DNA from: a plasmid
Length of the DNA stretch: 64,000 nt
Sequence record: NZ_CP104760.1
Direction: 5' to 3' (one strand)
A program made the position numbers and the translations under genes. Positions within the stretch are counted from its first letter, which is position 1, and each line of letters starts with the position of its first letter. Below, one piece after another: positions 1 through 64,000 of the stretch. Under the pieces are notes generated by a model. The model searched no databases. It was not told where the DNA came from and saw only the letters and a list, made by a program, of their open reading frames with translations.

Positions 1-1864
1 TCAAACCGGCGCGGGTGGTTACGTAAATCAGGAGGCGATCAACAGCTGGCAGGCGTCAGCGTCGGTGTCGGCCAGCCTCTACAGCCATGATGATTATAAC
101 TATCTGCAATCGAACGCCGACCTCTCCGCCACGATGCAGATCGCCGACGCCCGCTCGCCGGCGAATACCAAAATCACCGAGTGGCCGGGACGCTATCCCC
201 ATCAGTCAGAGGGAAACGACTATTCACAGATCCGCCAGCAGGAATATGGCGCGCGACAGCAGCAAATTGAAGGCGCGGGCGATGCGTTCGGCCTGGCGCC
301 AGGCTACACCTTTACGCTCTGTATGGCGCCGCGCGCCGCAGATGAAGGAAAAACCTTTCTGATTACCCGGGTCGATTACCACCTGGAAGAGAACAGCTAC
401 GCCAGTAACGATCAAGACCACAATATCCATCGCTTCGACTTCTGCGTTATTCCAGCGACGGTGGTCTGGCGTCCGGCGCGCGTCACGCCCTGGCCGCGCA
501 CCACCGGCCCGCAAACGGCGGTGGTCATCAAAGCCAGCGACGCCAGCAAAGGCGACGGCGACCATATCTCCACCGATCAGTATGGTCGCGTGCGGGTTAA
601 ATTCCGCTGGTTCAGAGCGGAAGATGAAACCCGGCTTCACTCCTGCTGGCTGCGCGTCTCAAGCGGCTGGGCCGGGAGCCAGTATGGCACGTATCAGATC
701 CCGCGCGTCGGCGAAGAGGTGGTGGTCGATTTTATTAACGGCGACCCCCACACGCCGGTGGTGACTGGGCGAGTCTATAACGATTTGCAGACCCTGCCGA
801 TTTCTGAACACCTGGTGACGGAAGCCAGCACCAGCGATATTGCCAGCGGTGACAGCGTAACGGCGGAGAGCGCCGCCGAGTGGAATTACGCTAAAAGTGG
901 CATCTGGACGCGTACGCTCGGCAGCCAGGATGTTAACGACGGCAATTTCCTCACCTTTGACGACACCGAAGGCGAACAGTCGGTCGATCTGCACGCCGCG
1001 AAGAAGCTGAATATCTCCGCCAAGGACGCGGTCAAAATCTACTCCGCCAGGGCGGGCGACGACGCGATAAAAGTCTGGTCGCCCGGCCAGGTTTACATTC
1101 AGAGCGAAGATACCTTAAACACCAGCGCGCCGACGCAGAAACACAGCATTCGCGGCAGCTACTACACCATCAGCGGCGCCAACTTCACCACTAACGGCAT
1201 CGCCTTAACCATTAATGGCGTCAACGGCACCATCAATGCCGTCAGCAGCCTGCAGGCGACGACGACGGAATTCACTGCCAAAGGCTTATCCATGGAAGTC
1301 ACCGGCGTGAAGCACGCCAAAACCTATTCTGAAATAAAAAAGAACGTCAATGAGATCAAAGAGGTCAACCGGCAACTGGTCTTCGCCTCTTTGATCTCGA
1401 TTATGAATGGCGGCGGCGGCGCGTTGCCGAATGAGAATGAGCGGACGGTGACCAGCCAGCTGGACAAGCTGAAAGCGAAAGTGAAATGGAAAGGGAAAAG
1501 CAACGAAAGCGCCGCCGGTTCGCGACCGCCTTCGCAGGCGAGTAACGCCTCGCAGGGGAGTAACGCTTCGCAGGCGAGCAATGCTTCGCAGGCAAGTAAC
1601 GCCTCACAGGCAAGCAACGCTTCGCAGGCAAGTAACGCCTCCCAGGCGAGCAATGCTTCGCAGGCAAGCAATGCCTCGCAGGCAAGTAATGCTTCCCAGG
1701 CGAGTAACGCTTCTCAGGCGAGCAATGCCTCGCAGGCAAGTAACGCCTCACAGGCGAGCAATGCTTCGCAGGCAAGCAATGCCTCGCAGGCAAGCAACGC
1801 TTCGCAGGAGAGCTTCCAGACGGCGCGCACCAGTCAATCGACACCCGGTGGAGAAGGCGCTTAG
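1..1864 (+). CDS. vgrG: T6SS spike protein VgrG (5'-truncated by window edge) with C-terminal Ser/Ala/Asn/Gln hexapeptide repeat extension
   Basis: The in-frame ORF runs from the window edge (frame 2) to the stop at 1864. The gp5-like VgrG region (…GRVRVKFRWF…QIPRVGEEVVVDFINGDP…VVTGRVYN) is followed by beta-helical repeats. The C-terminus carries about 15 copies of (S/Q)ASNAS. A DUF2169 gene follows immediately. Confidence 0.85.
   Translation, partial: QTGAGGYVNQEAINSWQASASVSASLYSHDDYNYLQSNADLSATMQIADARSPANTKITEWPGRYPHQSEGNDYSQIRQQEYGARQQQIEGAGDAFGLAPGYTFTLCMAPRAADEGKTFLITRVDYHLEENSYASNDQDHNIHRFDFCVIPATVVWRPARVTPWPRTTGPQTAVVIKASDASKGDGDHISTDQYGRVRVKFRWFRAEDETRLHSCWLRVSSGWAGSQYGTYQIPRVGEEVVVDFINGDPHTPVVTGRVYNDLQTLPISEHLVTEASTSDIASGDSVTAESAAEWNYAKSGIWTRTLGSQDVNDGNFLTFDDTEGEQSVDLHAAKKLNISAKDAVKIYSARAGDDAIKVWSPGQVYIQSEDTLNTSAPTQKHSIRGSYYTISGANFTTNGIALTINGVNGTINAVSSLQATTTEFTAKGLSMEVTGVKHAKTYSEIKKNVNEIKEVNRQLVFASLISIMNGGGGALPNENERTVTSQLDKLKAKVKWKGKSNESAAGSRPPSQASNASQGSNASQASNASQASNASQASNASQASNASQASNASQASNASQASNASQASNASQASNASQASNASQASNASQASNASQASNASQESFQTARTSQSTPGGEGA
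1532..1806 (+). repeat. In-frame tandem repeat of an 18-bp unit (consensus tcgcaggcgagtaacgcc, about 15 imperfect copies) encoding (SQASNA)n at the VgrG C-terminus
   Basis: Direct reading shows the unit repeated with synonymous third-position variation (agt/agc, aac/aat, gcc/gct). It generates spurious ORFs on the other frames and strand. Confidence 0.9.
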
Positions 1865-1872
1865 CCGCTGTT

Positions 1873-4353
1873 ATGAAAATCATTAAACCACGCCACCTGG
1901 GCTTGTTACCGCGCCCCTTCCGTTGGCAGCGCCAGCACTATCTCGGCGTCGCCGTTATGGCGATGATAAATATGGATGCGCTGCCGCGCCTGCTGACCGA
2001 GCAGGCGCTATGGAATCTGCTGCCAGAGGCGCTGCAGTCGCCCGATGGCGTGCTCGATCACGGCCTGCCTAAACCGCACCCGGAGTTTCTCGCCAGCGGC
2101 TTTGCCTTTCCGCCCGGCGGCGCGGCATCGCACTGTATCGCCCGCATCCAGGTAGCCGATCGGGAAAAAACGCTGCACGTTTACGGCGATCGCCAGCGGC
2201 GGGAGGATGGCCTCAGCGCACCGCAGCCTTTTACGCAGATGCCGCTCGACTGGCAACATGCGTTGGGCGACGCAGGCGACAGCGAAAATCCGCTGGGCAA
2301 GGCGATACCCAACGTCGAGGCGGCCGCGCCGCTGCTGATCCAGCCCGGCGCGGGCGCGCTTCCTGCCAGCTTTAACGCGGTGCCGTTAAGCGCGCCGCGT
2401 CGCCTGCGCCACGTTGGCAGCGCCTTTGACGAGGCCTGGCTGGCGCATGACTATCCTGGCTTCGCCCGCGATGCCGACCGACGCCTGTTTAACCAGGGCG
2501 ATGCGGATCAGCGCTGGGACGATCGCGACGCCCTGCCCGCTGGCGCCGCCTGGCGCATTGAAAACATGCATCCAGATAAATCGCTGCTTGAGGGATGCCT
2601 GCCGCCGTGGCAGGCACGCTGTTTCGTGGTGCGTCAGCATACCCACGGCGAGATGTTTGAAGCGATCCCGCTGCGCGCCACGACGCTGCACTTTTTCCCT
2701 CATCTGGAGCGCATTGTGATGATCTGGCATGGCGAGCTGGCGATCCGTGAAGATGACGCTGCAGACGTGCTCACCACGGTCGCAGCGCTCGAGTCGATCC
2801 ACCAGCCGCGCACGCCCGAAGCCTATGAAGAGATCACGCGGCAACGCAGCGACCCCGAACGCTCGGTGCTGCTTGCGTTACGCGACGGCGAGTTGCTGCC
2901 CCCAGGCAGCGCCATTACGGATGACGAGCCTGAACCGCCTCCCGGCCCGACAGATCGCAACCTTGCGCGCTGGGAAACGGCGCAGCGCCAGCAGCTGCGG
3001 CATGCGCACAGCGACAGCGGGATGGATATAGATGCGCTGGCGCCCACCCGACCGCGCGCTCCGACGGTGCCGCTGGAGGATCTGCATGATTATATCGACG
3101 CGCAGGATCGCGCCGCGCAGCAGCAGCTGGCGCAGATGATAACGCGCTATCAGCAGGAAGCGGCGCTGGCTCCGCCCGCCGCCAGACCGGCCGCCGCGAT
3201 AGAGACCTATCGCAGCCAGCGCGCCGCGTTTGACGAGAACGCGCAGCAGCAGCCGATGGATGACCGTCAGCGTACGTTCAGCTCTCAGGCGCTGCGTGAC
3301 AGCTACCGCTTTAATGCTCATCAGCTGAGCGCGCCCGAGCGCCTGACGCCCGCGCAGTCGGCGCAGTTGCGTCAGGCGGTGCTGACGCGCGATGGCGACT
3401 GCCGCGAGATGGATCTCACCGGCGCGGATCTGTCAGGGCTTGACCTGCGCGACACCGACTTCAGCGGCGCGCTGCTGGAGAATGTCGATTTCAGCCACTG
3501 CCAGCTCGACGGCAGCCTGTTCAGCAATGCCGTGCTGACGCGCGCAGAACTGCATCGCTGCTCAGCCCGCGCCTGCGCCTTCGATAATGCCAGCCTGGCT
3601 CTGGCCCAGTGCTGTTACGCCGACTTTAGCGATTCAGTCTTCAGCGAGACGGAGTGCCGGGATCTGATGCTGGAACAGTGCGTTTTCGATCGCGCCACCC
3701 TCAGTGACGTAATGCTGACACAGGCGAGCCTGGCGCACTGCCGCTTTCATCATGCGCAGATCGTCAATGCCCATTTCAGCGAGCTGACGCTGCAGGCGCT
3801 CGACTTCAGTCACGCCACGCTGCGCAAAGTCTATTTCGTCGAGTGCCATCTGCTGGCGCTCAGTTTCGAACAGGCGCGCCTGACGGCGGTGGGCTTCGTC
3901 GACTGTCAGGCGCCAGAAATCTGTTTTCATCAGGCGCAGCTGCATACTTCGCTGTTTGTCACCGATACGGCCCTGATCCGCGCCGACTTCAGCGGCGCCA
4001 CGCTGACGCAGTGCAATCTGCGGGAGACGCGGCTGGCGCAGGCGAACTTTTCTCACGCCATGCTGATCAACAGCGACCTCAGCGGCGCGGACTGTACGCA
4101 GGCGGATATGCGGCGGATGCAGGCCAGGGAGTGCCAGTTTACCCGTGCGGATTTGACGCGGGCGACGCTGGCGGAGAGCGACCTGATCGGCGCCTCCTTC
4201 TCAAAATCTCAGCTGCAGGGATGTGATTTCAGCGGCTGCAACCTGTTCCGCGCCGACCTCTCGCTTAGCGTGCGCGATGCGACGACGCGCTTCGAAGAGG
4301 CCTGGCTTAACGGCATGAAAACCGCGCCGCAGCGCGACGAGGAGCATTCGTGA
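1873..4353 (+). CDS. DUF2169-domain protein with C-terminal pentapeptide-repeat region (VgrG-associated adaptor-like)
   Basis: The N-terminal region is typical of DUF2169 proteins found directly downstream of vgrG. The C-terminal third consists of A(D/N)LSGxxLxx pentapeptide repeats. Confidence 0.75.
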   Translation: MKIIKPRHLGLLPRPFRWQRQHYLGVAVMAMINMDALPRLLTEQALWNLLPEALQSPDGVLDHGLPKPHPEFLASGFAFPPGGAASHCIARIQVADREKTLHVYGDRQRREDGLSAPQPFTQMPLDWQHALGDAGDSENPLGKAIPNVEAAAPLLIQPGAGALPASFNAVPLSAPRRLRHVGSAFDEAWLAHDYPGFARDADRRLFNQGDADQRWDDRDALPAGAAWRIENMHPDKSLLEGCLPPWQARCFVVRQHTHGEMFEAIPLRATTLHFFPHLERIVMIWHGELAIREDDAADVLTTVAALESIHQPRTPEAYEEITRQRSDPERSVLLALRDGELLPPGSAITDDEPEPPPGPTDRNLARWETAQRQQLRHAHSDSGMDIDALAPTRPRAPTVPLEDLHDYIDAQDRAAQQQLAQMITRYQQEAALAPPAARPAAAIETYRSQRAAFDENAQQQPMDDRQRTFSSQALRDSYRFNAHQLSAPERLTPAQSAQLRQAVLTRDGDCREMDLTGADLSGLDLRDTDFSGALLENVDFSHCQLDGSLFSNAVLTRAELHRCSARACAFDNASLALAQCCYADFSDSVFSETECRDLMLEQCVFDRATLSDVMLTQASLAHCRFHHAQIVNAHFSELTLQALDFSHATLRKVYFVECHLLALSFEQARLTAVGFVDCQAPEICFHQAQLHTSLFVTDTALIRADFSGATLTQCNLRETRLAQANFSHAMLINSDLSGADCTQADMRRMQARECQFTRADLTRATLAESDLIGASFSKSQLQGCDFSGCNLFRADLSLSVRDATTRFEEAWLNGMKTAPQRDEEHS

Positions 4354-5408
4354 ACGGGATGACGGCTGAGGCGGTCGAGCGCGCCATCCAGCACGGCGAG
4401 ATGATCTATCAGGTCGGGCTGCAGGGCCTGGACTTCAGCGGACGCGATCTCTCCGGCGGCTCTTTTATCGAGGTCGACTTAACCGGCGCACGCCTGACAG
4501 ACTGCAATCTGCATGAGACGCGCTTCAGCGACTGCTGCCTGCGCGGCAGCGATTTTTCAGGCAACAGGCTAGAGGAGACGCTGTTCAACCAGTGCGTTAT
4601 GACCGGCGCGCGCTTCAGCGATTGCGGCCTCTACCAGTGTCTGTTCAGCCAGTGTCAGCTTGAAGAAAGTCAGTTCGACGCCAGCGCGCAGATCGGCACG
4701 CAGTTCCTGGGCGGCTCGCTTAGCGACAGCGATTTTCAGCACGCCGCGCTGCAAGGATGCGGCTTCAGCGATCTGGGACATTTAACGCTCCAGCTTGCCG
4801 GGTGCTGGTGCGAGCAGGGTTCCTTTATGAACGCCGACCTGCGTCAGGCGGACTTTAGCGCGGCGCGCTTCTCGCTCACGACCTTTTTCGCCTGCGACCT
4901 GCGGCTGCAAACGCTGGACGGCGTGGCGTTTAACCAGTGCCAGTTTACGCAAAGCCAGCTGGACGGCGCCAGCTTCCACCAGGCGATCCTGAGCCAGTGC
5001 GGTCTCAGCGGTCTGTCGCTACGCCAGGCCAGGCTGACGCAGGTGCAGGCGCAGCAAACGCTGTTTAACGCCGCCGATATGACCGGCTGTGACTGCCGCG
5101 ACGCGCAGTTTGCTCAGGCCAACTTTGCCGACGCGATTCTGACCGGCTGCGATTTCAGCCGCAGCGATCTACAGCGCGCCGTGCTGGCGCGCAGCCGTGC
5201 CGTTCAGACGCGCTTCGACGGCTGCGATATGACCTGGGCGGACTGCACCAGGGCGCAAATGGATGAGGCGCAGTTTAACGACGCGCAGTTCGGGCACACC
5301 CGCTTCCACCGCGCCAGCACGCACCAGAGCGAATTCACCTCGCGCAGCGGTATTATTGAACGGGATGAAGCGCTGTTTGCAGCAGAGGAGTGGAGCCGCC
5401 AGCGTTAA
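4350..5408 (+). CDS. Pentapeptide-repeat protein (T6SS/VgrG-associated)
   Basis: 352 aa made almost entirely of pentapeptide repeats (…DLSGGSFIEVDLTGARLTDCNLHETRFSDCCLRGSDFSG…). GTG start with GAGGAG SD 5 nt upstream; overlaps the previous stop. Confidence 0.75.
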   Translation: MNGMTAEAVERAIQHGEMIYQVGLQGLDFSGRDLSGGSFIEVDLTGARLTDCNLHETRFSDCCLRGSDFSGNRLEETLFNQCVMTGARFSDCGLYQCLFSQCQLEESQFDASAQIGTQFLGGSLSDSDFQHAALQGCGFSDLGHLTLQLAGCWCEQGSFMNADLRQADFSAARFSLTTFFACDLRLQTLDGVAFNQCQFTQSQLDGASFHQAILSQCGLSGLSLRQARLTQVQAQQTLFNAADMTGCDCRDAQFAQANFADAILTGCDFSRSDLQRAVLARSRAVQTRFDGCDMTWADCTRAQMDEAQFNDAQFGHTRFHRASTHQSEFTSRSGIIERDEALFAAEEWSRQR

Positions 5409-5479
5409 ATTATTTCGCCGCGTGCGACGGCGATTATAAAAAATTTATTATGCCATATTTATTATTGACGATTGACGCT

Positions 5480-5508
5480 GCGGCCTTAAAGAGGCCGCTT
5501 TTGCTTTT
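5480..5508 (+). terminator. Rho-independent terminator after the pentapeptide-repeat gene
   Basis: Stem GCGGCCT / AGGCCGC with loop TAAAG, followed by TTTTGCTTTT. Confidence 0.6.
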
Positions 5509-6241
5509 GTGTGAATTAAATATTTATGACAGAAGGCTGAGAAGATCCGTTAGTCAGTGACGGAGATAATTAACCTGTGAAATGATATTCACTGTTTTCC
5601 TTTGCTGGCCTTATATTATTCGGACTAAATGGCTGTGTATTGCTGAAAATTAACGCCTGTTTCAAACGGGTGTCATAAAGGCTGCGCTAACCAGATATTT
5701 ACTATGCTGTTTCAGTATCGGATATCTTTCAATATATCATTGATTTTTATAGCTTTGATTTTATTTAATTCAGATTTAAATTTAATTATGACATTTACAT
5801 TAAGTTTATATGAATATTTTCCCGGGCTATTTATTAAGAGTATTCCCATCTTCACAGGTGCCAGCGAATAATGTAAATATGTTCCCCGGTTAGTGTATTT
5901 ATTGAGTAAATTATTTCGCATCATGAACGCTGCGTATGCGCCACGCCTCTATTTATTCTGGCGGAGCTGTTTGCGTCTTTTTACTGGCGGCAAAAAATCA
6001 AAATATATTACCTGAGGGTTATTGTTTCTTCTATGCGCCTCTTTTTAACGTGCAGTTTATTCGCCCCGACAGGCTTTGCAGCAGAAAGAATCGCCTTTAT
6101 TTGCCGTCAGTCTCTGAAAAAAGCGGCTAATCACGCTGTTATCGATGCGCGTGGAAATAACCGCGTCGGCGCAGGAAAAACCGTTACGCCGCGCCTCCCC
6201 TGTTTCGTGCCATTCCCTTTCGTCGATTGTGAGAGTTCGCT

Positions 6242-6850
6242 ATGAGCAAAAAAGAGAACACCCTCTCCATGCCGCTGCGGTTGCCTGCGCAGGCGGAGGG
6301 CGTAGTGGTCGCCCCGCTGTCCGAAAACAGCGTCGAGGTGGAGCTGCAGGGACGTCGCTGGCGCACGCAGCGCGCCGCCAGCTGCCTGCTGACGCCGGAG
6401 CCGGGAGACCGGGTGCTGCTGGCCAACCTTAACCATCAACTCTGGCTGCTGGCGGTGCTGGAGCGGGCGCAGCCCGAACAGACGGCGCAGCTCGGCTGCG
6501 GCAGCGATCTGCATCTCGCCTGCGGCGGCGCGCTCACGCTTAGCAGCCAGCAGTTCAGCCTGAAAGCCGCGCAGGGCGAGTGCGATATCGACAGCCTGCG
6601 CTATCGCGGCCAGTCGGTTTCCGCCTGGATCAGCGTCGGCCGCTTCTTCGGCAAACAGTGTGAAAGCGTCTGGGAGAGCCTCAGCCAGTTTAGCCAGCGG
6701 CTGCTGCGCAAAACCGCACAGTGCGAACAGGTTCGTGCAGGCCAGCTTGACGTCAAAACCGAAGAGTTCACCCGACTCCATTCGCGCAACACCCTGATCA
6801 GCAGCACGTCGCTGACCAAGGTCGACGCCAAACAGATTCACATGGGCTAA
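6242..6850 (+). CDS. DUF3540-domain protein (T6SS-associated)
   Basis: 202 aa. Sequence and neighbourhood (after vgrG-DUF2169-PRP, before a DUF4150 PAAR-like gene) match the conserved vgrG-linked module. Confidence 0.65.
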   Translation: MSKKENTLSMPLRLPAQAEGVVVAPLSENSVEVELQGRRWRTQRAASCLLTPEPGDRVLLANLNHQLWLLAVLERAQPEQTAQLGCGSDLHLACGGALTLSSQQFSLKAAQGECDIDSLRYRGQSVSAWISVGRFFGKQCESVWESLSQFSQRLLRKTAQCEQVRAGQLDVKTEEFTRLHSRNTLISSTSLTKVDAKQIHMG

Positions 6851-6863
6851 GGGAGAAGCGGAT

Positions 6864-7244
6864 ATGTTTGCCAATTGCCAACGCGGCGGCTGCGACCAGG
6901 CGGTCAGCGACGTCTGCAAAGCGCCTGCGCCGACGACCTTCGTCAATATCGCCAGCGGCAGCCTGGCGGTGCCTACGGCGCCGACCATCCTCTTCGCCGG
7001 CATGCCGGCCCATAACATGACCACGCTGATCCCCGTCAGTCAGGGAGATGAAGCGGGCGTGCTCGGCGGGGTGATCTCGAACGTGATCCTTGGCCCTTCG
7101 CGCCACCTGACCGGCTGCTCCACCTTACTGCTGCAGGGATCGCCCGCGACACGCATGGGCAGCACTACCCTGCAGAACCTGAACAACGCGCCAGGCGTCC
7201 GTCTGACGCCCAGCCAGACCACTATCGAACTGCTGGCGCGATAA
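6864..7244 (+). CDS. DUF4150 (PAAR-like) domain protein, no toxin extension
   Basis: 126 aa with the PAAR-like pattern (GSLAVPTAPTILFAGMPAHNMTTLIPVSQGD…) and position in the vgrG module. Confidence 0.65.
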   Translation: MFANCQRGGCDQAVSDVCKAPAPTTFVNIASGSLAVPTAPTILFAGMPAHNMTTLIPVSQGDEAGVLGGVISNVILGPSRHLTGCSTLLLQGSPATRMGSTTLQNLNNAPGVRLTPSQTTIELLAR

Positions 7245-7250
7245 CACTCT

Positions 7251-7754
7251 ATGGAAGCTCGGTTACCCCTTATGAAAAAGATGATATCTGGCGTGGTGAT
7301 TGCGTTAGCGCTCAGCGGCTGTAACGCGCCGCCGGTGAAATCTCAGGAGAAGCTGGAAACCAGCGTAGTGGACGGAACGACCCTGGTGCATCGCCACGAG
7401 ATCGGCGCGCCGAAAACCTTCACGCCGGTTTATCAGGCCTATCGCGCGCTCTATGCGGCGTCGGTGATGAGCACGCCGGGCTTCCAGGGAAAACGGGTCG
7501 GGACGCTTAAAAACGGCGAGCTTTACCAGGTACTGGGTCGGGTAGAAAACAACTGGCTGGCGATCTCCGACAGCCCGGAGCTGCAGCTGACCGGCTACGT
7601 CGAGTTTAAGGCGGGCGTGCCCTCAGCGCGCTATGACGCCACCGTAACCGGCGCGCCACCCGTATCGCGGCGCCCCGCCCGGCAGTGCATCGGCGTCGGC
7701 AACGGCGACAGCGCCTGCCGTAAAGGCCGTTCCGCCACCTGGATCATTCAATAG
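7251..7754 (+). CDS. Lipoprotein with SH3b-like domain (T6SS-linked, function unknown; start may be 7272)
   Basis: Signal peptide plus lipobox (IALALSGC). SH3-like stretch (GELYQVLGRVENNWLAI). Lies between the PAAR-like gene and tssJ. Confidence 0.6.
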   Translation: MEARLPLMKKMISGVVIALALSGCNAPPVKSQEKLETSVVDGTTLVHRHEIGAPKTFTPVYQAYRALYAASVMSTPGFQGKRVGTLKNGELYQVLGRVENNWLAISDSPELQLTGYVEFKAGVPSARYDATVTGAPPVSRRPARQCIGVGNGDSACRKGRSATWIIQ

Positions 7755-7763
7755 GAGCGCCTT

Positions 7764-8270
7764 ATGACCATGCGTTTTGCAGCGCTGCTTGCGCTGACCT
7801 GTGCGGGCGCGCTCGGCGGTTGCGCCTCCTCTCCCGCCGCGCCTGACGCGCCGGCGAAAGTGAACATCGCTTTTAGCTACCGTCCCGACGCCAACGGCGG
7901 CGCACCGCTCAAAATACGGCTCTTTATGCTGCGCGCATCGTCCGATTTCGCCTCGGCGGACTTTTACTCGCTGCAAAACCGCGCGTCGTCGCTGCTGGGC
8001 GAGAACCTGCTCGACAGCAACGTCTTCTTTCTGACGCGGCAGACGCCGCGCAGCGTCACGGCCAGCGTGCCGCCCGTCGGCACGCGCTATGTCGGCATCA
8101 TGGCGGAGTACCAGACCATCGACCGCAAAGTCTGGCGAAAACTGCTGACGCTGCCTGCGGCGCGGCCCCGCCCTTTTTATCGCGTCTGGCAGAGCGACGA
8201 AAACGAGCTGAAGGTCAGCGTCGTGGCGGGCAAAGAGGGACTGACGCTCAGTCAGAGCAGCAATGATTAA
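7764..8270 (+). CDS. tssJ: T6SS outer-membrane lipoprotein TssJ
   Basis: 168 aa, lipobox LGGC, TssJ/SciN-like sequence; AGGAG SD; immediately upstream of tssK. Confidence 0.85.
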   Translation: MTMRFAALLALTCAGALGGCASSPAAPDAPAKVNIAFSYRPDANGGAPLKIRLFMLRASSDFASADFYSLQNRASSLLGENLLDSNVFFLTRQTPRSVTASVPPVGTRYVGIMAEYQTIDRKVWRKLLTLPAARPRPFYRVWQSDENELKVSVVAGKEGLTLSQSSND

Positions 8271-8291
8271 CCAGAACGGCAGGAAGGCGAA

Positions 8292-9632
8292 ATGAACAGA
8301 GCGGATAAGGTGATCTGGACGGAAGGGATGTTTTTGCGCCCCCACCATTTTCAACAGGCGGAACGCTGGCTGGAAGGCTACAGCCGCAGCTGGGGGAAAC
8401 TGCAGTGTCCCTATCACTGGGGGTTTATGACGCTGAGCTTCGACCCGTCGCTGCTGCGCCAGGGAAAGCTGGCTATCGCCGAGGCGAGCGGCATGATGCC
8501 GGACGGCACTCCTTTTATCATCAGCGATGCGGAGAACGGCCCTGCGCCACTGGAGATTGGCGATAACCAGAGCGATATCCGGGTGGTGCTGGCGCTGCCG
8601 GAGCAACGCGACGGCCGCACCGAAGTGATCTTCGAGGCGTCGTCGGACTCGCTGGCGCGCTACGGCGCACGCGAAAGCGAAGTCGCCGATCTCAACAGCG
8701 CCGCCGTCGGCCGCGCCGCGGTGCAGTTCGGCACGCTGCGCCTGCGCCTGATGGCGGCCAGCGATCTCAACGCCGAATGGACCGCGCTCGGCGTCGCGCA
8801 CGTCAAAGGCAAAGATGCATCGCGCCACCTTCAGCTCGACAGCAGCTATATTCCGCCGCTGCTCAACGGCCACAGCTCGCCGGCGGTCGCCGCCTTTATC
8901 AACGATCTCGACGGCATTCTCAGCCAGCGCAGCGAACAGATGGCGCAACGCTTGCAGCAGGCCGGGCGCGGCGGCAACGCCGAAATGATCGATTTTATGC
9001 TGCTGGCGCTGATTAACCGCCATATCGGCCAGCTCAGCCACGCGCGCCGCCTGCCGCAGCTCCATCCAGAGCAGCTCTTTAGCGACTGGCTGCAGTTCGC
9101 CGCCGAGCTGGCGACCTGGTCGCCGACGCGCCGCCCGGAGGAGTTCCCGCGGTATGACCACGATAACCTCCAGCTCAGCTTTAGCCGCCTGATGTTGCAT
9201 CTGCGCCAGCGTCTGTCGCTGGTGATGGAGGAGAGCGCGCTGCAGCTGACGCTCACCGAGCGCTCACATGGACTCTATGTGGCGACGGTCTCCGACGCCA
9301 GCCTGCTGCGCGACTACGGCTTTGTGCTGGCGGTACGCGCCGATATGCCGAGCGAAACCCTGCTGACCCACTTCCCGGCGCAGATGAAGATCGCCCCGGT
9401 AAGCCGCATCCGCGATCTGGTGCAGCTTCAGCTGCCGGGCATTGCCCTGCGCGCCATGCCCGCCGCGCCGCGTCAGATCCCCTGGCACGCTGGCTACACC
9501 TATTTCGCGCTGGAACAGGGCGGCGATCTCTGGGCGCAGATGACGAAATCGGAAGCCTTCGCGCTTCACCTGGCGGGCGAATTCCCCGGCCTGAATTTGC
9601 AACTCTGGGCGCTGCGCAATGCGCACGACTGA
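8292..9632 (+). CDS. tssK: T6SS baseplate protein TssK
   Basis: 446 aa; N-terminal MNRADKVIWTEGMFLRPHHFQQ is a TssK signature. Confidence 0.9.
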   Translation: MNRADKVIWTEGMFLRPHHFQQAERWLEGYSRSWGKLQCPYHWGFMTLSFDPSLLRQGKLAIAEASGMMPDGTPFIISDAENGPAPLEIGDNQSDIRVVLALPEQRDGRTEVIFEASSDSLARYGARESEVADLNSAAVGRAAVQFGTLRLRLMAASDLNAEWTALGVAHVKGKDASRHLQLDSSYIPPLLNGHSSPAVAAFINDLDGILSQRSEQMAQRLQQAGRGGNAEMIDFMLLALINRHIGQLSHARRLPQLHPEQLFSDWLQFAAELATWSPTRRPEEFPRYDHDNLQLSFSRLMLHLRQRLSLVMEESALQLTLTERSHGLYVATVSDASLLRDYGFVLAVRADMPSETLLTHFPAQMKIAPVSRIRDLVQLQLPGIALRAMPAAPRQIPWHAGYTYFALEQGGDLWAQMTKSEAFALHLAGEFPGLNLQLWALRNAHD

Positions 9633-9648
9633 AGGAGGAACGGGACCC

Positions 9649-10875
9649 ATGATGCAGTCACTCTCCCTCAACGGCTATCTTCCCGACGCCGCGCAGCCGG
9701 AGAATCCGCTGGTGGCACTGGCCAACCCGCTGATCAACGCCATTCCGCAAATCCGCCATTCGGTATCGCACCAGAATCCGGACGGCCTGCGCCAGCAGCT
9801 GATCGACCTGATGCGTCGCTTCGAAGTGAAGTGTCAGCAGGCGCAGCTTCCCTACGAAACCATCGTCGGCGCGCGCTACTGCCTCTGCACCTCGCTCGAT
9901 GAAGCGGCGGCGCTGACGCCCTGGGGCAGCCGCAGCGTCTGGCCGCGCAGCGGACTGCTGGTGACCTTCCATAACGAAACCTGGGGCGGCGAGAAGTTTT
10001 TCCAGCTTCTGGCGCGTCTCTCTCAGCAGCCGCAGCAAAACATTCTGCTGCTGGAGCTGATGAACGCCTGCCTGCTGCTGGGCTTCGAGGGACGCTACCG
10101 CATTATGGAGAACGGACGCACCCAGCTTGAGACGCTGAAGCAGCGGCTGCTGCAGCTGATTGAGAACGTGCGCGGCGGTTATGCCCCGCCGCTTTCGCCG
10201 CAGCCGTTCGACGAACCGGTGGCGCAGCGGCTGTGGCGACCGCTGGTTCCGCTCTGGAGCTTCGCCGCCCTGCTGGCGCTGCTCGGCTGCCTGATCTACA
10301 TCGGCCTCAACTGGCGGCTCAGCCACTTCACCTCGCCGGTGCTGTCGGCGCTCTACCAGACGACGCTGCCGAAAGTAGAGATTGCGCGCCCCGCCGCGCC
10401 GCCTGCGCCGCCGCTCGATCTGAGCCGTTTCCTCGCGCGGGAAATCGCCGAGGGGCTGGTCAGCGTGCGCGACGAAGCGACGCAGAGCGTGGTGCTGTTG
10501 CGCGGCGACGGGCTGTTTGACTCCGCCGCCACCACCATTCACGGGCGTTATGAGCCGGTGATCCTGCGTATCGCCGAGGCGATGAATAACGTCAACGGCC
10601 AGATCCTGGTCAGCGGCTATACCGATGACCGGCCGATCCACAGCGCCCGCTTCAGCTCCAACTTTGAGCTGGCGCTGGCCCGCGCGCAGGCGGTGCAGAA
10701 GATGCTGCAGGCGCACCTGAGCCAGCCGGATCGCGTCAGCGCAGAGGGCCGCGGCGACAGCGACCCGCTGGTGCCGAACAGCAGTGACGCCAACCGCGCC
10801 CGTAACCGCCGGGTGGAGATCACGCTGAAGGTCGCGCCTAAAGAGACCCAGGCCGAACTGAACAGCCTGCGCTGA
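9649..10875 (+). CDS. tssL: T6SS membrane protein TssL (DotU family) with C-terminal OmpA-like peptidoglycan-binding domain
   Basis: DotU-like N-terminal part, one TM helix, C-terminal OmpA motif (GYTDDRPI…NRRVEI). AGGAGGA SD before ATG 9649. The track ORF begins at 9619, overlapping the tssK stop. Confidence 0.85.
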   Translation: MMQSLSLNGYLPDAAQPENPLVALANPLINAIPQIRHSVSHQNPDGLRQQLIDLMRRFEVKCQQAQLPYETIVGARYCLCTSLDEAAALTPWGSRSVWPRSGLLVTFHNETWGGEKFFQLLARLSQQPQQNILLLELMNACLLLGFEGRYRIMENGRTQLETLKQRLLQLIENVRGGYAPPLSPQPFDEPVAQRLWRPLVPLWSFAALLALLGCLIYIGLNWRLSHFTSPVLSALYQTTLPKVEIARPAAPPAPPLDLSRFLAREIAEGLVSVRDEATQSVVLLRGDGLFDSAATTIHGRYEPVILRIAEAMNNVNGQILVSGYTDDRPIHSARFSSNFELALARAQAVQKMLQAHLSQPDRVSAEGRGDSDPLVPNSSDANRARNRRVEITLKVAPKETQAELNSLR

Positions 10876-10883
10876 GGACCCCT

Positions 10884-13800
10884 ATGTTTCGCACACTGCT
10901 CTTAATTGTATCCAGCCGCCTGCTGTGGGGCGCAATGGGCATCACCGCGCTGTGCCTGCTGATCTGGACCATCGGCCCGCTGATCGCCATTGGCGATATG
11001 CGTCCGCTGGAATCAGAAGAGAATCGCTTTAGCGCTATCGCGCTTTTCTGGCTGCTGTGGTTCGCCTTTCGTCTGGTGCCGCGCCTGTGGCGACGCCTGC
11101 AAAACCGTCGCCTGGTGCGTCGGCTGGAGACCCCCGCGCCAGCGGAGGCGCCGCCGGAGACGCGCGCGGAAGAGACGCAGCTCGCCGCGCGTTTCAACGA
11201 AGCGACGCAGCTGCTGCGCCACGCCCGCTTCAACCGGGCGGAAAACCGCCGTCTGCCCGCGTGGCTGCAGCGCTTTAATCGCCAGTATCTCTATCAGCTG
11301 CCGTGGTACATGCTGATCGGCGCGCCGGGCGCAGGCAAAACCACCGCGCTGATCAACTCCGGGCTCCATTTCCCGCTGGCCGACCGCTTTGGCAAGAATG
11401 CGCTGCGCGGCGTCGGCGGCACGCGCAACTGCGACTGGTGGTTCACCGACGAGGCGATCCTGCTTGATACCGCAGGCCGCTACACTACGCAGGAGAGCGA
11501 CAGAGAGCAGGACGCCAGCGAGTGGAAAAGCTTTATGAGCCTGCTGAAGCGCTCCCGCCCGCGCCAGCCGATCAACGGCGCTATCGTCACCATCAGCATC
11601 GGCGATCTGCTTACCGAGGATGAAACGGCGCGGCACGCGCAGGCCAGCGCCCTGCGCCAGCGTCTGCTTGAGCTGCGCGAACAGCTTGGCATCCCCTTTC
11701 CTGTCTATCTGCTGGTGACCAAAAGCGACCTGCTTAAAGGTTTCGCGCCGACTTTCGCGGGCTTTAGCAAGGCGCAGCGCGATCAGGTCTGGGGCGTCAC
11801 CTGGCCGTGGCGGCAGAAACAGCCCGATCTCGGCGCCGAGTTCGACTACCAGTTCGAACGGCTGCACAGCCGTCTGCTGGCGGGCGTCTCCGATTTGATG
11901 ATCGCCGAGCACAACAGCGCCAGGCGCGCCGAGATCTATCTTTTCCCACAGGAGTTCGCCGCGCTGAAGCCGTTGCTCCGGCACTACCTGGAAATCCTGT
12001 TCGCCTCCTCGCACTATGAGGAGACGCTGCGGCCGCGCGGGATCTACTTCACCAGCGGCACGCAGGAAGGGCTGCCGTTTGACCGCGTGATGGGTCAGAT
12101 GAACCGCGCGCTGGGGCTGCCCGACATCGACGCCCGCGCCGCCGCTGCGTCCCAGGACGATTTCAGCCACGCGACGCCGGTTCCAGCCGGACACGGCCAG
12201 AGTTTCTTTCTGCAGCAGGTGCTGCAGTCGGTAATCTTTAAAGAGGCGGGCCTGGCGGGCGTCAACCGCTGGTGGGAGTACCGCAATCGCATGGCGCACT
12301 GGATCGGCTACGGCCTGTTCGGCAGCGTACTGCTGATCGCTCTGCTGTGGTGGCTGACCAGCTATCACCACAATAAAAATTATCTCGCCGCCACGCTGGC
12401 GAAGATCCCGGCTTTCGAGCGCCAGGGTGCCGCGCTGCCGCCGCTCAACAGCGCCGATATGTTCGCCCTGCTGCCCTATCTACGCAGCCTGACGGCGATA
12501 CCGCGCTCGCCGCAGCTCGCCGATCCCAATAGCCCGCCCGTCGGCTGGCGCGCTGGACTCTACCGCGGCGAGGAGGTCAACAGCGCGGCCGCCTCCCTTT
12601 ACGACCGCGCCCTGCAGGAGCTGCTGCTGCCGCTGGCGGCGCGCAATATCACCGACTGGCTGCGCAACGACAACGGCAGCGACGTCGATTACAGCTATGA
12701 AGCCCTGAAGGCCTATCAGATGCTCTATATGCCGCAGCACTACGACGGCCAGTTCCTGCACGCCTGGATAATGCTCAATATCCAGCGCTTTCAGGGAGCC
12801 AACGCCCCACAGGAGGCGCTGCGCGAGCTTGATCAGCATCTGGGCCGCCTGTTTGACAACAGGATCAATACTTCGCCCTTCGAGCGCGACGACGCGCTGG
12901 TGGTGCGCCAGCAAAATCTGATTAACCGCTCGCCGCTCGCCAGCCGCGTCTACGGTCGGCTCAAACGGCTGCTGGCGGCGCAGGGCGACAAAGGGGTCAG
13001 CCTGCTGACGCTCGGCGGCCCGCAGAGCGAGCTGGTCTTCTCCCGCAAAAGCGGCGCGCCGCTAACGCAGCCGATTCCGTCGCTCTTTACGCCGCAGGGC
13101 TACTGGGGCGCGTTCAGCGACCATATCGGCAAGGTCGCCTCTGGCCTGCAGCAGGAAGATAAGTGGGTGCTGAGCCGCCGCGAAAGCGACAGCGGTCAGC
13201 AGCGGCTGGAGGATTCTGTCCGCCGCCTCTATATGGAGGACTTTATTGCGCACTGGGATGCGTTGCTGAGCGATATCCAGCTTAATCCGGCCTCCAGCCT
13301 GGAGGCGCGCATCAATATGGCGCGTCTGCTGTCGGGGCGCACCTCGCCGCTGCGCCAGCTGCGCATTAACCTCAGCCGTTACCTGACGCTGGCGAAGCCG
13401 GAAAAAGATGAGAAGCCGTCGCTGGCGGAGCGCGGCGCGCACTACTTCAACAACAACGCCACCCAGACGCTGCAGGCGTTGTTCCGCGCCCGCAAAGCGG
13501 AGCAGCGCGGCAGCCTCGACGCCCCTGAGCAGCGCGTCATGGCGCGCTACGACGCCATTATCGAGCAGGCGCAGGCGACTGACGGACAGAGTGACCATAT
13601 CCCGTTCGACGAGCAGCTGAAGAATGTCGACGATCTCTACGGCTATCTCACGGCGGTGCAGGACGCCAGCAACAGCATGATGACGCCGCCGCGCAATGAA
13701 ATTATCTCCCGCATGCAGGCTGACGCAGGCCGCGAGCCTGAGCCCTTTCGCTCAATGCTGCTCTCGCTGGCGGTGGGTGCCAGCAGCGATACGCAGCAGC

Positions 13801-14498
13801 GCAGCCTGAACAACACCCAGAAACGCGCCAGCGTTGAGGTGGGCAGCTTCTGCCGTCAGGCGATCGCCGGACGCTATCCGCTCTCCAGCCGCTCCGGCGT
13901 CGACATCACCCCCGACGATATGGCGCGCATGTTCGCCCCCGGCAGCGGGCTGATGGACAGCTTTTTCCGCGCCAGCCTCGCCAGCAACGTCGACACCACC
14001 CAGAGCCGCTGGCGCTTTGCGCCGGGCGTCGACGGCAAAAGCCTGCCGGGCGGCGCCGCGCTGCTGGAGCCTTTCCAGCAGGCGCAGGCGATACGCGACG
14101 CGCTCTTTGCCAATGGCGCCAGCGCGCCCTCTTACCGCCTGACCATCCGGCCCCTGAGCATGGATAACGCCATCCTTAACCTGACGCTCGACGTCGATGG
14201 CCAGCTGATCCGCTACAGCCACGGCCCGCAGACCCCGCAGGTGGTGAGCTGGCCCGGCCCCGGCGGCACGCAGCAGGTACGGATGCAGACCGGCTTAACC
14301 GACGGCTCCGGCGACACGCTCACTACCTCGGGCGCCTGGGCGCTTAACCGCCTGTTTGATAAAGCGCGCATCGCAAACGGCGGCAGCCCGTTAAGCCATA
14401 TCGCCACCTTCAGCCTCGGCGGCCGCCAGGTGGTGCTGGAATACACCGCTAACAGCGTGCGCAATCCGCTGCAGCTCCCGGCCTTTCGCTGCCCATGA
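10884..14498 (+). CDS. tssM: T6SS membrane complex protein TssM (IcmF)
   Basis: 1204 aa; N-terminal TM helices; Walker A GAPGAGKTT; IcmF-like length and sequence. Confidence 0.9.
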   Translation: MFRTLLLIVSSRLLWGAMGITALCLLIWTIGPLIAIGDMRPLESEENRFSAIALFWLLWFAFRLVPRLWRRLQNRRLVRRLETPAPAEAPPETRAEETQLAARFNEATQLLRHARFNRAENRRLPAWLQRFNRQYLYQLPWYMLIGAPGAGKTTALINSGLHFPLADRFGKNALRGVGGTRNCDWWFTDEAILLDTAGRYTTQESDREQDASEWKSFMSLLKRSRPRQPINGAIVTISIGDLLTEDETARHAQASALRQRLLELREQLGIPFPVYLLVTKSDLLKGFAPTFAGFSKAQRDQVWGVTWPWRQKQPDLGAEFDYQFERLHSRLLAGVSDLMIAEHNSARRAEIYLFPQEFAALKPLLRHYLEILFASSHYEETLRPRGIYFTSGTQEGLPFDRVMGQMNRALGLPDIDARAAAASQDDFSHATPVPAGHGQSFFLQQVLQSVIFKEAGLAGVNRWWEYRNRMAHWIGYGLFGSVLLIALLWWLTSYHHNKNYLAATLAKIPAFERQGAALPPLNSADMFALLPYLRSLTAIPRSPQLADPNSPPVGWRAGLYRGEEVNSAAASLYDRALQELLLPLAARNITDWLRNDNGSDVDYSYEALKAYQMLYMPQHYDGQFLHAWIMLNIQRFQGANAPQEALRELDQHLGRLFDNRINTSPFERDDALVVRQQNLINRSPLASRVYGRLKRLLAAQGDKGVSLLTLGGPQSELVFSRKSGAPLTQPIPSLFTPQGYWGAFSDHIGKVASGLQQEDKWVLSRRESDSGQQRLEDSVRRLYMEDFIAHWDALLSDIQLNPASSLEARINMARLLSGRTSPLRQLRINLSRYLTLAKPEKDEKPSLAERGAHYFNNNATQTLQALFRARKAEQRGSLDAPEQRVMARYDAIIEQAQATDGQSDHIPFDEQLKNVDDLYGYLTAVQDASNSMMTPPRNEIISRMQADAGREPEPFRSMLLSLAVGASSDTQQRSLNNTQKRASVEVGSFCRQAIAGRYPLSSRSGVDITPDDMARMFAPGSGLMDSFFRASLASNVDTTQSRWRFAPGVDGKSLPGGAALLEPFQQAQAIRDALFANGASAPSYRLTIRPLSMDNAILNLTLDVDGQLIRYSHGPQTPQVVSWPGPGGTQQVRMQTGLTDGSGDTLTTSGAWALNRLFDKARIANGGSPLSHIATFSLGGRQVVLEYTANSVRNPLQLPAFRCP

Positions 14499-15226
14499 AA
14501 CAGGAGAACCCCGCAATGCGCCCCTCTTCTCCTCCAGGCTGGTACGGCAAGCTGCCCGGCAGCGGTGACTTTATGCGCCGCAGGCTGCCGGAGAATGTCG
14601 TCAGCCGCTGGTCGCACTGGTTCAGCAGCGGCATGCAGCGCATCGGCGCGCAGGCTGAGCCGCAGCTGCAGCGCGCGCCGGTATGGAACTTTGTCGTGCC
14701 CGCCTCGCTTGGCGCGCCCTGGGTGCAGATGGGATGCCTGCTGCCCGCCAGAGATCGCGTCGGACGGCAGTACCCCATCTGCGCCATGCAGCTCTGCGCC
14801 CCTGAGGCGTGGCATCCGCTGCGGCTGAAGCTGGCGGGCGACTGGTACTACCGGCTCGGCAAAACCCTGAGTCAGGCGGTGCATAACCGCTACTCCGGCG
14901 ACCAGCTCGACGCCGCGCTGCTGGCGCTTGATGCCCCGGCGATGCCGCCGGGAACGCCGCGCTCCGACGTGCTCGACATCATCGGCTACGACGACGCGCC
15001 CGACACCCTGAACTGGCCGAAGCTGGCGTCCTTTTTCGATCCTGAACAGTACAGCAGCTTCTGGTGGAGCAATCAGAGCGACGGCAGCGCCTTCTACACC
15101 CATTCGCACAGCGGCAACTTTACCTCGCAGCTCTTTTTCCGCCTGTTCGATCCGCTTTCGTCACATCAGGGGCTGCATACGCCGATGTTCGGCAAACACC
15201 TACAAGGGAGAGGCGATGAATCCTGA
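14495..15226 (+). CDS. tagF: T6SS-associated protein TagF (ImpM/DUF2094 family)
   Basis: GWYGKLPGSGDF signature at the N-terminus; start overlaps the tssM stop (ATGA). Confidence 0.8.
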   Translation: MKQENPAMRPSSPPGWYGKLPGSGDFMRRRLPENVVSRWSHWFSSGMQRIGAQAEPQLQRAPVWNFVVPASLGAPWVQMGCLLPARDRVGRQYPICAMQLCAPEAWHPLRLKLAGDWYYRLGKTLSQAVHNRYSGDQLDAALLALDAPAMPPGTPRSDVLDIIGYDDAPDTLNWPKLASFFDPEQYSSFWWSNQSDGSAFYTHSHSGNFTSQLFFRLFDPLSSHQGLHTPMFGKHLQGRGDES

Positions 15227-16226
15227 ATCACTGCTAAGCCCGCTGCGCGACGACGCGCCCTGCGGCGATAACCTGGAGTATGACGCGCAGTTTATGGCGC
15301 TGGAGCAGGCGTGCGTCGGCAAGTCTGAACAGCAGTTCGGCAGTACCATTATTCCGGCGGAAGCGCCCGACTGGCAGGCGGTGGAGAAGGCGGCGCTGGC
15401 GCTGCACGCCCGCACGCGCGACGTGCGGGTGATGCTGATCCTGACCGAAGCCTGGACTCACATTCGCGGGCTGGAAGGGTTTGCCCAGGGCGTCACGCTG
15501 CTGACGCAGGCGCTTGAGCGCTACTGGCTCAGTCTCTATCCGCCGCTGGAGTATGACGGCGAGCCGGACCCGCTGCTGCGTATCAACGCGCTCTCGGCGC
15601 TGAGCGGCCATTCGAACCTGATTAACGCGCTGCGCCAGTGCTGGCTGATCAAAAGCAGCACCGGCGAGATCGCCCTGCGGGACGCGGTCGCGCTGGCGGA
15701 CGGCAGTAAAAGCGACATCCCCGACTTTCCCGGCGGGCTTGCCCGCCTGCGCGACGAGTTCGCCGCGCCTGACCATCCCGGCGTCGGCGCGCTGCAAACC
15801 CTCGCGCAGCAGTTGCCGCTGCTGCGCGACACCCTGACGCTGCATCTCTCGCCGGGCGATCTCCCCGACCTCAGCGTCGTGGAGAAGATAGTGGCGCTGC
15901 TGCTGCCGCTCTGTCCGGCGCGGCCCGTCGCGGCGGTGGAGGCCGTGGAGGAGGCAGGCGACGACGAGATCGCCGCCGCAGGCCAGCAGACCGCTCCCGC
16001 GCAGATTGCCTGGCATCAGGCGGCGCTGCATTCGCGCGCCGACGTTGAGCTGATGCTGGAGAAGATCAAAACCTACTTTCACCAGCATGAACCCAGCCAC
16101 CCTGCGCCCATCATGCTTGAGCGCGTGCAGCGGCTGATCCAGATGGATTTTATGAACATCATTCGCGATTTGGCGCCCGAGGCGGTCAGCCAGCTGAATG
16201 GCGTATTCGGCCAACCCGGGCAATGA
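15216..16226 (+). CDS. tssA: T6SS protein TssA (ImpA N-terminal domain)
   Basis: N-terminal ImpA_N-like region (LLSPLRDDAPCGDNLEYD…); position before tssB. Confidence 0.8.
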   Translation: MNPESLLSPLRDDAPCGDNLEYDAQFMALEQACVGKSEQQFGSTIIPAEAPDWQAVEKAALALHARTRDVRVMLILTEAWTHIRGLEGFAQGVTLLTQALERYWLSLYPPLEYDGEPDPLLRINALSALSGHSNLINALRQCWLIKSSTGEIALRDAVALADGSKSDIPDFPGGLARLRDEFAAPDHPGVGALQTLAQQLPLLRDTLTLHLSPGDLPDLSVVEKIVALLLPLCPARPVAAVEAVEEAGDDEIAAAGQQTAPAQIAWHQAALHSRADVELMLEKIKTYFHQHEPSHPAPIMLERVQRLIQMDFMNIIRDLAPEAVSQLNGVFGQPGQ

Positions 16227-16266
16227 GTTAGCGCTGCCCACCCCTGACGATTAACGGAGAAAAACG

Positions 16267-16812
16267 ATGGCTAACTTTCCCACCATTAAAAAAGCGAGCA
16301 GCGGACAGAAGTTCATCTCGCGCAACCGCGCACCGCGCGTGCAGATTGAGTATGACGTCGAGATCTACGGTTCAGACCGCAAAATCCAGCTGCCTTTCAT
16401 TATGGGCGTGATGGCGGATCTGGTGGGTCAGCCCGTTACGCCACAGCCGGAGGTGGCGGAGCGTAAATTTATGGAGATCGATATCGACAACTTCGACGAT
16501 CGCATGAAAGCGCTGCAGCCGCATCTCGCCTACCACGTTGACAATACCCTGACCGGCGAAGGCCAGCTGGGCGTCGATCTCACCTTCAACAGCATGGATG
16601 ACTTTCTGCCGGACGCCATCGTGCGCCGCGTAGAGCCGCTCAACCAGCTGCTTGAGGCGCGCACCCAGCTTTCTAACCTGCTCTCCTATATGGACGGCAA
16701 AAACGGCGCGGAAGCGCTGATCGCCGACGTGCTGAAAAACCCGCATCTGCTGGACGCGCTCGCCGCCGCGCCGAAAGCCGCCGAGCCGCAAAAGGATCAC
16801 GACCATGAGTAA
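16267..16812 (+). CDS. tssB: T6SS contractile sheath small subunit TssB (VipA)
   Basis: 181 aa, typical VipA sequence (…RVQIEYDVEIYGSDRKIQLPFIMGVMADL…). Confidence 0.9.
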   Translation: MANFPTIKKASSGQKFISRNRAPRVQIEYDVEIYGSDRKIQLPFIMGVMADLVGQPVTPQPEVAERKFMEIDIDNFDDRMKALQPHLAYHVDNTLTGEGQLGVDLTFNSMDDFLPDAIVRRVEPLNQLLEARTQLSNLLSYMDGKNGAEALIADVLKNPHLLDALAAAPKAAEPQKDHDHE

Positions 16813-18304
16813 CGCCGCCCAGACGACCCGTACCGCCGCGCAGCAGACGGTAACCCAGGATGAGTTCAGCGCGTTGCTGAATAAAGAGTTCCGCCCGAAC
16901 AGCGATTCGGCGCGCGACGCCATCGCCGACGCGGTGAAAACCCTGGCCGCGCAGGCGCTGAAAAATACCCTGCCGGTCTCGGACGATGCCTATCGCACCA
17001 TCCAGACGCTGATCGCCGAAATCGACCAGAAGCTGTCGCAGCAGGTGAACCGTATCATGCATCACGAGGGCTTCCAGCAGCTCGAAGGGGCGTGGCGCGG
17101 CCTGCATTACCTGGTGAATAACAGCGAAACCGACGAAATGCTGAAAATCCGCGTGATGAATATCAGCAAGAAAGAGCTGGGTCGGACGCTGAAGCGCTAT
17201 AAAGGCGTCGGCTGGGACCAGAGCCCGCTGTTTAAGAAGATCTACGAAGAGGAGTATGGCCAGTTCGGCGGCGAGCCGTACGGCTGCCTGGTGGCGGACT
17301 TCTACTTCGATCACAGCCCAATGGATGTGGAGCTACTGGGCGAGATGGCGAAAATCGGCGCGGCGGCGCACTGCCCGATTATCACCGGCGCGGCGCCGAG
17401 CGCGCTGCAGATGGAGTCCTGGCAGGAGCTGGCTAACCCGCGCGACATCACCAAAATTTTCGACAATACCGAATACGCCGCCTGGCGCACCCTGCGCGAA
17501 AGCGAAGATACGCGCTACCTCGGCCTGGCGATGCCGCGCTTCCTGTCGCGCCTGCCCTACGGCATCCGCACCAATCCGGTCGACAGCTTCAACTTTGAAG
17601 AGGAGACCGAAGGCGCGACCCACCAGAACTACACCTGGGCCAACGCCGCCTATGCGATGGCAGCCAATATTAACCGCTCCTTTAAGCAGTTCGGCTGGTG
17701 TACCTCGATCCGCGGCGTTGAGTCGGGCGGCTCGGTGGAAAACCTGCCGTGCCACGTCTTCCCGACCGACGACGGCGGGGTCGATATGAAATGCCCGACC
17801 GAGATCGCCATCAGCGACCGACGCGAAGCGGAGCTGGCGAAAAACGGCTTTATCCCGCTGGTGCACCGCAAAAACTCCGATTTCGCCGCCTTTATCGGCG
17901 CGCAGTCGCTGCAAAAACCGCAGGACTACCACGACGCCGACGCGGCCGCCAACGCACAGCTGGCGTCGCGCCTGCCTTACCTGTTCGCCTGCTGCCGCTT
18001 CGCCCACTACCTGAAGTGCATCGTGCGCGACAAGATCGGCTCTTTTCAGGAGCGCCAGGATATGGAGCGCTGGCTCAACGCCTGGATCGTGCGCTACGTC
18101 GATGGCGATCCGGTTAACTCGACCCAGGAGACCAAGGCGCGTAAGCCGCTGGCTGACGCGCGGGTGCTGGTAGAGGAGCTGGAGGATAACCCCGGCTACT
18201 ACGCCGCGAAGTTCTTCCTGCGTCCGCATTATCAGCTGGAAGGGCTGACGGTCTCGCTGCGTCTGGTCTCGAAGCTGCCGTCGCTGAAGAAGCAAAGTCA
18301 TTAA
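16805..18304 (+). CDS. tssC: T6SS contractile sheath large subunit TssC (VipB)
   Basis: 499 aa, VipB-like; overlaps the tssB stop (ATGAGTAA). Confidence 0.9.
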   Translation: MSNAAQTTRTAAQQTVTQDEFSALLNKEFRPNSDSARDAIADAVKTLAAQALKNTLPVSDDAYRTIQTLIAEIDQKLSQQVNRIMHHEGFQQLEGAWRGLHYLVNNSETDEMLKIRVMNISKKELGRTLKRYKGVGWDQSPLFKKIYEEEYGQFGGEPYGCLVADFYFDHSPMDVELLGEMAKIGAAAHCPIITGAAPSALQMESWQELANPRDITKIFDNTEYAAWRTLRESEDTRYLGLAMPRFLSRLPYGIRTNPVDSFNFEEETEGATHQNYTWANAAYAMAANINRSFKQFGWCTSIRGVESGGSVENLPCHVFPTDDGGVDMKCPTEIAISDRREAELAKNGFIPLVHRKNSDFAAFIGAQSLQKPQDYHDADAAANAQLASRLPYLFACCRFAHYLKCIVRDKIGSFQERQDMERWLNAWIVRYVDGDPVNSTQETKARKPLADARVLVEELEDNPGYYAAKFFLRPHYQLEGLTVSLRLVSKLPSLKKQSH

Positions 18305-18309
18305 TCCCC

Positions 18310-18338
18310 GGCGCGGATGGCCGCGCCATTTTTATTTT
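18310..18338 (+). terminator. Rho-independent terminator/attenuator between tssC and hcp
   Basis: Stem GGCGCGG / CCGCGCC with loop ATGG, followed by ATTTTTATTTT. The hcp SD (AAGGAG) lies about 15 nt downstream. Confidence 0.6.
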
Positions 18339-18367
18339 CTTAACTAAAAGCAAGGAGTTACACCAGT

Positions 18368-18850
18368 ATGGCTATCGCAATGTATTTCAAACCTGAAGGC
18401 GTTGAAGGCGAGTCCAAAGATTCCGCGCATGAAGGCTGGATCGACGTGCTCTCTTTCAGCTGGGGCGCTAATCAGCCGAACAACATGAGCGTGGGCGGCG
18501 GCGGCGGCGCTGGCAAGGTGAACTACAACGACCTGCACGTGCACTGCCGTATCGATAAGGCGACGCCGACCCTGCTGCAGTTCTGCTCCAACGGCAAACA
18601 TATTCCGTCGCTGACCATGCACGTCTGTAAGGCGGGCGGCACCCAGATGATCTACAACGTCATCCAGCTGACGGAAGTGCTGGTGACCAGCGTGCAGTTC
18701 ACCGGCTCGCGCGATGACGACACCATCGGCATCGACTACGCCTTCCAGGCGGCGGCGATCCAGGAGAACTACACCCAGCAGGCGGAAGACGGTTCCGCCG
18801 GCGCGGAAACCACTTCCCAGTGGAATATCAAGACCAACACCGCGTCTTAA
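18368..18850 (+). CDS. hcp: T6SS tube protein Hcp (TssD)
   Basis: 160 aa; MAIAMYFKPEGVEGESKD…GWIDVLSFSWG is a classic Hcp N-terminus. Confidence 0.92.
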   Translation: MAIAMYFKPEGVEGESKDSAHEGWIDVLSFSWGANQPNNMSVGGGGGAGKVNYNDLHVHCRIDKATPTLLQFCSNGKHIPSLTMHVCKAGGTQMIYNVIQLTEVLVTSVQFTGSRDDDTIGIDYAFQAAAIQENYTQQAEDGSAGAETTSQWNIKTNTAS

Positions 18851-18908
18851 CGCTATCCGGCAACCTCCGCGCGAGGTTGCCCTGATTCAGATCGATCAGG
18901 TAATCAGC

Positions 18909-20612
18909 ATGCGATTCACGATTGTTAAGAACAGCAGCGGCATGCAGCCGCCGCAGACCAGCTTCGACTTCTATCCGCCCGGCGGCACCATCGGCCGCAG
19001 CGAAGATAACAATTTCGTTTTGCCGGATGAGAGCCGCGCCATTTCGCGTCTGCAGCTGCTGGTGCATACCTCCGCCAACGGCGAGTGTCGCATTACCAAC
19101 CGCGGCAATGTGATTAACATTGAATTCAACGGCATCCCGCTGGAGCATGGCCGTCAGGTAGAGCTGCAGAGCGGCGACCTGCTCGGCATCGGCGACTATA
19201 GTCTGGCCGTGTCTGACCTCGACGGCAGCGCGCCTTCGCCCGCCGTTCAGCCGCAGCAGGCGCCGCTTCGCGCCGCGCCGCGAACCGCGGAAGCGATCCC
19301 CGGCGAGATCTGGGAGAGCCTGGCGCGCGACTTCACGCCGCCACCGCCGCCCGCCCGTGACGCCGCGCCCGCCGTCGCCAATCCGCTGACCGCCGCGCCG
19401 GGCAAAGAGCTGAACCCTGTCGACCCGCTGGCGCAGCAGCAGACCTTTACCGATCTGCACCAGCTCAGCGCGCGGGAAACCGATCCGGCGCGGCTGTTCA
19501 ACGAAAACGATCTCTTTCAACAGCCCGATATTTTGCAGGACGCCACGCCGAGCGCGCTGCGCGCCGCACCGCAGGCAGCGCCGCTCCACCCGGAGGCGTC
19601 GCAGGAGTGCGATCCGCTGGCGCTGTTCGGCCACGCCGCCGGGAAGCAGGAAGATCCCTTCGGCATTATGGTCGAAGGGGCGCAGTCGCTGACCCCGCCC
19701 GATATTTTTACGCCACCGCCCGCGCCGCAGAGCTCGCCTCAACCTGTCGCACCGCCCGCACAGCAGGCCTCGCTTCAACCTGTGTCGCCGTCCGCGCCGC
19801 AGAAAGCTGAGCCTGAGCCGCCGCCCATGCAGCCAGCATCCGCACCTGCGCCCGAGCGCGCCGCCACGCCGAAGCCGGAAGTGGCCGCGCCCTCTCCCTC
19901 CGGCTACAACCACGTCGCCGGTCGCCGCATGGGTATAGATCCGGTCTCTTATCAGCGCGCCGGACAGGCGCGTAGCGCGCAGGGGTGTCAGCTGGAAGGT
20001 GAACTGCTGCAGGCGCTGCTGGCAGGCGCGGATTTGCAGGATATGGATGGTCAGCCCGCCTTCGGCAAGCAGCAGATGTTTCTGGTTGGCCAGCTGCTGA
20101 GCCTTTTCTCCCAGGGCACGGTGGCGCTGCTCTCCTCGCGTTCGATGCTGAAGCGCGGCGTCAATGCGGAGATGACCATGATCCTTGATGAGGCCAATAA
20201 CCCGTTCAAGCTGCTGCCGTCGGGCAAAACGGTGCTGATCCAGATGTTTGGCAGCCAGATGCCGGGCTTTATGTCGCCGGAGAAAGCGGTGCGCGATGCG
20301 CTGATCGATCTGCAGGCGCATCAGCTCGGCATGATTGCCGGCATACGCGCCATTATCGCCGCCATGCTGCAGTCGTTTAATCCTGAAAAGATCGAGAGCC
20401 AGGCGCGCGACAGCGGCCGCACCCCGCGTTTCGCCCTCGCCTCCGCCCGCAAGGCGGCGCTGTGGGATTACTTTGTGCAGCGCTTCCACACTACGGCTGA
20501 CGAAATCGACGACGATTTCCACACGCTGTTCGGCGAAGCCTTTCTGCGCGCCTATGACATCGAAGTCAATCAATACAAAGACTTGCAAACAAAAAACGAC
20601 GGTGACCGATGA
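18909..20612 (+). CDS. tagH: T6SS FHA-domain protein TagH (Fha)
   Basis: The N-terminal FHA domain starts at ATG 18909 (MRFTIVKNSSG…GRSEDNNFVLPDESRAISRLQ…), followed by a Pro/Ala-rich linker and a TagH C-domain. The track ORF from 18714 is an in-frame artefact overlapping hcp. Confidence 0.8.
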   Translation: MRFTIVKNSSGMQPPQTSFDFYPPGGTIGRSEDNNFVLPDESRAISRLQLLVHTSANGECRITNRGNVINIEFNGIPLEHGRQVELQSGDLLGIGDYSLAVSDLDGSAPSPAVQPQQAPLRAAPRTAEAIPGEIWESLARDFTPPPPPARDAAPAVANPLTAAPGKELNPVDPLAQQQTFTDLHQLSARETDPARLFNENDLFQQPDILQDATPSALRAAPQAAPLHPEASQECDPLALFGHAAGKQEDPFGIMVEGAQSLTPPDIFTPPPAPQSSPQPVAPPAQQASLQPVSPSAPQKAEPEPPPMQPASAPAPERAATPKPEVAAPSPSGYNHVAGRRMGIDPVSYQRAGQARSAQGCQLEGELLQALLAGADLQDMDGQPAFGKQQMFLVGQLLSLFSQGTVALLSSRSMLKRGVNAEMTMILDEANNPFKLLPSGKTVLIQMFGSQMPGFMSPEKAVRDALIDLQAHQLGMIAGIRAIIAAMLQSFNPEKIESQARDSGRTPRFALASARKAALWDYFVQRFHTTADEIDDDFHTLFGEAFLRAYDIEVNQYKDLQTKNDGDR

Positions 20613-21382
20613 ATATTACCTTTGCTTCCACCAGCCAGCAGGGCCAGCGCGCCATGAATCAGGATCAGCTCGCCGACGCGCTCGGCGCGCGCGCTGCCTG
20701 CTTTGTGATCTGCGACGGCATCGCCGGCAAGCCGGGCGGAGATGTCGCCGCCCGGCTGGCGTGCGAGACCATCGTCGGGCAGTTCAACACCGAAACGCAC
20801 CTCGACGCGCAGCATATCCGCCACTATATCGCTGCCGCCAATCGCGCCATTCTGCAAACCCAGGCGCGCGACGCGCAGCTGAAAAATATGGGCACCACGC
20901 TGGTGAGCCTGTTTATCGATCGCGACTATCAGCTCGCCTACTGGGCGCACGCGGGGGACAGCCGCCTCTATCTGTTCCGCCGCGGCTATCTGCTGCAGCA
21001 GACGCGCGATCACAGCCTGGCGCAGCAGATGCGCGATGCCGGGCATGATGGCGGCAGCGTAAACCAGAACCTGCTCTACTTCGCGCTGGGCATGCGCGAG
21101 GAGCGCGAGGCCAGCTACAGCGATGTGTTGCCGCTGGAAGACGGCGACGCCTTTTTGCTCTGCACCGACGGTTTCTGGCATGCGCTGCAGGTTGAGGATC
21201 TCGAACAGAGCCTGCGGATGGTAAGTTCGCCGCAGGAGTGGCTGGCGCTGCTACAGCGCATGCAGCCCGACGACAACCCGGATAATTTCAGCGCGCTGGC
21301 GGTCTGGATCGGCGAGCCGCAGGACGCCACGCTGCTCAGCTCGTTCAGCGATGCCCAGCGCATCTTGCTCAACTGCCGCTAA
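20609..21382 (+). CDS. pppA: PP2C-type Ser/Thr phosphatase PppA (TagG)
   Basis: 257 aa; PP2C motifs (AMNQDQ…FVICDGIAGKPGGDVAA…TTLV…DGFW). Confidence 0.8.
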   Translation: MNITFASTSQQGQRAMNQDQLADALGARAACFVICDGIAGKPGGDVAARLACETIVGQFNTETHLDAQHIRHYIAAANRAILQTQARDAQLKNMGTTLVSLFIDRDYQLAYWAHAGDSRLYLFRRGYLLQQTRDHSLAQQMRDAGHDGGSVNQNLLYFALGMREEREASYSDVLPLEDGDAFLLCTDGFWHALQVEDLEQSLRMVSSPQEWLALLQRMQPDDNPDNFSALAVWIGEPQDATLLSSFSDAQRILLNCR

Positions 21383-21398
21383 CCGCCGGGAACCCACG

Positions 21399-22313
21399 AT
21401 GAAAAGCTGGATTATTCCGCTCTGTCTGGCGCTGCTGCCCGCTGCCGTTCAGGCCAAAAGCGTGCGTATCGCCTGGTCGCCCGCCGCCCGGCTCAGCGCC
21501 TGGCTGGACAATGTGCCCGGCGCGCAGCCGCGCCAGTGGTGCGGTGCCAGCGCGGCGCTGCATATCGAACCGGCGGGCGCGTTCAGCCAGGAGGCGTTTA
21601 ACGATTTCCTGCCGCAGGTGGGCCGTATCCTGGCGAAGCAGTGCGGCGAACTGAAAACCCTGCGCTGGACGGTGATCGACAAACAGGGCGACGCCCGGCT
21701 TAAAGGCACCGCCAGCGCCGACCAGAAGTGGCGCGTCATTCTGCCGCCGCCGGAGATCGTCGCCGACGCCACGCCGTGGCAGCGCTTCGCCCTCTCGGCA
21801 CGCTGCAGCTTCCGCACCTACTGGCCCGCCGACGGCCAGGCGGCGCAGCCGGTTTCGCCGGAAGGTTCCGAACCGCGCTGCGACGATGCGGGCTGGATCC
21901 AGGGGCCGGGCCGCATTGGTTCTTCCGCCGTCACCTTTGTCAGCGGCTACCCGCTGCTTAACGCGCCTGCCGGCGCGACCCAGCAGAGCACGCAGGTGGT
22001 CAGCGCCAATAACCAGCGCCTGATCCTGGCCAGCGGCAGCGACGCCAGCAGCTGGCTGCTGCTGCCGTGGGATGCGGCGCATCTCGCCTGGCGCTTTGAC
22101 GGCAGCGTGCTGATTAAGGCGACGCCGGGCGAGGCGGAGGACGCGCGCGCCCGCACAACGTTGATTGATGCCGCGCGCCAGCGCTGGGCGCTGGGCGATA
22201 AAGAGGCCGCGTGGCAGCTGATCGCCGCTCTTCATCCGCACGCCCTCAATCCCGCGCCGGATCCGCTGGCGCAGCTAAACAGTGACGCGGCGCCCGCCGC
22301 CCGAGGTAAATGA
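21399..22313 (+). CDS. Periplasmic protein of the T6SS phosphorylation module (possible RtkS-like regulator)
   Basis: Signal peptide MKSWIIPLCLALLPAAVQA; about 305 aa; lies between pppA and tagJ, coupled to both. The RtkS-like assignment is by gene position only. Confidence 0.6.
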   Translation: MKSWIIPLCLALLPAAVQAKSVRIAWSPAARLSAWLDNVPGAQPRQWCGASAALHIEPAGAFSQEAFNDFLPQVGRILAKQCGELKTLRWTVIDKQGDARLKGTASADQKWRVILPPPEIVADATPWQRFALSARCSFRTYWPADGQAAQPVSPEGSEPRCDDAGWIQGPGRIGSSAVTFVSGYPLLNAPAGATQQSTQVVSANNQRLILASGSDASSWLLLPWDAAHLAWRFDGSVLIKATPGEAEDARARTTLIDAARQRWALGDKEAAWQLIAALHPHALNPAPDPLAQLNSDAAPAARGK

Positions 22314-23095
22314 TGCAGCTATCCGACATGCTTGAAAATGACGCTATCCAGCCCGCCATCGATGAGGTGAGGCAGGCGATCCGCGAGCAGCCCGCCAGCG
22401 CCGATCGCCGCGCGCATCTGGCGCAGCTGCTCTGTCTGAACGCCGACTGGCGCGGCGCGCTGGCGCAGGTAAAAGCCTGGCAGCAGCTGGCCGCCGAGGC
22501 GGCGCCGACCGTCAGGCTGCTGCTGCAGATGATCGGCGGCGAGACGCAGCGCGCCGCGGTGTTTAGCCAGACGGCGACGCCCGCGCTGTTCCCGCAGGAG
22601 CACCGCTGGGTCGCTGATATGGCACGCGCGCTGAACGCGCCGACGGCGCGCGAGACGCTGCTGGCGGCCGTACCCGTCAACGGCGGCGAGCTGGTGCTTC
22701 GCGCCGCGCCGGAGGCGGCGGAGCGTTTCGACTGGCTGTCGGATGGCGACGAACGTCTCGGGCCGGTGTGCGAACTGATTCTTGACGGCGTCTATCACTG
22801 GGCGAGCCTGCATCTTATCCAGCAGATCCGCTTTCAGCCGCCCGCCAGTGTCATCGACCTGGTATGGCGTCAGTGCAGCGTGCGGTTTCATGACGGCAAC
22901 GAACGCCTTTGCCAGATGCCGGTGCGCTACCCGTCGCAGGCCGACGACAGCGACGCCCTGAAGCTGGCGCGTCAGACAAGCTGGTCGCTGCAGCCGCCGG
23001 GTTACGTCGGTCACGGGCAGCGTATCTGGCTCGACGGCGACCGCGAATGGGCGCTGCTCGATATTGAATCGATCGCTTTCCGGGAGCCGGTATGA
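22310..23095 (+). CDS. tagJ: T6SS accessory protein TagJ (ImpE/SciE family)
   Basis: 261 aa; helical/TPR-like N-terminal part. Sits immediately upstream of tssE-tssF-tssG-clpV, as tagJ does in P. aeruginosa H1 and Serratia. Confidence 0.6.
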   Translation: MMQLSDMLENDAIQPAIDEVRQAIREQPASADRRAHLAQLLCLNADWRGALAQVKAWQQLAAEAAPTVRLLLQMIGGETQRAAVFSQTATPALFPQEHRWVADMARALNAPTARETLLAAVPVNGGELVLRAAPEAAERFDWLSDGDERLGPVCELILDGVYHWASLHLIQQIRFQPPASVIDLVWRQCSVRFHDGNERLCQMPVRYPSQADDSDALKLARQTSWSLQPPGYVGHGQRIWLDGDREWALLDIESIAFREPV

Positions 23096-23661
23096 AACCT
23101 CTGCGCGCCGAGTCGGACGCTGAGGCGGATCGCTCGCTGAGCGGCACCGCGTCACGCCGTCTCAATCCGCACGACAGGATGCGTCCGAGCATCCTGGATC
23201 GCCTCACCGACGACGAGCCGGATCGGCCCGCCAGAACCGAAATGCGCAACGTTATTTCGCATCAGACTCTGCGCAGCCAGGTGCTGCGCGATCTGCAGTG
23301 GCTGTTCAACTGCATCAACAATACGTCGCAGCTCGATCTGCGCCCCTATCCGCAGGTGCGCGCCTCGGTGCTGAATTTCGGCGTGGAGCCGCTGGCGGGC
23401 CAGCGTATTTCCGAGATTGAGTGGGAGACGGTGCGGCGTCAGCTGACGCAGGCGATTATTCAGTTTGAACCGCGCATTATCGCGCAGGATCTGACCCTCC
23501 GCTGCATCAGCGATCCGCACTCCCTGACCACCCATAACGTTCTCTCTATTGAGATTAAAGGCAACCTCTGGTGCGTGCCCTGGCCGCTCGCCTTTCTGTT
23601 TCGCACCGAGCTTGACCTGGAGCACAGCCGTTACGAACTGAAGGATAGTGAGGGAACATGA
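23092..23661 (+). CDS. tssE: T6SS baseplate protein TssE (gp25-like)
   Basis: PSILDRLTDDEP motif. An alternative start at M29 would give the typical ~160 aa. Confidence 0.85.
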   Translation: MKPLRAESDAEADRSLSGTASRRLNPHDRMRPSILDRLTDDEPDRPARTEMRNVISHQTLRSQVLRDLQWLFNCINNTSQLDLRPYPQVRASVLNFGVEPLAGQRISEIEWETVRRQLTQAIIQFEPRIIAQDLTLRCISDPHSLTTHNVLSIEIKGNLWCVPWPLAFLFRTELDLEHSRYELKDSEGT

Positions 23662-25523
23662 ACCAGAAGCTGCTTGACTACTACAACCGCGAGCTGAGCT
23701 GGCTGCGCGAAATGGGCGAGGAGTTCGCGGAGCGCTATCCCAAGGTGGCGGGCCGCCTCGGTATGCGCGAAGGCGACGTCTCCGATCCCTATATTGAACG
23801 GCTGATGGAGGGATTCGCTTTTCTCACCTCGCGGGTGCAGCTCAAGATGGACGCTGAGTTTCCGCGTTTTACCCAGCGACTGCTGGAGATGATCTACCCC
23901 AACTATCTGGCACCGACGCCCTCGATGGCGATTGTCGAGTTTCAGCCGGACGGCATGAAGGGCAATATCAACAGCGGCTTCGCTATTCCGCGCGGTACGC
24001 TGATTGAAAATCAGGCGATGAAGAGTAAGGGCGTGAGCTGCAAATACCGCACCGCCCATGACGTGACGCTGCTGCCGCTGCAGATCGCCCAGGTGGCGCT
24101 TGGCGGCATCCCGGCGGACCTGCCGGTGGCAGCCGCCGCGTTACAGCAGCGCGGCGCGATCCGCGCGTTGCGCATTCGGCTTGAGAGCGGGCGCAATATC
24201 CCCCTTGACCAGCTGACGGTCGATAAGCTGTCGTTCTATCTGAGCGGGCCTGACGGTCAGGCGCTGGCGCTGCTGGAGCTGCTGATGGGCCACTGCGTTG
24301 GGGTCGTTTGCCGCAGCGCGCAGCAGAGCCTGCTGCTGGAACCGGAGGCGCTGCGCCAGCAGGGATTCGACGCACAGCAGGCGCTGCTGCCAGACGATCT
24401 GCGCAATGCGTCCGGTTACCGGCTGCTGCAGGAGTATTTCGCCTTTCCGTCGCGCTATCTCTTCTGCGACGTCGAGGGGCTGGCTCCCTTTATCCGCGGG
24501 CTGAAAGGCGAGCATCAGTTTGAGATCCTGCTGCTGCTCGATGAAGAAAACGACGCGCTGGAAGGGGTCGTCGACAGCGAGCATCTGTCGCTGCACTGTA
24601 CGCCGGTCATCAATCTCTTTCCCCGCGCGTCGGAGCGCATCAACGTTGACGAGCTGGCGAGCGAATATCATCTGGTGGTGGATAACGCCCATCCGCTCGA
24701 TTATGAGATCTACAGCGTGACGGCCCTTTACGGCAGCGGTCGCGGCCTGCGCGAGGAGCAGCGGTTTCGTCCATTCTGGGACAGCCGGGGTGAGGACGAC
24801 GGCAACTACGGTGCCTATTTCGCCCAGCGTCGCGAACCGCGCCTGCTCTCCGATAAGGGCAAAATATACGGCACCCGTACCGGCTATCTCGGCTCCGAGC
24901 TGTTTGTCTCGCTGGTGGACGAGCAGCAGACGCCCTACGCCGCCTCTCTGCAGTACCTGATGGCGGATCTACTCTGCACCAACCGCGACCTGCCGCTGAT
25001 CCTGCGACAGCAGGGGCTGGACGTTTTCACGCTGCCCACCTCCGCACCGGTGCTGGCGATCCGCATGCGCAAAGGGCCGACCGCGCCGCGACCGGCACTG
25101 GCGGAAGGCGCCGTCTCCTGGCGTTTGATCAGCCAGCTACAGCTCAACTACCTCAGCCTGACGGAGACAGACGCGCAGCAGGGTGCCGCCTCGCTGCGTC
25201 AGCTACTGGCGCTTTATGCCGAGGTGGCGGAGCCGGCTATCAGCCGTCAGATCGAGGGGATCCGCCGCTGCGCGCTGCGTCCGGTGCATCGCCGCGTGCC
25301 GCAGCCGGGGCCGATAACCTTTGCGCGCGGCATCGCTATCGAACTCACCGTGGATGAAGGCGCGTTCTCTGGCGCCAGCCCCTGGCTGCTCGGCTGCGTG
25401 CTGGAGACGCTTTTTTCGCGCCTGGTGGCAATCAACAGCTTTACCGAGACCAGGCTTGTCAGCGAGCAGCGCGGCGAAATCGGCTTCTGGCCGGCGCGCA
25501 TCGGCATGAGGCCGCTGCTGTGA
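23658..25523 (+). CDS. tssF: T6SS baseplate protein TssF
   Basis: 621 aa; MNQKLLDYYNRELSWLREMGEEFAERYPKVAGRL is a TssF signature. Confidence 0.9.
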   Translation: MNQKLLDYYNRELSWLREMGEEFAERYPKVAGRLGMREGDVSDPYIERLMEGFAFLTSRVQLKMDAEFPRFTQRLLEMIYPNYLAPTPSMAIVEFQPDGMKGNINSGFAIPRGTLIENQAMKSKGVSCKYRTAHDVTLLPLQIAQVALGGIPADLPVAAAALQQRGAIRALRIRLESGRNIPLDQLTVDKLSFYLSGPDGQALALLELLMGHCVGVVCRSAQQSLLLEPEALRQQGFDAQQALLPDDLRNASGYRLLQEYFAFPSRYLFCDVEGLAPFIRGLKGEHQFEILLLLDEENDALEGVVDSEHLSLHCTPVINLFPRASERINVDELASEYHLVVDNAHPLDYEIYSVTALYGSGRGLREEQRFRPFWDSRGEDDGNYGAYFAQRREPRLLSDKGKIYGTRTGYLGSELFVSLVDEQQTPYAASLQYLMADLLCTNRDLPLILRQQGLDVFTLPTSAPVLAIRMRKGPTAPRPALAEGAVSWRLISQLQLNYLSLTETDAQQGAASLRQLLALYAEVAEPAISRQIEGIRRCALRPVHRRVPQPGPITFARGIAIELTVDEGAFSGASPWLLGCVLETLFSRLVAINSFTETRLVSEQRGEIGFWPARIGMRPLL

Positions 25524-26557
25524 GCGCCTCAGGCCGTCGCGACGAGCCGCGGTTGCCCGCTGACTTCTGGCATCAGGTTGAGCGTGCGCCCTTCCGCCAC
25601 GATCTGTTTCAACTGCTGCGCCGACTGGACGCGCAGGCGGGCGAACCTTATCCGCTGGGCCGCGCGCCGCTGCCGCGTTTTGAGCCGTTGCGCCTCGGCC
25701 AGGCACCGTCGCTGGCTTTCGCGCCAGCCACCGTAGCGCGCGCGGCGACCCGTCCCGGATCGCAACGGCCTGAAATCGACATCTACAGCTTTGGCCTGTT
25801 CGGCCCCAACGGCCCGCTGCCGCGCCACCTCACTGAGTATGCCCACCAGCGCGTGGCGCATCACGGCGACCGCAGCATGGTGGATTTCCTCAATCTGTTT
25901 CATCACCGCCTGATTCTGCTCTTCTACCGCGCCTGGGCAGAGGCGCAGCCGACGGTGTCGCTGGATCGCGACGACCGTCATCGCTTCAATCACTATCTTT
26001 CCTGCCTGACCGGCGTGGGACAGCCCGCGCTGACCCATGCGCGCGGCGCAGTCCATGAGCATGCGCGCTACGCGCTCGCCGGCCACCTTACGCGCCAGAC
26101 CCATGATGCCGAGGGGGTAGAGCGATCCCTGACGTGGTATTTCCGCGTGCCGGTCAGCGTGCTGCAAAACGTACCGCAGTGGCTGCCCATCGAGCCGCGC
26201 GACCAGGTGCGGCTGCGCGGCGGGCGCGGCAGTCCGCGACTGGGCGAAAACACGCTGCTCGGCAGCGCGGTGCGCGACGCGCAGCACGCATTCCGCCTTG
26301 TTTTCGGCCCGCTGACCCTCGCCGACTATCAGCGCTTTTTACCGGGCAAGCGCTCCTCGCAGCAGCTGCGTGACTGGCTGCTGCAAACGATCGGCATTGA
26401 GTATCGCTGGGATCTGCAGCTGGTTTTGCAGCAGCAGGCGGTGACGGGCGTCTCGCTGGGCGGCACGGCGCAGCTCGGCTATAGCAGCTGGCTCGGCGAA
26501 CAGCCGGAACCGCGCGACCGCGACGACCTGATCCTGCATCTGGAGCCTGCACCCTGA
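25520..26557 (+). CDS. tssG: T6SS baseplate protein TssG
   Basis: 345 aa; TssG-like; coupled to tssF. Confidence 0.85.
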   Translation: MSASGRRDEPRLPADFWHQVERAPFRHDLFQLLRRLDAQAGEPYPLGRAPLPRFEPLRLGQAPSLAFAPATVARAATRPGSQRPEIDIYSFGLFGPNGPLPRHLTEYAHQRVAHHGDRSMVDFLNLFHHRLILLFYRAWAEAQPTVSLDRDDRHRFNHYLSCLTGVGQPALTHARGAVHEHARYALAGHLTRQTHDAEGVERSLTWYFRVPVSVLQNVPQWLPIEPRDQVRLRGGRGSPRLGENTLLGSAVRDAQHAFRLVFGPLTLADYQRFLPGKRSSQQLRDWLLQTIGIEYRWDLQLVLQQQAVTGVSLGGTAQLGYSSWLGEQPEPRDRDDLILHLEPAP

Positions 26558-26572
26558 ACTTTTTCGTTACTT

Positions 26573-29218
26573 TTGTTAAGGAACATCATGTCTGATATTC
26601 GTCGCTCTGAGTTGTTTAGCAAACTGAATTCGCCGCTCTTTACCGCGCTGGAGAGCGCCACCGCGTTCTGTAAGCTGCGCGGCAATCCCTATGTCGAGCT
26701 GGTGCACTGGCTGCATCAGCTGATGCAGCTGCCCAACAGCGATCTGCAGCGGCTTATTGCCCGCTTCGGGCTGAATGAGTCGCAGCTGGCGAGCGAGATC
26801 GTGGCGGCGCTCGACCGCCTGCCGCGCGGCGCGGGAACCATCTCCGATCTTGCCGAGCATATCGACAACGCCGTCGAACGCAGCTGGGTCTACTGCTCGC
26901 TGAGCTTTGGTCACAGCCGCATTCGCGGCGGCCATCTGCTGCTGGCGCTGCTGAAAACCTTCGCCCTGCGCCATGTGCTGCTGGCGATCTCTCCGCAGTT
27001 TGAGCGCATCGACAGCACCCTGCTGCTGAGCGACTTCGCCCGCTGCGTGGCGGGTTCCGACGAAGAGGCGCTGGCCGACTCCGCCGCGCCGCAGTCGCCG
27101 GGACACGGCAGTGAAAATTTTCTGGCGCTTTATGGCCGCGATCTCACTGCGCTGGCGCGCAAAGGCGATATCGATCCGGTCGTTGGCCGCGACGACGAGA
27201 TCCGGCAGATGGTCGATATTCTGCTGCGCCGCCGCCAGAACAATCCCCTGCTGACCGGCGAGGCGGGCGTGGGCAAAACCGCGCTGGCGGAAGGGCTGGC
27301 GATGCGCATCGCGGCGGGATCGGTGCCGCCGCCCCTGCAGCAGGTGCAGCTCTGGCTGCTCGACATCGGGCTGCTGCAGGCGGGTGCGTCGGTTAAGGGC
27401 GAATTTGAAAGCCGTCTGCAAGGGGTCATCGCTCAGGTTCAGGCCAGTCCGGTGCCGGTGGTGCTGTTTATCGACGAAATACACACCTTGATCGGCGCGG
27501 GCGGCCAGCAGGGAACCGGCGACGCCGCCAACCTGCTGAAGCCTGCGCTGGCGCGCGGTCAGCTGCGCACTATCGGCGCGACGACATGGGCGGAATATAA
27601 AAAATATATCGAGAAAGATCCGGCGTTGACGCGCCGCTTTCAGCCGGTTCAGGTCACCGAGCCGGACGAGGAGAAGGCGATTCAGATGCTGCGCCACCTT
27701 TCCGTGACGCTGTCACAGCATCATCAGGTGCTGCTGCTGGATGAAGCGGTGGAAAGCGCGGTACGCCTGTCGCATCGCTATATTCCCGCCCGCCAGCTGC
27801 CGGATAAGGCGATCGCGCTGCTTGATACCGCCTGCGCGCGCGTCGCCGTCAGCCTGCATGGCGAACCGCCGACGCTGGTGGCGCTGCGGCGTCAACAGGA
27901 GGCGCTGACGCTTGAAGCGGAGATCGCGCGGCGCGAAGCGCGGCTGAATCAGGCTGACGCCGTAGAACGTCTGGCGAAAGCGGAGGCGGCGCTGGCGCAG
28001 GTGGCGCAGCGGTTTGCCGATCTGCAGCCGCGCTGTGAACAGGAGCTGGCGCTGGTGCGCCAGCTTATCGCGCTGCGGGCGGAGCAGCTGGCGGCGGCGC
28101 AGGACGATCCGGCGCTGCGCGCCCGTCTCAGCGAGGCGCAGCGGCAGCTTCAGCAACTGCAGGACGATGCGCCGCTGATCTTCCCGGCGGTGGACGCCAG
28201 CGTCGTCGCCGCCGTGGTCGCTGACTGGACCGGCATTCCTCTCGGCCGCATGCTGCGCGACGAGGCGGCATCGGTGCTTAATCTGCCCGCAGCGCTGGCG
28301 CGGCGCGTTGTCGGCCAGCCTCACGCGCTGGCCGCCATTGCGCACCGCATTCGCACCGCGCACGCGCGCCTCGACGATCCCCATAAGCCCACCGGCGTTT
28401 TCCTGCTGTGCGGACCCTCCGGCGTGGGCAAAACCGAAACGGCGCTGGCGCTGGCGGAGGCGCTCTACGGCGGCGAACAGAACCTGATCACCATTAATAT
28501 GAGCGAGTTCCAGGAAGCGCATACGGTCTCGACGCTGAAAGGCGCGCCGCCGGGCTATGTCGGCTACGGCGAAGGCGGCGTGCTGACCGAGGCGGTACGT
28601 CGCCGTCCCTACAGCGTGGTGCTGCTGGATGAGATTGAAAAAGCGCATGCCGACGTGCACGAGCTTTTTTTCCAGGTGTTCGATAAGGGCTGGATGGAGG
28701 ATGGCGAAGGCCGCCATATCGATTTCCGTAACTGCGTCATTATCCTTACCTCCAATATCGGCAGCGAGCTGATCGAGGGGCTGTGCGCCGATGAAAGCCT
28801 GCTGCCGGAGCCGGAGGCGCTGACCGCGATGCTGCGCCCGCCGCTGCGCCAGGCGTTCCCGGCGGCGCTGCTTGGGCGACTGACGGTGATCCCCTACTAT
28901 CCGCTCAGCGACGCGATGCTGATGCGTATCGTCGGGATGCGCCTGGAGCAGATCCGCCAGCGGCTGCTGACGCATCACCGCATTCAGGCGGAGTTTGCGC
29001 CGGAGGTGGCGCAGCAGATCGCCAGCCGCTGTCAGGAAACCGAATCGGGCGGGCGCATGGTTGACGCTATCCTGACCCAGACGCTGTTGCCGCAGATCAG
29101 CGAGCGGCTGCTGACCGCGACGCTGGAGAAACAGCAGTGGAGCGCGCTGCGGGTCAGCTATGCGCATCCGCAGTTCAGCTACCACTTCAGCGAGGAACAG
29201 GCGGGAATTTCTCAATGA
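26573..29218 (+). CDS. tssH: T6SS AAA+ ATPase ClpV (TssH)
   Basis: 881 aa; Clp N-domain; two AAA modules (GEAGVGKT, GPSGVGKT); coiled-coil middle domain. The start may be ATG 26588. Confidence 0.92.
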   Translation: MLRNIMSDIRRSELFSKLNSPLFTALESATAFCKLRGNPYVELVHWLHQLMQLPNSDLQRLIARFGLNESQLASEIVAALDRLPRGAGTISDLAEHIDNAVERSWVYCSLSFGHSRIRGGHLLLALLKTFALRHVLLAISPQFERIDSTLLLSDFARCVAGSDEEALADSAAPQSPGHGSENFLALYGRDLTALARKGDIDPVVGRDDEIRQMVDILLRRRQNNPLLTGEAGVGKTALAEGLAMRIAAGSVPPPLQQVQLWLLDIGLLQAGASVKGEFESRLQGVIAQVQASPVPVVLFIDEIHTLIGAGGQQGTGDAANLLKPALARGQLRTIGATTWAEYKKYIEKDPALTRRFQPVQVTEPDEEKAIQMLRHLSVTLSQHHQVLLLDEAVESAVRLSHRYIPARQLPDKAIALLDTACARVAVSLHGEPPTLVALRRQQEALTLEAEIARREARLNQADAVERLAKAEAALAQVAQRFADLQPRCEQELALVRQLIALRAEQLAAAQDDPALRARLSEAQRQLQQLQDDAPLIFPAVDASVVAAVVADWTGIPLGRMLRDEAASVLNLPAALARRVVGQPHALAAIAHRIRTAHARLDDPHKPTGVFLLCGPSGVGKTETALALAEALYGGEQNLITINMSEFQEAHTVSTLKGAPPGYVGYGEGGVLTEAVRRRPYSVVLLDEIEKAHADVHELFFQVFDKGWMEDGEGRHIDFRNCVIILTSNIGSELIEGLCADESLLPEPEALTAMLRPPLRQAFPAALLGRLTVIPYYPLSDAMLMRIVGMRLEQIRQRLLTHHRIQAEFAPEVAQQIASRCQETESGGRMVDAILTQTLLPQISERLLTATLEKQQWSALRVSYAHPQFSYHFSEEQAGISQ

Positions 29219-30714
29219 GCGACAACCGTTCACAGGCGTTGCCGCAGGGCTATCGCTTTAATGAGTTTGAAATTGAGCAGGTGATTGGCGAAGGCGGCTT
29301 CGGCATCGTCTACAGCGCCTGGGATCATCAGCTGGAGCGCCGGGTGGCGATCAAGGAGTATATGCCCGCTTCAATGGCGGTGCGCGGGGAGAACCTGCAT
29401 CTGCAGCTGCGCAGCGAGCGCTTCGTCGCTGTATTTCAGGCCGGTATGAACAGCTTTATTCAGGAGGCGCGCATCCTGGCGCGTTTCTCCCATCCCGGCC
29501 TGCTCCATGTGCTGCGTTTCTGGCAGGATAACGATACTGCCTATATGGTCACGGAGTTTTACAGCGGCGATACCCTGAAAAACCGCTATCAGAAAGAGCC
29601 GCAGCTGGTGAACGAAACATGGATCCGCTCGCTGCTGCCGCCGCTGCTCAGCGCCTTGCGCACGCTGCACGACAACGGTTATCTGCATCGCGATATCGCG
29701 CTGGATAATATTCAGATTCAGGAGAACATGCTGCCGGTGCTGCTCGACTTTGGCTCGGCATGCAAAGAGATCGGCCATCTCACCGATAAAACCGAGATTA
29801 TGCTCAAGCCCGGCTATGCGCCGATTGAACAGTACAGCGAGGGACGCGATGGCGACCAGGGGCCCTGGACCGATATCTACGCCCTCGGCGCGGTGCTGCA
29901 TATGCTGGTCGCTGGCGAACCGCCGCCGGTCAGCGTCGTGCGGCTGATCAGCAATAACTATCAGCCGCTGGCGCAGCGCCAGCCGCCGGGCTTCTCTCTG
30001 TCGCTGTTGCAGCTGATCGATGAGATGCTGCAGCTGCAGCCCGAAGATCGTCCGCAGAGTATTCAGGCGCTGGCAGCGCGGCTGATAAGCCTCGACCGCG
30101 ACCTTGCCGGGCGCGAAACGGCATCTGCCCCTGAGGCGATCCCCACCCCGACGGCGTCGTTCCCGGCGACGTTGCCGGTGGCGGCGTCCCCTGACACCCT
30201 GCTGCCGGTGCCTGCGGTGCCTGATGCCGCGCAGTCGGTGAGCGTGCAGCCAGGGAGAAAAAGCGCCGCGCGCCGTCCGCTGATACTGGCGGCCGCGGCG
30301 GCCGCGGGCCTCGCCGCTGTGGTGGTCTGGCTGGTCGCCCGGCCCGCGCCGTCCGAACCTGCGGTGGCCGCTGTGGCGACTCCCGCTTCGCCCGCTGCCA
30401 CGCCGCCCAGACCTGCGCCCGCGTCATCGCTGGCCGCTGCCTCTGCGCCATCACCGGCGCCGAAGCCGCTACCGGCACCGAAGCCGCCTGTCGCCCAGGC
30501 GCGCGTCTATCTGAATCTTCAGAAGGACGACGCTCTCTTTCTTGACGGCGAGGCGCAGCCCGCTGCCACCGCTGACGAGCCGCGACTGCTACGGCTGGCG
30601 CCGGGCCATTATCAGCTGGCGGTGAAGCGAGGCGAGCAAAACTGGACGCAACAGCTGGAGATTACGCAGGCTGGCACCTGGCTGGTTAAGGTGCCTGAGC
30701 GCTTTACGCCTTAA
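29215..30714 (+). CDS. ppkA: T6SS Ser/Thr protein kinase PpkA (TM helix plus short periplasmic C-terminal domain)
   Basis: Hanks kinase motifs (GEGGFGIVY, VAIKE, HRDIALDN, DFG). Pro/Ala-rich linker, then TM segment PLILAAAAAAGLAAVVVWLVA. ATG 29215 overlaps the clpV stop (ATGA). Confidence 0.85.
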   Translation: MSDNRSQALPQGYRFNEFEIEQVIGEGGFGIVYSAWDHQLERRVAIKEYMPASMAVRGENLHLQLRSERFVAVFQAGMNSFIQEARILARFSHPGLLHVLRFWQDNDTAYMVTEFYSGDTLKNRYQKEPQLVNETWIRSLLPPLLSALRTLHDNGYLHRDIALDNIQIQENMLPVLLDFGSACKEIGHLTDKTEIMLKPGYAPIEQYSEGRDGDQGPWTDIYALGAVLHMLVAGEPPPVSVVRLISNNYQPLAQRQPPGFSLSLLQLIDEMLQLQPEDRPQSIQALAARLISLDRDLAGRETASAPEAIPTPTASFPATLPVAASPDTLLPVPAVPDAAQSVSVQPGRKSAARRPLILAAAAAAGLAAVVVWLVARPAPSEPAVAAVATPASPAATPPRPAPASSLAAASAPSPAPKPLPAPKPPVAQARVYLNLQKDDALFLDGEAQPAATADEPRLLRLAPGHYQLAVKRGEQNWTQQLEITQAGTWLVKVPERFTP

Positions 30715-31097
30715 CGACTGACGCTGCCGTTTTCCCGGAAAACCACATCGTCGCCGTGCGGTGTGGTTTTGGTAACCTGCAGGAACCAGGCGCTGTTATC
30801 GCTGCTGCCCTCTTCCGCCGGAGCCAGCACGTAGGTGTAGGGCGCCTGGCGGAAGATATAGCCGCGAAAGTCGCGCGACGGCCCGATATTCAACGTCGAG
30901 CCTTTCAGGGTCAGCTGGTGGTGATTATTTTTATTCACCGCATGGTAGGTGACCTGGTCGCACTCAATATCCTCGGCGGTGCATTTCCCCAGGGAGAGAT
31001 AGACGTTATAGCTTTTGCTCTGGAAAAAGGGCTTATTATCCTGCGCCAGAGAGTGAAATGTGCAGGCCAGCAGACATAGCGCCATCAGCTTTTTCAT
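30711..31097 (-). CDS. Small periplasmic protein, candidate immunity protein for the adjacent muramidase
   Basis: 128 aa; signal peptide MKKLMALCLLACTFHSLA with Cys pairs. Directly downstream of the lysozyme-like gene with a 4-bp overlap (ATGA). Confidence 0.5.
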   Translation of the reverse strand: MKKLMALCLLACTFHSLAQDNKPFFQSKSYNVYLSLGKCTAEDIECDQVTYHAVNKNNHHQLTLKGSTLNIGPSRDFRGYIFRQAPYTYVLAPAEEGSSDNSAWFLQVTKTTPHGDDVVFRENGSVSR

Positions 31098-31894
31098 ATT
31101 TTTAGATAAACTCCTTCATGGTATACCTTCAGTTCGCTTTTTCGCCGGTTAATTAGCCCGCGCATCGGTTTGCCGTGCGAAAGCGTATAACGCATCCAGG
31201 CGTTATCAAGGTTTTCGCCTGACTCACCGTTTATTATTTTCAAAACGGTGGAGTAGTAAAATCCAGCATGATGCCGATCGTCTCTGCTGCCGATATTGAA
31301 CGCGAAGATTAATAACGCGTCAAATTCGTTCTGGGTTAAATCCACCTTCACATAGTCGCGCACCGTCGCAATAAAGGGTTTCAGATCGCGCGCGAATAAT
31401 GCCTCGGCGTCGCTCTCTGAAATTCCCTCTTTATATTGCGCAAAATCGCTCTTACGGCTTATCCAGTGACCGTAACCGATGGTAGCGCCGCTGGTCCAGC
31501 TGTCGATAGTCATGGAGGTCTGGTCATCGTAGGGCAAGGTGTGCAGCTGCTCATACTGCATCAGCAGGCGCAGGCAGCGGTAGCTGGGCAGTATCTGGCG
31601 AGGCTGGCGCCGCGTGCCCTGCCGGTTCGTGCTGGTCGCGCCCTGCGGCCCGCGCGGCGGCGAGGCGTTTTGCGTCAGGTGCTGCAACGTTTTCCTGCCT
31701 GGCGTCACTATCCCGTCGGGCAGATGATAAAGACGTTTCTGGTAATCGATAATGGCTTTAAGGGTATTACTGCCGCAGATTCCGTCGACCCTGAGCGCAG
31801 GGAAGCCGTTTTCACGCAGTAATTTTTGCACGACGACGACATCCTGAGGCCGGTTGACCGCACCCTTACCTACCGGGGAAGTTATGGTTTCCAT
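31094..31894 (-). CDS. Peptidoglycan-binding-domain + lysozyme-like (phage/T4-type muramidase fold) protein, candidate T6SS Tge-type effector
   Basis: N-terminal PG_binding_1-like segment (VVVVQKLLRENGFPALRVDGICGSNTLKAIIDYQ). C-terminal lysozyme motifs (TIGYGHW…SESDAEALFARDL…LTQNEFDALLIFAFNIG…GLINRRKSELKVY). No signal peptide. The track ORF extends to a TTG at 31954; the ATG at 31894 is preferred. Confidence 0.6.
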   Translation of the reverse strand: METITSPVGKGAVNRPQDVVVVQKLLRENGFPALRVDGICGSNTLKAIIDYQKRLYHLPDGIVTPGRKTLQHLTQNASPPRGPQGATSTNRQGTRRQPRQILPSYRCLRLLMQYEQLHTLPYDDQTSMTIDSWTSGATIGYGHWISRKSDFAQYKEGISESDAEALFARDLKPFIATVRDYVKVDLTQNEFDALLIFAFNIGSRDDRHHAGFYYSTVLKIINGESGENLDNAWMRYTLSHGKPMRGLINRRKSELKVYHEGVYLKI

Positions 31895-32179
31895 CTGAGA
31901 TCCGTTAATATCAGAAAGGTTTGCCAGACTCGTGCGGCGCAAACTGATCCGCAACGCCTGACTTTATCCGCAACGTATGACAGCCAGATGAAATTTAACT
32001 TTTTATCCCCTTTTAATCGGCGGGAAAATAGAGCGAATGCGGCGTGCATTAATTTCGCCAGCCGCGCCTGTTGATATTTCTCTTTAATAATGTCGATGGG
32101 GCTGTTTAATTAATTGTCTCCAGGAATCTCCTGAAAATGCTTTTGCCTCTGCCTGGTTTGGACGCTATTTCCCACGCGA

Positions 32180-32539
32180 TCACGCCTCTGCGGCAGGAAG
32201 GCTCTCCGGTGAGGTGAAAATCTGCAGCCCCAGCGACTGGCCGAGGCGGACATCATTATCGGCGCCCTGCGACGCGCCAGGCATGCGCAGAATAGCGTCG
32301 CAGCAGGCGATTAAGCGATGCGCGACCGGATAGAGAAAAGCCTCGCTGATCTCGTCGCCGATGCGCGTAGATCCGGCGGCGGCGGCCAGCGGCAGCGCCA
32401 GCCACTCGCCGATAACAGGCGTATGGCCGCGTTGATAGATCGCCAGCGCCATACGGTTCATCTTCTCAAGGTTGGCGTGAATCAACGCCTGGTCGCCATT
32501 CGTGCCGCTGCGAACCGGTCCTGCAATCAGAATCAGCAT
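32180..32539 (-). CDS. Small hypothetical protein (DUF4406 / nucleoside 2-deoxyribosyltransferase-like?)
   Basis: 119 aa, MLILIAGPVRSGTNGD… N-terminus. Overlaps the nudK stop and is co-directional with it. Function assignment is weak. Confidence 0.35.
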   Translation of the reverse strand: MLILIAGPVRSGTNGDQALIHANLEKMNRMALAIYQRGHTPVIGEWLALPLAAAAGSTRIGDEISEAFLYPVAHRLIACCDAILRMPGASQGADNDVRLGQSLGLQIFTSPESLPAAEA

Positions 32540-33126
32540 CGATTTTTCTCCTGAAAAATGTCGTTGAGCGCCAGGTACTGCAGCAAAATGATGGTTTTCG
32601 CATCCTCAATCTCGCCGCTGCGTACCGCCTCCAGCGCGCGGCTGAAAGGCCATTCCAGCACGTCGATCTCTTCGCCTTCTTCCGCCAGTCCGCCGCCAGC
32701 GCCGCGGCGATCGCTGTCGCTGTATTCGGCAATGAAAAAATAGAGTTTTTCCGTCACCGAGCCGGGGCTCATGTAGGCTTCCAGCACCTTTTCAATCTGC
32801 GTGACCCGGAAGCCCGTCTCCTCTTCCGCTTCTGCCCTAATGCGCGCTTCTGGCGAAGCGTTATCAAGCAGACCCGCCGCCGCCTCGATCAAATAGCCGT
32901 TGTGGCCGTTGATATAGACTGGCAGGCGAAACTGTCGGGTCAGCACCACGTGCTTTTTCGCGCGGTTGTAGAGCAGGATCACGGCGCCATTGCCGCGATC
33001 GTAGGCCTCGCGGCTCTGCTCCTGCCAGCTGCCATCGGCGCGCTGCTGTTCAAAGGTATATTTCTTTAGCGTGTACCAGTTATCGGATAACAGTTGCTCA
33101 CGCATATGGCGTATTTTCGGCTGCAT
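32533..33126 (-). CDS. nudK: GDP-mannose pyrophosphatase NudK (Nudix hydrolase)
   Basis: 197 aa, collinear with E. coli NudK (…LSDNWYTLKKYTF…YDRGNGAVILLYN…; Nudix box …EAAAGLLDNASPEARIRAEAEEETG…). Confidence 0.8.
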   Translation of the reverse strand: MQPKIRHMREQLLSDNWYTLKKYTFEQQRADGSWQEQSREAYDRGNGAVILLYNRAKKHVVLTRQFRLPVYINGHNGYLIEAAAGLLDNASPEARIRAEAEEETGFRVTQIEKVLEAYMSPGSVTEKLYFFIAEYSDSDRRGAGGGLAEEGEEIDVLEWPFSRALEAVRSGEIEDAKTIILLQYLALNDIFQEKNRC

Positions 33127-33206
33127 GTTTTCTCCTCAAGGTAGTGACAGAAAGCACGCTATCATGCACAATCGTGCAATATCAAGAAAAAACAAAGGTT
33201 ATAATT

Positions 33207-33956
33207 ATGCTGAGTTCACAGCGCAAACAGCAGATTCTGGCGATCCTTGCCGCAGAGAAACAGGTCATGTCCAGCGAGCTGAGCCAGCGATTTAACGTCT
33301 CAGAAGACTCTGTTCGGCGCGATCTGCGGGAGCTGGCGGCAGAAGGGTTGCTACAGCGCGTACACGGCGGCGCGTTGCCGGTTTCAGCCGCAGTCGCCCC
33401 GTTTGAAACACGCAAAAACGTGCAAACAGGCTCAAAAAGGCTCATCGCGCAAAAAGCGGTCGGGCTTATTCAGCCGGGGCAGGTCGTGATTATTGACGGT
33501 GGCACGACCACTGAGGCGATGGTGCGCCAGCTGCCACAGGATCTGGCGTTTACTGCCGTGACCCACAGCCCGAGCATCGCCGTGGCGCTGGTCGATTATC
33601 CTCAGGTCGAGGTGATTATGATTGGCGGCCTGCTCTATCGTCATTCCGTGGTCGCGGTCGGCGCATCGGTGCTGGAGTCCGTGGCGCGCATCAATGCCGA
33701 TCTCTTTTTTATGGGCGTGACGGGCGTACACAAAAGCGCGGGATTAACCACCGGCAACTACGAAGAGGCAGGGGTTAAACGGGCACTGGCGGCGCGCGCG
33801 TCGGAAACGGTGGTGATGGTTTCGCAGGAGAAGATGAATTCAGCCTCGGCATTTGCCATCGGCGATTTGACGCTGGCCAGCACGCTGGTGGTCGACGGCA
33901 AGCCGGATGCGGAGATGCGTGAACTGCTGGCACAAAAGCAGATTGCGGTTATCTGA
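33207..33956 (+). CDS. DeoR/GlpR-family transcriptional regulator
   Basis: N-terminal HTH (RKQQILAILAAEKQVMSSELSQRFNVSEDSVRRDLRELA) plus a DeoR C-terminal sugar-binding domain. ATG 33207 preferred over the track start 33144. Confidence 0.75.
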   Translation: MLSSQRKQQILAILAAEKQVMSSELSQRFNVSEDSVRRDLRELAAEGLLQRVHGGALPVSAAVAPFETRKNVQTGSKRLIAQKAVGLIQPGQVVIIDGGTTTEAMVRQLPQDLAFTAVTHSPSIAVALVDYPQVEVIMIGGLLYRHSVVAVGASVLESVARINADLFFMGVTGVHKSAGLTTGNYEEAGVKRALAARASETVVMVSQEKMNSASAFAIGDLTLASTLVVDGKPDAEMRELLAQKQIAVI

Positions 33957-34005
33957 GCAGGCGGCGGGCGTCGCTCGTTGCGCCCGCCGCCTGCTCTATG
34001 AAACG

Positions 34006-34758
34006 TTACTGTGACAGCTGCTGCGCCGCGCGTTCGATAACCGCGGCGATTTTCGCCGGCTGTGAGGCGTAAATCGCATGGCTGCCCTCCACCTCAGATG
34101 TCTCACTGTGGGCGCGCGTCGCCATAAAGCGCTCCAGTTGAGGATTGATGGAGCGGTCTTGAGTAGCAACGATGGCCCAGCTTGGCTTGACGCGCCAGGC
34201 GGGCTGCCCGGCGGCACTGTTAAACGCGGCGACCGCAGGCATCACCTGGGCGCGCGCCATCATTGCGGCCTGTTCGGCAGGGAGATCCGCGGCGAAATCG
34301 GCGCGGAATTTCTCAGGTTTGATAAAGAGAAAGTGATCCGGCGTTTCAGCGATCGCCTTGCCCGCGGGCGGGTACTTGCCCGCCAGGCTGAGCAGACTTT
34401 CGCCCTTGTCAGGCTGAAACGCCGCGACGTATACCAGACCGGCCACCGACGGGCTGTTTCCCGCATCGCTGATGATCATGCCGCCGTAGCTGTGTCCGAC
34501 CAGCAATGTTTTGCCACTCTGCTGAGCCAGCACGCGTCGGGTTGCGGCGACGTCATCGGCCAGTGAGGTTTGCGGCTCCTGCACGATAGCGACCTTATAG
34601 CCATCTTTATCCAGAATACGCGCCACCGGATCCCAGCCGGAACCGTCGGCGAAGGCGCCATGCACCAGCACTACATTTTTAACCGGCTCGGCCAGCGCGC
34701 TTTGCGCATAAGCAGAGACCGCCAGGCTGAACGCCAGCGCAGCAAAAGATTTTTTCAT
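34006..34758 (-). CDS. Secreted alpha/beta-fold hydrolase
   Basis: Signal peptide; VVLVHGAFADGSGW and GHSYGG nucleophile elbow. Confidence 0.7.
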   Translation of the reverse strand: MKKSFAALAFSLAVSAYAQSALAEPVKNVVLVHGAFADGSGWDPVARILDKDGYKVAIVQEPQTSLADDVAATRRVLAQQSGKTLLVGHSYGGMIISDAGNSPSVAGLVYVAAFQPDKGESLLSLAGKYPPAGKAIAETPDHFLFIKPEKFRADFAADLPAEQAAMMARAQVMPAVAAFNSAAGQPAWRVKPSWAIVATQDRSINPQLERFMATRAHSETSEVEGSHAIYASQPAKIAAVIERAAQQLSQ

Positions 34759-34864
34759 TATTCTCTTCTCTCATCAGGTCTGGAAACGGCCGTCGCACGC
34801 TTTCGCTCAGCCGGGACAGTGAATTAGTCGATTCTGCGGCGGCGCGCCGCCGCAGGCTAAGCGA

Positions 34865-35545
34865 TTATTTAGCTAACGTTTTCAGCAGCTGCGCCGCCGC
34901 TGCCGCCGAAGAGCCCGGGTTCTGGCCGGTGATCAGCAGGCCATCCTGAACGACATACGACCCCCAGTCTTCGCCTTTAGAATAGAGGCCCCCTTTGGCG
35001 ATCAGCTCGTCTTCCACCAGGAAAGGCACGATGTTCGTCAGGCCAACGCCCTCCTCTTCGCTGTTGGCGAAGCCGGTGACTTTTTTGCCCTCGACCAGCG
35101 GACGGCCCGCTGAGGTTTTCACATGGCGCAGTACGCCTGGCGCATGACAGACCAGCGCAACGGGTTTGCCTGCTTCGATAAAGCGTTCAATCAGGGCGAT
35201 TGAGTGACTGTCTTCCGCCAGGTCCCATAACGGGCCGTGACCGCCCGGATAGAACACCGTGTCGAAATCAGCGGCGGAAACGCTATCCAGGCGCACCGTC
35301 GACGCCAGCTGCGCGTTGGCTTCCGCGTCCGCTTCAAAGCGATGCGTCAGCTCTGTCTGGAAATCGGGCTCATTGCTTTTTGGATCCAGCGGCGGGTTGC
35401 CGCCTTTCGGCGAGGCCAGGGTAATATCGGCGCCAGCATCTTTGAAGGCGTAGTAAGGCGCGGCCAGCTCTTCCAGCCAGAAGCCGGTTTTACGTCCGGT
35501 ATCGCCCAGCCGATCGTGTGAGGTCAAAACCATAAGTACTTTCAT
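34865..35545 (-). CDS. DJ-1/PfpI (type 1 glutamine amidotransferase-like) family protein
   Basis: 226 aa; DJ-1 fold motifs (…DTVFYPGGHGP…ALVCHAPGVL…). Confidence 0.75.
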   Translation of the reverse strand: MKVLMVLTSHDRLGDTGRKTGFWLEELAAPYYAFKDAGADITLASPKGGNPPLDPKSNEPDFQTELTHRFEADAEANAQLASTVRLDSVSAADFDTVFYPGGHGPLWDLAEDSHSIALIERFIEAGKPVALVCHAPGVLRHVKTSAGRPLVEGKKVTGFANSEEEGVGLTNIVPFLVEDELIAKGGLYSKGEDWGSYVVQDGLLITGQNPGSSAAAAAQLLKTLAK

Positions 35546-35582
35546 ATCCGTTCTCCGCGTTGTGAATGTGACATTTAAATAG

Positions 35583-35599
35583 TAGACCAGTCGTCTAGA
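35583..35599. promoter_or_regulatory. Operator-like 17-bp palindrome TAGACCAGTCGTCTAGA in the promoter region of the DJ-1-family gene
   Basis: Near-identical (16/17) to a second copy at 36272-36288 beside the tetR start. Arms TAGAC/GTCTA. Confidence 0.5.
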
Positions 35600-35645
35600 T
35601 TTTGCTGATAAAAAAAAGCCGTCTCCGACCTGTTGTGCTGCCTCC

Positions 35646-36251
35646 TCAGGAGGCAGCGTTAAGACTTTGCTGCGTCAGCACCATGGCTGACTCAAAGGGC
35701 TGCTTGTTGCGAACAATCTTGACCATCACGCTGGCACCCAGCCAGAGCTGATAAAGACTTTCCGCCACAACGTCTGGCTTCTGTTCGATATGGAGCGAAC
35801 CTTCCGCTACACCCGCCTCAATGGCGTCAGTCAGACGTGCTACGATCCCGGCTGTTCCCTTTTGCAGGGTCTGCCGCATCGCCTCAGAGAGATCGGCGAC
35901 TTCAGCGCCCAGCTTGACGGCCAGACATTTGCCCTGGCAGTCCTGAAAAGATTGCGTATCCTGCCACTGTTGCCAGTAATGCATAAGCCTTTGCTGCATC
36001 GTGCAGTTGGGCTGGCCCAGCGTCTTATCCATACTGGCGAGATACTCTTCAAAATAGCTTTCCAGCATGGCGACGCCAAAAGCGTCTTTCGAACCAAAGT
36101 AGTGATAGAAAGAGCCTTTCGGCACGCCTGCTTCGGTCAGGATCTCGTTGAGACCGACAGCCGAGTATCCTTTGCTGGCCATAATGCGTTGGCCTGTCGC
36201 AAGAATATGTTCGCGGATGTCTTCTCTGTGTTTGTGAGCGACTGTGTTCAT
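35646..36251 (-). CDS. TetR/AcrR-family transcriptional regulator
   Basis: N-terminal TetR HTH (ILATGQRIMASKGYSAVGLNEILTEAGVPKGSFYHYFGSKD). Confidence 0.85.
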   Translation of the reverse strand: MNTVAHKHREDIREHILATGQRIMASKGYSAVGLNEILTEAGVPKGSFYHYFGSKDAFGVAMLESYFEEYLASMDKTLGQPNCTMQQRLMHYWQQWQDTQSFQDCQGKCLAVKLGAEVADLSEAMRQTLQKGTAGIVARLTDAIEAGVAEGSLHIEQKPDVVAESLYQLWLGASVMVKIVRNKQPFESAMVLTQQSLNAAS

Positions 36252-36271
36252 GGGATAAAGATAGCCTTTAT

Positions 36272-36288
36272 TAGACCGGTCGTCTAGA
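36272..36288. promoter_or_regulatory. Operator-like palindrome TAGACCGGTCGTCTAGA in the tetR / arginase-family divergent intergenic region
   Basis: Second copy of the 17-mer; 21 bp upstream of the tetR start codon. Confidence 0.5.
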
Positions 36289-36369
36289 GGTAATGGTGAT
36301 TTTTTTGCGTCTACTCTACCACGTATCGCGGTAAAGCGTTAAACGTCTTTTTAATCAAGGATATAGGTG

Positions 36370-37188
36370 ATGAAAAGAAAAGTGGCCTGTACGATTTTTC
36401 AGGGCGTCGCTGGCGACCACAACGATCTGGCGATACCGGGCGCAAAAGCTCTCGGCGAACAACTGGCGCAACGCAGCGGCGCTACGCCGGTGGTTATCGG
36501 CTCCCCCGCGGCGGCGACCAAAGCGGACTGGCGTGAAGCGCTGACGGCAGCGCTGCCCGATTTGCAGGCGATGCGCGCCCGCTTTGAACAGATTTTCAGC
36601 GCCGGGGCGATCTCCGTGGCCGCCACCAGCCGCTGCGCCGTCTCGCTGGCGACCCTGCCCGCGCTGGCGAAATATCATCCTGACGCCTGTGTGTTGTGGT
36701 TTGACGCCCATGGCGATCTCAATACGCCTGAATCGTCCACCTCAGGGTTTCTGGGCGGCCTGGCACTCTCGGGGCCCGCCGGGCTGTGGCTTTCCGGGCT
36801 GGGAAGCGGGCTGCGTCTCGATCAGCTGGTGCTGGTCGGCCAGCGCGATCTCGACCCCTTTGAAAAGGATCTGATCGCACAGCATAACATCCCGCTGATT
36901 GCGCCCGGACCCGATGTTGCGGAACGCCTGCGAAAAGCGGTGGCTGGTCGGCCGGTTTATCTGCATCTGGACTGCGACGTGCTGGAACCGGGTATCGTCC
37001 CGACGGACTACCGCTCAGAAGGCGGCCTGACGCTGGCGGATCTCTCCGCCTGCTGTGACGCGCTCGCAGAGAGTCCCTTTTCAGGCATTGAGATTGCGGA
37101 GTTCCAGCACGCCTGGCGGTCGGGCGGCGCGCCGGTGTCGCCCGAACCGCTCCTTGAGGCGCTGACGCCCTTGTGGAGAAGGCTTTAA
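36370..37188 (+). CDS. Arginase/agmatinase/formiminoglutamase (ureohydrolase) family protein
   Basis: Metal-binding ureohydrolase motifs ([15 protein letters not shown]…, HLDCDVLEP). Confidence 0.65.
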
Positions 37189-38060
37189 CGTCCTTTCTTT
37201 TTGCGTCCTGGCTGGGTAAAGCGTTTGCGGTTGCCTGCGCGCTCATCGCTCTTTTCGCTTTTCTTCGGCGCGCTGCTGATTACCGGCTTTTTCACCGCGC
37301 TGCTTTTGGCCGGCGTTTTTTTCTTCGCGGGTTTATCCTCGGAGGAGGAGTTTTCGACCAGCTTAAACAGCTCAGCCAGTTCGTCGTCGGTAAGATCGCG
37401 CCATTCGCCCAGCGGGATACCTTTGAGGTTAACGTTCATGATGCGCGTGCGCTCCAGCTTCGTCACCTCAAAGCCGAAGTGCTTGCACATGCGGCGAATC
37501 TGGCGGTTCAGGCCCTGCACCAGCGTAATGCGAAACACGAAAGCGGACTCTTTGACCACCTTGCATTTTTTAGTCACGGTGCCGAGCATCGGCACGCCTG
37601 CGCCCATGCCGACGATAAACTCGTCGGTGATCGGCTTATCCACGGTCACCACATACTCTTTCTCATGGTTATTGCCCGCACGCAGGATCTTGTTGACCAG
37701 ATCGCCGTTGTTAGTCAGGAAGATCAGCCCCTGGGAATCTTTGTCCAGGCGGCCAATAGGGAAGATGCGTTCGCTGTGGTTGACGAAGTCGCGGATATTG
37801 TCGCGCTCGCCCTCTTCCATCGTTGTGATAATGCCGACCGGCTTGTTCAGCGCAATCAGCACCAGATTCTCTTCGCTGCGCGGCTCGATCAGTTGGCCGT
37901 TTACCTTGACGCTGTCACCCGGAAAGACCTGCGCGCCGACAGCGGCACGTTTGCCGTTGATAAACACGTTGCCCTGTTCGATATAGCGATCGGCGTCGCG
38001 GCGTGAACAGATACCGCTTTCGCTGATGTATTTGTTCAGGCGTGTGGATGAGTTAAGCAA
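37185..38060 (-). CDS. rluF: 23S rRNA pseudouridine synthase RluF
   Basis: Near-collinear with E. coli RluF (S4 domain [15 protein letters not shown]; catalytic [13 protein letters not shown]; Lys-rich C-tail). Probable TTG start at 38060 with GGAGG SD. The track ORF to 38120 is too long. Confidence 0.85.
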
Positions 38061-38370
38061 GGGAAACCTCCAAAAAGCGCGGACTATACAATAATCTTGC
38101 GGGTAAATCCTGCGCTTCATGCAGGTTAGCCCGTTCTTCTCAACCTGCCCCGTTTATCACGACGGCGGAGTGCGCTTATGTAGCATATTCCCGCTTTCTT
38201 TTCTCCTGTTCCTGATGTCAGGCTTGCCAGCGCCATCACAATTTCCAATGACCCGCCGCCTTGTAAGTTTTACAGCCGCATGACAACATCCGTACATGTA
38301 TATACATCTTGCATCACAACGGTTAACAAAGGGCAGATAATAACTAACAACCCAGCTTAGCGAGGAAACT

Positions 38371-39810
38371 ATGTCAGCGGAACTTCCTGCAACAGAGCGT
38401 TCGGACAGCGAGAGCAAGCGGCTTTCTGAAACCCGATCGATTGATTTTATTCCCCACCGCGAACGCCACGGACATCCGTTCAGTCAGTTCACGCTATGGT
38501 TTGGCGGCAACCTGCAAATTACGGCTATTGTGACCGGCGCGCTCGCCGTGGTGCTGGGCGGCGATGTGATCTGGTCGCTGATCGGCCTGCTTGTCGGCCA
38601 GATTATCGGCGCGGCGGTAATGGCGCTGCACGCCGTACAGGGGCCGCGTCTGGGCCTGCCGCAGATGATCACCAGCCGTATCCAGTTTGGCGTGTTCGGC
38701 GCGGTGATCCCGCTGGTGCTGGTGTGCATTATGTATATCGGCTTCTCCGCCAGCGGCACGGTGCTCGCCGGCCAGGCGATGGCGAAGCTGCTGCATATCA
38801 ATAATGCCGCCGGTATGATCCTGTTCAGCCTGATTATTGTGGTGATTGCGGTACTGGGCTACCGGGTGATCCATAAGCTGGGTAAAGTCGCGAGCGTTAT
38901 TGGCGTACTCGCTTTCCTTTATCTGTTTATCACGCTGCTGTCGACGCACGACCTGACGCAGGTCTGGCAGAACCGCCACTTCGCCTTCTCCACCTTTTTA
39001 CTCGCCGTCTCCCTCTCGTCCTCATGGCAGATCGCATTTTGTCCCTACGTCTCTGACTATTCGCGCTATCTGCCGGAAGATGTGTCCGCCAGGCGCTTGT
39101 TCGGCTCCGTGTTTTTCGGCACCGTGCTGGGCACGCAGGCCTCAATGACGCTCGGCGTTATCGTCGCGGCCATCGCGGGCAGCGCGTTTTCCGGCAATGA
39201 GGTCGGCTATATCGTTGGATTAGGCAGCAGCGCCACTATGGCGATGGTGATCTATTTCGCTATCTGCTTCGGCAAGATTACCTTTACCACGCTGAATGCC
39301 TACGGCAGCTTTATGTCGCTGACCACGATTGTTTCCGGCTTCAGTCGCCAGACCTCTCTGAGCCAGCGCGGACGGATTAGCTTTGTGGTGCTGATGGTGG
39401 CGATCGCCTGCGTTATCGCGCTGGTCAGCGAGCCCGCTTTCCTCAAGTCCTTTACCCATTTCCTGCTGTTCCTGCTGGCGTTTTTCGTACCCTGGAGCGC
39501 CATCAGCCTGACCGATTTTTACCTGATCACCAAAGGCCATATTGATATCCCCGCGCTGTCGCAGCCTGACGGACGGTATGGCCGCTGGAACTGGCCGGGT
39601 ATTGCGACCTACTTTATCGGCGTCCTGATCCAGCTGCCGTTTATCGACAACCCGCTGCACCATGGCTCGCTGACCTGGATTTTCGCCGGGAATGATGTCT
39701 CCTGGATCATCGGCTGGTTCGCTACGGCGCTGCTGTGGCTGGGCATGAGGCGTTTCGACCGTCGCGGCGTATTAACAGAAACGGTTTATCCGACGCGGAC
39801 AAGCCTCTAG
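38371..39810 (+). CDS. NCS1-family nucleobase (cytosine/purine/allantoin-type) permease
   Basis: 479 aa with 12 predicted TM helices; NCS1 N-terminal pattern (…FTLWFGGNLQITAIVTGAL…). Confidence 0.7.
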   Translation: MSAELPATERSDSESKRLSETRSIDFIPHRERHGHPFSQFTLWFGGNLQITAIVTGALAVVLGGDVIWSLIGLLVGQIIGAAVMALHAVQGPRLGLPQMITSRIQFGVFGAVIPLVLVCIMYIGFSASGTVLAGQAMAKLLHINNAAGMILFSLIIVVIAVLGYRVIHKLGKVASVIGVLAFLYLFITLLSTHDLTQVWQNRHFAFSTFLLAVSLSSSWQIAFCPYVSDYSRYLPEDVSARRLFGSVFFGTVLGTQASMTLGVIVAAIAGSAFSGNEVGYIVGLGSSATMAMVIYFAICFGKITFTTLNAYGSFMSLTTIVSGFSRQTSLSQRGRISFVVLMVAIACVIALVSEPAFLKSFTHFLLFLLAFFVPWSAISLTDFYLITKGHIDIPALSQPDGRYGRWNWPGIATYFIGVLIQLPFIDNPLHHGSLTWIFAGNDVSWIIGWFATALLWLGMRRFDRRGVLTETVYPTRTSL

Positions 39811-40340
39811 CGACCAGCGATCGTTTTATTCTTTTCTGCTTTAGTGAAAGAACCAGGCCCCATCGGGCCTGGTTTTAATTATTCGGCGCAGGCGCCAAAC
39901 CGGAGGCATAAGATGGCAGGCTGGCATAGTGTAAACCAGCAAATTTCTGAATCTGCCTGTTCCGCTCCCTAAATATATCCTCATCTGGATCTGCTTGTTA
40001 ATCAGCTGTTGCCCTGGCGGCGTTGTTTTCCCTTTATACGTCCCTTTAATAAGGGAAGGTGCAATTAATTAACTTCATCATTACTTCCTTTCTAATGCGG
40101 GAGTGGATTATGGCCTGCACTGGGTATCCCGACCGTTTTCAAATGTTATCATGCCTTGAAACCTGAATTACCTTAACGATTAACGTCATATCGTTATAAA
40201 AACGTTGCGAAACATGTTTTTAGCCTTTTGTGTTTCGCAGCATATTCAGGTTTAACGCGAGGTCATAATATTAAGTTTTTAAATCGATATTATTTTCATG
40301 ACCCTTTCGTACGGGAATCTTTAATAAAGAAAGGAATACT

Positions 40341-41033
40341 ATGCGCAAGATTATTTTATCCTCTGTTATTTCTGTAGCGTTGGGAACGGCGAGTTTTGCA
40401 GGTTTTGCTGCGACCACTGCCACGCTGGCTGTAAAAGGTTCCATAGAACCGACATCCTGCGATATTTCGCTGAGCACTGCATCCATTGACTTTTCTACTA
40501 TCTCTGCTGCAAGCCTGACGGACCCTGTTAATTCAAGAATGGGCGCTCCATTTACCCTGAATCTGACCTGCAGTGGGGCCACTGCCGTCGCGGTTCAGAC
40601 GACTGACAACCGTGCTGCCAGCGCAATGACCACAGCGGAAGTTCTGAGCGATATGGGCGTAAACATGGGCACCACAGTGGCTAATGCATCGCTTTTTGGC
40701 ATTGGCACCCACAACACAGATAAAAAAGTCGGCTTTCTGCAGTTGAGCATGAGTGAGGCGAATCTGAATGGCACCGCCAGCAGCAATCTGCTCACAAGCA
40801 GTGATAAACGAACCTGGAATAGTAAGACAGTTTCATCAAGCAAGCGATTTTCTTTAGAGAAGGACGGTTATTTTTCCCTCGCGAGCAGCGCCAGTTCCAG
40901 TACGCCGGCAGCGGCTACCAGCGCCAGCTATACCCTTACGCCTGCAATTGTTCTGAAGCACGGCGATCATTATCCAGGAGGCGAAGCGGTCAATATTGAC
41001 GGCAACGTGACATTCTCAGTGGTCTATATCTGA
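40341..41033 (+). CDS. Secreted DUF1120-like putative fimbrial subunit
   Basis: Signal peptide; Ser/Thr/Ala-rich beta-rich 230 aa. First gene of a chaperone-usher operon. Confidence 0.55.
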   Translation: MRKIILSSVISVALGTASFAGFAATTATLAVKGSIEPTSCDISLSTASIDFSTISAASLTDPVNSRMGAPFTLNLTCSGATAVAVQTTDNRAASAMTTAEVLSDMGVNMGTTVANASLFGIGTHNTDKKVGFLQLSMSEANLNGTASSNLLTSSDKRTWNSKTVSSSKRFSLEKDGYFSLASSASSSTPAAATSASYTLTPAIVLKHGDHYPGGEAVNIDGNVTFSVVYI

Positions 41034-41094
41034 TTTTTACTTTTTTGCGAAGGCATATTGCCTTCGCTTATTTTTTTCAAATGATACTAATCCT

Positions 41095-41775
41095 ATGTTA
41101 CTTAAAAACAGCCTTATTATTGCTCTTCTCTTTTTATCCGCTTCCAGCGCTATTGCGGCGGGTATGAAACCTCAGGTTCCGGTGTTATTTATTGACGATG
41201 AAAATCGTGAGGCGACCATTACTGTAGAGAATACAGACAGCAGCCCAGCCTTACTGCACAGCAGCCTGCAAACTATTCCGGAAGATCGCGAAAACAAATT
41301 AATTCTCACGCCGCAGCTTGCACGGGTTGAGGCCGGCGATAAGCAGCAGGTACGGGTGGTTTTAAAGGAGGGCATCACGCTGACCACTCAAACCATGCAG
41401 CGCATTAATTTCACCCCTGTGCCCACTGACGACGGCAAGAAAAACCGTGCGCGCGTGACTATCGGCCAGAATATTCCCGTTATTCTCTCTCCGGCGAGCC
41501 TGCCGCTGAATACCACGCCGTGGCAAGGGCTAACAGCCCAGCGTGCCGGCACGTCCCTCTTTATTAACAATCCAACGCCCTATATCGTCCGGCTGACGAC
41601 GCAGATCGATCTGCTGCCAGGCAAAACCAGGGTGGAATTGCCGAAAACCTATATTTTGCCACACGAATCGATCACGCTTGCGCTGCCCCAAGGTGCCAGT
41701 CACGCGCAAAGCCTCCGGTTGCATCCCGTTACCCGGTTCGGCATTCTGACGGCGCCTTATGAGCTAAGGCTGTGA
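41095..41775 (+). CDS. Periplasmic fimbrial chaperone (PapD-like)
   Basis: Signal peptide; 226 aa; chaperone-like sequence; position before the usher. Confidence 0.65.
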   Translation: MLLKNSLIIALLFLSASSAIAAGMKPQVPVLFIDDENREATITVENTDSSPALLHSSLQTIPEDRENKLILTPQLARVEAGDKQQVRVVLKEGITLTTQTMQRINFTPVPTDDGKKNRARVTIGQNIPVILSPASLPLNTTPWQGLTAQRAGTSLFINNPTPYIVRLTTQIDLLPGKTRVELPKTYILPHESITLALPQGASHAQSLRLHPVTRFGILTAPYELRL

Positions 41776-44144
41776 CTGACATGATAAGAATGGCGATCTT
41801 CACAGCTTCGGTGATAGCCTCAGCCAGCGCGGCGGCGACGGTAAAATATGACAAAGAGATGCTCGCATCGCTTGGTTACGATCCCAGCGCAGCGGCGTTA
41901 TTTGAGGCTGGCGCACATTTCTTTCCCGGCGAGAACGCCGTGAATATTAGCGTCAACGGGAAAAATAAAGGCGTGCATCGGGTCATTTTTGACAGCGCTG
42001 GCTCGCCCTGCTGGAACGAGGCGCTGCTGCGCAAGCTGGGCATCGATTCGCTCAGCTTTGATGGATACAGACCTGCCTGCCTGAAGCCGCTGGCGAGCAG
42101 TAAAATAAACATCAAAGAAGAGGTCAGGCGTAGCCGTTTGCAGCTACAGGTCCCCGTTAGCAGCCTGCTGCGGGAGGTACAGTATGCGACCGGCGGCAAG
42201 GCGGCTATCGTTAATTACGATGCCAGACACTATCAGTTTCAGAGCCGTAGCGGCGAAAACCATCATTCTCAATCGCTGACGTCAGAAGTCGGCGCGAATA
42301 TCAGCCACTGGATCCTTCGCAGCGGGCAGAGCTATTCGGCGCTTGATAATCAAAACACCTTCACCCGCCTTTACAGCTACGGGCAGCGATCGGTTCCTGC
42401 CTGGGCGTCGGTTATACAGGTCGGTGAAATTATCTCCAGCGACGCCCTCTTCTCAGGCATCACGCTGACCGGCGCACAAATTGTGCCGGAACGCGCCACC
42501 CAAAACGGCGGCATGAATCTTGTCAGTCTCAACGTGCTTATTCCCCAGACAGGCAGCGCTGAAGTCTGGCAGGGCAACGTTTTGCTAAAAACTTTTACCG
42601 TCACTGCCGGTATGAACAGACTGAGCAGGATCCCCGCGCTTAACCAGCAGGATGATTTTGTTATCATCATTCGCGATGAGAGCGGTAATCAACAACAGCA
42701 AACCTTTCCCGTTATCCAGGCGATGCCGGAAACGCTCCTGCTTGATATGGGGACCTCTCTGGCGCTGGGACAGCTGCGTTTGACGCAAGAGAAATATCCG
42801 TTGCTGTTGGGGTCAACGGGCGTTTTTCAGCATCCGAGGATGGCGGTTGGCGTTGGCGGGCTGGTAAGCGAAGCCTATCAGGCAGGAGGCTGGCGCGCCT
42901 CTGTACGGCTTTCCGAATACCTGCTGGCGACCCTGTCGCAGACCTGGTCCCTTGCGCATAAGGGCGCAGATAGCGAAGGAAGAAAGCAGGGACTTAATCA
43001 TCAGGCCGGGCTGATTTATCCCGTGACGCAGCGACTCTCGCTGACCGCCTCAATGAATACCCGCAGCCGTAACTATGTTGATACCAGCAGCTCCTGGTCC
43101 TCTCATAAAACCGCTGCAGAAACCGGGCAAATCAAATCGCAATATGCGGCAGGCGTGAGTTACAGCCATGAGTGGCTGGGCGTTTTCTCGTTTACCGGCA
43201 GTCAGGCTCGCAGCTGGCAAGGCAGCGATATGCTGGGGTATACGCAGGCATGGGGACGGGCCTTTGGCAAGGTCAACGTCAACCTGGGCGTACAGAAAAA
43301 CCGGCTGACAAGCGATCGGCGTCATTATGATAATCGTTACGCTTATCTCAGTTTTTCGCTGCCGCTGGGAGAAAACCGCAGCCTGCGCAGCTGGATTAAC
43401 AGCAATGACGGGAGATCGCAGGGCGGCATCGGCTACGATCAAAGCCTGAACGATAAATTCGCATGGAGCCTGTCGAGCGAGAAAAATCAGCGCGACGATC
43501 CCTCTCTGGCTGGATCAGCCAGCTGGACAAGTAAATATACCCAGCTAAGCGGCGGCGCGTCCCGCAGCGATACCAGCACCAGCTTTAATGCTGGCGCGCG
43601 CGGCGGCGCGGTGCTGCATAGCGAAGGGCTGACCTTCACGCCGCGTAGCGTGGGCGATACGTTTAGTGTTATTTCACTCAACAATGCCCTGCCGGACGTC
43701 GAGATGCGGACGCCCGCCGGCGCCGTGTGGAGCGACCGCGGCGGCTATGCCATTTCATCATGGATGCCCTGGCAGAAGAATACGGTGCACATCAACCCGA
43801 CAAGCCTGCCGAAAAATGTTCAGGTTCCTGGCGGCATTATTGACGTCTTGCCCTACCGCGGCGCTGTTGTTCCTGTGACGCTTCCCGCTTTCACCGTGCG
43901 TCGCACGCTGCTGAGCTTTCCTGCCAATGAAAAGCCCGCGCCGGGCAGCGCCGTAAAAGATGAAAAAGGGCTGCTGCTGGCATTTGTTAACGAAGACGGC
44001 ACGATCTTTTTCGACGATCTGCCTGACGGCAGGCTTTACGTGCAGCGGTCCGACGGCAAACGTTGCGTTATCACGCTGACTTCGCCATGGGCTGCGGGCC
44101 CAGGCGCCCTTTATGCCTCCCTTTCTGCGAGATGTGTAACGTGA
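41772..44144 (+). CDS. Fimbrial outer-membrane usher protein
   Basis: 790 aa; usher-like length and beta-barrel-type sequence; coupled to the chaperone gene. Confidence 0.75.
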   Translation: MTDMIRMAIFTASVIASASAAATVKYDKEMLASLGYDPSAAALFEAGAHFFPGENAVNISVNGKNKGVHRVIFDSAGSPCWNEALLRKLGIDSLSFDGYRPACLKPLASSKINIKEEVRRSRLQLQVPVSSLLREVQYATGGKAAIVNYDARHYQFQSRSGENHHSQSLTSEVGANISHWILRSGQSYSALDNQNTFTRLYSYGQRSVPAWASVIQVGEIISSDALFSGITLTGAQIVPERATQNGGMNLVSLNVLIPQTGSAEVWQGNVLLKTFTVTAGMNRLSRIPALNQQDDFVIIIRDESGNQQQQTFPVIQAMPETLLLDMGTSLALGQLRLTQEKYPLLLGSTGVFQHPRMAVGVGGLVSEAYQAGGWRASVRLSEYLLATLSQTWSLAHKGADSEGRKQGLNHQAGLIYPVTQRLSLTASMNTRSRNYVDTSSSWSSHKTAAETGQIKSQYAAGVSYSHEWLGVFSFTGSQARSWQGSDMLGYTQAWGRAFGKVNVNLGVQKNRLTSDRRHYDNRYAYLSFSLPLGENRSLRSWINSNDGRSQGGIGYDQSLNDKFAWSLSSEKNQRDDPSLAGSASWTSKYTQLSGGASRSDTSTSFNAGARGGAVLHSEGLTFTPRSVGDTFSVISLNNALPDVEMRTPAGAVWSDRGGYAISSWMPWQKNTVHINPTSLPKNVQVPGGIIDVLPYRGAVVPVTLPAFTVRRTLLSFPANEKPAPGSAVKDEKGLLLAFVNEDGTIFFDDLPDGRLYVQRSDGKRCVITLTSPWAAGPGALYASLSARCVT

Positions 44145-44689
44145 AACAACCTCTACTCCTTTCCCTGACGCTGGCGGCTGGGGTGCTTGCCACTGCCGAC
44201 GCCAGCGCAGCGTGCCAGCTCCAGCTCAGCGACGCGCAGATTATTTATGCTCCGGTTACCCGCGGCGAACTGCTGACACGCGCAGGCAACCATTTCTCCG
44301 ACAGCGAGCTGCGCGTCGGAGAACCGCGCGATCTGGATATTCTCATGACCTGCGATCGCCCTGCCCGGCTGACGCTGCAGTTTATCGGACCAGCAAAAGA
44401 GAGCGGCAGTTACCGATTTGGCGCCTCGGGCCGGGCGACGCTGCTGCTGCACGATCTCTTTATCGACGATCGTCAGGCGAAAATCGGCAACGCGGGCAAA
44501 GAGGAGAACGAAATGGCCTTTACGCCGGGAGCCGTGCTGACCTTCTGGCAGGATGGCCGTCCCGCCACAGGCAGGGTTATGCGCGCTAAAGTGACGATCG
44601 CCGCATGGATGCCCGCCGACGCGACTAACGTGAATGAGCAGGAGAGCTGGCAACTCAACGGCAGCTTTGTTTCAGGCGACGACAGTTAA
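44140..44689 (+). CDS. Second DUF1120-like fimbrial/adhesin subunit
   Basis: Signal peptide MKQPLLLSLTLAAGVLATADASAA. GTG start overlapping the usher stop. Confidence 0.5.
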
Positions 44690-44703
44690 AGCCAGGGACG
44701 CAG

Positions 44704-47406
44704 CTATACGTAACCCATCATTTTCAACATCGATTGCGCCTGATGCATCGCTTCGGCGCGCTGGGTCACGCCCAGCTTCTGATAGAGGTTACGGATATGG
44801 GTTTTAATGGTGGTAGCGGCGACATCAAGCTCGCTGGCGATTTGATCGTTGCTGTAGCCGGAGTAGATCAGGCCCAGTACCTGCCATTCGCGCTGCGTAA
44901 GGGGACTGGTGCGGATCAGCTCCGGCACGTCAGGATGATTCAGTAAGCGGCTGACGAAGCCCTCATCGAAATGGGCAAACTTATGGCGATGGTATTTATT
45001 GATCTCATTGAGGATGCGGCGCGCGCGATGGTTGTCCAGCTCCTCCAGCGTGTTGAGCTGAATAAGCTGACGCAGCTGCTGCGCCATGATCTCGCCTTCA
45101 ATAACAAAGTGGCTGATAAAGCCGGTGCTGCGCGCCAGCTTCAGGGCTTCGATTAACGTGCGCTGCGCTTCGGCTTTACGCCCGGTCTGCCAGTAAATCT
45201 GATTGAGCAGCAGCAGGTTGCGGTTCATATCGCTCATCAGGCGCAGCGCGCGTGCGTTCTCGTTGAGCTCTTCCAGCACCACTTCCGCCTGAGTAAGATT
45301 TCCCTGCAGGATCTGCGCCCGCGCCACGTTGCGCCACTGTCCCTGTAAGAAGTGATTATTGGCAAAGGCGGGCTTGGCGGTATGCCGCATCCAGTGGCTG
45401 GCGCTCTGCGCATCGCCCGTCATCTGCCAGTAGATCACTCTGACCTTGTCGGCGTTAGCGATCCAGTCGCTGTGCAGGCTGCCGTTGTTCAGCAGATTTT
45501 CCAGACGGTTAAGATAGCTGCGCGCGTTATCCAGATTGCCGCGCGCCAGCGAGCACTGCACCAGCAGCCCCAGACACTGGATCTGCTGCTGCGGCGGGTA
45601 GCCTTTCAATACTTTCATTCCTTCACGCGCCGCCTGCTCCGCCTCGTCCAGCCGGCCCCACGCCCACATCAGCTGGGCGCGAATGCGCAGCAGAAACTCG
45701 TGCAGCGGGAACTGCGCCAGATGCTGCTCGCCCACCAGCACGAACCCTTTCTCCTGAATCTCCCAGGCGGCCTGCAGGAATCCCTGCGCGAAAAGGATTT
45801 CGCTTTGCTGGATCAGACTCCAGAGCACGTAGTGCCAGGCTTCATCTCGCCGCGCCATCTGTTCGGTCTGACGCATCAGCGCCAGCGAACGACTCAGCTC
45901 GCCTTTGCAGTGCATCACTTCGCCATGCACCGATGTAGCGACGATGCGGCTGTAGCGACGGGTTTCAGGCAGCGTCTCCAGCGCCAGCTGGGCAAGCCGC
46001 TCCGCCTCCTCGGTGTTGCCGTCGTTGATCGCCACCTGTGCGCGCACGGCGTTGAATTCGCCCTGCAGCGCCGCGTCGATCTCGCAGTTGCACGCCTGCT
46101 CGAACTTCGCCAGCAGCAGGTTGACTTCAGAAAAGCGATGCTGGCTCTGCATCAGCCAGGCCTGCAGCAGCACCAGCCTGGGATTTTCCAGCAGCATCGT
46201 CCAGGGCAGCGCCTTAAGGGAGGTCTCCAGCAGCGCCAGCTCGCTCTGATTAAACAGCGTCCAGGCGTGCTCCAGCAGCACGTCGCGCAGCATATCGACA
46301 TCGCCGGAGGCGAGCGCATGACCAATCGCCTCGCCGGGAAATCCCTGCGCCACCCAGCTTTCGGCTGCCGCGCGATGCACCGCAGGCAGCTCGGCTGCCA
46401 GCTCCCACTGACAGCGCTGGCGCAAAAAAGAGCCAAACAGCGGGTGATAGCTGAACCACTGTCCTGAATCATCCATACGCTGCAGGAAGAGTCCCTGCCG
46501 CTCAATCTCCTCCAGCCGCATGCGCCCGTTGGCTTCACCCGTCACGCTGGCGACGAGCGCATCATTCATGGAGCGCAGCAGTGCGGTCTTCAGCAGAAAA
46601 TGACGCGTCGCGTCGTCGACATTATCCAGCACCTCTTCCACCAGATAGTCGGCAAGGTGGCTGGCGTTAATGCCGGAGAGCCGTCGGGCGGAATCCTGCG
46701 CCGAGCCGCCGCCCTGACGCGCGGAGAGCGCGATCAGCTGCAGCGCGGTCGCCCAGCCCGCGACATCGTCGCACAGGCGTCCGCTCTCCTCGGTGGCGAG
46801 CGGCGCGCTCAGCCGACGGTCAAAAAACTGCTTCGCTTCGTGATGGGTAAACGCCAGCTGCTGACTGCCCAGTTCAAGCAGCTGCTCGCGCACGCGCAGA
46901 TTGGCGATGCCGAGCTGCGGCAGATTGCGCGACAGCACCACCAGCGTAAGGTTGTCGGGCTGATGGCGCAGAAAAAAACGCATCGCCTCATGGATCGCGG
47001 GATTAGTGATGTGATGATAGTCATCAATAATCAGCCAGAGCGGCTGCCGCCATTCGGTCAGCTCAATAAACAGCTGGGCGAACAGCGCGTTGAGGTTAAC
47101 GTACTGCCGCTTTTGCGCCAGCGTTTCGCTGCGACGGCAGCCGCCCTGCGTCGCCTGTTGCAGCGCCGCAATAAGATAATCAGCAAAACGCTCCGGCTGA
47201 TTATCGCCCTCGTCTAATGAATACCAGCCCAGCTCCTTTTTATCCGCCGCCCACTGGGATACCAGCGTGGTTTTGCCGTAACCCGCCGGGCTGGTGATCA
47301 AAACCAGCCGATAGTTGGCCGCTGCGGTGAGCTTTTGCAGCAGGCGATCGCGGGTGACGGTGCTTTCAAGGCGAACGGGTCGACTGAGTTTCGAGGGTAT
47401 TAACAT
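44704..47406 (-). CDS. malT: Maltose regulon transcriptional activator MalT
   Basis: About 901 aa. N-terminus [13 protein letters not shown]…[12 protein letters not shown] is collinear with E. coli MalT; LuxR-type HTH at the C-terminus. Confidence 0.95.
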
Positions 47407-47587
47407 GGGCGCACGCTTCTCCATTAACGTTTAGCGCATCATTTTTTTACGCTTCGTAATTAATCTTCATACACGTTCAGCGATTCGATGACTGAATGCA
47501 AGCAAACCTGTAAGGCAGCCTTAACAAAAGCGAGTGTAATCACACTACTGCGCCGCTTTCAGATTTACCCTGGCTTCTCCGCCCTCG

Positions 47588-47625
47588 TTATCCTCCCTGC
47601 TGAATTTGATGCGGGAGGAGGAGCG
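47588..47625. promoter_or_regulatory. malP promoter region with MalT-box-like motifs (ttatcctccc inverted; GGGAGGAGGAG direct)
   Basis: Matches the MalT box consensus GGGGA(T/G)GAGG. Located 60-100 bp upstream of malP. Confidence 0.4.
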
Positions 47626-47687
47626 CCAGAACCACGGCAGGCACACTGGCACGCATACCCTTTTCGTTCTGACAGGAAGCACAACAC

Positions 47688-50090
47688 ATGAACCCGCAAT
47701 CCTTCGACACCGACCGTTTTACCGCCGCGCTTACGCGCCAGTGGCAACGCTTTGGTCTGCGCGACGCGCAGGAGATGAATCCTCAACAGTGGTGGCACGC
47801 ACTCAGCGGCGCGCTGGCCGAGCTGATGGCTGACCTGCCTGCGCAGGCGGCAAACGGGCCACAGCGCCACGTTAACTATCTCTCCATGGAGTTTCTGACC
47901 GGGCGGCTGACGGGAAATAACCTGCTCAACCTGGGCTGGTATCAGCCGGTCAGCGACGCGCTCGCCGGTTGCGGCGTTGACTTGAGCGAGGTGCTGGAGC
48001 GCGAGACCGATCCGGCGCTCGGCAACGGCGGCCTGGGTCGACTGGCGGCCTGTTTTCTCGACGCCATGGCGACCACCGGGCAGCCTGCTATCGGCTACGG
48101 CCTGAACTACCAGTACGGCCTGTTTCGTCAGCATTTTGTCGAGGGCGCGCAGCATGAGCAGCCGGACGACTGGGGGCGTGACCGCTACCCCTGGTTTCGT
48201 CACAACGCCGCGCTGACGGTGCAGGTCGGCCTGGGTGGCAAGGTCACGACGGAGAACGGCCTTCCGCGCTGGGAACCCGCTTTTCTGTTGCAGGGCGAAG
48301 CCTGGGATCTGCCCGTTGTCGGCTACCAGAACGGCGTGATCCAGCCGCTGCGCCTCTGGCAAGCGAAACATGCGCATCCTTTCAATCTGCAACGCTTTAA
48401 CGACGGCGATTTTCTGCGTGCCGAACAGCAGGGTATCGATGCGGAGAAGCTGACGAAGGTGCTCTACCCCAACGACAACCATCTGGCGGGGAAAAAGCTG
48501 CGCCTGATGCAGCAATATTTCCAGTGCGCCTGTACCCTGGCTGATATCCTGCGACGCCATCATCAGGCGGGCCGCGCGATTGAGTCGCTGCCCGACTATG
48601 AGGTGATCCAGCTTAACGATACCCACCCGACGCTGGCGATCCCTGAGCTGCTGCGCCTGCTGCTCGACCAACATCAGCTGTCGTGGGAGCAGGCGTGGCG
48701 CATTACGCAGCGCACCTTCGCCTACACCAACCATACGCTGATGCCGGAAGCGCTGGAGTGCTGGAACCTGCGTCTGGTACGCACGCTGCTGCCGCGCCAT
48801 ATGATGATTATCAACACCATCAACGCACAGCTGAAAAAAGAGGTGGAGGCGCGCTGGCCGGGCAACGAAGCGATCTGGGCGAAGCTGGCGGTAGTGCATA
48901 ATCAGCAGCTGCGCATGGCGAACCTTTGCGTGGTCAGCGGCTTCGCGGTCAATGGCGTAGCGGCCCTACACTCGAAGCTGGTGGTGCAGGACCTCTTTCC
49001 GGCGTATCACGCGCTGTGGCCGGAGAAGTTCCATAACGTCACTAACGGCATCACGCCGCGCCGCTGGATCCAGCAGTGCAACCCGGCGCTGGCCGCGCTG
49101 ATCGGCAAAACCCTACGTCGCCCCTGGCTTAACGATCTGGATGCGCTCAGCGATCTGGCACCGCTGGCGGAGGATGCGGCGTTTCGCGCGGAGTATCGTG
49201 CCATCAAACAGGAGAACAAGGCCGCTCTGACGCGCTGGATCGCCGAACAAACCGGTATTCACGTTCAGCCCGACGCGCTGTTCGACGTACAGATTAAGCG
49301 TTTGCATGAATATAAGCGCCAGCATCTGATGCTGCTGCATATCATCGCCCTGTGGCAAACCCTGGTCAGCGATCCGCAGGCGAACTTGACGCCGCGCGTA
49401 ATGCTGTTCGGTGCCAAAGCAGCGCCGGGCTATGCGCTGGCGAAAAATATCATCTATGCCATCAATAAGGTGGCCGCGGTGGTCAACGCCGATCCGCGCG
49501 TCGGCGATCGCCTTAAAATCGTGTTTATTCCCGACTACAACGTCTCTGTAGCGGAGCGGCTTATCCCGGCCGCCGATCTCTCCGAACAGATCTCTACGGC
49601 AGGCAAAGAGGCTTCCGGCACCGGCAATATGAAGCTGGCGCTCAACGGCGCGCTGACAATTGGCACGCTGGACGGCGCAAATGTGGAGATTGCCCAGCAG
49701 GTCGGCGAGGAGAATATCTTTATTTTCGGTCATACCGTCGAGCAGGTCAGCGCGCTGAAGCAGGCGGGTTACGCACCGACGACGTGGCGTAAAAAAGATC
49801 CGCAGCTTGATCGGGCGCTGACCGCGCTGGAGGACGGTACGTTCAGCGACGGCGACCGGACCGCCTTCGCCGCGCTGACGCGCAGCCTGGGGCCGGAGGG
49901 CGGCGATCCTTATCTGGTGCTGGCCGATTTCCGTCACTATCTCAACGCCCAGCAGCAGGTTGAAGCGCTGTGGGCCGATCGGGACGCCTGGACGCGCGCC
50001 GCTATTCTGAACACCGCGCGCTGCGGCATGTTCAGCGCCGACCGCGCCATCCGCGACTATCAGCAACGCATCTGGCAGGCCGCGCGCTGA
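47688..50090 (+). CDS. malP: Maltodextrin phosphorylase MalP
   Basis: 800 aa; collinear with E. coli MalP (…[11 protein letters not shown]…; PLP-lysine region). Confidence 0.95.
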
Positions 50091-50098
50091 GGATCGCC

Positions 50099-52168
50099 AT
50101 GAAACCAAAAAACCACCTTGATCTTGCGGCGGATGGCCTGATTGCGCCTGATTATATTGACGCCCACGGGCGGCCGCAGCAGGTATCTTCCTTTACCCGC
50201 GAGCGGCTGCTGGGGCTGATGCAGCCGTTGAGTGGCAGCGCGTCGCCGCTGCCGCCTGCAGCCATCTTTCGCCAGGGGGAGCCGCTGGCGCTCACGCCGG
50301 TTCTTTTCGCTGCGGCCGACTGGCAGCTGACCAGCGAAGCGGGCGAATGCTGGTCTGGCCGCTGTGCGGTCGGCGAGACGCTTTCGCTGCCGCTTTTGCC
50401 GGATGGCTACCACCAGCTGACGCTGGAGCATGAGGCGCAGCGCTACCGCTGCTGCATTATCGTCGCGCCGCCGCGCTGCTATGAGCCGGCCGCGCTGCTG
50501 GCGGGCGAATCGCTGTGGGGCAGCTGCATTCAGCTTTATACGCTGCGTTCGGCGAATAACTGGGGCATCGGCGACTTTGGCGATCTGCGGCAGATGATCG
50601 GTGAGACGGCGAAACGCGGCGGCGCCTTCGTCGGGCTGAACCCGCTGCACGCCCTCTTTCCTGCCGAGCCGGAGAGCGCCAGTCCTTACAGCCCCTCTTC
50701 CCGCCGCTGGCTCAATATTCTCTACATTGACGTCAACCAGATAGCTGATTTTCAGCAGAGCGACGCGGCGCAAACATGGTGGCGGCTTGAGGCGACGCAG
50801 CAGGCGCTGCAGGCGGCGCGCAGCGCTGAATATGTCGATTACCGCGCCGTGACGCGCCTGAAGCTGGAAGGGTTGCGGCTGGCCTGGCAGCAGTTTCGGC
50901 GTCGCGGCCCAGAGGATGCGGAGACGGCGGCGTTTGATGCCTTCGTCGAGGCGGGCGGCGACAGCCTGCTCAGCCAGGGACTGTTCGATGTGCTGCACGC
51001 CGAGCGGCGCGAGCAGGATAGCGACTGCCACGGCTGGCAAAGCTGGCCGGAAGCCTTTCAGCATCCTGACAGCGCCGCCGTGCTGGCGTTTCGCATCGAA
51101 CAGAGCGACGAGGTGCGCTTCTGGCTCTGGCTACAGTGGCTGGCGGCGCAGCAGTTCGCAGGCTGCTGGCAGCTTTGTCAGCAGCAGCAGATGCCGATTG
51201 GGCTCTATCGCGATCTAGCGGTAGGGGTGGCGCGCGACGGCGCTGAGACATGGCGTGAGCGGGAGCTTTACTGCCTTGAGGCGAGCGTCGGCGCGCCGCC
51301 CGATATTCTTGGCCCGCTGGGGCAAAACTGGGGGCTGCCGCCGATGGATCCGCAGGCAATGGCGGCGCGCGCCTTCGAGCCCTGGATTACGCTGCTGCGT
51401 GCCAGTATGCAGGACTGCGGCGCGTTGCGTATCGACCATGTGATGGCGCTGCTGCGTCTCTGGTGGATCCCGCAGGGCGAAAGCGCGGCTGAAGGTGCCT
51501 ATGTTCACTACCCGGTGGACGCGCTGCTGGCGATCCTGGCGCTGGAGAGTCAGCGCCACCGCTGTATGGTGATAGGCGAAGATTTAGGCACTGTGCCCGC
51601 GGCGATTGTCGATAAGCTGCGCGACGCCGGCGTTTACTCCTACAAGGTGCTCTATTTCGAGCAGACGTCGAAGCAGGCTTTCCGCCCGCCAGCGCAGTGG
51701 CCGCGTCAGGCGATGGCGGTCACCACTACCCACGATATGCCGACTTTGCGCGGCTGGTGGCGAAGCGACGATCTCCGTCTGGGAAGCGAGCTTGGCCTCT
51801 ATCCCGATAAAACCATTCTGGCCGGGCTTTACCGCGACAGACAGACGGCGAGACAAGCGCTGTTGCGAACCCTGCTGCGTAGCGGCGCGCTGCCGTCGCG
51901 TCAGCGGTTTCAGCGCGGCCGCGCGCGTATGACCGGGACGCTCAGCCGGGCGATACTGGGTTATCTGGCGGGGACGCAGAGCGCGCTGCTTGGCCTGCAG
52001 CCGGAAGAGTGGCTGGATATGGCAACACCGGTAAACGTGCCGGGCACCACTGATGCCTATCCCAACTGGCGACGCAAACTCAGCGCAACGCTGGAGGAGA
52101 TGTTCAGCGACGCTGCGGTCGATGCGCTGCTGGCGCAGGTTAACAGAGGCAGAAAAGAGGTTAAGTAG
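50099..52168 (+). CDS. malQ: 4-alpha-glucanotransferase (amylomaltase) MalQ
   Basis: 689 aa from ATG 50099; collinear with E. coli MalQ (…CYEPAALLAGESLWGSCIQLYTLRSANNWGIGDFGDL…). Confidence 0.95.
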   Translation: MKPKNHLDLAADGLIAPDYIDAHGRPQQVSSFTRERLLGLMQPLSGSASPLPPAAIFRQGEPLALTPVLFAAADWQLTSEAGECWSGRCAVGETLSLPLLPDGYHQLTLEHEAQRYRCCIIVAPPRCYEPAALLAGESLWGSCIQLYTLRSANNWGIGDFGDLRQMIGETAKRGGAFVGLNPLHALFPAEPESASPYSPSSRRWLNILYIDVNQIADFQQSDAAQTWWRLEATQQALQAARSAEYVDYRAVTRLKLEGLRLAWQQFRRRGPEDAETAAFDAFVEAGGDSLLSQGLFDVLHAERREQDSDCHGWQSWPEAFQHPDSAAVLAFRIEQSDEVRFWLWLQWLAAQQFAGCWQLCQQQQMPIGLYRDLAVGVARDGAETWRERELYCLEASVGAPPDILGPLGQNWGLPPMDPQAMAARAFEPWITLLRASMQDCGALRIDHVMALLRLWWIPQGESAAEGAYVHYPVDALLAILALESQRHRCMVIGEDLGTVPAAIVDKLRDAGVYSYKVLYFEQTSKQAFRPPAQWPRQAMAVTTTHDMPTLRGWWRSDDLRLGSELGLYPDKTILAGLYRDRQTARQALLRTLLRSGALPSRQRFQRGRARMTGTLSRAILGYLAGTQSALLGLQPEEWLDMATPVNVPGTTDAYPNWRRKLSATLEEMFSDAAVDALLAQVNRGRKEVK

Positions 52169-52180
52169 CGGTTAAATGTT

Positions 52181-52210
52181 AGCCCGCCGCGTGCGGGCTG
52201 ACTTTCTTGC
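52181..52210 (+). terminator. Rho-independent terminator of malPQ
   Basis: Stem AGCCCGC / GCGGGCT with loop CGCGT, then a T-rich tail. Confidence 0.6.
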
Positions 52211-52439
52211 GCCAGCGATATTCGTGGCGCAGTCGGGCGCCAGGCTAATGCGGCCCTGGTCAACGGCCAGCAGCGATCCTTTCGCTATTCCAGCATCATG
52301 ATAATCAATGGCTTTTCTGACAAATTCTATACATTAAGGCGACAGATGCACTAAACGCCAAAGCTAAAATGCTGCGCTGCATAGCCTGCCACCCTTTGAT
52401 AATTTCAATTTCAGAGGATATAAAGTACGTAATTTCTTC

Positions 52440-53129
52440 TCAAAATAAATCGCTCGTTCCAAATATACGATTAAGGTTCGTTTTCCCAACCTTAGTGACA
52501 AAAACGGCGCGGCTGTTTTTTTTCTTTATAATCCATTCTGATTTAACGAATCGATCTGCAAGAATATTTCCCAGAAAGCCGCCAAGGTGCGGGACGCGTT
52601 CAGTCCAGTCCATACACTGGATTGCAACTTTTTCTGGGATTGACTCCGGGCCAGCTGGAAGCAAATTATGATAGCTAAACCAGTCAGCCCCGTTACTGGT
52701 CAAATGAATAGTCTTAGAATGACCTTCAGTCTGAATGTAATGTAATTCGAGCAACTTTTGATAAATTAAAACGCCAAGATGTCCAGCCAGATGATTAAAA
52801 CAATAACGAGCCTGACATATTTCATTTTCAGGTAACTTCCGGTGTATTCCTTTACTACTGGCAAGATACATAACCGACTCTACAACAGAGGCTACATCAG
52901 AGGAGCTGAGCGTAAAATACTTAAATTTACCTTGCTTAAAGGTTTTCACAAGGCCGCTGTCAACAAGTGCTTTAAGATGAGCCGTTGCGGCTGAAGGCAG
53001 AAGGCCAGTTCCGTATGCCAGCTCTTTTGCCGTGAAATATCGTCCCTCCATCATCAGAACTAACATTTCAAGTCTGCGCTGATTCCCTAAGGCTATAGCT
53101 AACTGATTTAAAACATTTTTATTAAACAT
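52440..53129 (-). CDS. Winged-helix (ArsR/SmtB-like) transcriptional regulator with an extra C-terminal domain; low-GC island gene
   Basis: HTH segment LEMLVLMMEGRYFTAKELAYGTGLLPSAATAHLKALVDSGLV. AT-rich codon usage unlike the flanking mal genes. Divergent from the peptide/MccB-like operon. Confidence 0.6.
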   Translation of the reverse strand: MFNKNVLNQLAIALGNQRRLEMLVLMMEGRYFTAKELAYGTGLLPSAATAHLKALVDSGLVKTFKQGKFKYFTLSSSDVASVVESVMYLASSKGIHRKLPENEICQARYCFNHLAGHLGVLIYQKLLELHYIQTEGHSKTIHLTSNGADWFSYHNLLPAGPESIPEKVAIQCMDWTERVPHLGGFLGNILADRFVKSEWIIKKKNSRAVFVTKVGKTNLNRIFGTSDLF

Positions 53130-53191
53130 AGTTCATCCTTGACTGAATGGTTAAAACTTGAAACATATCCTGAAACGTTCTAATTGTATTT

Positions 53192-53212
53192 TTGCATTGT
53201 ATCTAAATGCAA
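53192..53212. promoter_or_regulatory. Inverted repeat TTGCAT-N9-ATGCAA in the divergent promoter region of the island
   Basis: Perfect 6-bp arms, read directly. Lies 37 bp upstream of the peptide start codon. Confidence 0.35.
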
Positions 53213-53248
53213 TACAAGTTTATTTCATTTAATTATAGGGGGTTCATT

Positions 53249-53302
53249 ATGAAATTTACAAAATTTAATGCGTCAAATGCAACTCTGGCTGCTGTAGGTT
53301 GA
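53249..53302 (+). CDS. 17-aa peptide MKFTKFNASNATLAAVG, candidate RiPP precursor for the downstream MccB-like enzyme
   Basis: Strong SD (GGGGG, 6 nt spacer) then ATG. Followed after 17 nt by a stable attenuator hairpin. Arrangement as in mccA-mccB. Confidence 0.45.
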   Translation: MKFTKFNASNATLAAVG

Positions 53303-53320
53303 TTTGGCCACTAAGAATTA

Positions 53321-53345
53321 AAGGGCCTGTAACAGGCCCTTTCTA
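53321..53345 (+). terminator. Intrinsic attenuator/terminator hairpin between peptide gene and MccB-like gene
   Basis: Stem AAGGGCCTG / CAGGCCCTT with loop TAA, then TCT; perfect 9-bp stem. Confidence 0.6.
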
Positions 53346-53372
53346 AGGGATTTAGTTAAAAGGGAGTTTATT

Positions 53373-54476
53373 ATGGATGTCATGAAGGTGTGTCTTAAAC
53401 CTACGGTTCTTTTATACAAAAACAACCCCAATAAAGTAGTGTTAAGGTTCTGTTCAGAAATAATAGAATTTGATGATGAGCGTGGCGATATACGGTTTTT
53501 CTTCGGTTTACTATGTGGAGCGTACACCTCGAAAGAAATCCTTGATGAGTATGCCAAAAAATATCCATATGATTCAGGCAGAGCCAGAGATTATCTGGAT
53601 ACGCTTAATGAACTGAAACTGATTGAACTACAACCTCAGGATTATAGCCCACTAAGTGACGCTCAGAAAGAAAGATATTCGCGAAACTTTGAATTCTTTA
53701 ATTCAGCTTTGCCAGTTGGAATGAACAAATATGGCATTCAGTGTTCCTTACTTGACAGTCGGGTAGTCGTATTAGGATGTGGAGGACTCGGTAGCCATAT
53801 CATTCTTGAACTCGCCGCGTTGGGAGTCGGAAACCTGACTATCGTTGACTTTGATCTGATTGAACTTAGTAACCTGAACAGGCAGATTCTATACAGAGAA
53901 GCAGATCTCGGACGAAAAAAAGTGTTTGCTGCAAGAAATAATGCCCTTACTTTCAACTCCAGTATTAATATCACCCCCGTTGAAAAGAAAATTGAATCAG
54001 TTTTAGATATAAAAGAAATAATTGTTGATCATGATCTTGTAATCTGCGTTGCAGATAAACCGCGAAACAGTATGGTTAAATGGCTTAATGAAGCCTGCTG
54101 CAAAGCAAAGATACCTTACATCAATGGCGGGCTTGATATTCGTAAGGCTGTTTTCTATTCGGTTATCCCTGGTGAAACCGGCTGCACAGAATGCTGGAAA
54201 TCATTTTTGCCCGAACAAAACAGGAAAGTAATCGATGAGGATAGCAGTACCCAAAATGATTATATGACCCCAGCCCCGGCTCTTTCAGCTCTCGTGTCTG
54301 TGACAACGGGCGCTATGATCTGTGAAGCAATTAAACTGTTAACTGATCTACAGCCACCCTCGCTGACAAACAATCTTAAAACCTTCTCTTTTGATGATTT
54401 GACTATCACTACAACTGAAAAGTGGAGGTTAAATCCAGAGTGTCATTGCTGCGAAATTATCGAAGGCCGAAAATGA
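53373..54476 (+). CDS. MccB-like ThiF/E1-family peptide adenylyltransferase (microcin C-type RiPP maturation enzyme)
   Basis: Rossmann motif VVVLGCGGLGSHI. ERYSRNFEFF and GETGCTEC motifs align with E. coli MccB (NRYSRNFLHY, GKTGCYEC). Second Cys cluster CHCC at the C-terminus. About 110-aa N-terminal extension, likely a peptide-clamp/RRE domain. Confidence 0.75.
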   Translation: MDVMKVCLKPTVLLYKNNPNKVVLRFCSEIIEFDDERGDIRFFFGLLCGAYTSKEILDEYAKKYPYDSGRARDYLDTLNELKLIELQPQDYSPLSDAQKERYSRNFEFFNSALPVGMNKYGIQCSLLDSRVVVLGCGGLGSHIILELAALGVGNLTIVDFDLIELSNLNRQILYREADLGRKKVFAARNNALTFNSSINITPVEKKIESVLDIKEIIVDHDLVICVADKPRNSMVKWLNEACCKAKIPYINGGLDIRKAVFYSVIPGETGCTECWKSFLPEQNRKVIDEDSSTQNDYMTPAPALSALVSVTTGAMICEAIKLLTDLQPPSLTNNLKTFSFDDLTITTTEKWRLNPECHCCEIIEGRK

Positions 54477-55642
54477 ACAAACTTATTTTATCTTATGCCA
54501 ACACTTCTTTTGGCTTCTGGTTGATATCATTTCTTATACCACTCATTGTTCTTGACATTAGTGGTTCAGCTTTTCTTGTCTCTCTTTCCTATGCGCTGAA
54601 TGTTTTTCCTTATATAGTAATAACCCCTCTCGCAGGGGTTGTTTGTGATACATATAACAGGAAAAATATCATTATGGCAGGGGAGTTATTTTGCTGTATT
54701 ACATCATTGTTACTGTTTTTTATTATCGATTTTAACCCTTCTGCTTATCTTGTTATAGGGCTAGGTTTTATTGTCTCATCCTTGTCAGCGATGCATCACC
54801 CTGTTTTTCAGTCGTTGATACCTGACCTGTATGAGCAAAATGAAATCAAGAATATTAACGCAAGCGTTGGCGTTATCGACAGCACCGTCAGTATACTTGC
54901 TCCGGTTATTTTAGGGGCGTTATTCTATAAATTCTCTAAGCAATCCGCATTGCTCCTTGTTACCCTTTGTTATTTTTTATCTTTTATAACCATTTTAACT
55001 ATACCTTATCACGGTCATAAGTCACAGGCGATATTGTCTTTGCAACACATCTGGGGTTCTTTACGGAAAGGTTTTGAATATGTCTTACATCAGAAAGCGT
55101 TATTCAATTTATCCTGCCTTTTTTTCTTTATTAATATGGGTATCAGGGTTATATTCCCCAACCTGATTTGGATTTATAGCGCCCAGTTTCATTTGAGCTC
55201 AGAGCAAATTGCTATAATGTTTGTGATTATTGGATTTGGCTCTATTTTAGGTGCGCGCATCGGGGCAGCTCTAATTGGACGGTTTGCCGATGTTTCTATC
55301 ATTATCTATTGCTCAATGATCATTGGCTTATGCAGTATACTGTTACTGGCCGCAAATAGTGCTCTGATGCACGCCATTACCTGGGCACTATCATCTTTAG
55401 TTCAATCGATTATTGTTGTTACCTATTTTACCTACAGACAAAAAGTCACAGAGCCTTATATACTCGGGAGAGTAGTATCAGTTACAAGATTAATATCTTA
55501 TATGGCTATACCTCTGGCTTCGGTATCAAGTGGCTGGGCAATATCAGTTTATGACTCTGTAACTGTTATTTATATTTTCAGCGCGCTGGTAATTCTGGTG
55601 CCGCTTTTATTCTATTGGCTGGCTACTCGAAAAGCAGTCTGA
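54473..55642 (+). CDS. MFS transporter (MccC-like exporter)
   Basis: 389 aa; 12 predicted TM helices; ATG overlaps the MccB-like stop (ATGA). Confidence 0.75.
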   Translation: MNKLILSYANTSFGFWLISFLIPLIVLDISGSAFLVSLSYALNVFPYIVITPLAGVVCDTYNRKNIIMAGELFCCITSLLLFFIIDFNPSAYLVIGLGFIVSSLSAMHHPVFQSLIPDLYEQNEIKNINASVGVIDSTVSILAPVILGALFYKFSKQSALLLVTLCYFLSFITILTIPYHGHKSQAILSLQHIWGSLRKGFEYVLHQKALFNLSCLFFFINMGIRVIFPNLIWIYSAQFHLSSEQIAIMFVIIGFGSILGARIGAALIGRFADVSIIIYCSMIIGLCSILLLAANSALMHAITWALSSLVQSIIVVTYFTYRQKVTEPYILGRVVSVTRLISYMAIPLASVSSGWAISVYDSVTVIYIFSALVILVPLLFYWLATRKAV

Positions 55643-55854
55643 AAGGTAAGAAGTCATTTCAATGCCTGCCTTTGGCAGGCCTGATGGTAAGAAATTAATC
55701 CTCTAAGATCTGGTGCTTTAAGCCTTGTAAATACTCCCTTTTGCTATGTTTTCATCGCCTCAGATTCCTGAGACTGAGCCGATGAAAAAGAAGAACAACC
55801 CTACGCCCTCACCATCCGTTCCCTGATAGCGATTAACCTCTCCGCAGTCGCTCA

Positions 55855-55880
55855 TAAAAAAGGTGCGCCGTAGCGCACCA
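55855..55880 (-). terminator. Rho-independent terminator of malM
   Basis: On the minus strand, GGTGCGC-TACG-GCGCACC followed by TTTTTTAT. Confidence 0.7.
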
Positions 55881-55911
55881 GGTGGGGCAACTCAGCACTG
55901 TCGGGGCAGCT

Positions 55912-56826
55912 TCACCCCTTGCCTTTAACACTGCTGATAAAGGTTTTACGCGCCGACGTCGAACCCAGTCGTTCCGCCTCGTCCAGCAGCCTGAGCGCCT
56001 TGTCGATATTGCCCTGATCCACCGCCTGACGAATGCTCTGATTAAAGTAACTTTCGGTGTCGCTCACCAGCGGCGCCGACGGCGTCGCGGGCGCGGTACG
56101 GACCGTCGCCTGCGTAACCGGCTGAGCGCTGCCGATCGTGACCGGCGCCGGGCTGGCGGAGCCAAACAGCGGGCCGACCAGAATCGAGGAGGCGGAGCTG
56201 GTAGAGACTTTCAGCTTAATCTTGCCGTCTACGCCGTGACGCGCGACGGGATCGGGAATATCGGGCACCGCATGGCCGGTGCCTCTGGCGTAGGCTTTTG
56301 CCGGATCGACCAGCGTGGTGGTCTGGTTGAGATCCTGCGCGGTGGTGAAGACCAGCAGATAAATTTTCTGCTGACCCGGCGCGGGCGTCAGCTTCATCAC
56401 CCCTTCCAGACGGTCGGCGCTCATGACGCCCGGCTGCTGATAGGTAAAAAAGCGGCTCGGAAACCAGGCGGCGGGACGCAGATTCTCGTCAAGCACCAGC
56501 ACGTTAGGGGCGAATACCTGATTGTGCGACACTTCGCTGCTCAGCGTTACCGTCATTTCGCCCTGGCTGGCGGGCAGGCTGTAGGCGGCGACCGGCCCGG
56601 TGATGCCGCTGGCCTCAAGCTGGGTACCGCTGGTGGCCAGCGTGGTGATCTGTGGACGCGAAGCATCAACGGGCTGCCAGTTCAGGCGCTGCAGGCTCGC
56701 TGTCGGAATAGTGGGCGCGGCAGAGAGATCCTGCGGCACCAGATTGATCTCAGCATGCGCTGGCAAGGCGAGGCTCGTCAGCAGCGCGGCGCTCAGACAG
56801 AGCGCGGTAAGCGTTTTCTTTTTCAT
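55912..56826 (-). CDS. malM: Maltose operon periplasmic protein MalM
   Basis: 304 aa with signal peptide; collinear with E. coli MalM (C-terminus …LLDEAERLGSTSAR.TFISSVKGKG). Confidence 0.92.
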   Translation of the reverse strand: MKKKTLTALCLSAALLTSLALPAHAEINLVPQDLSAAPTIPTASLQRLNWQPVDASRPQITTLATSGTQLEASGITGPVAAYSLPASQGEMTVTLSSEVSHNQVFAPNVLVLDENLRPAAWFPSRFFTYQQPGVMSADRLEGVMKLTPAPGQQKIYLLVFTTAQDLNQTTTLVDPAKAYARGTGHAVPDIPDPVARHGVDGKIKLKVSTSSASSILVGPLFGSASPAPVTIGSAQPVTQATVRTAPATPSAPLVSDTESYFNQSIRQAVDQGNIDKALRLLDEAERLGSTSARKTFISSVKGKG

Positions 56827-56942
56827 TTTAGGTTCTCAACAGGCTATCGGGCAGCCGCTCTGGCCTGGCAATGGCCGCTGCCGCCCAGAAAATGCCGTAC
56901 GCTGAACGTACGGCTTCTGCTTGCTTTACAGGACGAGGCGGC

Positions 56943-59395
<2,453 letters not shown>

Positions 59396-59481
59396 TGCTT
59401 TCCTCTCCGCTTGCTCACTCTTGCCCGCATCGCCGCAGGCAGACTCCGGCGACCACTATGGGAAAGGTTCAGTCGCCGCAC

Positions 59482-59753
59482 ATCCTCCGCCGTGGACGGT
59501 TTAGCTGGGGGATGAGAGAGGAGGAGGAGATCGTCGCGCAGGACGGTGCGAAGGCGGCAACCTGCTGTTTTTTGTGATCGAACGCGCAGAGTCGCGGCGA
59601 CGAGAGTGTGCGCCAGCCCGTGATAACGGTGCCGTTTTGCAACGGCGATCACGGCTTTGCGTCAGCAGGCGTAGAGTGCGGGAGGATGAGAAGCCGCAGC
59701 GGATCGCCACAATGTGCGGGAAAACGATTTCCGTTTCCGCTAACAGGATGGAG
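59482..59753. promoter_or_regulatory. Divergent malK / malEFG control region with MalT-box-like motifs and possible CRP half-sites
   Basis: MalT-box-like motifs: GGGGGATGAGAGAGGAGGAGG (59507-59527), GGGAGGATGAG (59679-59689), CATCCTCC (59482-59489, inverted). TGTGATCGAACGCGCA is CRP-like. malE SD GGAG. Confidence 0.45.
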
Positions 59754-59755
59754 TT

Positions 59756-60946
59756 ATGAAAATGAAAACCGGCGCACGTATTTTTGCCCTTTCCGCCCTT
59801 ACGGCCATGCTGTTTTCGGCCTCGGCAATCGCGAAGATAGAAGAGGGAAAACTGGTTATCTGGATCAACGGCGACAAAGGCTATAACGGGCTCGCCGAGG
59901 TGGGTAAAAAGTTTGAGCAGGATACCGGCATTAAAGTGACGGTAGAGCATCCGGATAAGATGGAAGAGAAGTATCCGCAGGTGGCCGCCACCGGCGACGG
60001 CCCGGATATTATCTTCTGGGCGCACGACCGTTTTGGCGGCTACGCCCAGTCAGGCCTGCTGGCGGAGATTTCGCCGGATAAAAGCTTCCAGGAGAAGCTC
60101 TTTCCCTTCACCTGGGATGCGGTGCGCTTTAACGGCAAGCTGATTGGCTATCCCGTGTCGGTCGAATCGCTGTCGCTGATTTACAACAAAGACCTGCTGC
60201 CCACTCCGCCGAAAAGCTGGGAAGAGATGGCGGCCGTCGACAAGCAGCTGCGCGCGAAAGGCAAAAGCGCCATTATGTTCAACCTGCAGGAACCCTATTT
60301 CACCTGGCCGCTGCTGGCCGCAGGCGGCGCTTACGCCTTTAAAAAGACCGACAGCGGCTACGACGTTAAAGACACCGGCGTAGATAACGCTGGCGCGAAG
60401 GCGGGCATGCAATTCCTTGTCGATCAGGTCAAAGCCAAAACCCTCAACGCCGACACCGATTACTCTATCGCTGAAGCCGCCTTCAATAAGGGGCAGACCG
60501 CGATGACCATCAACGGCCCCTGGGCCTGGAGCAATATCGACAAGAGCGGCATCAACTATGGCGTAACGCTGCTGCCGACCCTCAACGGCAAGCCATCGAA
60601 AACTTTTGTTGGCGTGCTCAGCGCAGGCATCAACGCGGCCAGCCCGAATAAAGAGCTGGCGAAAGAGTTCCTGGAAAACTACCTGCTGACCGACGCCGGT
60701 CTGGACGCGGTGAACAAAGATAAGCCGCTGGGCGCGGTGACGCTGAAGTCGTTCCAGCAGACGCTGGAAAAAGATGAGCGTATCGCCGCCACCATGAACA
60801 ACGCGCGCAGCGGCGACATTATGCCAAATGTTCCGCAGATGGCGGCGTTCTGGTATGCGATGCGCACCGCCACGCTTAACGCCCTGAGCGGTCGCCAGAG
60901 CGTAGACGCCGCGCTGAAAGATGCGCAGGCGCGCCTGAATAAGTAA
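59756..60946 (+). CDS. malE: Maltose-binding periplasmic protein MalE
   Basis: 396 aa with signal peptide; [28 protein letters not shown]… is canonical MBP. Confidence 0.95.
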
Positions 60947-61004
60947 TGCCCCCTCGAAGCCGGCTTGCGCCGGCTTATCACTGGCTGTTAAGGAACACCG
61001 AATC

Positions 61005-62537
61005 ATGTCAGGAAAACCGAAAACAGGAGGCGCCAGCCAGCTGCTGAAGCGCGTTCTCGTCGGGATCTGCTGTCTGCTGGTCGGCTACCTTCTGGTGCTG
61101 ATGTATGCGCAGGGCGAATATCTGTTTGCGCTGGTGACGCTGATTGTCAGCGCGGCGGGCATCTGGATTTACGCTAACCGGCGCGCCTATGCCTGGCGCT
61201 ATGTCTATCCCGGCCTCGCCGGTATGGCGCTGTTTGTGCTCTTCCCCCTCGCCTGCACCGTGGCGATCGCTTTTACCAACTACAGCAGTACCAACCAGCT
61301 TACCCAGGCGCGCGCGCAGCAGGTGCTGCTGAGCCGTCAGTATCAGGACGGCGCGGGAATGAACTTCGCGCTCTATCCGGCGGGCAGCCGCTGGCAGCTG
61401 CTGTTAGCCAGCGAGAGTGAAAATTACGTTTCGCCGCCGTTCGATTTTGGCGGCGATCAGCAGCTCAGTATGACCCGCGCCGCGCCGCCTGCGGGCCAGC
61501 GCGCAACGCTGAAGGTCATCACCAGCAATCGCCAGGCGCTCAGTCAGATCCGCGCCCGGCTGCCGGACGGCCGCGAGCTGGTGATGAGTTCGCTGCGGCA
61601 GTTCTCCGGCACGCGCCCGCTCTATCTGCTTACCGCCGACCAGCAGTTGAAAAATCAGCAAAGCGGCGAGCTGTATCAGGCGAATGATAAAACCGGCTTC
61701 TTCCAGCGCGTCAACGCCGACGGCAGCTGGGGCAGCGAGCAGCTTAGCCCGGGCTTTACGGTGAATGCGGGCTGGAAGAACTTTGTGCGCGTCTTTACCG
61801 ATGAGGGGATCCAGAAGCCTTTCCTGGCGATCTTCGGCTGGACGCTGCTCTTCTCGCTACTGACCGTGGTGCTGACCGTCGCCGTCGGCATGGTGCTCGC
61901 CTGCCTGGTGCAGTGGGAAGCATTAAAGGGGAAAGCGATCTATCGCGTGATGCTGATCCTGCCCTATGCCGTCCCGGCCTTTATCTCGATACTGATATTT
62001 AAGGGCCTGTTTAACCAGAGCTTCGGCGAGATCAACGTGCTGCTCAACGCGCTGTTCGGCTTCCAGCCCGCCTGGTTCAGCGACCCTCTGCTGGCGCGCG
62101 CCATGTTGGTGATCGTCAATACCTGGCTGGGCTATCCCTACATGATGATCCTCTGCATGGGGCTGTTGAAGGCGATTCCAGACGACCTGTACGAAGCTTC
62201 GGCGATGGATGGCGCAGGACCGTTGCAGAATTTCTTTTTGATTACGCTGCCGCTGTTGTTGAAGCCGCTTATGCCGCTGATGATCGCCAGCTTCGCCTTT
62301 AACTTTAACAACTTTGTGCTGGTGCAGCTGCTGACCAACGGCGGCCCCGATCGGCTTGGCACCACAACGCCTGCGGGCTATACCGACCTGCTGGTGAACT
62401 ATACGTGGCGCATCGCCTTTGAGGGCGGCGGCGGGCAGGATTTCGGTCTGGCAGCGGCGATCGCGACGCTGATCTTCCTGCTGGTAGGCGCGCTGGCGGT
62501 GATTAACCTGAAAGCCGTGCGGATGAAGTTCGACTAA
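61005..62537 (+). CDS. malF: Maltose ABC transporter permease MalF
   Basis: 510 aa; collinear with E. coli MalF including the long periplasmic P2 loop and the EAA motif region. Confidence 0.95.
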   Translation: MSGKPKTGGASQLLKRVLVGICCLLVGYLLVLMYAQGEYLFALVTLIVSAAGIWIYANRRAYAWRYVYPGLAGMALFVLFPLACTVAIAFTNYSSTNQLTQARAQQVLLSRQYQDGAGMNFALYPAGSRWQLLLASESENYVSPPFDFGGDQQLSMTRAAPPAGQRATLKVITSNRQALSQIRARLPDGRELVMSSLRQFSGTRPLYLLTADQQLKNQQSGELYQANDKTGFFQRVNADGSWGSEQLSPGFTVNAGWKNFVRVFTDEGIQKPFLAIFGWTLLFSLLTVVLTVAVGMVLACLVQWEALKGKAIYRVMLILPYAVPAFISILIFKGLFNQSFGEINVLLNALFGFQPAWFSDPLLARAMLVIVNTWLGYPYMMILCMGLLKAIPDDLYEASAMDGAGPLQNFFLITLPLLLKPLMPLMIASFAFNFNNFVLVQLLTNGGPDRLGTTTPAGYTDLLVNYTWRIAFEGGGGQDFGLAAAIATLIFLLVGALAVINLKAVRMKFD

Positions 62538-62546
62538 GGAGGCGTT

Positions 62547-63437
62547 ATGGCTATGGTACAACCTAAATCGCAGAAGCTGCGTTTGCTGCTGACTCATCTG
62601 CTGCTGCTCGCGTTTATCGCCGCGATTCTTTTCCCGCTGCTGATGGTTATGGCAATTTCACTGCGCGCCGGTAACTTCGCGACCGGCAGCCTGATCCCGG
62701 AGCAGATATCCTGGGAGCACTGGCGGCTGGCGCTGGGGTTCAGCGTCACCCATGCCGACGGCCGCGTGACGCCGCCACCTTTCCCGGTGCTGCTGTGGCT
62801 GTGGAACTCCGTTAAGATCGCGGGCATCAGCGCGATTGGCATAGTGGCGCTTTCCACTACCTGCGCCTATGCTTTTGCTCGCATGCGCTTCGCTGGACGC
62901 GCCAGCCTGTTGAAAGGGATGCTCATTTTCCAGATGTTCCCTGCCGTTCTCTCGCTGGTGGCGCTCTACGCTTTGTTCGATCGGCTGGGGCAGTATTTGC
63001 CTTTCCTCGGGCTGAATACGCATGGCGGCGTGATTTTCGCCTACCTTGGCGGCATCGCGCTGCATGTCTGGACGATTAAAGGTTATTTCGAAACCATCGA
63101 CGGTTCGCTGGAAGAGGCGGCCGCGCTGGACGGCGCGACGCCGTGGCAGGCGTTCCGGCTGGTGCTACTGCCGCTCTCGGTGCCGATCCTGGCGGTGGTG
63201 TTTATTCTGGCGTTTATCGCCGCGGTAACAGAGGTGCCTGTCGCCTCGCTGCTGCTGCGGGACGTTAACAGCTATACCCTGGCGGTCGGTATGCAGCAGT
63301 ATCTGAATCCACAGAACTATCTGTGGGGGGACTTCGCTGCCGCCGCTGTGCTCTCTGCTATCCCGATTACGCTGGTGTTCCTGCTGGCGCAGCGCTGGCT
63401 GGTCAGCGGCCTGACGGCGGGAGGCGTTAAGGGCTAA
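62547..63437 (+). CDS. malG: Maltose ABC transporter permease MalG
   Basis: 296 aa; MalG-like (…[21 protein letters not shown]…). Confidence 0.95.
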
Positions 63438-63659
63438 TCTCTTCATCAATGCAGTGCCACTGCTTCCTCAATACTAACCATAATTGAGGGTTTTTGGCGG
63501 CCTTCGGGCCGCCGTTTTTATTGGGCTTAAACCCGGCGTTCGGCATATTCGGTGCCTGACAGGTTCAGCGCGCTGATGCCTGGCAGTTCAGATCGAGCGG
63601 GTACATTTGCCGAACGTGAGGCTTTTAATACGCCTTCGTACGTTCTGAGGAAGAGCGGG

Positions 63660-64000
63660 CTAAAGGAGTCCTTTTTGTGCAAAAGTCACCCGGGTCGCCT
63701 CATTAAGATCCATGCTTTTCAGAACGTCAGGGGAAACCCAGGCAACCTCCTGAAATTCTTCGTTAAACGTAATCGCCCGGTTTGAACTTATGCAGTCAAA
63801 TATAAGGTAAATCATGTAAATTTCTTCGGTGGCGCCGTCCGGATAGGTTTTAGTTCGGATATCATCACGAAAAGCCCAGGGTTTAACCTCGGTGATAAGC
63901 AGTTCCTTCCCTAACTCTTCCATGATTTCCCGCCTCAGGGCGATTTCCATCGTTTCGCCAGGCTCCATGCCACCGCCAGGCAGAGCCCATTGCCCCGGGA
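63660..64000 (-). CDS. Nudix hydrolase (5' end beyond window edge)
   Basis: The frame continues upstream of the annotated Met to the window end. Nudix box G…[23 protein letters not shown]. Confidence 0.6.

What the first reader, a model, noticed from the sequence alone, without database searches (positions are those of the whole stretch)
1532..1806. VgrG C-terminal extension made of ~15 tandem (S/Q)ASNAS hexapeptide repeats encoded by an 18-bp minisatellite
The last ~100 residues of VgrG are an almost pure tandem repeat, with synonymous-site variation between units (so it is old and selected, not an assembly artefact). Such low-complexity linkers at a VgrG C-terminus are unusual. It could act as a flexible tether or recognition element for the DUF2169 adaptor encoded next, and is a likely site of copy-number variation by slipped-strand or recombination events.
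Basis: seen in the sequence. Interest (0 to 1): 0.55.

Follow-up and report, generated by a model that had tools for sequence, protein, structure and literature searches.

The report
Variable hexapeptide-repeat tail on a VgrG spike
The spike protein (VgrG) of a plasmid-borne type VI secretion system in Pantoea piersonii ends in 14-20 exact copies of the peptide SQASNA; the copy number changes quickly between strains while the peptide stays fixed, so the tail is real and under selection, but its function is unknown.

Summary
Window 1532-1801 holds 15 in-frame 18-bp units encoding (SQASNA)15 near the C-terminus of VgrG. An invariant 20-residue end follows.

The window matches the ~278-kb Pantoea piersonii megaplasmid. 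Twelve assemblies give 7 tract haplotypes of 14-20 units. Their 32 DNA unit types encode only 2 peptides. Eight of 12 possible synonymous variants occur, against 1 of 42 nonsynonymous (p=4e-6). Two assemblies identical over 5.1 kb of flank differ by two units.

The tail starts after a hydrophobic segment and an NGGGG hinge. That is about where two related VgrGs (E. albertii plasmid, P0003) end. The Ca. P. formicae orthologue and two remote relatives carry unrelated polar tails.

The downstream genes form the published Tvp class III module (DUF2169-pentapeptide, pentapeptide, DUF3540, DUF4150).

My best reading (confidence about 0.4) is a hydrophilic, length-tunable spacer that carries a conserved C-terminal end. 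The exact peptide conservation leaves room for repeated modification sites or an ordered structure. I rate it a new variant of a known kind, of moderate interest.

The parts
2..1864 (+). 3' part of vgrG/tssI: 620 codons plus the stop. The first ~197 codons lie upstream of the window. The full protein is predicted to be 817 aa in this strain.
   Evidence: Pfam Phage_GPD (fragment residues 8-131, E=7e-23) and Phage_base_V OB domain (191-259, E=6e-17). Solved VgrG structures match fragment residues ~10-293. The same gene is annotated tssI in NZ_CP115897.1.
785..1405 (+). Post-OB 'neck', presumed to be the beta-prism, ending in the hydrophobic segment LVFASLISIM (1376-1405).
   Evidence: Only 3 hits in a library of 1.84 billion representative proteins and only P. 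piersonii among plasmids. No Pfam DUF2345 or Gp5_trimer_C hit. The E. albertii plasmid VgrG and P0003 end at the column of this hydrophobic segment; the E. cloacae plasmid VgrG runs ~25 mainly hydrophobic residues further.
1406..1420 (+). NGGGG glycine hinge, where the C-terminal extension starts.
   Evidence: Conserved as NGGGG in Ca. P. formicae and NGGAV in P0002. The BLASTP match to Ca. P. formicae (72.5% identity) ends here, and the tails beyond show no significant similarity.
1457..1498 (+). Lysine-rich segment QLDKLKAKVKWKGK, a possible amphipathic helix.
   Evidence: The only helix in the AlphaFold model (query residues 298-305), at low confidence, pLDDT about 45-50. Basic counterparts LDRIRAKK and ANKLRKLREE align in the two relatives.
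1532..1801 (+). The minisatellite: 15 x 18 bp encoding (SQASNA)15, with unit 2 SQGSNA. It contains 15 N-A-S sequons.
1802..1861 (+). Unique C-terminal 20-mer SQESFQTARTSQSTPGGEGA. Its first 6 residues are a degenerate repeat unit.
   Evidence: The peptide is identical in all 12 assemblies, with one synonymous change in L010. It contains an acidic-residue-plus-Phe element that is also near the C-termini of the Ca. P. formicae (DDEFFDAQ) and P0002 (NDLFGE) tails. With only three sequences this is weak evidence.
1873..4353 (+). tvpAB: DUF2169 fused to a pentapeptide-repeat domain.
   Evidence: Pfam DUF2169 E=4e-54 and Pentapeptide E=1e-39. Gene naming follows PMC13373197.
4350..5408 (+). tvpB: pentapeptide-repeat protein.
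   Evidence: Pfam Pentapeptide_4 E=3e-40.
6242..6850 (+). tvpC: DUF3540.
   Evidence: Pfam DUF3540 E=1e-38.
6864..7244 (+). Small PAAR-like protein (DUF4150 / Tox-PAAR-like, also called the PIPY domain).
   Evidence: Pfam PF13665 E=6.5e-26. Annotated DUF4150 in NZ_CP115897.1.

Best explanation
The tract is a lineage-specific, rapidly resizing, in-frame minisatellite inside a C-terminal extension of a Tvp class III-associated VgrG spike protein.

Shown: the extension begins at a glycine hinge directly after the hydrophobic segment. The E. albertii plasmid VgrG and P0003 stop about there, and the E. cloacae one ~25 residues later. The extension consists of a lysine-rich segment, then 14-20 uncharged polar SQASNA units, then an invariant 20-residue end. 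The peptide is held constant by purifying selection. Units are gained and lost in steps of one or two, faster than point substitutions accumulate.

Inferred: the repeat acts as a hydrophilic, non-sticky spacer, one per chain and three per spike. It would leave the spike sideways at the junction between VgrG and the PAAR-like protein. It would either hold the conserved C-terminal end at a distance to reach a partner, or shield the hydrophobic tip and the basic segment until firing. Slipped-strand or unequal recombination between imperfect units would tune its length. The partner is unknown. It is not necessarily the DUF2169 protein.
For: The repeat and its reading frame are established. There are 7 haplotypes of 14-20 units in 12 assemblies, and 32 DNA unit types encode 2 peptides. 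Synonymous variants number 8 of 12 possible, nonsynonymous 1 of 42, Fisher p=4e-6. L005 and L011 show 0 differences in 1530 bp upstream and 3600 bp downstream, yet carry 14 and 16 units. In-register exact repeats of 23-44 bp are available as slippage substrates. The tract is uncharged and hydrophilic: the extension from the lysine-rich segment to the end has GRAVY -0.98 and is mostly S, A, Q and N. AlphaFold predicts no secondary structure and pLDDT 31-38 over the tail. The orthologue and two remote relatives keep a polar tail of about 100-180 residues with no sequence similarity, which is how spacers typically evolve. The C-terminal 20-mer is invariant within the species. There is precedent for variable VgrG C-terminal extensions acting as docking sites for adaptors (PMC11582642). 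A formal analogue is the staphylococcal Fbl/ClfA R-domain: an SDSDSA hexapeptide encoded by 18-bp units, 9-52 copies, with mostly synonymous polymorphism (PMC6533592).
Against: A purely entropic spacer should tolerate conservative replacements such as S/T, A/S, N/D or Q/E, yet none occurs in any unit of the 12 assemblies. This points to a sequence-specific requirement that the spacer model does not explain. The charge-hydropathy position of the tract is borderline, not clearly disordered (my calculation from the composition). The AlphaFold model was a monomer with a shallow alignment and was poor overall (mean pLDDT 42.5), so its low confidence over the tail is weak evidence. Two class III VgrGs on Enterobacteriaceae plasmids have no polar tail at all, and by published description neither does S. 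marcescens VgrG1, so a tail is not needed for the machine. No partner was identified. The C-terminal motif rests on three sequences.
Confidence: 0.4

Rival explanations
1. The repeat is an array of modification sites. Each unit supplies an N-A-S sequon (14-20 per chain) and two serines, which could be glycosylated or phosphorylated in the cytoplasm before firing. This would parallel glycosylation of the staphylococcal SD repeats by SdgA/SdgB.
For: Exact conservation of every residue despite free synonymous change fits a recognition motif. Every Asn is followed by Ala-Ser. A Ser/Thr kinase and a PP2C phosphatase are encoded in the cluster. SD-repeat glycosylation is documented (PMC3794999).
Against: No protein glycosyltransferase was found. 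No GT41 is annotated on the plasmid. The plasmid GT9 gene resembles generic LPS-type heptosyltransferases and no TibC-type enzyme appeared among its PDB matches. The GT1 'macrolide' glycosyltransferase upstream of vgrG is absent from the Ca. P. formicae locus. The chromosome was not searched, and the PLSDB gene table is incomplete. In my own knowledge, T6SS PpkA kinases are known to target Thr in Fha or TssL, not VgrG.
Confidence: 0.1
2. In the VgrG trimer the repeats fold into a regular structure, for example a thin three-chain beta-structure or a polar-zipper fibre. This would form whiskers or an extension at the spike tip, and copy number would set its length.
For: Perfect periodicity and strict residue conservation. 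The period is even, which would place S/A/N on one face of a strand and Q/S/A on the other (inference). The tract is uncharged and borderline on charge-hydropathy. VgrG is an obligate trimer.
Against: There is no Gly or hydrophobic core residue in the unit. AlphaFold gave no secondary structure, although only a monomer was modelled. No similar solved structure exists; the only PDB hit is a low-complexity artefact. Relatives have charged, clearly non-homologous tails. A glycine hinge and a basic segment separate the repeat from the prism.
Confidence: 0.12
3. This is the first reader's idea: the tail is the tether or recognition element that recruits the DUF2169 protein (TvpAB) encoded next.
For: The two genes are adjacent, 8 bp apart. 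TvpAB co-purifies with VgrG1 in S. marcescens (PMC13373197). The VgrG C-terminus determines effector specificity in A. tumefaciens (Bondage et al. 2016, cited in PMC11582642; the paper is not held in the library).
Against: Published genetics, the crystal structure and the models place the DUF2169 domain on the DUF4150/PIPY protein. In class III, TvpAB/TvpB wrap the prism tip plus the PAAR-like protein (PMC11883445, PMC13373197). S. marcescens VgrG1 binds TvpAB without any such tail. The tail shows no similarity between P. piersonii and Ca. P. formicae, while DUF2169 is 65% and the PAAR-like protein 86% identical. The E. albertii and E. cloacae class III VgrGs lack a polar tail.
Confidence: 0.1
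4. The tract is a nearly neutral expansion of low-complexity sequence in a dispensable tail, maintained by slippage rather than by function.
For: Turnover is very fast. The tails of relatives are unrelated, and some class III VgrGs have none. Some assemblies show split T6SS genes, which may indicate decay.
Against: The strong deficit of nonsynonymous variants (1 of 42 against 8 of 12, p=4e-6; counting transitions only, 0 of 12 against 6 of 6) contradicts neutrality. All 12 assemblies keep the frame and at least 14 units. The C-terminal end beyond the tract is invariant.
Confidence: 0.12

Closest known systems
VgrG1 of Serratia marcescens Db10 and its Tvp class III accessory module (Monlezun, Earl and Coulthurst 2026, PMC13373197); equivalent to 'synteny type C' of Sachar et al. 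2025 (PMC11883445)
   Same: vgrG is the first gene of a T6SS cluster. It is followed by tvpAB (DUF2169 plus pentapeptide repeats), tvpB, tvpC (DUF3540) and a small DUF4150 PAAR-like gene. The cluster also has PpkA, a PP2C phosphatase, TagH, TagF and TagJ. No recognisable toxin domain is present. A hydrophobic segment lies at the presumed prism tip.
   Different: S. marcescens VgrG1 is described as prism all the way to a hydrophobic C-terminus. Here a hinge and a ~150-residue extension with the minisatellite follow the hydrophobic segment. There is no vai1-like gene between vgrG and tvpAB. The neck sequence is almost unique, with 3 hits in 1.84 billion representatives.
[quoted passage not shown] 2016)
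   Same: A lineage-variable segment appended after the spike, and a plausible docking role for the conserved C-terminal end.
   Different: As far as the passages I read show, those extensions are not tandem repeats. No DUF4123 gene is annotated in the cluster or on the plasmid.
Staphylococcal SD-repeat R-domains (ClfA; Fbl of S. lugdunensis with the SDSDSA hexapeptide)
   Same: A hexapeptide encoded by 18-bp units, many DNA unit types that are mostly synonymous, copy number polymorphic between strains through slipped-strand mispairing, and a Ser-rich tract next to a functional end (PMC6533592). The SD repeats are glycosylated (PMC3794999).
   Different: These are Gram-positive cell-wall adhesins that are acidic and extracellular. 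There is no homology, only a formal and possibly functional analogy. In Fbl, 13 peptide types occur among 54 DNA types; here there are 2 among 32.
SSB C-terminal tail: a low-complexity linker plus an acidic, Phe-ending tip (from my own knowledge, not tested here)
   Same: A homo-oligomeric hub carrying a length-variable low-complexity linker that ends in a short conserved acidic/aromatic element used to recruit partners.
   Different: An unrelated protein and process. The motif here rests on three sequences.
Burkholderia VgrG-5 C-terminal domain (a class III VgrG with a characterised effector domain; mentioned in PMC13373197 and PMC6335564)
   Same: A Tvp class III VgrG that continues beyond the prism.
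   Different: [quoted passage not shown] Nothing in the passages I read describes it as a repeat array. Not compared by sequence here.

Membership tests
VgrG / TssI spike protein | gp27-like hub domain and gp5-like OB-fold | tested here: met
   Phage_GPD E=7e-23 and Phage_base_V E=6e-17. PDB VgrG structures match at E down to 5e-46.
VgrG / TssI spike protein | C-terminal beta-prism recognisable by a Pfam model (Gp5_trimer_C or DUF2345) | tested here: not met
   No such Pfam hit. The AlphaFold monomer was poor. Prism-like periodicity is inferred only from alignment to other class III VgrGs. Failing to match a model does not show that the prism is absent.
VgrG / TssI spike protein | Encoded within a T6SS gene cluster | tested here: met
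   tssJ, K, L, M, A, B, C, hcp, tssE, F, G and H lie downstream.
Tvp class III accessory system (PMC13373197) | TvpAB, a DUF2169 domain fused to a pentapeptide-repeat domain | tested here: met
   Window 1873-4353.
Tvp class III accessory system (PMC13373197) | Separate pentapeptide-repeat TvpB, long TvpC (DUF3540) and a small DUF4150 PAAR-like protein without a toxin domain | tested here: met
   Window 4350-5408, 6242-6850 and 6864-7244.
Tvp class III accessory system (PMC13373197) | Two-step assembly: a TvpC pre-complex that is later replaced by VgrG | not testable with these tools
   Needs biochemistry.
Specialised ('evolved') VgrG carrying an effector domain | A recognisable folded toxin or enzyme domain after the prism | tested here: not met
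   No Pfam domain beyond the OB fold apart from a spurious sub-threshold Plasmodium_HRP match. There is no genuine PDB match to the tail.
Variable-number tandem repeat (coding minisatellite) | Head-to-tail units whose copy number differs between strains | tested here: met
   14, 14, 15, 16, 16, 17 and 20 units in 7 haplotypes. A two-unit difference occurs on identical flanks.
Phase-variable contingency locus (on/off switching by frameshift) | Changes in repeat number shift the reading frame or the promoter spacing | tested here: not met
   The unit is 18 bp, and all 12 tracts are in frame with the same downstream end.
Intrinsically disordered linker | Lack of stable structure | tested here: inconclusive
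   Low pLDDT and no secondary structure, but in a poor monomer model. The composition is polar and uncharged, and charge-hydropathy is borderline (and my calculation).
Substrate of cytoplasmic N-glycosyltransferase (HMW1C/NGT type) or protein O-heptosyltransferase (BAHT) | An acceptor motif plus a cognate enzyme in the genome | tested here: inconclusive
   The N-A-S motif is present 15 times. No GT41 is annotated on the plasmid. The plasmid GT9 gene gave no TibC-type match among solved structures. The chromosome was not searched.

The most novel reading that the evidence does not exclude
The SQASNA array is a sequence-specific functional element rather than a passive spacer. It could be a multi-site substrate for cytoplasmic glycosylation (14-20 N-A-S sequons per chain, up to 60 per spike). 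Alternatively it could be an ordered three-chain 'whisker' at the tip of the T6SS spike, whose length is tuned by minisatellite slippage. Either would add a strain-variable surface or recognition feature to a secretion-system needle.
Probability: 0.15. Interest if true: 0.75.

Novelty: new variant of a known kind. Interest (0 to 1): 0.42.

Why it matters
VgrG C-termini are where T6SS spikes diversify to carry cargo. Class III Tvp systems were defined only recently, and the role of their VgrG tips is unsettled; a cryptic membrane-active C-terminus has been proposed for S. marcescens VgrG1. Here a class III VgrG continues past that tip into a tail that combines two properties. Its length is hypermutable, and its peptide sequence is strictly conserved. 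That combination is typical of stalks or modified repeat regions in surface adhesins, and I found no report of it for a T6SS spike in the literature I could search. If the tail has a function, it offers a simple handle, the number of units, for asking how much room the baseplate or membrane-complex cavity and the Tvp cap leave around the spike tip, and whether spike appendages act in the attacker or in the target. Practically, the tract is a single-locus typing marker for P. piersonii, an opportunistic species recovered from human blood. If the tail has no phenotype, it is a curiosity of repeat evolution.

Tried and rejected
1. A homology search that included the repeat was swamped by low-complexity candidates and returned only a truncated copy of the same protein.
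2. A word-indexed search with the neck alone found nothing. The exhaustive representative search found 3 hits, one of them a spurious repeat protein, P0004.
3. A search with the N-terminal part returned mostly partial VgrGs that were useless for comparing tails.
4. AlphaFold on residues 187-620 with 33 sequences gave mean pLDDT 42.5. I did not use it for fold searches and used it only as weak evidence on order and disorder.
5. A PDB search with the tail gave one 'significant' hit (9e5c, E=1e-33). It is an alanine/acidic-rich low-complexity match, and I rejected it. The Pfam Plasmodium_HRP hit is below the curated cut-off and was also rejected.
6. Scans for DNA encoding two consecutive SQASNA units found nothing in viral contigs, and only the same plasmid in JGI metagenomes. 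The repeat is therefore not a mobile module shared with phage tail proteins.
7. For the glycosylation lead I read the annotation of the whole plasmid and found no GT41. The GT9 gene is generic. The adjacency of the upstream GT1 gene is not conserved in Ca. P. formicae.
8. No DUF4123 adaptor is annotated on the plasmid.
9. E. coli genomes hold no match.
10. The contig carrying P0002 ends just after the gene, so its context is unknown. P0003 is an orphan vgrG next to IS91 and may be truncated.
11. The Bondage et al. 2016 paper is not held in the library.
Full report
**1. The observation**

Tandem Repeats Finder reports an 18-bp array at window 1527-1808 with 15.6 copies and score 310. Higher-order periods of 36 and 54 bp score better. 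The frame that starts at base 2 runs open to a stop at 1862-1864. In that frame, 1532-1801 is exactly 15 units encoding SQASNA, with unit 2 reading SQGSNA. A degenerate unit, SQESFQ, follows and opens a unique 20-residue end, SQESFQTARTSQSTPGGEGA. The repeat makes up 90 of the last 110 residues.

**2. The gene and the replicon**

The open frame is the 3' part of a vgrG/tssI gene.
- It has a Phage_GPD domain and the OB-fold Phage_base_V domain.
- It matches solved VgrG structures over fragment residues ~10-293.
- The first ~197 codons lie upstream of the window.

The first 5.5 kb of the window are 98.1% identical to a 278-kb non-mobilizable plasmid of Pantoea piersonii, NZ_CP115897.1. There the gene is annotated tssI and is 811 aa long. 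It is the first gene of a complete T6SS cluster:
- vgrG, then DUF2169 fused to pentapeptide repeats, a pentapeptide-repeat protein, DUF3540 and DUF4150;
- a lipoprotein, then tssJ, K, L, M, tagF, tssA, B, C and hcp;
- tagH, a PP2C phosphatase, tagJ, tssE, F, G, H and a Ser/Thr kinase.

The four genes after vgrG are the Tvp class III module defined in S. marcescens (TvpAB, TvpB, TvpC, Paar1; PMC13373197). This is the same arrangement as 'synteny type C' of Sachar et al. (PMC11883445).

**3. Copy number varies between strains**

I looked up the PAAR-like protein by exact sequence, and ran one genome scan and one metagenome scan. This recovered 11 further assemblies of the locus. Together with the window they give 7 distinct tract haplotypes of 14, 14, 15, 16, 16, 17 and 20 units.
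- All tracts are in frame and abut the same flanks.
- Identical haplotypes recur in independent assemblies: the 17-unit one in 4, the 14-unit one in 2 and the 20-unit one in 2. An assembly artefact is therefore very unlikely.
- The window's own 15-unit haplotype was seen only once.
- L005 and L011 have no difference in 1530 bp upstream or 3600 bp downstream, but carry 14 and 16 units. They differ by one two-unit block.
- L011 and L002 differ by one unit, with a chimeric unit at the junction.

The tract therefore changes length faster than point substitutions accumulate, in steps of one or two units. In-register exact repeats of 23-44 bp are available as substrates.

**4. The peptide is under selection**

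The 12 tracts contain 32 distinct 18-bp unit types but only two peptides. SQGSNA occurs only as unit 1 or 2.
- Of the 12 possible synonymous single-base variants of the consensus unit, 8 are present.
- Of the 42 possible nonsynonymous variants, 1 is present (Fisher p=4e-6).
- Counting transitions only, the figures are 6 of 6 against 0 of 12.
- Not one conservative replacement (S/T, A/S, N/D, Q/E) is seen.

Four synonymous sites sit near 50:50. As a result, codons that are rare in the cluster's genes are several-fold enriched in the tract: AGT 0.28 against 0.04, GCT 0.24 against 0.05, GCA 0.22 against 0.05. Neighbouring units are slightly more different than random ordering predicts, 3.10 against 2.84 +/- 0.11 differences (P=0.011). 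The simplest reading is an ancestral 36-bp double unit, matching the two commonest unit types, that was amplified and then shuffled. Selection against identical neighbouring units is an alternative. Because the variation lies at third positions of the VgrG frame, the overlapping ORFs on other frames and on the other strand are shadows, not genes.

**5. Anatomy of the C-terminus**

The region after the OB fold (fragment residues 262-508) is almost unique. It has 3 hits among 1.84 billion representative proteins, one of them spurious, and only P. piersonii among plasmids.

I aligned the C-termini of other class III VgrGs against the window.
- The E. albertii plasmid VgrG (744 aa) and the orphan VgrG P0003 end at the column of the hydrophobic segment LVFASLISIM (window 1376-1405).
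- The E. cloacae plasmid VgrG (761 aa) runs about 25 mainly hydrophobic residues further.
- Identity in this part of the alignment is low (14-28%), so the columns are approximate.
- This agrees with the published description of S. marcescens VgrG1, whose last 26 residues are largely hydrophobic (PMC13373197).

In P. piersonii the chain continues:
- an NGGGG hinge (1406-1420);
- a lysine-rich segment, QLDKLKAKVKWKGK (1457-1498), which is the only helix in the AlphaFold model and is predicted at low confidence;
- the repeat (1532-1801);
- the 20-mer (1802-1861).

**6. Relatives**

The Ca. Pantoea formicae orthologue aligns at 72.5% identity up to the hinge and has the same Tvp module. After the hinge its tail is unrelated: a basic segment, then (TPRQSQEQxREP)x3, then (NSS)x4, ending ...DDEFFDAQSGPA. 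P0002 is 42% identical over the neck and has a K/E/R/N-rich tail ending ...NDLFGE. A Variovorax class III VgrG (982 aa) has a hydrophobic segment, a Gly-rich hinge, a probable helix and ~140 polar, non-repetitive residues.

Polar tails after the hydrophobic tip are therefore an optional feature of this VgrG type that recurs in several lineages.
- Their sequences are not conserved. Between the two Pantoea species the tail shows no significant similarity, while the PAAR-like protein is 86% identical, TvpC 67%, the DUF2169 domain 65% and TvpB 54%.
- Only the Pantoea tails are repetitive, and only P. piersonii has a long perfect array.
- An acidic residue plus Phe lies near all three related C-termini (ESF, DEFF, NDLF). 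This is suggestive, but it rests on three sequences.

DNA encoding two consecutive SQASNA units occurs nowhere in the viral collection, and only on this plasmid in the metagenome collection.

**7. What it most likely does**

Shown:
- a strain-variable, in-frame array whose peptide is conserved;
- its position after the spike tip, followed by an invariant end.

Inferred:
- The three tails of the trimer leave the spike sideways where the PAAR-like protein caps the prism and where TvpAB/TvpB are modelled to wrap it (PMC13373197).
- They act as uncharged hydrophilic spacers. They would either present the C-terminal end to a partner or shield the hydrophobic and basic segments until firing.
- Slippage adjusts their length.

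I put this at about 0.4. The main objection is the strictness of the peptide conservation, which a passive spacer does not need.

Rivals:
- An array of modification sites (15 N-A-S sequons here, or Ser O-modification). No cognate enzyme was found on the plasmid, and the chromosome was not searched.
- An ordered three-chain structure. This could not be tested with a monomer predictor.
Published data place DUF2169 on the PAAR-like domain, and tail-less class III VgrGs exist (PMC11883445, PMC13373197).
- Neutral expansion, which the selection signature contradicts.

**8. Comparison with what is known**

The protein is a VgrG, and the locus is a Tvp class III system; those defining features were tested and met. 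It is not an 'evolved' VgrG with a recognisable effector domain. It is not a frameshift-type phase-variable locus, because the unit is 18 bp long. Variable VgrG C-terminal extensions are known docking sites for DUF4123 adaptors (PMC11582642), but none is annotated here.

The closest formal analogue is outside T6SS biology. The staphylococcal Fbl/ClfA R-domains have an SDSDSA hexapeptide encoded by 18-bp units, in 9-52 copies, with mostly synonymous unit diversity and slipped-strand turnover (PMC6533592). They are glycosylated by SdgA/SdgB (PMC3794999). Literature searches combining VgrG with terms for tandem repeats, disorder and low complexity found nothing relevant.

**9. Verdict**

The feature is real, reproducible and under selection. 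It is a new variant of a known kind: a VgrG C-terminal extension built from a hypervariable coding minisatellite. Its function is unknown and the mechanism I propose is only moderately supported. Interest is moderate (0.42). It would rise substantially if the tract proved to be modified or structured, or if changing its length altered T6SS function.

Noticed in passing
window 5409-6241: There is an ~830-bp AT-rich gap (GC 0.33-0.39 against 0.60-0.67 nearby) between tvpB and tvpC. It opens with a terminator-like hairpin (5480-5498) plus a T-run and contains promoter-like sites. Only a doubtful 64-codon ORF (5936-6130, no Pfam hit) lies in it. In Ca. P. formicae, tvpB and tvpC overlap and there is no gap. 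The gap may split the spike/Tvp genes into two transcription units or act as a regulatory island.
   Followed up: partly
window 7251-7754 (+): An extra lipoprotein gene (LPAM_1 lipobox, weak SH3_3 hit) lies between the PAAR-like gene and tssJ. No vai1/DUF3192-like immunity gene sits between vgrG and tvpAB, unlike in S. marcescens. The lipoprotein could be an immunity or accessory protein.
   Followed up: no
window 31094-31954 (-) and the small ORF next to it at about 30740-31130 (-): A phage-lysozyme-type glycoside hydrolase with a peptidoglycan-binding domain, plus an adjacent small hypothetical gene, lie immediately after the T6SS kinase gene. They are a candidate cargo effector and immunity pair for this T6SS.
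   Followed up: partly
L008 4940-7490 and 18354-19432; L005 14021-17635: In some assemblies T6SS genes are split into two ORFs: tvpAB and tssA in GCA_020092925.1, and tssM in ERZ27295920. These are either sequencing or assembly errors, or inactivation of the system in some strains.
   Followed up: no
L001 8908-10068 (upstream of the window): A GT1 'macrolide family' glycosyltransferase and an SDR oxidoreductase lie just upstream of vgrG in all P. piersonii assemblies. In Ca. P. formicae a LacI-type regulator occupies that position, so the adjacency is probably incidental.
   Followed up: yes
L022 2346-4580; L023 2171-4456; L024 2155-5103: Tvp class III modules also occur on conjugative IncF plasmids of Escherichia albertii and Enterobacter cloacae. 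Tblastn also found the DUF3540 gene on a Raoultella ornithinolytica plasmid and an uncultured-bacterium plasmid, whose context I did not inspect. The E. albertii and E. cloacae VgrGs end in a hydrophobic segment with no polar tail. A Variovorax replicon has a 982-aa VgrG with a polar, non-repetitive tail.
   Followed up: partly
window about 52440-53130 and the corresponding L016 36542-37185: A vapBC toxin-antitoxin pair is embedded between malQ and malM in the plasmid-borne maltose regulon.
   Followed up: no

What the first reader, a model, noticed from the sequence alone, without database searches (positions are those of the whole stretch)
53249..53345. Non-canonical candidate precursor peptide (17 aa, C-terminal Gly) followed by an attenuator hairpin
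ORF MKFTKFNASNATLAAVG has a GGGGG SD 6 nt upstream and stops 18 nt before a perfect 9-bp stem-loop. The mccA-mccB intergenic terminator likewise yields excess precursor transcript. All characterised MccA-like precursors end in Asn, which MccB converts to an aspartamide-adenylate. This peptide ends in Ala-Val-Gly, like the Gly C-termini activated by ThiF/MoeB/E1 enzymes. Either the enzyme uses a new C-terminal chemistry (adenylation or thiocarboxylation of Gly) or an internal Asn/other residue is the true modification site. Either would be new.
Basis: partly seen in the sequence, partly recalled or inferred. Interest (0 to 1): 0.85.

Follow-up and report, generated by a model that had tools for sequence, protein, structure and literature searches.

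The report
Unannotated precursor peptide for MccB-like enzyme
A real, conserved 17-codon gene sits in front of a microcin-C-type peptide-activating enzyme and an exporter. It defines a widespread, uncharacterised family of modified peptides whose conserved serine and free C-terminus suggest ring closure, not the nucleotide attachment of microcin C.

Summary
ORF 53249-53302 (MKFTKFNASNATLAAVG) has a GGGGG ribosome-binding site, and a perfect stem-loop follows at 53320-53342. It lies in a 3.5-kb low-GC island on a Pantoea piersonii plasmid: ArsR-like regulator, small ORF, MccB-fold ThiF-like enzyme, MFS exporter.

A homologous small ORF lies directly upstream of the enzyme gene in 32 of 33 related loci, from Salmonella, Pseudomonas, Burkholderia, Xenorhabdus, Vibrio (three tandem copies), Histophilus, Streptomyces and metagenomes. 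Substitutions are mostly synonymous. A hairpin follows the ORF in 18 of 18 loci checked.

- The family invariants are Ser/Thr eight residues before the C-terminus, Ala two residues after it, and that fixed spacing.
- The last residue is Gly in the window's clade but Ser, Asn, Trp or Tyr in sister clades.
- The internal Asn positions are not conserved.
- The window peptide has no Asp or Glu, so the Gly17 carboxylate is the only possible adenylation site.
- The enzyme keeps all ATP, Mg and Zn residues but has Leu/Val/Ile at MccB Tyr239.

My best mechanism, which is inferred and not shown, is C-terminal adenylation followed by attack of Ser9 to give a 9-residue macrolactone. No paper I could search describes this family.

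The parts
52440..53129 (-). Divergently transcribed regulator, 229 aa. It has an ArsR/HlyU-type winged helix at the N-terminus and an uncharacterised C-terminal domain of about 135 aa.
   Evidence: Pfam HTH_5 1.3e-07 and NCBIfam ArsR/SmtB 1.1e-11. PDB matches cover residues 5-98 only. A homologous divergent regulator is present in Salmonella, E. lignolyticus, Xenorhabdus, Burkholderia, L103 and the distant group L050.
53192..53212 (.). Candidate operator: inverted repeat TTGCATT-N7-AATGCAA, nested within TTGTATT...AATACAA (53184-53217), between the divergent genes.
   Evidence: The repeat is identical in L103 and partly kept in Pantoea sp. Eser. Its function is inferred only.
53238..53242 (+). 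Shine-Dalgarno sequence GGGGG, 6 nt before the ATG.
   Evidence: SD-like sequences precede the homologous ORFs.
53249..53302 (+). Precursor peptide gene, MKFTKFNASNATLAAVG plus TGA. The N-terminal part, about 7-8 residues, is basic and hydrophobic (putative recognition part). The C-terminal 10-mer core is A-S9-N-A11-T-L-A-A-V-G17.
   Evidence: It is not annotated in the RefSeq record of the Salmonella homologue.
53320..53342 (+). Stem-loop AAAGGGCCTGT-A-ACAGGCCCTTT between the peptide gene and the enzyme gene. It is a putative partial terminator or transcript-stabilising hairpin.
   Evidence: A stem-loop sits at the same place in 18 of 18 loci, many with a U-run. The layout matches E. coli mccA-mccB.
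53373..54476 (+). ThiF-like peptide adenylyltransferase, 367 aa, with the MccB fold: an N-terminal peptide-clamp/RRE domain and an E1-like adenylation domain with a Zn site. It is identical to WP_269950723.1 from Pantoea piersonii.
   Evidence: Pfam ThiF 5.9e-50. Best PDB sequence match is MccB at 1.9e-36. AF2 model pLDDT 94.5. Foldseek top match is MccB over 360 columns, TM 0.80. Invariant residues are listed.
54473..55642 (+). MFS exporter, 389 aa counted from the ATG that overlaps the enzyme stop codon (ATGA), which suggests translational coupling.
   Evidence: Pfam MFS_1 and MFS_3, NCBIfam TIGR00900. The overlap was read. An MFS_3 gene directly follows the enzyme gene in every locus where look-up of encoding contigs listed the called genes.
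52290..55800 (.). Low-GC island (about 36-42% GC) within 60-67% GC flanks. It carries the four genes and abuts malM/lamB/malK.
   Evidence: Composition profile. Flank genes come from the translations.

Best explanation
This is the precursor gene of an uncharacterised family of ThiF-like (MccB/PaaA-type) ribosomal peptide natural products, in a minimal operon of regulator, peptide, enzyme and exporter.

Proposed steps, each marked shown or inferred:
1. The 17-mer is translated from its own strong ribosome-binding site. The hairpin after it gives more peptide message than enzyme message, as in mccA-mccB (architecture shown, function inferred).
2. The basic and hydrophobic N-terminal part docks on the enzyme's N-terminal peptide clamp, and the tail threads into the E1-like active site (inferred from the MccB fold).
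3. The enzyme uses ATP/Mg to adenylate the Gly17 alpha-carboxylate, the only carboxylate in the peptide (deduced).
4. The hydroxyl of the invariant Ser9, always eight residues before the C-terminus, attacks the acyl-adenylate and releases AMP. This gives a lariat depsipeptide: an 8-residue tail and a 9-residue, 28-membered macrolactone, 18 Da lighter than the linear peptide (inferred; the least certain step).
5. The translationally coupled MFS pump exports the product. Whether it acts as an antibiotic or a signal is unknown.
For: Coding and conservation:
- A motif ORF lies upstream in 32 of 33 loci against a 1.7% background.
- Differences show a third-position bias, and the Ser codon switches between TCN and AGC, with Thr (ACG) in one locus.
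- Vibrio mangrovi carries three identical tandem copies.

Enzyme:
- It has the full-length MccB fold including the clamp domain.
- D161, N167, R170, K183, D228 and four Zn cysteines are invariant in 64 of 64 members, so it is catalytically competent and not a docking scaffold.

Site of activation:
- The window, Salmonella, E. lignolyticus and Vibrio peptides have no Asp or Glu.
- ThiF-like enzymes act on carboxylates (PMC12596934).

Nucleophile:
- Ser (Thr once) at a fixed distance from the C-terminus is the only invariant side-chain nucleophile.
- Lys is absent from L031. The Asn positions vary. The C-terminal residue itself varies between clades (G/S/N/W/Y) while the spacing does not.

Precedent:
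- IndF and EnfB are ThiF-like enzymes that adenylate a peptide's C-terminal carboxylate and close a ring with an internal nucleophile (PMC12150305, PMC12596934).

Against microcin-C chemistry:
- The Tyr239 equivalent is L/V/I in 64 of 64 members.

Operon layout:
- A hairpin is conserved in 18 of 18 loci.
- The enzyme and MFS genes overlap in ATGA.
Against: - There is no chemical evidence. The product was not observed, and I could not co-fold enzyme and peptide.
- The invariant Ser, Ala and spacing could be a binding register for the enzyme channel, not the reacting groups.
- Ester formation has not been reported for a ThiF-like enzyme in the two 2025 reviews.
- Three sister loci end in Asn, so microcin-C-type chemistry cannot be excluded for them.
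- One locus (L030) has Ser in place of the conserved Ala.
- In the window itself the hairpin lacks a clean U-run, so termination may be weak.
- The MFS shows no detectable pairwise similarity to MccC.
- The library I could search lacks most subscription-journal papers, so prior description cannot be ruled out.
Confidence: 0.5

Rival explanations
1. Same precursor and the same C-terminal adenylation, but a different ring-closing nucleophile. Options are a backbone amide giving a cyclic imide as proposed for EnfB, the deformylated N-terminal amine giving a head-to-tail ring, a Lys side chain giving a lactam, or the preceding carbonyl oxygen giving a C-terminal oxazolone as with OxzB.
For: EnfB (imide) and OxzB (oxazolone) are precedents for ThiF-like enzymes (PMC12596934). 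Most family peptides carry Lys or Arg just upstream of the core.
Against: - None of these explains the invariant Ser/Thr or its fixed spacing.
- L031 has no Lys.
- N-terminal length varies from 5 to 11 residues before the core, so head-to-tail ring size would not be conserved.
- An oxazolone would be hydrolytically labile, and the minimal cluster has no follow-up enzyme.
Confidence: 0.2
2. One reading: a microcin-C-like Trojan-horse peptidyl-nucleotide in which the enzyme attaches AMP or another NMP stably to the C-terminal Gly through a new linkage.
For: - MccB is the closest solved relative by sequence and by fold.
- The operon layout mirrors mccABC, including the hairpin.
- Minimal three-gene mcc clusters are known (PMC4010828, PMC12250964).
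- Three sister loci have Asn-terminated peptides.
Against: - Gly has no side-chain amide to form the succinimide and N-P bond, and a plain acyl-adenylate is labile.
- MccB Tyr239 is replaced by L/V/I in 64 of 64 members, including the enzymes next to Asn-terminated peptides.
- The C-terminal residue varies (G/S/N/W/Y). This does not fit a warhead that mimics one aminoacyl-adenylate.
- No MccD/E/F, HIT or peptidase immunity genes are present.
- The MFS is not similar to MccC.
Confidence: 0.12
3. A miniature ubiquitin-like or sulfur-carrier system. The Gly-terminated peptide is adenylated and then either thiocarboxylated or conjugated to a target amine.
For: The peptide ends in Gly, as ThiS, MoaD and ubiquitin do. 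The enzyme scores against MoeB, ThiF and SAMP-E1 models, all below their cut-offs.
Against: - The peptide is 17 aa and is not a beta-grasp protein.
- The penultimate residue is V/I/T/E/R, not Gly.
- Sister clades do not end in Gly.
- No Cys is conserved in the crossover loop.
- No rhodanese domain was detected in the enzyme. No cluster-conserved rhodanese, E2 or JAMM gene appears among the listed neighbours; rhodanese genes flank only the Histophilus locus.
- The conserved partner is an exporter.
- PADLOC shows only generic partial E1-domain matches.
Confidence: 0.05
4. The small ORF is only a regulatory leader peptide that controls read-through of the hairpin into the enzyme and exporter genes. 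It is not a substrate.
For: A short ORF followed by a terminator-like hairpin in front of an operon is the classic attenuator layout.
Against: - Specific residues (Ser, Ala, the C-terminal register) are conserved from Proteobacteria to Actinobacteria while the nucleotide sequence drifts.
- Vibrio has three tandem identical copies.
- The enzyme carries a peptide-clamp domain that needs a peptide substrate.
- The hairpin lies fully downstream of the stop codon, and I did not look for an alternative anti-terminator pairing.
- A regulatory role can coexist with a substrate role, as in mccA.
Confidence: 0.05

Closest known systems
Microcin C system (mccA-mccB-mccC, E. coli plasmids)
   Same: - A tiny precursor gene with its own SD, then a hairpin, then the enzyme gene about 30 nt later, then an MFS exporter.
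- The enzyme has the same two-domain fold, TM 0.80 over 360 columns.
- 32% identity over the adenylation domain, with the same Mg-Asp and Zn cysteines.
- Activation of the peptide's C-terminal carboxylate.
   Different: - No C-terminal Asn.
- Tyr239 is replaced by Leu/Val/Ile.
- The N-terminal domain is not similar at the sequence level; alignments start at residue 88.
- The MFS is unrelated at the pairwise level.
- No mccD, mccE or mccF.
- The precursor is 15-19 aa (annotated starts) with an invariant internal Ser.
- The predicted product is a ring, not a peptidyl-nucleotide.
IndF/IndA (Streptococcus pneumoniae indolylamide) and EnfB/EnfA (enterofaecin)
   Same: An RRE-ThiF enzyme adenylates the C-terminal alpha-carboxylate of a short ribosomal peptide, and an internal nucleophile closes a C-terminal macrocycle with loss of water. 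EnfA is 21 aa and its cluster has no peptidase (PMC12150305, PMC12596934). This is the closest functional analogy.
   Different: - Their nucleophiles are a Trp indole nitrogen (4-residue ring) and a backbone amide (3-residue ring). Here a Ser hydroxyl and a 9-residue ring are predicted.
- They occur in Firmicutes and have different precursor motifs (NWYFI, WWIII).
- Relatedness of those enzymes to this one was not measured here.
PaaA/PaaP (pantocin A, Pantoea agglomerans)
   Same: A ThiF-like enzyme with an RRE acting on a short ribosomal peptide. PaaA is the next-best fold match after MccB, at 9e-19 by sequence. It also comes from Pantoea.
   Different: PaaA activates Glu side chains of an internal EEN motif and needs further enzymes. 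The window peptide has no Glu, and the cluster has no PaaB-type oxygenase.
Staphylococcal autoinducing peptides (agr; thiolactone, or lactone in some species). This comparison rests on my own knowledge.
   Same: The predicted product has the same shape: an exocyclic N-terminal tail and a macrocycle closed between a side-chain nucleophile (Cys or Ser) and the C-terminal carboxyl. The product is exported.
   Different: AIP rings have 5 residues and are made by the AgrB protease from an internal peptide bond, not by ATP-dependent adenylation. No agr genes are present here.
ThiF-ThiS, MoeB-MoaD and E1-ubiquitin
   Same: The same adenylation domain, and a C-terminal Gly carboxylate as the activated group.
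   Different: The substrate is a 17-mer, not a beta-grasp protein. There is no Gly-Gly, no catalytic Cys and no sulfur-transfer or E2 partner. The Gly is not conserved in sister clades.

Membership tests
Microcin C-type peptidyl-nucleotide RiPPs | Two-domain MccB-type enzyme (N-terminal peptide clamp/RRE plus E1-like adenylation domain with a Zn site) | tested here: met
   Foldseek top hits are all MccB, 360 of 367 columns, TM 0.80. The CxxC...CxxC motif and the Mg-Asp are invariant.
Microcin C-type peptidyl-nucleotide RiPPs | Precursor peptide ends in Asn, whose side-chain amide forms the succinimide and the N-P bond | tested here: not met
   The peptide ends in Ala-Val-Gly. No Asn-terminated ORF with an SD lies in the island's intergenic regions. 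Gly ends the peptide in all close homologues.
Microcin C-type peptidyl-nucleotide RiPPs | Active-site Tyr239 required for the second adenylation (PMC12596934) | tested here: not met
   Tyr239 aligns with Leu254. That column is L/V/I in 64 of 64 family members.
Microcin C-type peptidyl-nucleotide RiPPs | Short precursor gene followed by an intergenic hairpin before the enzyme gene | tested here: met
   Conserved in 18 of 18 loci. E. coli layout read.
Microcin C-type peptidyl-nucleotide RiPPs | MccC-type exporter and MccD/E/F-type tailoring or immunity genes | tested here: not met
   An MFS pump is present but shows no pairwise similarity to MccC (E = 0.79). No other mcc-like genes are in the island.
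Microcin C-type peptidyl-nucleotide RiPPs | Product is a peptide-nucleotide that releases an aminoacyl-tRNA synthetase inhibitor | not testable with these tools
   This needs mass spectrometry and bioassay.
ThiF-like (E1-like) RiPP enzymes in general | Intact nucleotide-binding and Mg residues, that is a catalytic enzyme and not a YcaO docking partner | tested here: met
   The G-x-G-G-x-G motif and D161, N167, R170, K183 and D228 are invariant in 64 of 64. Pfam ThiF scores 170 bits.
ThiF-like (E1-like) RiPP enzymes in general | Co-encoded short peptide with a carboxylate to activate, conserved alongside the enzyme | tested here: met
   32 of 33 loci. The C-terminal COOH is the only carboxylate in the window peptide.
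C-terminal macrocyclising ThiF-like enzymes (IndF/EnfB type) | ATP-dependent loss of water that links the C-terminal carboxyl to an internal nucleophile | not testable with these tools
   Only indirect evidence: an invariant Ser/Thr at a fixed distance from the C-terminus, with a variable last residue.
ThiS/MoaD/ubiquitin-type carrier with E1 | Beta-grasp carrier ending in Gly-Gly; catalytic Cys or rhodanese; sulfur-transfer or E2 partner | tested here: not met
   The substrate is a 17-mer ending in Val-Gly. Sister clades end in S/N/W/Y. No crossover-loop Cys is conserved. No rhodanese domain was found in the enzyme, and no cluster-conserved partner gene appears in the neighbourhoods; only the Histophilus locus has flanking rhodanese genes.
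Ribosome-mediated attenuation leader peptides | Alternative terminator and anti-terminator pairings that overlap the leader ORF; sequence conserved only at regulatory codons | tested here: inconclusive
   The hairpin lies wholly downstream of the stop codon. Amino-acid conservation extends across phyla. Alternative pairings were not searched systematically.
Known RNA families and anti-phage E1-E2 (CBASS Cap2-type) systems | A match to a curated model | tested here: not met
   Rfam gave nothing credible in 52300-55900. PADLOC gave only partial generic E1-domain hits of at most 57 bits.

The most novel reading that the evidence does not exclude
A ThiF/MccB-fold enzyme catalyses a reaction type not yet reported for this superfamily. 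It would adenylate a ribosomal peptide's C-terminus and esterify it to an invariant Ser eight residues upstream. The products would be AIP-shaped lariat depsipeptides, made by a two-gene core (enzyme plus MFS) that is scattered by horizontal transfer through Salmonella, Pantoea, Pseudomonas, Burkholderia, Xenorhabdus, Vibrio, Histophilus and Streptomyces. A dedicated ArsR-like regulator hints at a signalling or antibiotic role.
Probability: 0.4. Interest if true: 0.8.

Novelty: new variant of a known kind. Interest (0 to 1): 0.7.

Why it matters
Bantysh et al. (PMC4010828) noted in 2014 that many MccB/PaaA-family genes have no recognisable Asn-containing precursor. They suggested that another residue might be modified. 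This locus supplies the missing precursor for one large branch and gives a sharp sequence rule: [S/T]-x-A-x6-COOH. It also shows that the peptide has a single carboxylate, which pins down the site of activation.

The substrate is a 17-mer that can be synthesised. The enzyme is one soluble protein with a confident structural model. A single LC-MS assay would therefore reveal the chemistry.

If that chemistry is a Ser-to-C-terminus lactone, it adds a new ring-forming reaction to ThiF-like enzymes. It would also add a new class of small exported cyclic peptides in clinically and agriculturally relevant Gram-negative bacteria. The peptide genes are currently unannotated and so invisible to genome-mining pipelines.

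Tried and rejected
- **Asn-terminated ORFs.** I searched both strands of 52200-56000 for small ORFs ending in Asn. The only hits lay inside the enzyme gene, had no SD, or were 5-10 codons on the wrong strand. Rejected.
- **The 31-aa in-frame extension from 53207.** It is not conserved in homologues. Rejected.
- **Known RNA element in the leader.** Rfam found nothing.
- **Anti-phage E1-E2 system.** PADLOC gave only weak generic domain hits.
- **MccC orthology of the exporter.** BLASTP E = 0.79. It is analogous, not orthologous.
- **Correlation between the peptide's last residue and the enzyme residue at the Tyr239 position.** There is none. The position is aliphatic or Phe even next to Asn-terminated peptides.
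- **Literature.** Eight searches, including the peptide sequences themselves as search strings. I also read two 2025 reviews, the IndF paper with its supplement, and Bantysh 2014. None describes this family. The library lacks most subscription-journal papers.
- **Enzyme-peptide co-folding.** It was not possible.
- **The genome-contig scan** returned only one close relative, Pantoea sp. Eser. Most comparative loci came from exact-protein look-ups and the metagenome scan.
- **ABM and AlkA_N accessory genes** of related clusters were looked for in the window by tblastn. They are absent.

Full report
**What is there**

The window carries ATG at 53249, 17 sense codons (MKFTKFNASNATLAAVG) and TGA ending at 53302. 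GGGGG sits 6 nt upstream of the ATG. Seventeen nucleotides after the stop codon lies a perfect inverted repeat, with arms at 53320-53330 and 53332-53342. Thirty nucleotides after that, a 367-aa ORF begins at 53373.

The small ORF sits in a 3.5-kb island of about 36-42% GC, within flanks of 60-67% GC. The island holds four genes:
- a divergent ArsR/HlyU-type regulator, 52440-53129 on the minus strand;
- the small ORF;
- a ThiF-family enzyme, 53373-54476;
- an MFS transporter, whose ATG at 54473 overlaps the enzyme's stop codon.

The flanking genes are malM, lamB and malK. The enzyme is identical to WP_269950723.1, annotated only as 'ThiF family adenylyltransferase (plasmid)' of Pantoea piersonii.

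**Is it more than chance?**

On its own, a 17-codon ORF and a hairpin would not be compelling. The intergenic fold has z = -1.7, and the + strand lacks a clean U-run after the stem. The comparative evidence is decisive.

I collected loci that encode homologues of the enzyme, using exact-protein look-ups, one genome scan and one metagenome scan. In 32 of 33 loci with enzyme identity of at least 33% and usable upstream DNA, an SD-preceded small ORF ending [S/T]-x-A-x6-stop lies directly upstream. Only 1.7% of 3,798 other small ORFs in the same loci end this way. The one exception has Ser in place of the Ala.

Examples:
- Pantoea sp. Eser: MKFTKFNASNATLSAVG
- Metagenome L103: MKFTKFNASNATLASVG
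- Metagenome L104: MKFTKSDATNATLAAVG
- Salmonella plasmids: MKFTKHATSNAKLALVG
- E. lignolyticus: MKFVKVKASNASLASVG
- Xenorhabdus: MKVTKVKASNAGIADVG
- Histophilus: MKFKKYQASDAKLASVG
- Vibrio mangrovi: MAIKFTKASNATLSAVG, in three identical tandem copies
- Pseudomonas: MTFEKASSAGDSQIG
- Burkholderia: MSFEKISVAGTSQTG
- Streptomyces: MAIELNTRKASQAGLSFEG

Among the four closest copies, 41 of 59 nucleotide differences are at third codon positions. Window versus Pantoea sp. Eser differs by 5 synonymous codons and 1 nonsynonymous codon. The conserved Ser is encoded by TCA, TCT or AGC in different lineages. The ORF is therefore translated and under purifying selection. A stem-loop follows the ORF in all 18 loci folded, often with a U-run. 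RefSeq does not annotate the ORF in the Salmonella plasmid.

**The enzyme**

- Pfam ThiF scores 5.9e-50 over residues 123-358.
- The best solved relative by sequence is E. coli MccB at 1.9e-36, followed by MoeB and then PaaA.
- An AlphaFold2 model built from a 64-sequence family alignment is confident, with pLDDT 94.5.
- Foldseek aligns the model to MccB over 360 of 367 columns with TM 0.80. PaaA is next. The N-terminal 90 residues have no sequence similarity to MccB, yet they adopt the peptide-clamp/RRE domain.
- The nucleotide and Mg residues (D161, N167, R170, K183, D228) and the four Zn cysteines are invariant in 64 of 64 family members. This is a working adenylase and not a docking scaffold.
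- MccB Tyr239 is reported to be critical for the second adenylation that makes the phosphoramidate (PMC12596934). It aligns with Leu254, and that column is Leu/Val/Ile in 64 of 64.
- No Cys is conserved in the crossover loop.

**What the peptide family says about the chemistry**

I aligned the peptides from their C-termini. The invariant features are a hydroxyl residue eight residues before the end (Ser; Thr in L104), Ala two residues after it, and the spacing itself.

The last residue is Gly throughout the window's clade. Sister clades with the same S-x-A(-G) core end in other residues:
- Ser: L024, L028, L041
- Asn: L026, L034, L037
- Trp: L036
- Tyr: L029, L042

The position of the window's Asn10 is N/D/S/V/Q/T/I/L/M across the family, and Asn7 is not conserved. 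Lys is missing from L031.

The window peptide, like the Salmonella, E. lignolyticus and Vibrio peptides, contains no Asp or Glu. All characterised ThiF-like enzymes nucleotidylate a carboxylate (PMC12596934). The Gly17 alpha-carboxylate is therefore the only possible site of activation. This is a deduction, not an observation.

The only universally available side-chain nucleophile is Ser9. A constant Ser-to-C-terminus distance, combined with a variable last residue, is what one expects if these two groups react with each other. The product would be a 9-residue, 28-membered macrolactone carrying an 8-residue tail, 18 Da lighter than the linear peptide. The precedents are IndF (Trp indole nitrogen to the C-terminal Ile) and EnfB (backbone amide to the C-terminal Ile). 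Both are ThiF-like enzymes that activate a peptide's C-terminus (PMC12150305, PMC12596934). I rate the precursor assignment at about 0.9, C-terminal adenylation at about 0.7 and the lactone itself at about 0.4.

**Comparison with microcin C**

The operon is built like mccA-hairpin-mccB-mccC. In E. coli the mccA stop codon, the GCCACCCTG...GGGTGGC hairpin and the mccB ATG have almost the same spacing. The enzymes share the same fold.

Three defining features fail:
- there is no terminal Asn;
- there is no Tyr239;
- there are no mccD/E/F-type genes.

The MFS pump is also not similar to MccC. The system therefore works in part like mcc, in precursor supply, clamp-guided C-terminal activation and export.

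**Literature**

Two 2025 reviews list five chemistries for ThiF-like RiPP enzymes: phosphoramidate, indolizidone, thiolactone, cyclic imide and indolylamide. They state that most of the sequence space is uncharacterised. Bantysh et al. 2014 explicitly left many MccB/PaaA genes without a precursor and suggested that another residue might be modified. No paper in the searchable library contains these peptide sequences. The library omits most subscription-journal papers, so absence of a hit is not proof.

**Verdict**

The peptide is a non-canonical precursor with an attenuator-like hairpin, and activation is at the C-terminal Gly. The important conserved feature, however, is the Ser at a fixed distance from the C-terminus and not the Gly. 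The internal-Asn alternative is refuted.
- This is a new variant of a known kind: a ThiF-like RiPP system. It has a clear and cheap decisive experiment.

Noticed in passing
L015 3543-3596, 3686-3739, 3829-3882 (Vibrio mangrovi): Three identical tandem copies of the precursor gene (MAIKFTKASNATLSAVG), each with its own SD, lie upstream of the enzyme gene. Gene amplification of this kind is typical of RiPP precursors.
   Followed up: partly
L008 6333-7226 and 7303-7608; L104 5450-6301 and 1170-1544; L103 1708-2073: Related clusters in a Salmonella conjugative plasmid and two metagenome contigs carry extra genes. An AlkA_N-domain protein sits directly after the MFS gene, and an ABM-family monooxygenase is nearby. 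Neither is present in the window (tblastn). A DNA-glycosylase-like neighbour might hint at an immunity function.
   Followed up: partly
L011 6416-7150, L017 6421-7221, L019 6321-7463: In Pseudomonas, Burkholderia and Fluviispira, a TENA/PqqC/haem-oxygenase-like (Haem_oxygenas_2) gene follows the MFS gene. Their peptides carry an S-x-A-G core, so these branches may oxidise the product further.
   Followed up: no
L050/L092, L059, L064, L075, L063 (metagenome contigs; enzymes 28-32% identical): This is a second, more distant peptide family upstream of ThiF-like enzymes with an ITMSHFPP active-site motif. Examples are MKISKAEHVVPMLAIHKSG, MQIINASSVMPTSSIHKNG, MKVARASNVVPTVSIHKHG, MKIDHGAQAIPVIATQGQG and MLRIEKLDKPVVPAVSVSKGG. 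All end in Gly and have Pro where the first family has Ser. L050 also has a divergent HTH_20 regulator but no MFS gene directly downstream.
   Followed up: partly
L001 4001-4045 (Pantoea sp. Eser, stink-bug symbiont): The enzyme gene has a nonsense codon at codon 15 (TAC to TAA relative to the window). NCBI annotates only a 217-aa fragment (P0084). The precursor ORF and its terminator are intact. This looks like recent decay of the system in a reduced symbiont genome.
   Followed up: partly
window 53184-53217: Nested inverted repeats (TTGTATT...AATACAA around TTGCATT-N7-AATGCAA) lie between the divergent regulator and the precursor gene. The inner repeat is identical in L103. It is a candidate operator of the ArsR-like regulator.
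   Followed up: partly
window 52440-53129 (-): The regulator's C-terminal part, about 135 residues, has no match in Pfam, NCBIfam or PDB sequences. It is conserved beside these clusters in distant taxa and could be the ligand-sensing part.
   Followed up: no
window 52290-55800 and flanks: The island is about 20-25 GC points below its surroundings. It is inserted immediately beside the malM-lamB-malK / malEFG region, on what NCBI records as a plasmid of Pantoea piersonii. I did not look for integrase or repeat boundaries.
   Followed up: no
L102 (Pantoea agglomerans plasmid pNBBC01-5, 11634-12743): A different full-length ThiF-like homologue (32% identical) sits in a cluster with ectB-like transaminase, TauD dioxygenase, GNAT, CapA and ATP-grasp genes. 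It belongs to a separate, apparently non-RiPP or hybrid pathway.
   Followed up: no

Follow-up and report, generated by a model that had tools for sequence, protein, structure and literature searches.

A plasmid-borne island in Pantoea piersonii encodes an MccB/PaaA-family enzyme, a glycine-ended 17-residue peptide and an MFS transporter, a candidate RiPP operon of a widespread clade

We analyzed a 64,000-nt stretch (hereafter, the window) of the Pantoea piersonii plasmid NZ_CP104760.1, which contains an island of ~3.6 kb, coordinates 52240-55852, encoding a regulator, a peptide, an enzyme and a transporter of the major facilitator superfamily (MFS), and nothing more. The features of this locus are as follows.

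52240..55852, no strand: AT-rich island in the malQ-malM intergenic slot, delimited by its composition profile and by breakpoints against a sister plasmid
52440..53129, minus strand: regulator, 229 aa, divergently transcribed, with an N-terminal winged helix of the ArsR/SmtB/HlyU type
53130..53248, no strand: putative divergent control region, from the regulator to the peptide gene, with an inverted repeat and a promoter-like site
53249..53302, plus strand: unannotated 17-codon precursor-peptide gene, MKFTKFNASNATLAAVG, recognized by its Shine-Dalgarno (SD) sequence, orthologues and conservation
53320..53342, plus strand: stem-loop with 11-bp arms and 1 nt between them, a 100% complementary inverted repeat
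53373..54476, plus strand: ThiF-like adenylating enzyme of the MccB/PaaA family, 367 aa (Pfam, alignments, AlphaFold2 model)
53373..53717, plus strand: predicted N-terminal peptide-binding (clamp or RRE-like) domain of the enzyme, ~residues 1-115 (model superposition)
54473..55642, plus strand: MFS transporter, 389 aa, with 12 transmembrane (TM) segments (Pfam, hydrophobic segments), its start overlapping the enzyme stop

The island differs sharply in composition from its surroundings, with a GC content of about 39-42% compared to about 61% in the flanks (0.391 for the cluster and 0.615 for the flank). The sister plasmid NZ_CP115897 of P. piersonii is homologous up to 52239 and again from 55853 onward; in that plasmid, the malQ-malM slot holds vapBC instead of the cluster, and in P. 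dispersa plasmids the slot is empty. Thus, malQ-malM is a variable slot, and the island found there is foreign and horizontally acquired. A metagenomic locus, L081, shows 81% DNA identity to positions 52500-55638, but has other flanks, and in all enteric hosts the cluster is more AT-rich than flanks that differ from host to host. Within the island, neither homologues of mccD, mccE and mccF (ORF list and Pfam), nor a ThiS/MoaD-like gene, nor any Rfam family was found. An ABM-domain gene is associated with the cluster in 3 of the 5 enteric-type loci, and a search of the window for a remnant of this companion found none.

The regulator matches Pfam HTH_5 (E 1.3e-7) and NCBIfam HTH_metalloreg. Comparison with the PDB, by sequence and by the fold of the model, gave matches confined to residues 10-91, that is, the winged helix-turn-helix (wHTH) domain, and the C-terminal domain of ~130 aa is uncharacterized and without a matching solved structure. 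This domain has invariant Cys and His residues, the invariant positions being C110, H113, C172, D174, W175, E177 and H181, and in L081, L083 and L086 the same regulator is found at the equivalent site. The interval that separates the regulator from the peptide gene, 53130-53248, is a putative divergent control region; it contains an imperfect inverted repeat (53204-53214 and 53221-53231, 91% complementary), and its right-hand end is overlapped by a minus-strand promoter-like site (53261-53232, TTGTAA-18-TATAAT).

The enzyme matches Pfam ThiF over residues 123-358 (E 5.9e-50), and the ~120 aa ahead of that domain have no Pfam or NCBIfam match, in line with the N-terminal extension of ~110 aa described in an earlier note made from the sequence alone. 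The motifs listed in that note lie at residues 101-106 (RYSRNF), 131-141 (VVVLGCGGLGS), 271-274 (CTEC) and 357-360 (CHCC), and their counterparts in the alignment with E. coli MccB are RYSRNF, VVILGCGGIGN, GCYEC and CSVC, respectively. The suggested Zn site gains support from the alignment of the CxxC pairs, C271/C274/C357/C360, with the Zn-site cysteines of MccB. In a 36-sequence family alignment, R101, R104, N105, G135, G137, G138, G140, C271 and C274 are invariant, as are D161, N167, R170, Q171, K183 and D228, and C357 and C360 are at least 90% conserved, so that the enzyme has the full set of MccB-family motifs: RxSRN, the Gly-rich loop, NLxRQ, the catalytic Asp and two CxxC pairs. By sequence, the best solved relatives are MccB (E 2e-36), MoeB (E 4e-26) and PaaA (E 9e-19), with IndF more distant (65 bits over 116 aa). 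A chance ORF is excluded because NCBI lists the exact protein, under the name ThiF family adenylyltransferase, from a P. piersonii plasmid, and because it has hundreds of relatives among the matches listed.

The AlphaFold2 model of the enzyme (pLDDT 92.7, pTM 0.91) includes an N-terminal domain of strands and helices (pLDDT 84-97). Superposed on MccB, the predicted structure aligns full-length over 360 columns (TMq 0.80, E 3e-28); PaaA ranks next (TMq 0.69), whereas MoeB and ThiF superpose over only ~270 columns (TMq 0.55-0.60). Because a TMq of 0.80 is beyond the reach of the 245-residue adenylation domain alone, the N-terminal domain of the model matches the peptide-binding domain of MccB and PaaA. 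This match, together with the lack of a ThiS/MoaD-like gene in the island, favors the peptide-clamp reading put forward in the earlier note. The description of the enzyme as MccB-like thus holds for the fold and the catalytic core, but not for the chemistry, given that the cognate peptide ends in Gly rather than Asn.

The MFS gene begins within the enzyme gene, with the ATG at 54473-54475 and the TGA at 54474-54476 forming the ATGA overlap noticed previously, and NCBI assigns the same start to the 389-aa product (WP_269950724.1). The protein matches Pfam MFS_1 (98.8 against a gathering threshold of 33.4, E 4e-28) and MFS_3 (60.4 against 27, E 1.5e-16), and the 12 TM segments claimed earlier are apparent as hydrophobic segments in a 6+6 arrangement with a central loop. 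TIGR00900, the model of an H+-antiporter subfamily, aligns over residues 5-357 but scores 143.5 against a cut-off of 319.6, so that subfamily membership is not established, even if the protein resembles exporters of the H+-antiporter, EntS and Mef types. In relatives, the enzyme and MFS genes are separated by 1-11 nt and do not overlap; the conserved feature is tight linkage rather than exact ATGA coupling, and the "stoichiometric co-expression" deduced in the earlier note over-reads a 4-nt overlap. In a survey of gene neighborhoods, the peptide, the ThiF-like enzyme and the MFS transporter were the sole universal neighbors, with a homologous MFS gene immediately following that of the enzyme in ~35 of 44 related loci (E 1e-33 to 1e-70), which supports a synthesis-plus-export unit. 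Self-immunity, also suggested in that note, would be a putative further role of the pump.

Upstream of the enzyme, the 17-codon gene is preceded by a GGGGG Shine-Dalgarno sequence at a distance of 6 nt. Orthologous 17-aa ORFs are present in L081, L082, L083 and L086, and the nucleotide differences among the enteric orthologues are concentrated at third codon positions (46/27/88 for the three positions). We propose that residues 1-8 of MKFTKFNASNATLAAVG are the leader and residues 9-17 (S-N-A-T-L-A-A-V-G) the core. The peptide contains no Glu and terminates in Gly, not Asn; having no C-terminal Asn, it most probably does not belong to a microcin C system, and the terminal Gly places it in a widespread Gly-ended clade.

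We delineated this clade as the 53 loci, among the matches listed, in which the enzyme reaches 197 bits or more in comparison with that of the window; the matches listed by the scan of contigs were mostly at or below 47% identity, and the closest relatives were retrieved individually. At 49 of these 53 loci, a peptide of 15-19 aa with an ATG start and an SD sequence, fitting the selection pattern [ST]-x-[AS]-x6-end and usually ending in Gly, is encoded upstream of the enzyme, compared to 0 of 33 more distant ThiF-like loci with an SD-preceded peptide of this pattern. The clade covers at least five phyla (Pseudomonadota, Bacteroidota, Cyanobacteriota, Actinomycetota and Bacillota), and the precursor signature extends across Streptomyces, Streptococcus, Pseudomonas, Salmonella plasmids and Nostoc. 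A single-sequence HMMER search with the N-terminal domain alone against a representative library of 1.84 billion proteins returned 10 matches and is too insensitive to size the clade. As far as we found in the literature outside subscription journals, the Gly-ended clade is widespread and uncharacterized, with no description of the clade or its chemistry, although one may exist in those journals. The cluster described in a Pseudomonas pan-genome paper is of the YcaO/TfuA type and irrelevant to this clade.

Among 39 unique peptides of the family, position -9 from the C-terminus is Ser in 37 and Thr in 2, and position -7 is Ala in 36, both positions being built into the selection pattern, although the unfiltered listing yields the same peptides. 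Position -6 is Gly in 25, and the last residue is Gly in 33, the remainder being S, T, F or N, with Asn in a single peptide. Asn-ended peptides occur at three clade loci, L002, L005 and L033, the latter two outside the 39-peptide set. In L027 compared with L045, the motif is shifted by one residue and position -9 is still a hydroxyl residue; in the clade member L007, which comes from an Amoebophilaceae symbiont, this position is Leu. No position in the 39 peptides shows conserved Lys, Asp/Glu, Cys or Asn, and the internal Asn7 and Asn10 of the window peptide are not conserved family-wide. Family peptides lack Trp and Cys, so that neither the known nucleophiles (Trp indole, Cys thiol) nor the known motifs (WWIII, NWYFI and others) were found in them.

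The stem-loop between the peptide and enzyme genes has a predicted stability of -19.3 kcal/mol, with a shuffle z-score of just -1.2. Because the shuffle test was not significant, it was replaced with a positional background control, in which the hairpin falls in the top 2% of windows of its own locus. Equivalent hairpins of unrelated sequence are in the top 5% of background windows at 19 of 25 related loci; a T-run frequently follows them, whereas the window shows only TTTCT. The hairpin is probably a partial terminator or attenuator that sets the ratio of peptide to enzyme expression.

Building on the gene set and its conservation, the fold and catalytic residues of the enzyme, the conservation pattern of the peptide and the island status, all of which are established, we propose, with somewhat better than even confidence, that the locus is a four-part, horizontally mobile RiPP operon that combines C-terminal adenylation, capture by an internal nucleophile and MFS export. 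Translation of 53249-53302 would produce the 17-residue MKFTKFNASNATLAAVG, whose strand-prone N-terminal part, MKFTKFNA, would be gripped by the clamp domain in the manner of MccB. The E1-like domain would then use ATP to adenylate the C-terminal alpha-carboxylate of Gly17, the sole conserved carboxylate; this activation of the peptide C-terminus we regard as probable. Given that a Gly terminus has no side-chain amide, the MccB route via a succinimide to an N-P bond would be closed, and the peptidyl-AMP would be captured by a nucleophile within the peptide, most likely the hydroxyl of Ser9, at -9 from the C-terminus. Departure of AMP would leave a lariat composed of a 9-residue macrolactone and a tail of 8 residues, with an expected mass change of -18 Da. 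Ring closure as a Ser(-9) ester, suggested by the conservation of this residue, is a tentative assignment to which we give rather less than even weight. The neighboring MFS transporter would export the product and thereby also shield the producer, the hairpin would keep the peptide in excess over the enzyme, and the divergent wHTH protein would control the operon.

Published biochemistry offers precedents for these steps. All characterized ThiF-like RiPP enzymes adenylate a carboxylate and expose it to attack by a nucleophile of the substrate: in MccB this is an Asn amide, in GrcB a Cys thiol, in IndF a Trp indole and in EnfB a backbone amide (PMC12596934, PMC12150305). When the last residue of MccA is Gly, Ala, Ser or Thr, E. 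coli MccB O-AMPylates the variant without making a stable AMP adduct, the intermediate being captured by nucleophiles (PMC11118369). Against the Ser9 ester, the fixed Ser-x-Ala-Gly could instead serve in recognition, at a constant spacing from the active site. Moreover, 6 of the 39 peptides end in a residue other than Gly and three loci have Asn-ended peptides, so that some members could be MccB-type.

The same operon logic could indeed operate with a different capture of the activated C-terminus, S-x-A-G serving only in recognition, an alternative that we consider unlikely on balance but one to be taken seriously. The attacking group could be a backbone amide, giving a macrocyclic imide as proposed for EnfB, or the preceding carbonyl oxygen, giving a C-terminal oxazolone of the kind made by OxzB; an external amine or thiol, or sulfide yielding a thiocarboxylate, are further options. 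Imide formation by EnfB, and amidation by EnfB of the C-terminus of its peptide when amines are added, are reported (PMC11256085, PMC12596934), and the Gly-O-AMP made by MccB reacts with many external nucleophiles (PMC11118369). L007, with no hydroxyl at -9, also fits such a route, and the ABM-domain gene could add a further step at the enteric-type loci that have it. However, the near-invariant hydroxyl, held at a fixed distance even through the shift of the motif, would then have no obvious role, oxazolones and imides, as exported products, are prone to hydrolysis, and no conserved sulfurtransferase or amine-supplying gene was found in the clade neighborhoods. A true microcin C-type product, a Trojan-horse inhibitor of an aminoacyl-tRNA synthetase with a stable peptide-nucleotide bond and MFS export, would be in keeping with MccB being the nearest of the solved relatives in sequence as well as in fold, with the shared mccA-mccB-mccC gene order, including the hairpin after the peptide gene, and with the three Asn-ended loci. 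It is nevertheless improbable: MccB yields no N-AMP product unless the last residue is Asn (PMC11118369), Gly ends both the window peptide and most family peptides, Asn7 and Asn10 are not maintained in the family, and the island contains none of mccD, mccE and mccF.

Two other readings deny the peptide or the enzyme its part in a RiPP pathway. The 17-codon ORF lies directly 5' of a terminator-like hairpin that is kept in position, and accordingly might be only a regulatory leader for translation-coupled attenuation, with the enzyme acting on another substrate. We consider this highly improbable, given that the amino acid motif holds across five phyla while the DNA and hairpin sequences have fully diverged, that changes at third codon positions dominate, that the enzyme has a dedicated peptide-binding domain, and that no other candidate substrate gene is conserved near the enzyme; the leader and substrate roles are, in any case, not mutually exclusive. 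Also largely refuted, and the least credible of the readings, is a sulfur-carrier-activating enzyme of the ThiF/MoeB kind, or an E1 for ubiquitin-like conjugation or phage defense, with a drug-efflux pump as a mere neighbor. The Pfam ThiF match and the terminal Gly of the peptide, reminiscent of the C-termini of ThiS, MoaD and ubiquitin, are compatible with such a function, as are weak matches to NCBIfam MoeB and ThiF and to PADLOC E1-E2 models. However, all NCBIfam equivalogs score far below their cut-offs (123 against 449 for MoeB, 120 against 275 for ThiF), and the PADLOC matches are at the superfamily level only, pairing enzyme residues ~120-230 with the E1 part of 430-780-residue models, and beside the enzyme there is no E2 or JAB domain of the kind that marks Cap2-type E1-E2 systems. 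Moreover, neither a ThiS/MoaD-like gene nor a rhodanese was found, the extra N-terminal domain fits MccB and PaaA but not MoeB/ThiF, and the unit is a foreign island missing from sister plasmids.

A close parallel to the proposed RiPP operon is microcin C (E. coli mccA-mccB-mccC; MccB structures 3H5N, 3H9J and 6OM4), which shares a very short gene for the precursor ahead of that for the enzyme, a hairpin after the precursor gene, an enzyme with a clamp, an E1-like adenylation domain and a Zn site of two CxxC pairs, an MFS exporter gene after it, and a mobile, AT-rich unit. Unlike the 7-aa, Asn-ended MccA, the precursor here has 17 aa and ends in Gly, the two enzymes are only ~25% identical overall (~35% in the core), and the island has a dedicated wHTH regulator and none of mccD, mccE and mccF, which minimal mcc-like clusters do not strictly need (PMC4010828). 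The IndF (indolylamide), GrcB (thiolactone) and EnfB (cyclic imide) systems likewise combine an RRE-ThiF fusion, a short precursor and a transporter, and follow the logic proposed here, in which a carboxylate is adenylated and an intramolecular nucleophile closes the ring with loss of water; in IndF and EnfB this is the C-terminal carboxylate, as in our proposal. By contrast, the candidate nucleophile here is Ser/Thr and would give an ester, unreported for the family in the reviews, the proposed ring has 9 residues versus 3-5, and those systems are restricted to Firmicutes whereas the present clade has members in five phyla. Pantocin A of Pantoea agglomerans (paaPABC; PaaA structure 5FF5) has in common with the island the host genus, the MccB/PaaA enzyme family (fold TM 0.69), a short precursor, an MFS exporter (PaaC) and horizontal acquisition, but the island lacks a Glu-Glu-Asn core and a PaaB-type partner enzyme, and PaaA activates a Glu side chain, whereas no acidic residue is conserved here. 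Finally, MoeB-MoaD, ThiF-ThiS and ubiquitin E1-ubiquitin also involve adenylation of a Gly C-terminus by an E1 fold, but their substrates are folded beta-grasp proteins recognized by the adenylation domain itself, whereas here an added clamp domain would recognize a 17-residue peptide, and neither an E2 nor a sulfur-transfer partner is present.

ThiF-like enzymes are an active field of peptide natural-product discovery: reviews from 2025 list five RiPP chemistries for them and consider most of the family sequence space unexplored. The survey of mcc homologues from 2014 accepted a modified residue only if it was a C-terminal or internal Asn, and the RefSeq Salmonella record that we checked leaves the precursor ORF unannotated; the clade may have been overlooked because its precursor fails the Asn-only rule and lacks annotation in that record. 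It is possible, if doubtful, that the clade represents a widespread, unstudied RiPP class of at least five phyla, in which a clamp-plus-E1 enzyme activates a short Gly-ended peptide and joins its C-terminus to an invariant Ser in a 9-residue macrolactone. If so, this would be the first ester-forming macrocyclization, by an O-nucleophile, for a ThiF-like enzyme, a new reaction type for the family, and a natural link from E1s that activate proteins to the synthetase of microcin C. Engineered MccB is already used in bioconjugation on Gly-terminal tags, and an ester lariat would add a simple ATP-driven peptide cyclase for biotechnology, with a minimal three-gene unit usable as a cyclization tool. 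The locus is, in any case, a minimal testable system, with a single enzyme and a single pump for a peptide of 17 residues. The cluster is carried on plasmids of clinical and food-associated Enterobacterales, including P. piersonii (blood-associated lineages) and Salmonella conjugative plasmids, and an exported antimicrobial or signaling peptide could affect competition in those niches.

Another small, uncharacterized MccB-related clade, that of the VEGR-type ThiF-like RiPP clusters, also combines short peptides with a transporter, but its peptides end in Arg after Gly (PMC11256085), whereas the window peptide ends in Gly. A Pediococcus locus among our matches, L062, is a candidate member of this published type. 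It encodes the peptide MTLTKTTASAVEPSGR in two copies, an enzyme scoring just 133 bits against that of the window, and homologues of the window regulator (E 2.7e-30) and MFS transporter (E 1e-56).

The main interest of this cluster lies in a precursor gene that had been overlooked and in the signature that its product shares across phyla; the description of the enzyme and pump in the earlier note is upheld. The genes occupy a foreign, AT-rich island, laid out as follows.

52240–55852: AT-rich island of 3.6 kb between malQ and malM (GC ~0.39, against ~0.61 around it)
52440–53129, minus strand: divergent regulator, an ArsR/HlyU-type winged helix with a C-terminal domain of ~130 aa
53249–53302, plus strand: 17-codon ORF encoding MKFTKFNASNATLAAVG, 70 nt upstream of the enzyme gene and preceded by a GGGGG Shine-Dalgarno (SD) sequence
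53320–53342: stem-loop with perfect 11-bp arms, following the peptide gene
53373–54476, plus strand: MccB-like ThiF/E1 adenylating enzyme, 367 aa
54473–55642, plus strand: MFS transporter, 389 aa

The nearest relatives share this four-part layout within unrelated flanks. They comprise two metagenome loci (L081, enzyme identity 83%, peptide MKFTKFNASNATLSAVG; L082, 62%, MKFTKSDATNATLAAVG), a locus on Salmonella conjugative plasmids next to KfrA, ParDE and IS21 (L083, 55%, MKFTKHATSNAKLALVG), and one on the chromosome of [Enterobacter] lignolyticus (L086, 56%, MKFVKVKASNASLASVG). Nucleotide differences among these peptide genes are distributed 46/27/88 over the three codon positions, a pattern indicating that the peptide gene is translated, and it is not annotated in the single RefSeq record inspected. 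In nearly all loci the peptide gene has a stable stem-loop on its 3' side. The stem-loop sequences are unrelated between loci, and a T-run often accompanies them; compared with background windows of its own locus, the stem-loop ranks in the top 5% in 19 of 25 cases.

We then considered 80 genome loci among the matches listed, delimiting a clade by an enzyme score of at least 197 bits against the window enzyme and searching for an ORF of 15–19 aa with an ATG and an SD sequence that fits [ST]-x-[AS]-x6-end. Among the matches listed, such an ORF precedes the enzyme gene in 49 of the 53 loci above the threshold; the 33 remoter ThiF-like loci yielded two pattern matches, both lacking an SD sequence. 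The same peptides were already present in the unfiltered ORF listing. The clade loci come from at least five phyla (Pseudomonadota, Bacteroidota, Cyanobacteriota, Actinomycetota and Bacillota), with peptides such as MTFEKASSAGDSQIG (Pseudomonas), MSVAMKTRKASAAGQAHEG (Streptomyces), MLKQKRVHSASIAGIAVEG (Streptococcus) and MKVRIHKATFAGRSAVG (Nostoc).

Conservation was tabulated for the 39 unique peptides among the matches listed, anchored at the C-terminus (−1 being the last residue). At the two positions that formed part of the selection filter, −9 is Ser in 37 and Thr in 2, and −7 is Ala in 36 and Ser in 3. Outside the filter, −6 is Gly in 25 and −1 is Gly in 33 (S, T, F or N in the rest); position −2 is Glu in 17, Val in 12 and Pro in 5. 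No positionally conserved Lys, acidic residue, Cys or Asn occurs among the 39 peptides, and the sole conserved carboxylate is the C-terminus, the sole conserved nucleophilic side chain the −9 hydroxyl. This residue persists where the rest of the motif varies: locus L005 keeps Ser at −9 despite changes at −7 and −1, and in the L045/L027 pair the remaining motif is shifted by one residue with Ser or Thr still at −9. The one clear counter-example is L007, from an amoeba symbiont, with Leu at −9.

The enzyme itself carries a Pfam ThiF domain at residues 123–358 (E 5.9e-50), and its first ~120 residues matched no model in Pfam or NCBIfam. The motifs previously quoted were all recovered (RYSRNF at 101–106, VVVLGCGGLGS at 131–141, CTEC at 271–274 and CHCC at 357–360) and pair, in the alignment, with their counterparts in E. 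coli MccB. Among relatives of solved structure MccB is the nearest (E 2e-36); IndF is far more remote (65 bits over 116 residues). In an alignment of 36 relatives, invariant positions comprise the Arg/Asn motif, all four glycines of the loop, D161, N167/R170/Q171, K183, D228, C271 and C274; conservation at C357 and C360 is 90% or higher. K9, K119, W275, E349 and W351 are invariant in the clade yet different in MccB, and are candidates for a general base or for residues that shape the ring.

The N-terminal extension had been read as a peptide clamp, and structure prediction with superposition on MccB bears this out. An AlphaFold2 model made from the alignment of the family (pLDDT 92.7, pTM 0.91) was compared with the PDB using Foldseek, giving a query-normalised TM of 0.80 over 360 aligned columns for MccB (E 3e-28), 0.69 over 355 columns for PaaA, and 0.55–0.60 over ~270 columns for MoeB and ThiF. 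Because the adenylation domain, at 245 residues, cannot by itself account for a TM of 0.80 when the query has 367 residues, the N-terminal domain is the counterpart of the MccB/PaaA peptide-binding domain. The enzyme scores far below the cut-offs of the ThiF and MoeB equivalog models, and there is no ThiS/MoaD-like ORF near its gene. Assignment to E1-E2 systems was likewise rejected, as the PADLOC matches extend no further than the generic E1 core and an E2 is absent. The N-terminal peptide-binding domain is matched about seven times over in each of two very large proteins, P0189 (1662 aa, E 4e-12) and P0190 (2016 aa, E 5e-11), which may be repeat proteins of RRE-like modules.

The overlap with the transporter gene also holds (enzyme stop TGA at 54474–54476, MFS start ATG at 54473–54475), as does the 12-segment topology of the product, which has a 6+6 layout of hydrophobic segments and scores above threshold for Pfam MFS_1 and MFS_3. 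Among the matches listed, the gene immediately after that of the enzyme encodes a homologue of this transporter in ~35 of 44 clade loci (E 1e-33 to 1e-70), and neighbourhood clustering identified only peptide, enzyme and MFS as universal neighbours. We are confident that the operon serves peptide modification and export.

In the openly accessible literature, all characterised ThiF-like RiPP enzymes adenylate a carboxylate that is then attacked by a substrate nucleophile: the Asn amide in MccB, a Cys thiol in GrcB, a backbone amide in EnfB and the Trp indole nitrogen in IndF, with PaaA proceeding via a cyclic imide (PMC12596934, PMC12250964, PMC12150305). MccB is described as the exception among E1-like enzymes in that its substrate is not Gly-terminal; the E. 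coli enzyme O-AMPylates MccA variants whose last residue is Gly, Ala, Ser or Thr, without a stable AMP adduct (PMC11118369). On these precedents we propose that the clamp domain would bind the N-terminal part of the peptide, the enzyme would adenylate Gly17, and Ser9 O-gamma would attack the adenylate with release of AMP, giving a lactone ring of 9 residues that bears a tail of 8, for export by the MFS protein.

The steps of this scheme differ in strength. Adenylation of the C-terminal carboxylate is likely, and the Ser9 ester is a tentative assignment. Most of the remaining probability belongs to alternative outcomes from the same adenylate: an imide, an oxazolone, a thiocarboxylate, or reaction with an external amine or thiol. 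The peptidyl-O-AMP that MccB makes from non-Asn MccA variants is taken by any nucleophile supplied (PMC11118369); within the clade peptides, conservation makes the −9 hydroxyl the candidate nucleophile.

Membership in the microcin C and pantocin families fails. The defining C-terminal Asn of the microcin C family is missing here, as are both the Glu-Glu-Asn core and the PaaB of the pantocin family. A 2014 survey of MccB/PaaA homologues required Asn in precursor candidates and reported no recognisable precursor gene for many homologues (PMC4010828), and a 2024 survey of lactic acid bacteria reported an uncharacterised, Arg-ended 'VEGR type' (PMC11256085). We found no description of the Gly-terminal, Ser(−9) clade in the openly searchable literature, 2025 reviews included. 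The ThiF-like RiPP cluster is known as a kind; this precursor class and its likely bond type are not.

Other short-peptide families accompany the remoter ThiF-like loci; evidently, the radiation of these enzymes went along with a wide range of precursor motifs. In Pediococcus cellicola (L062), a ThiF-like gene scoring 133 bits follows two copies of MTLTKTTASAVEPSGR, together with homologues of the window regulator (E 2.7e-30) and MFS (E 1e-56); this locus probably belongs to the published 'VEGR type', which would make it a sister group outside the Gly-ended clade. MAGs of Solirubrobacterales and other Actinomycetota (L050–L078) encode ...P-[IL]-V-P-x5-K-G-[ALS] peptides, for example MKVTKTEKPIVPASSIQKGA, apparently another undescribed precursor class. 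Within the clade, Nostoc calcicola (L008) has identical tandem MKVRIHKATFAGRSAVG genes (5601–5654 and 5757–5810) with the same SD sequence and one enzyme gene downstream.

The accessory genes vary. The C-terminal domain of the regulator consists of two beta-beta-alpha repeats with invariant C110, H113, C172, D174, W175, E177 and H181, a set resembling a metal or redox site of the Cys2His2 kind; Foldseek returned no matching solved structure. Three of five enteric-type loci carry a small ABM-domain (antibiotic-biosynthesis-monooxygenase-like) gene (L081:3701–4057, L082:3170–3544, L083:8303–8608; 43–46% mutual identity), absent from the window without remnant; where present, its product may perform an additional tailoring reaction. 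In actinobacterial clusters (L012, L013, L016, L018, L022, L026, L029; L037, L042, L044, L046, L048), a gene for a ~600-aa HExxH metallopeptidase-like protein adjoins the enzyme, and a Streptomyces subgroup with the Thr-ended peptide MSIVLKTRKTSIAGRAVAT lacks an adjoining MFS gene.

The island resides on a ~262-kb plasmid of Pantoea piersonii and is carried by no plasmid in PLSDB. Homology to the sister plasmid NZ_CP115897, with flanks ~99% identical, ends at 52239 and restarts at 55853. The same slot holds a vapBC toxin-antitoxin pair in P. piersonii NZ_CP115897 and an Rpn-family transposase gene in Pantoea sp. Nvir, and is empty in P. dispersa plasmids; the malQ-malM intergenic site of Pantoea megaplasmids is a variable slot. 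The sporadic, mobile, AT-rich distribution resembles that of microcins; a role as a signal would likewise be consistent with the dedicated regulator and with the absence of a separate gene for immunity. The first ~60 bp of the insert (52240–52300) are GC-rich, unlike both the sister plasmid and the AT-rich cluster. Elsewhere in the window, GC dips at 40001–42000 (0.489) and 4001–6000 (0.549), against ~0.60–0.65, may mark further acquired segments.
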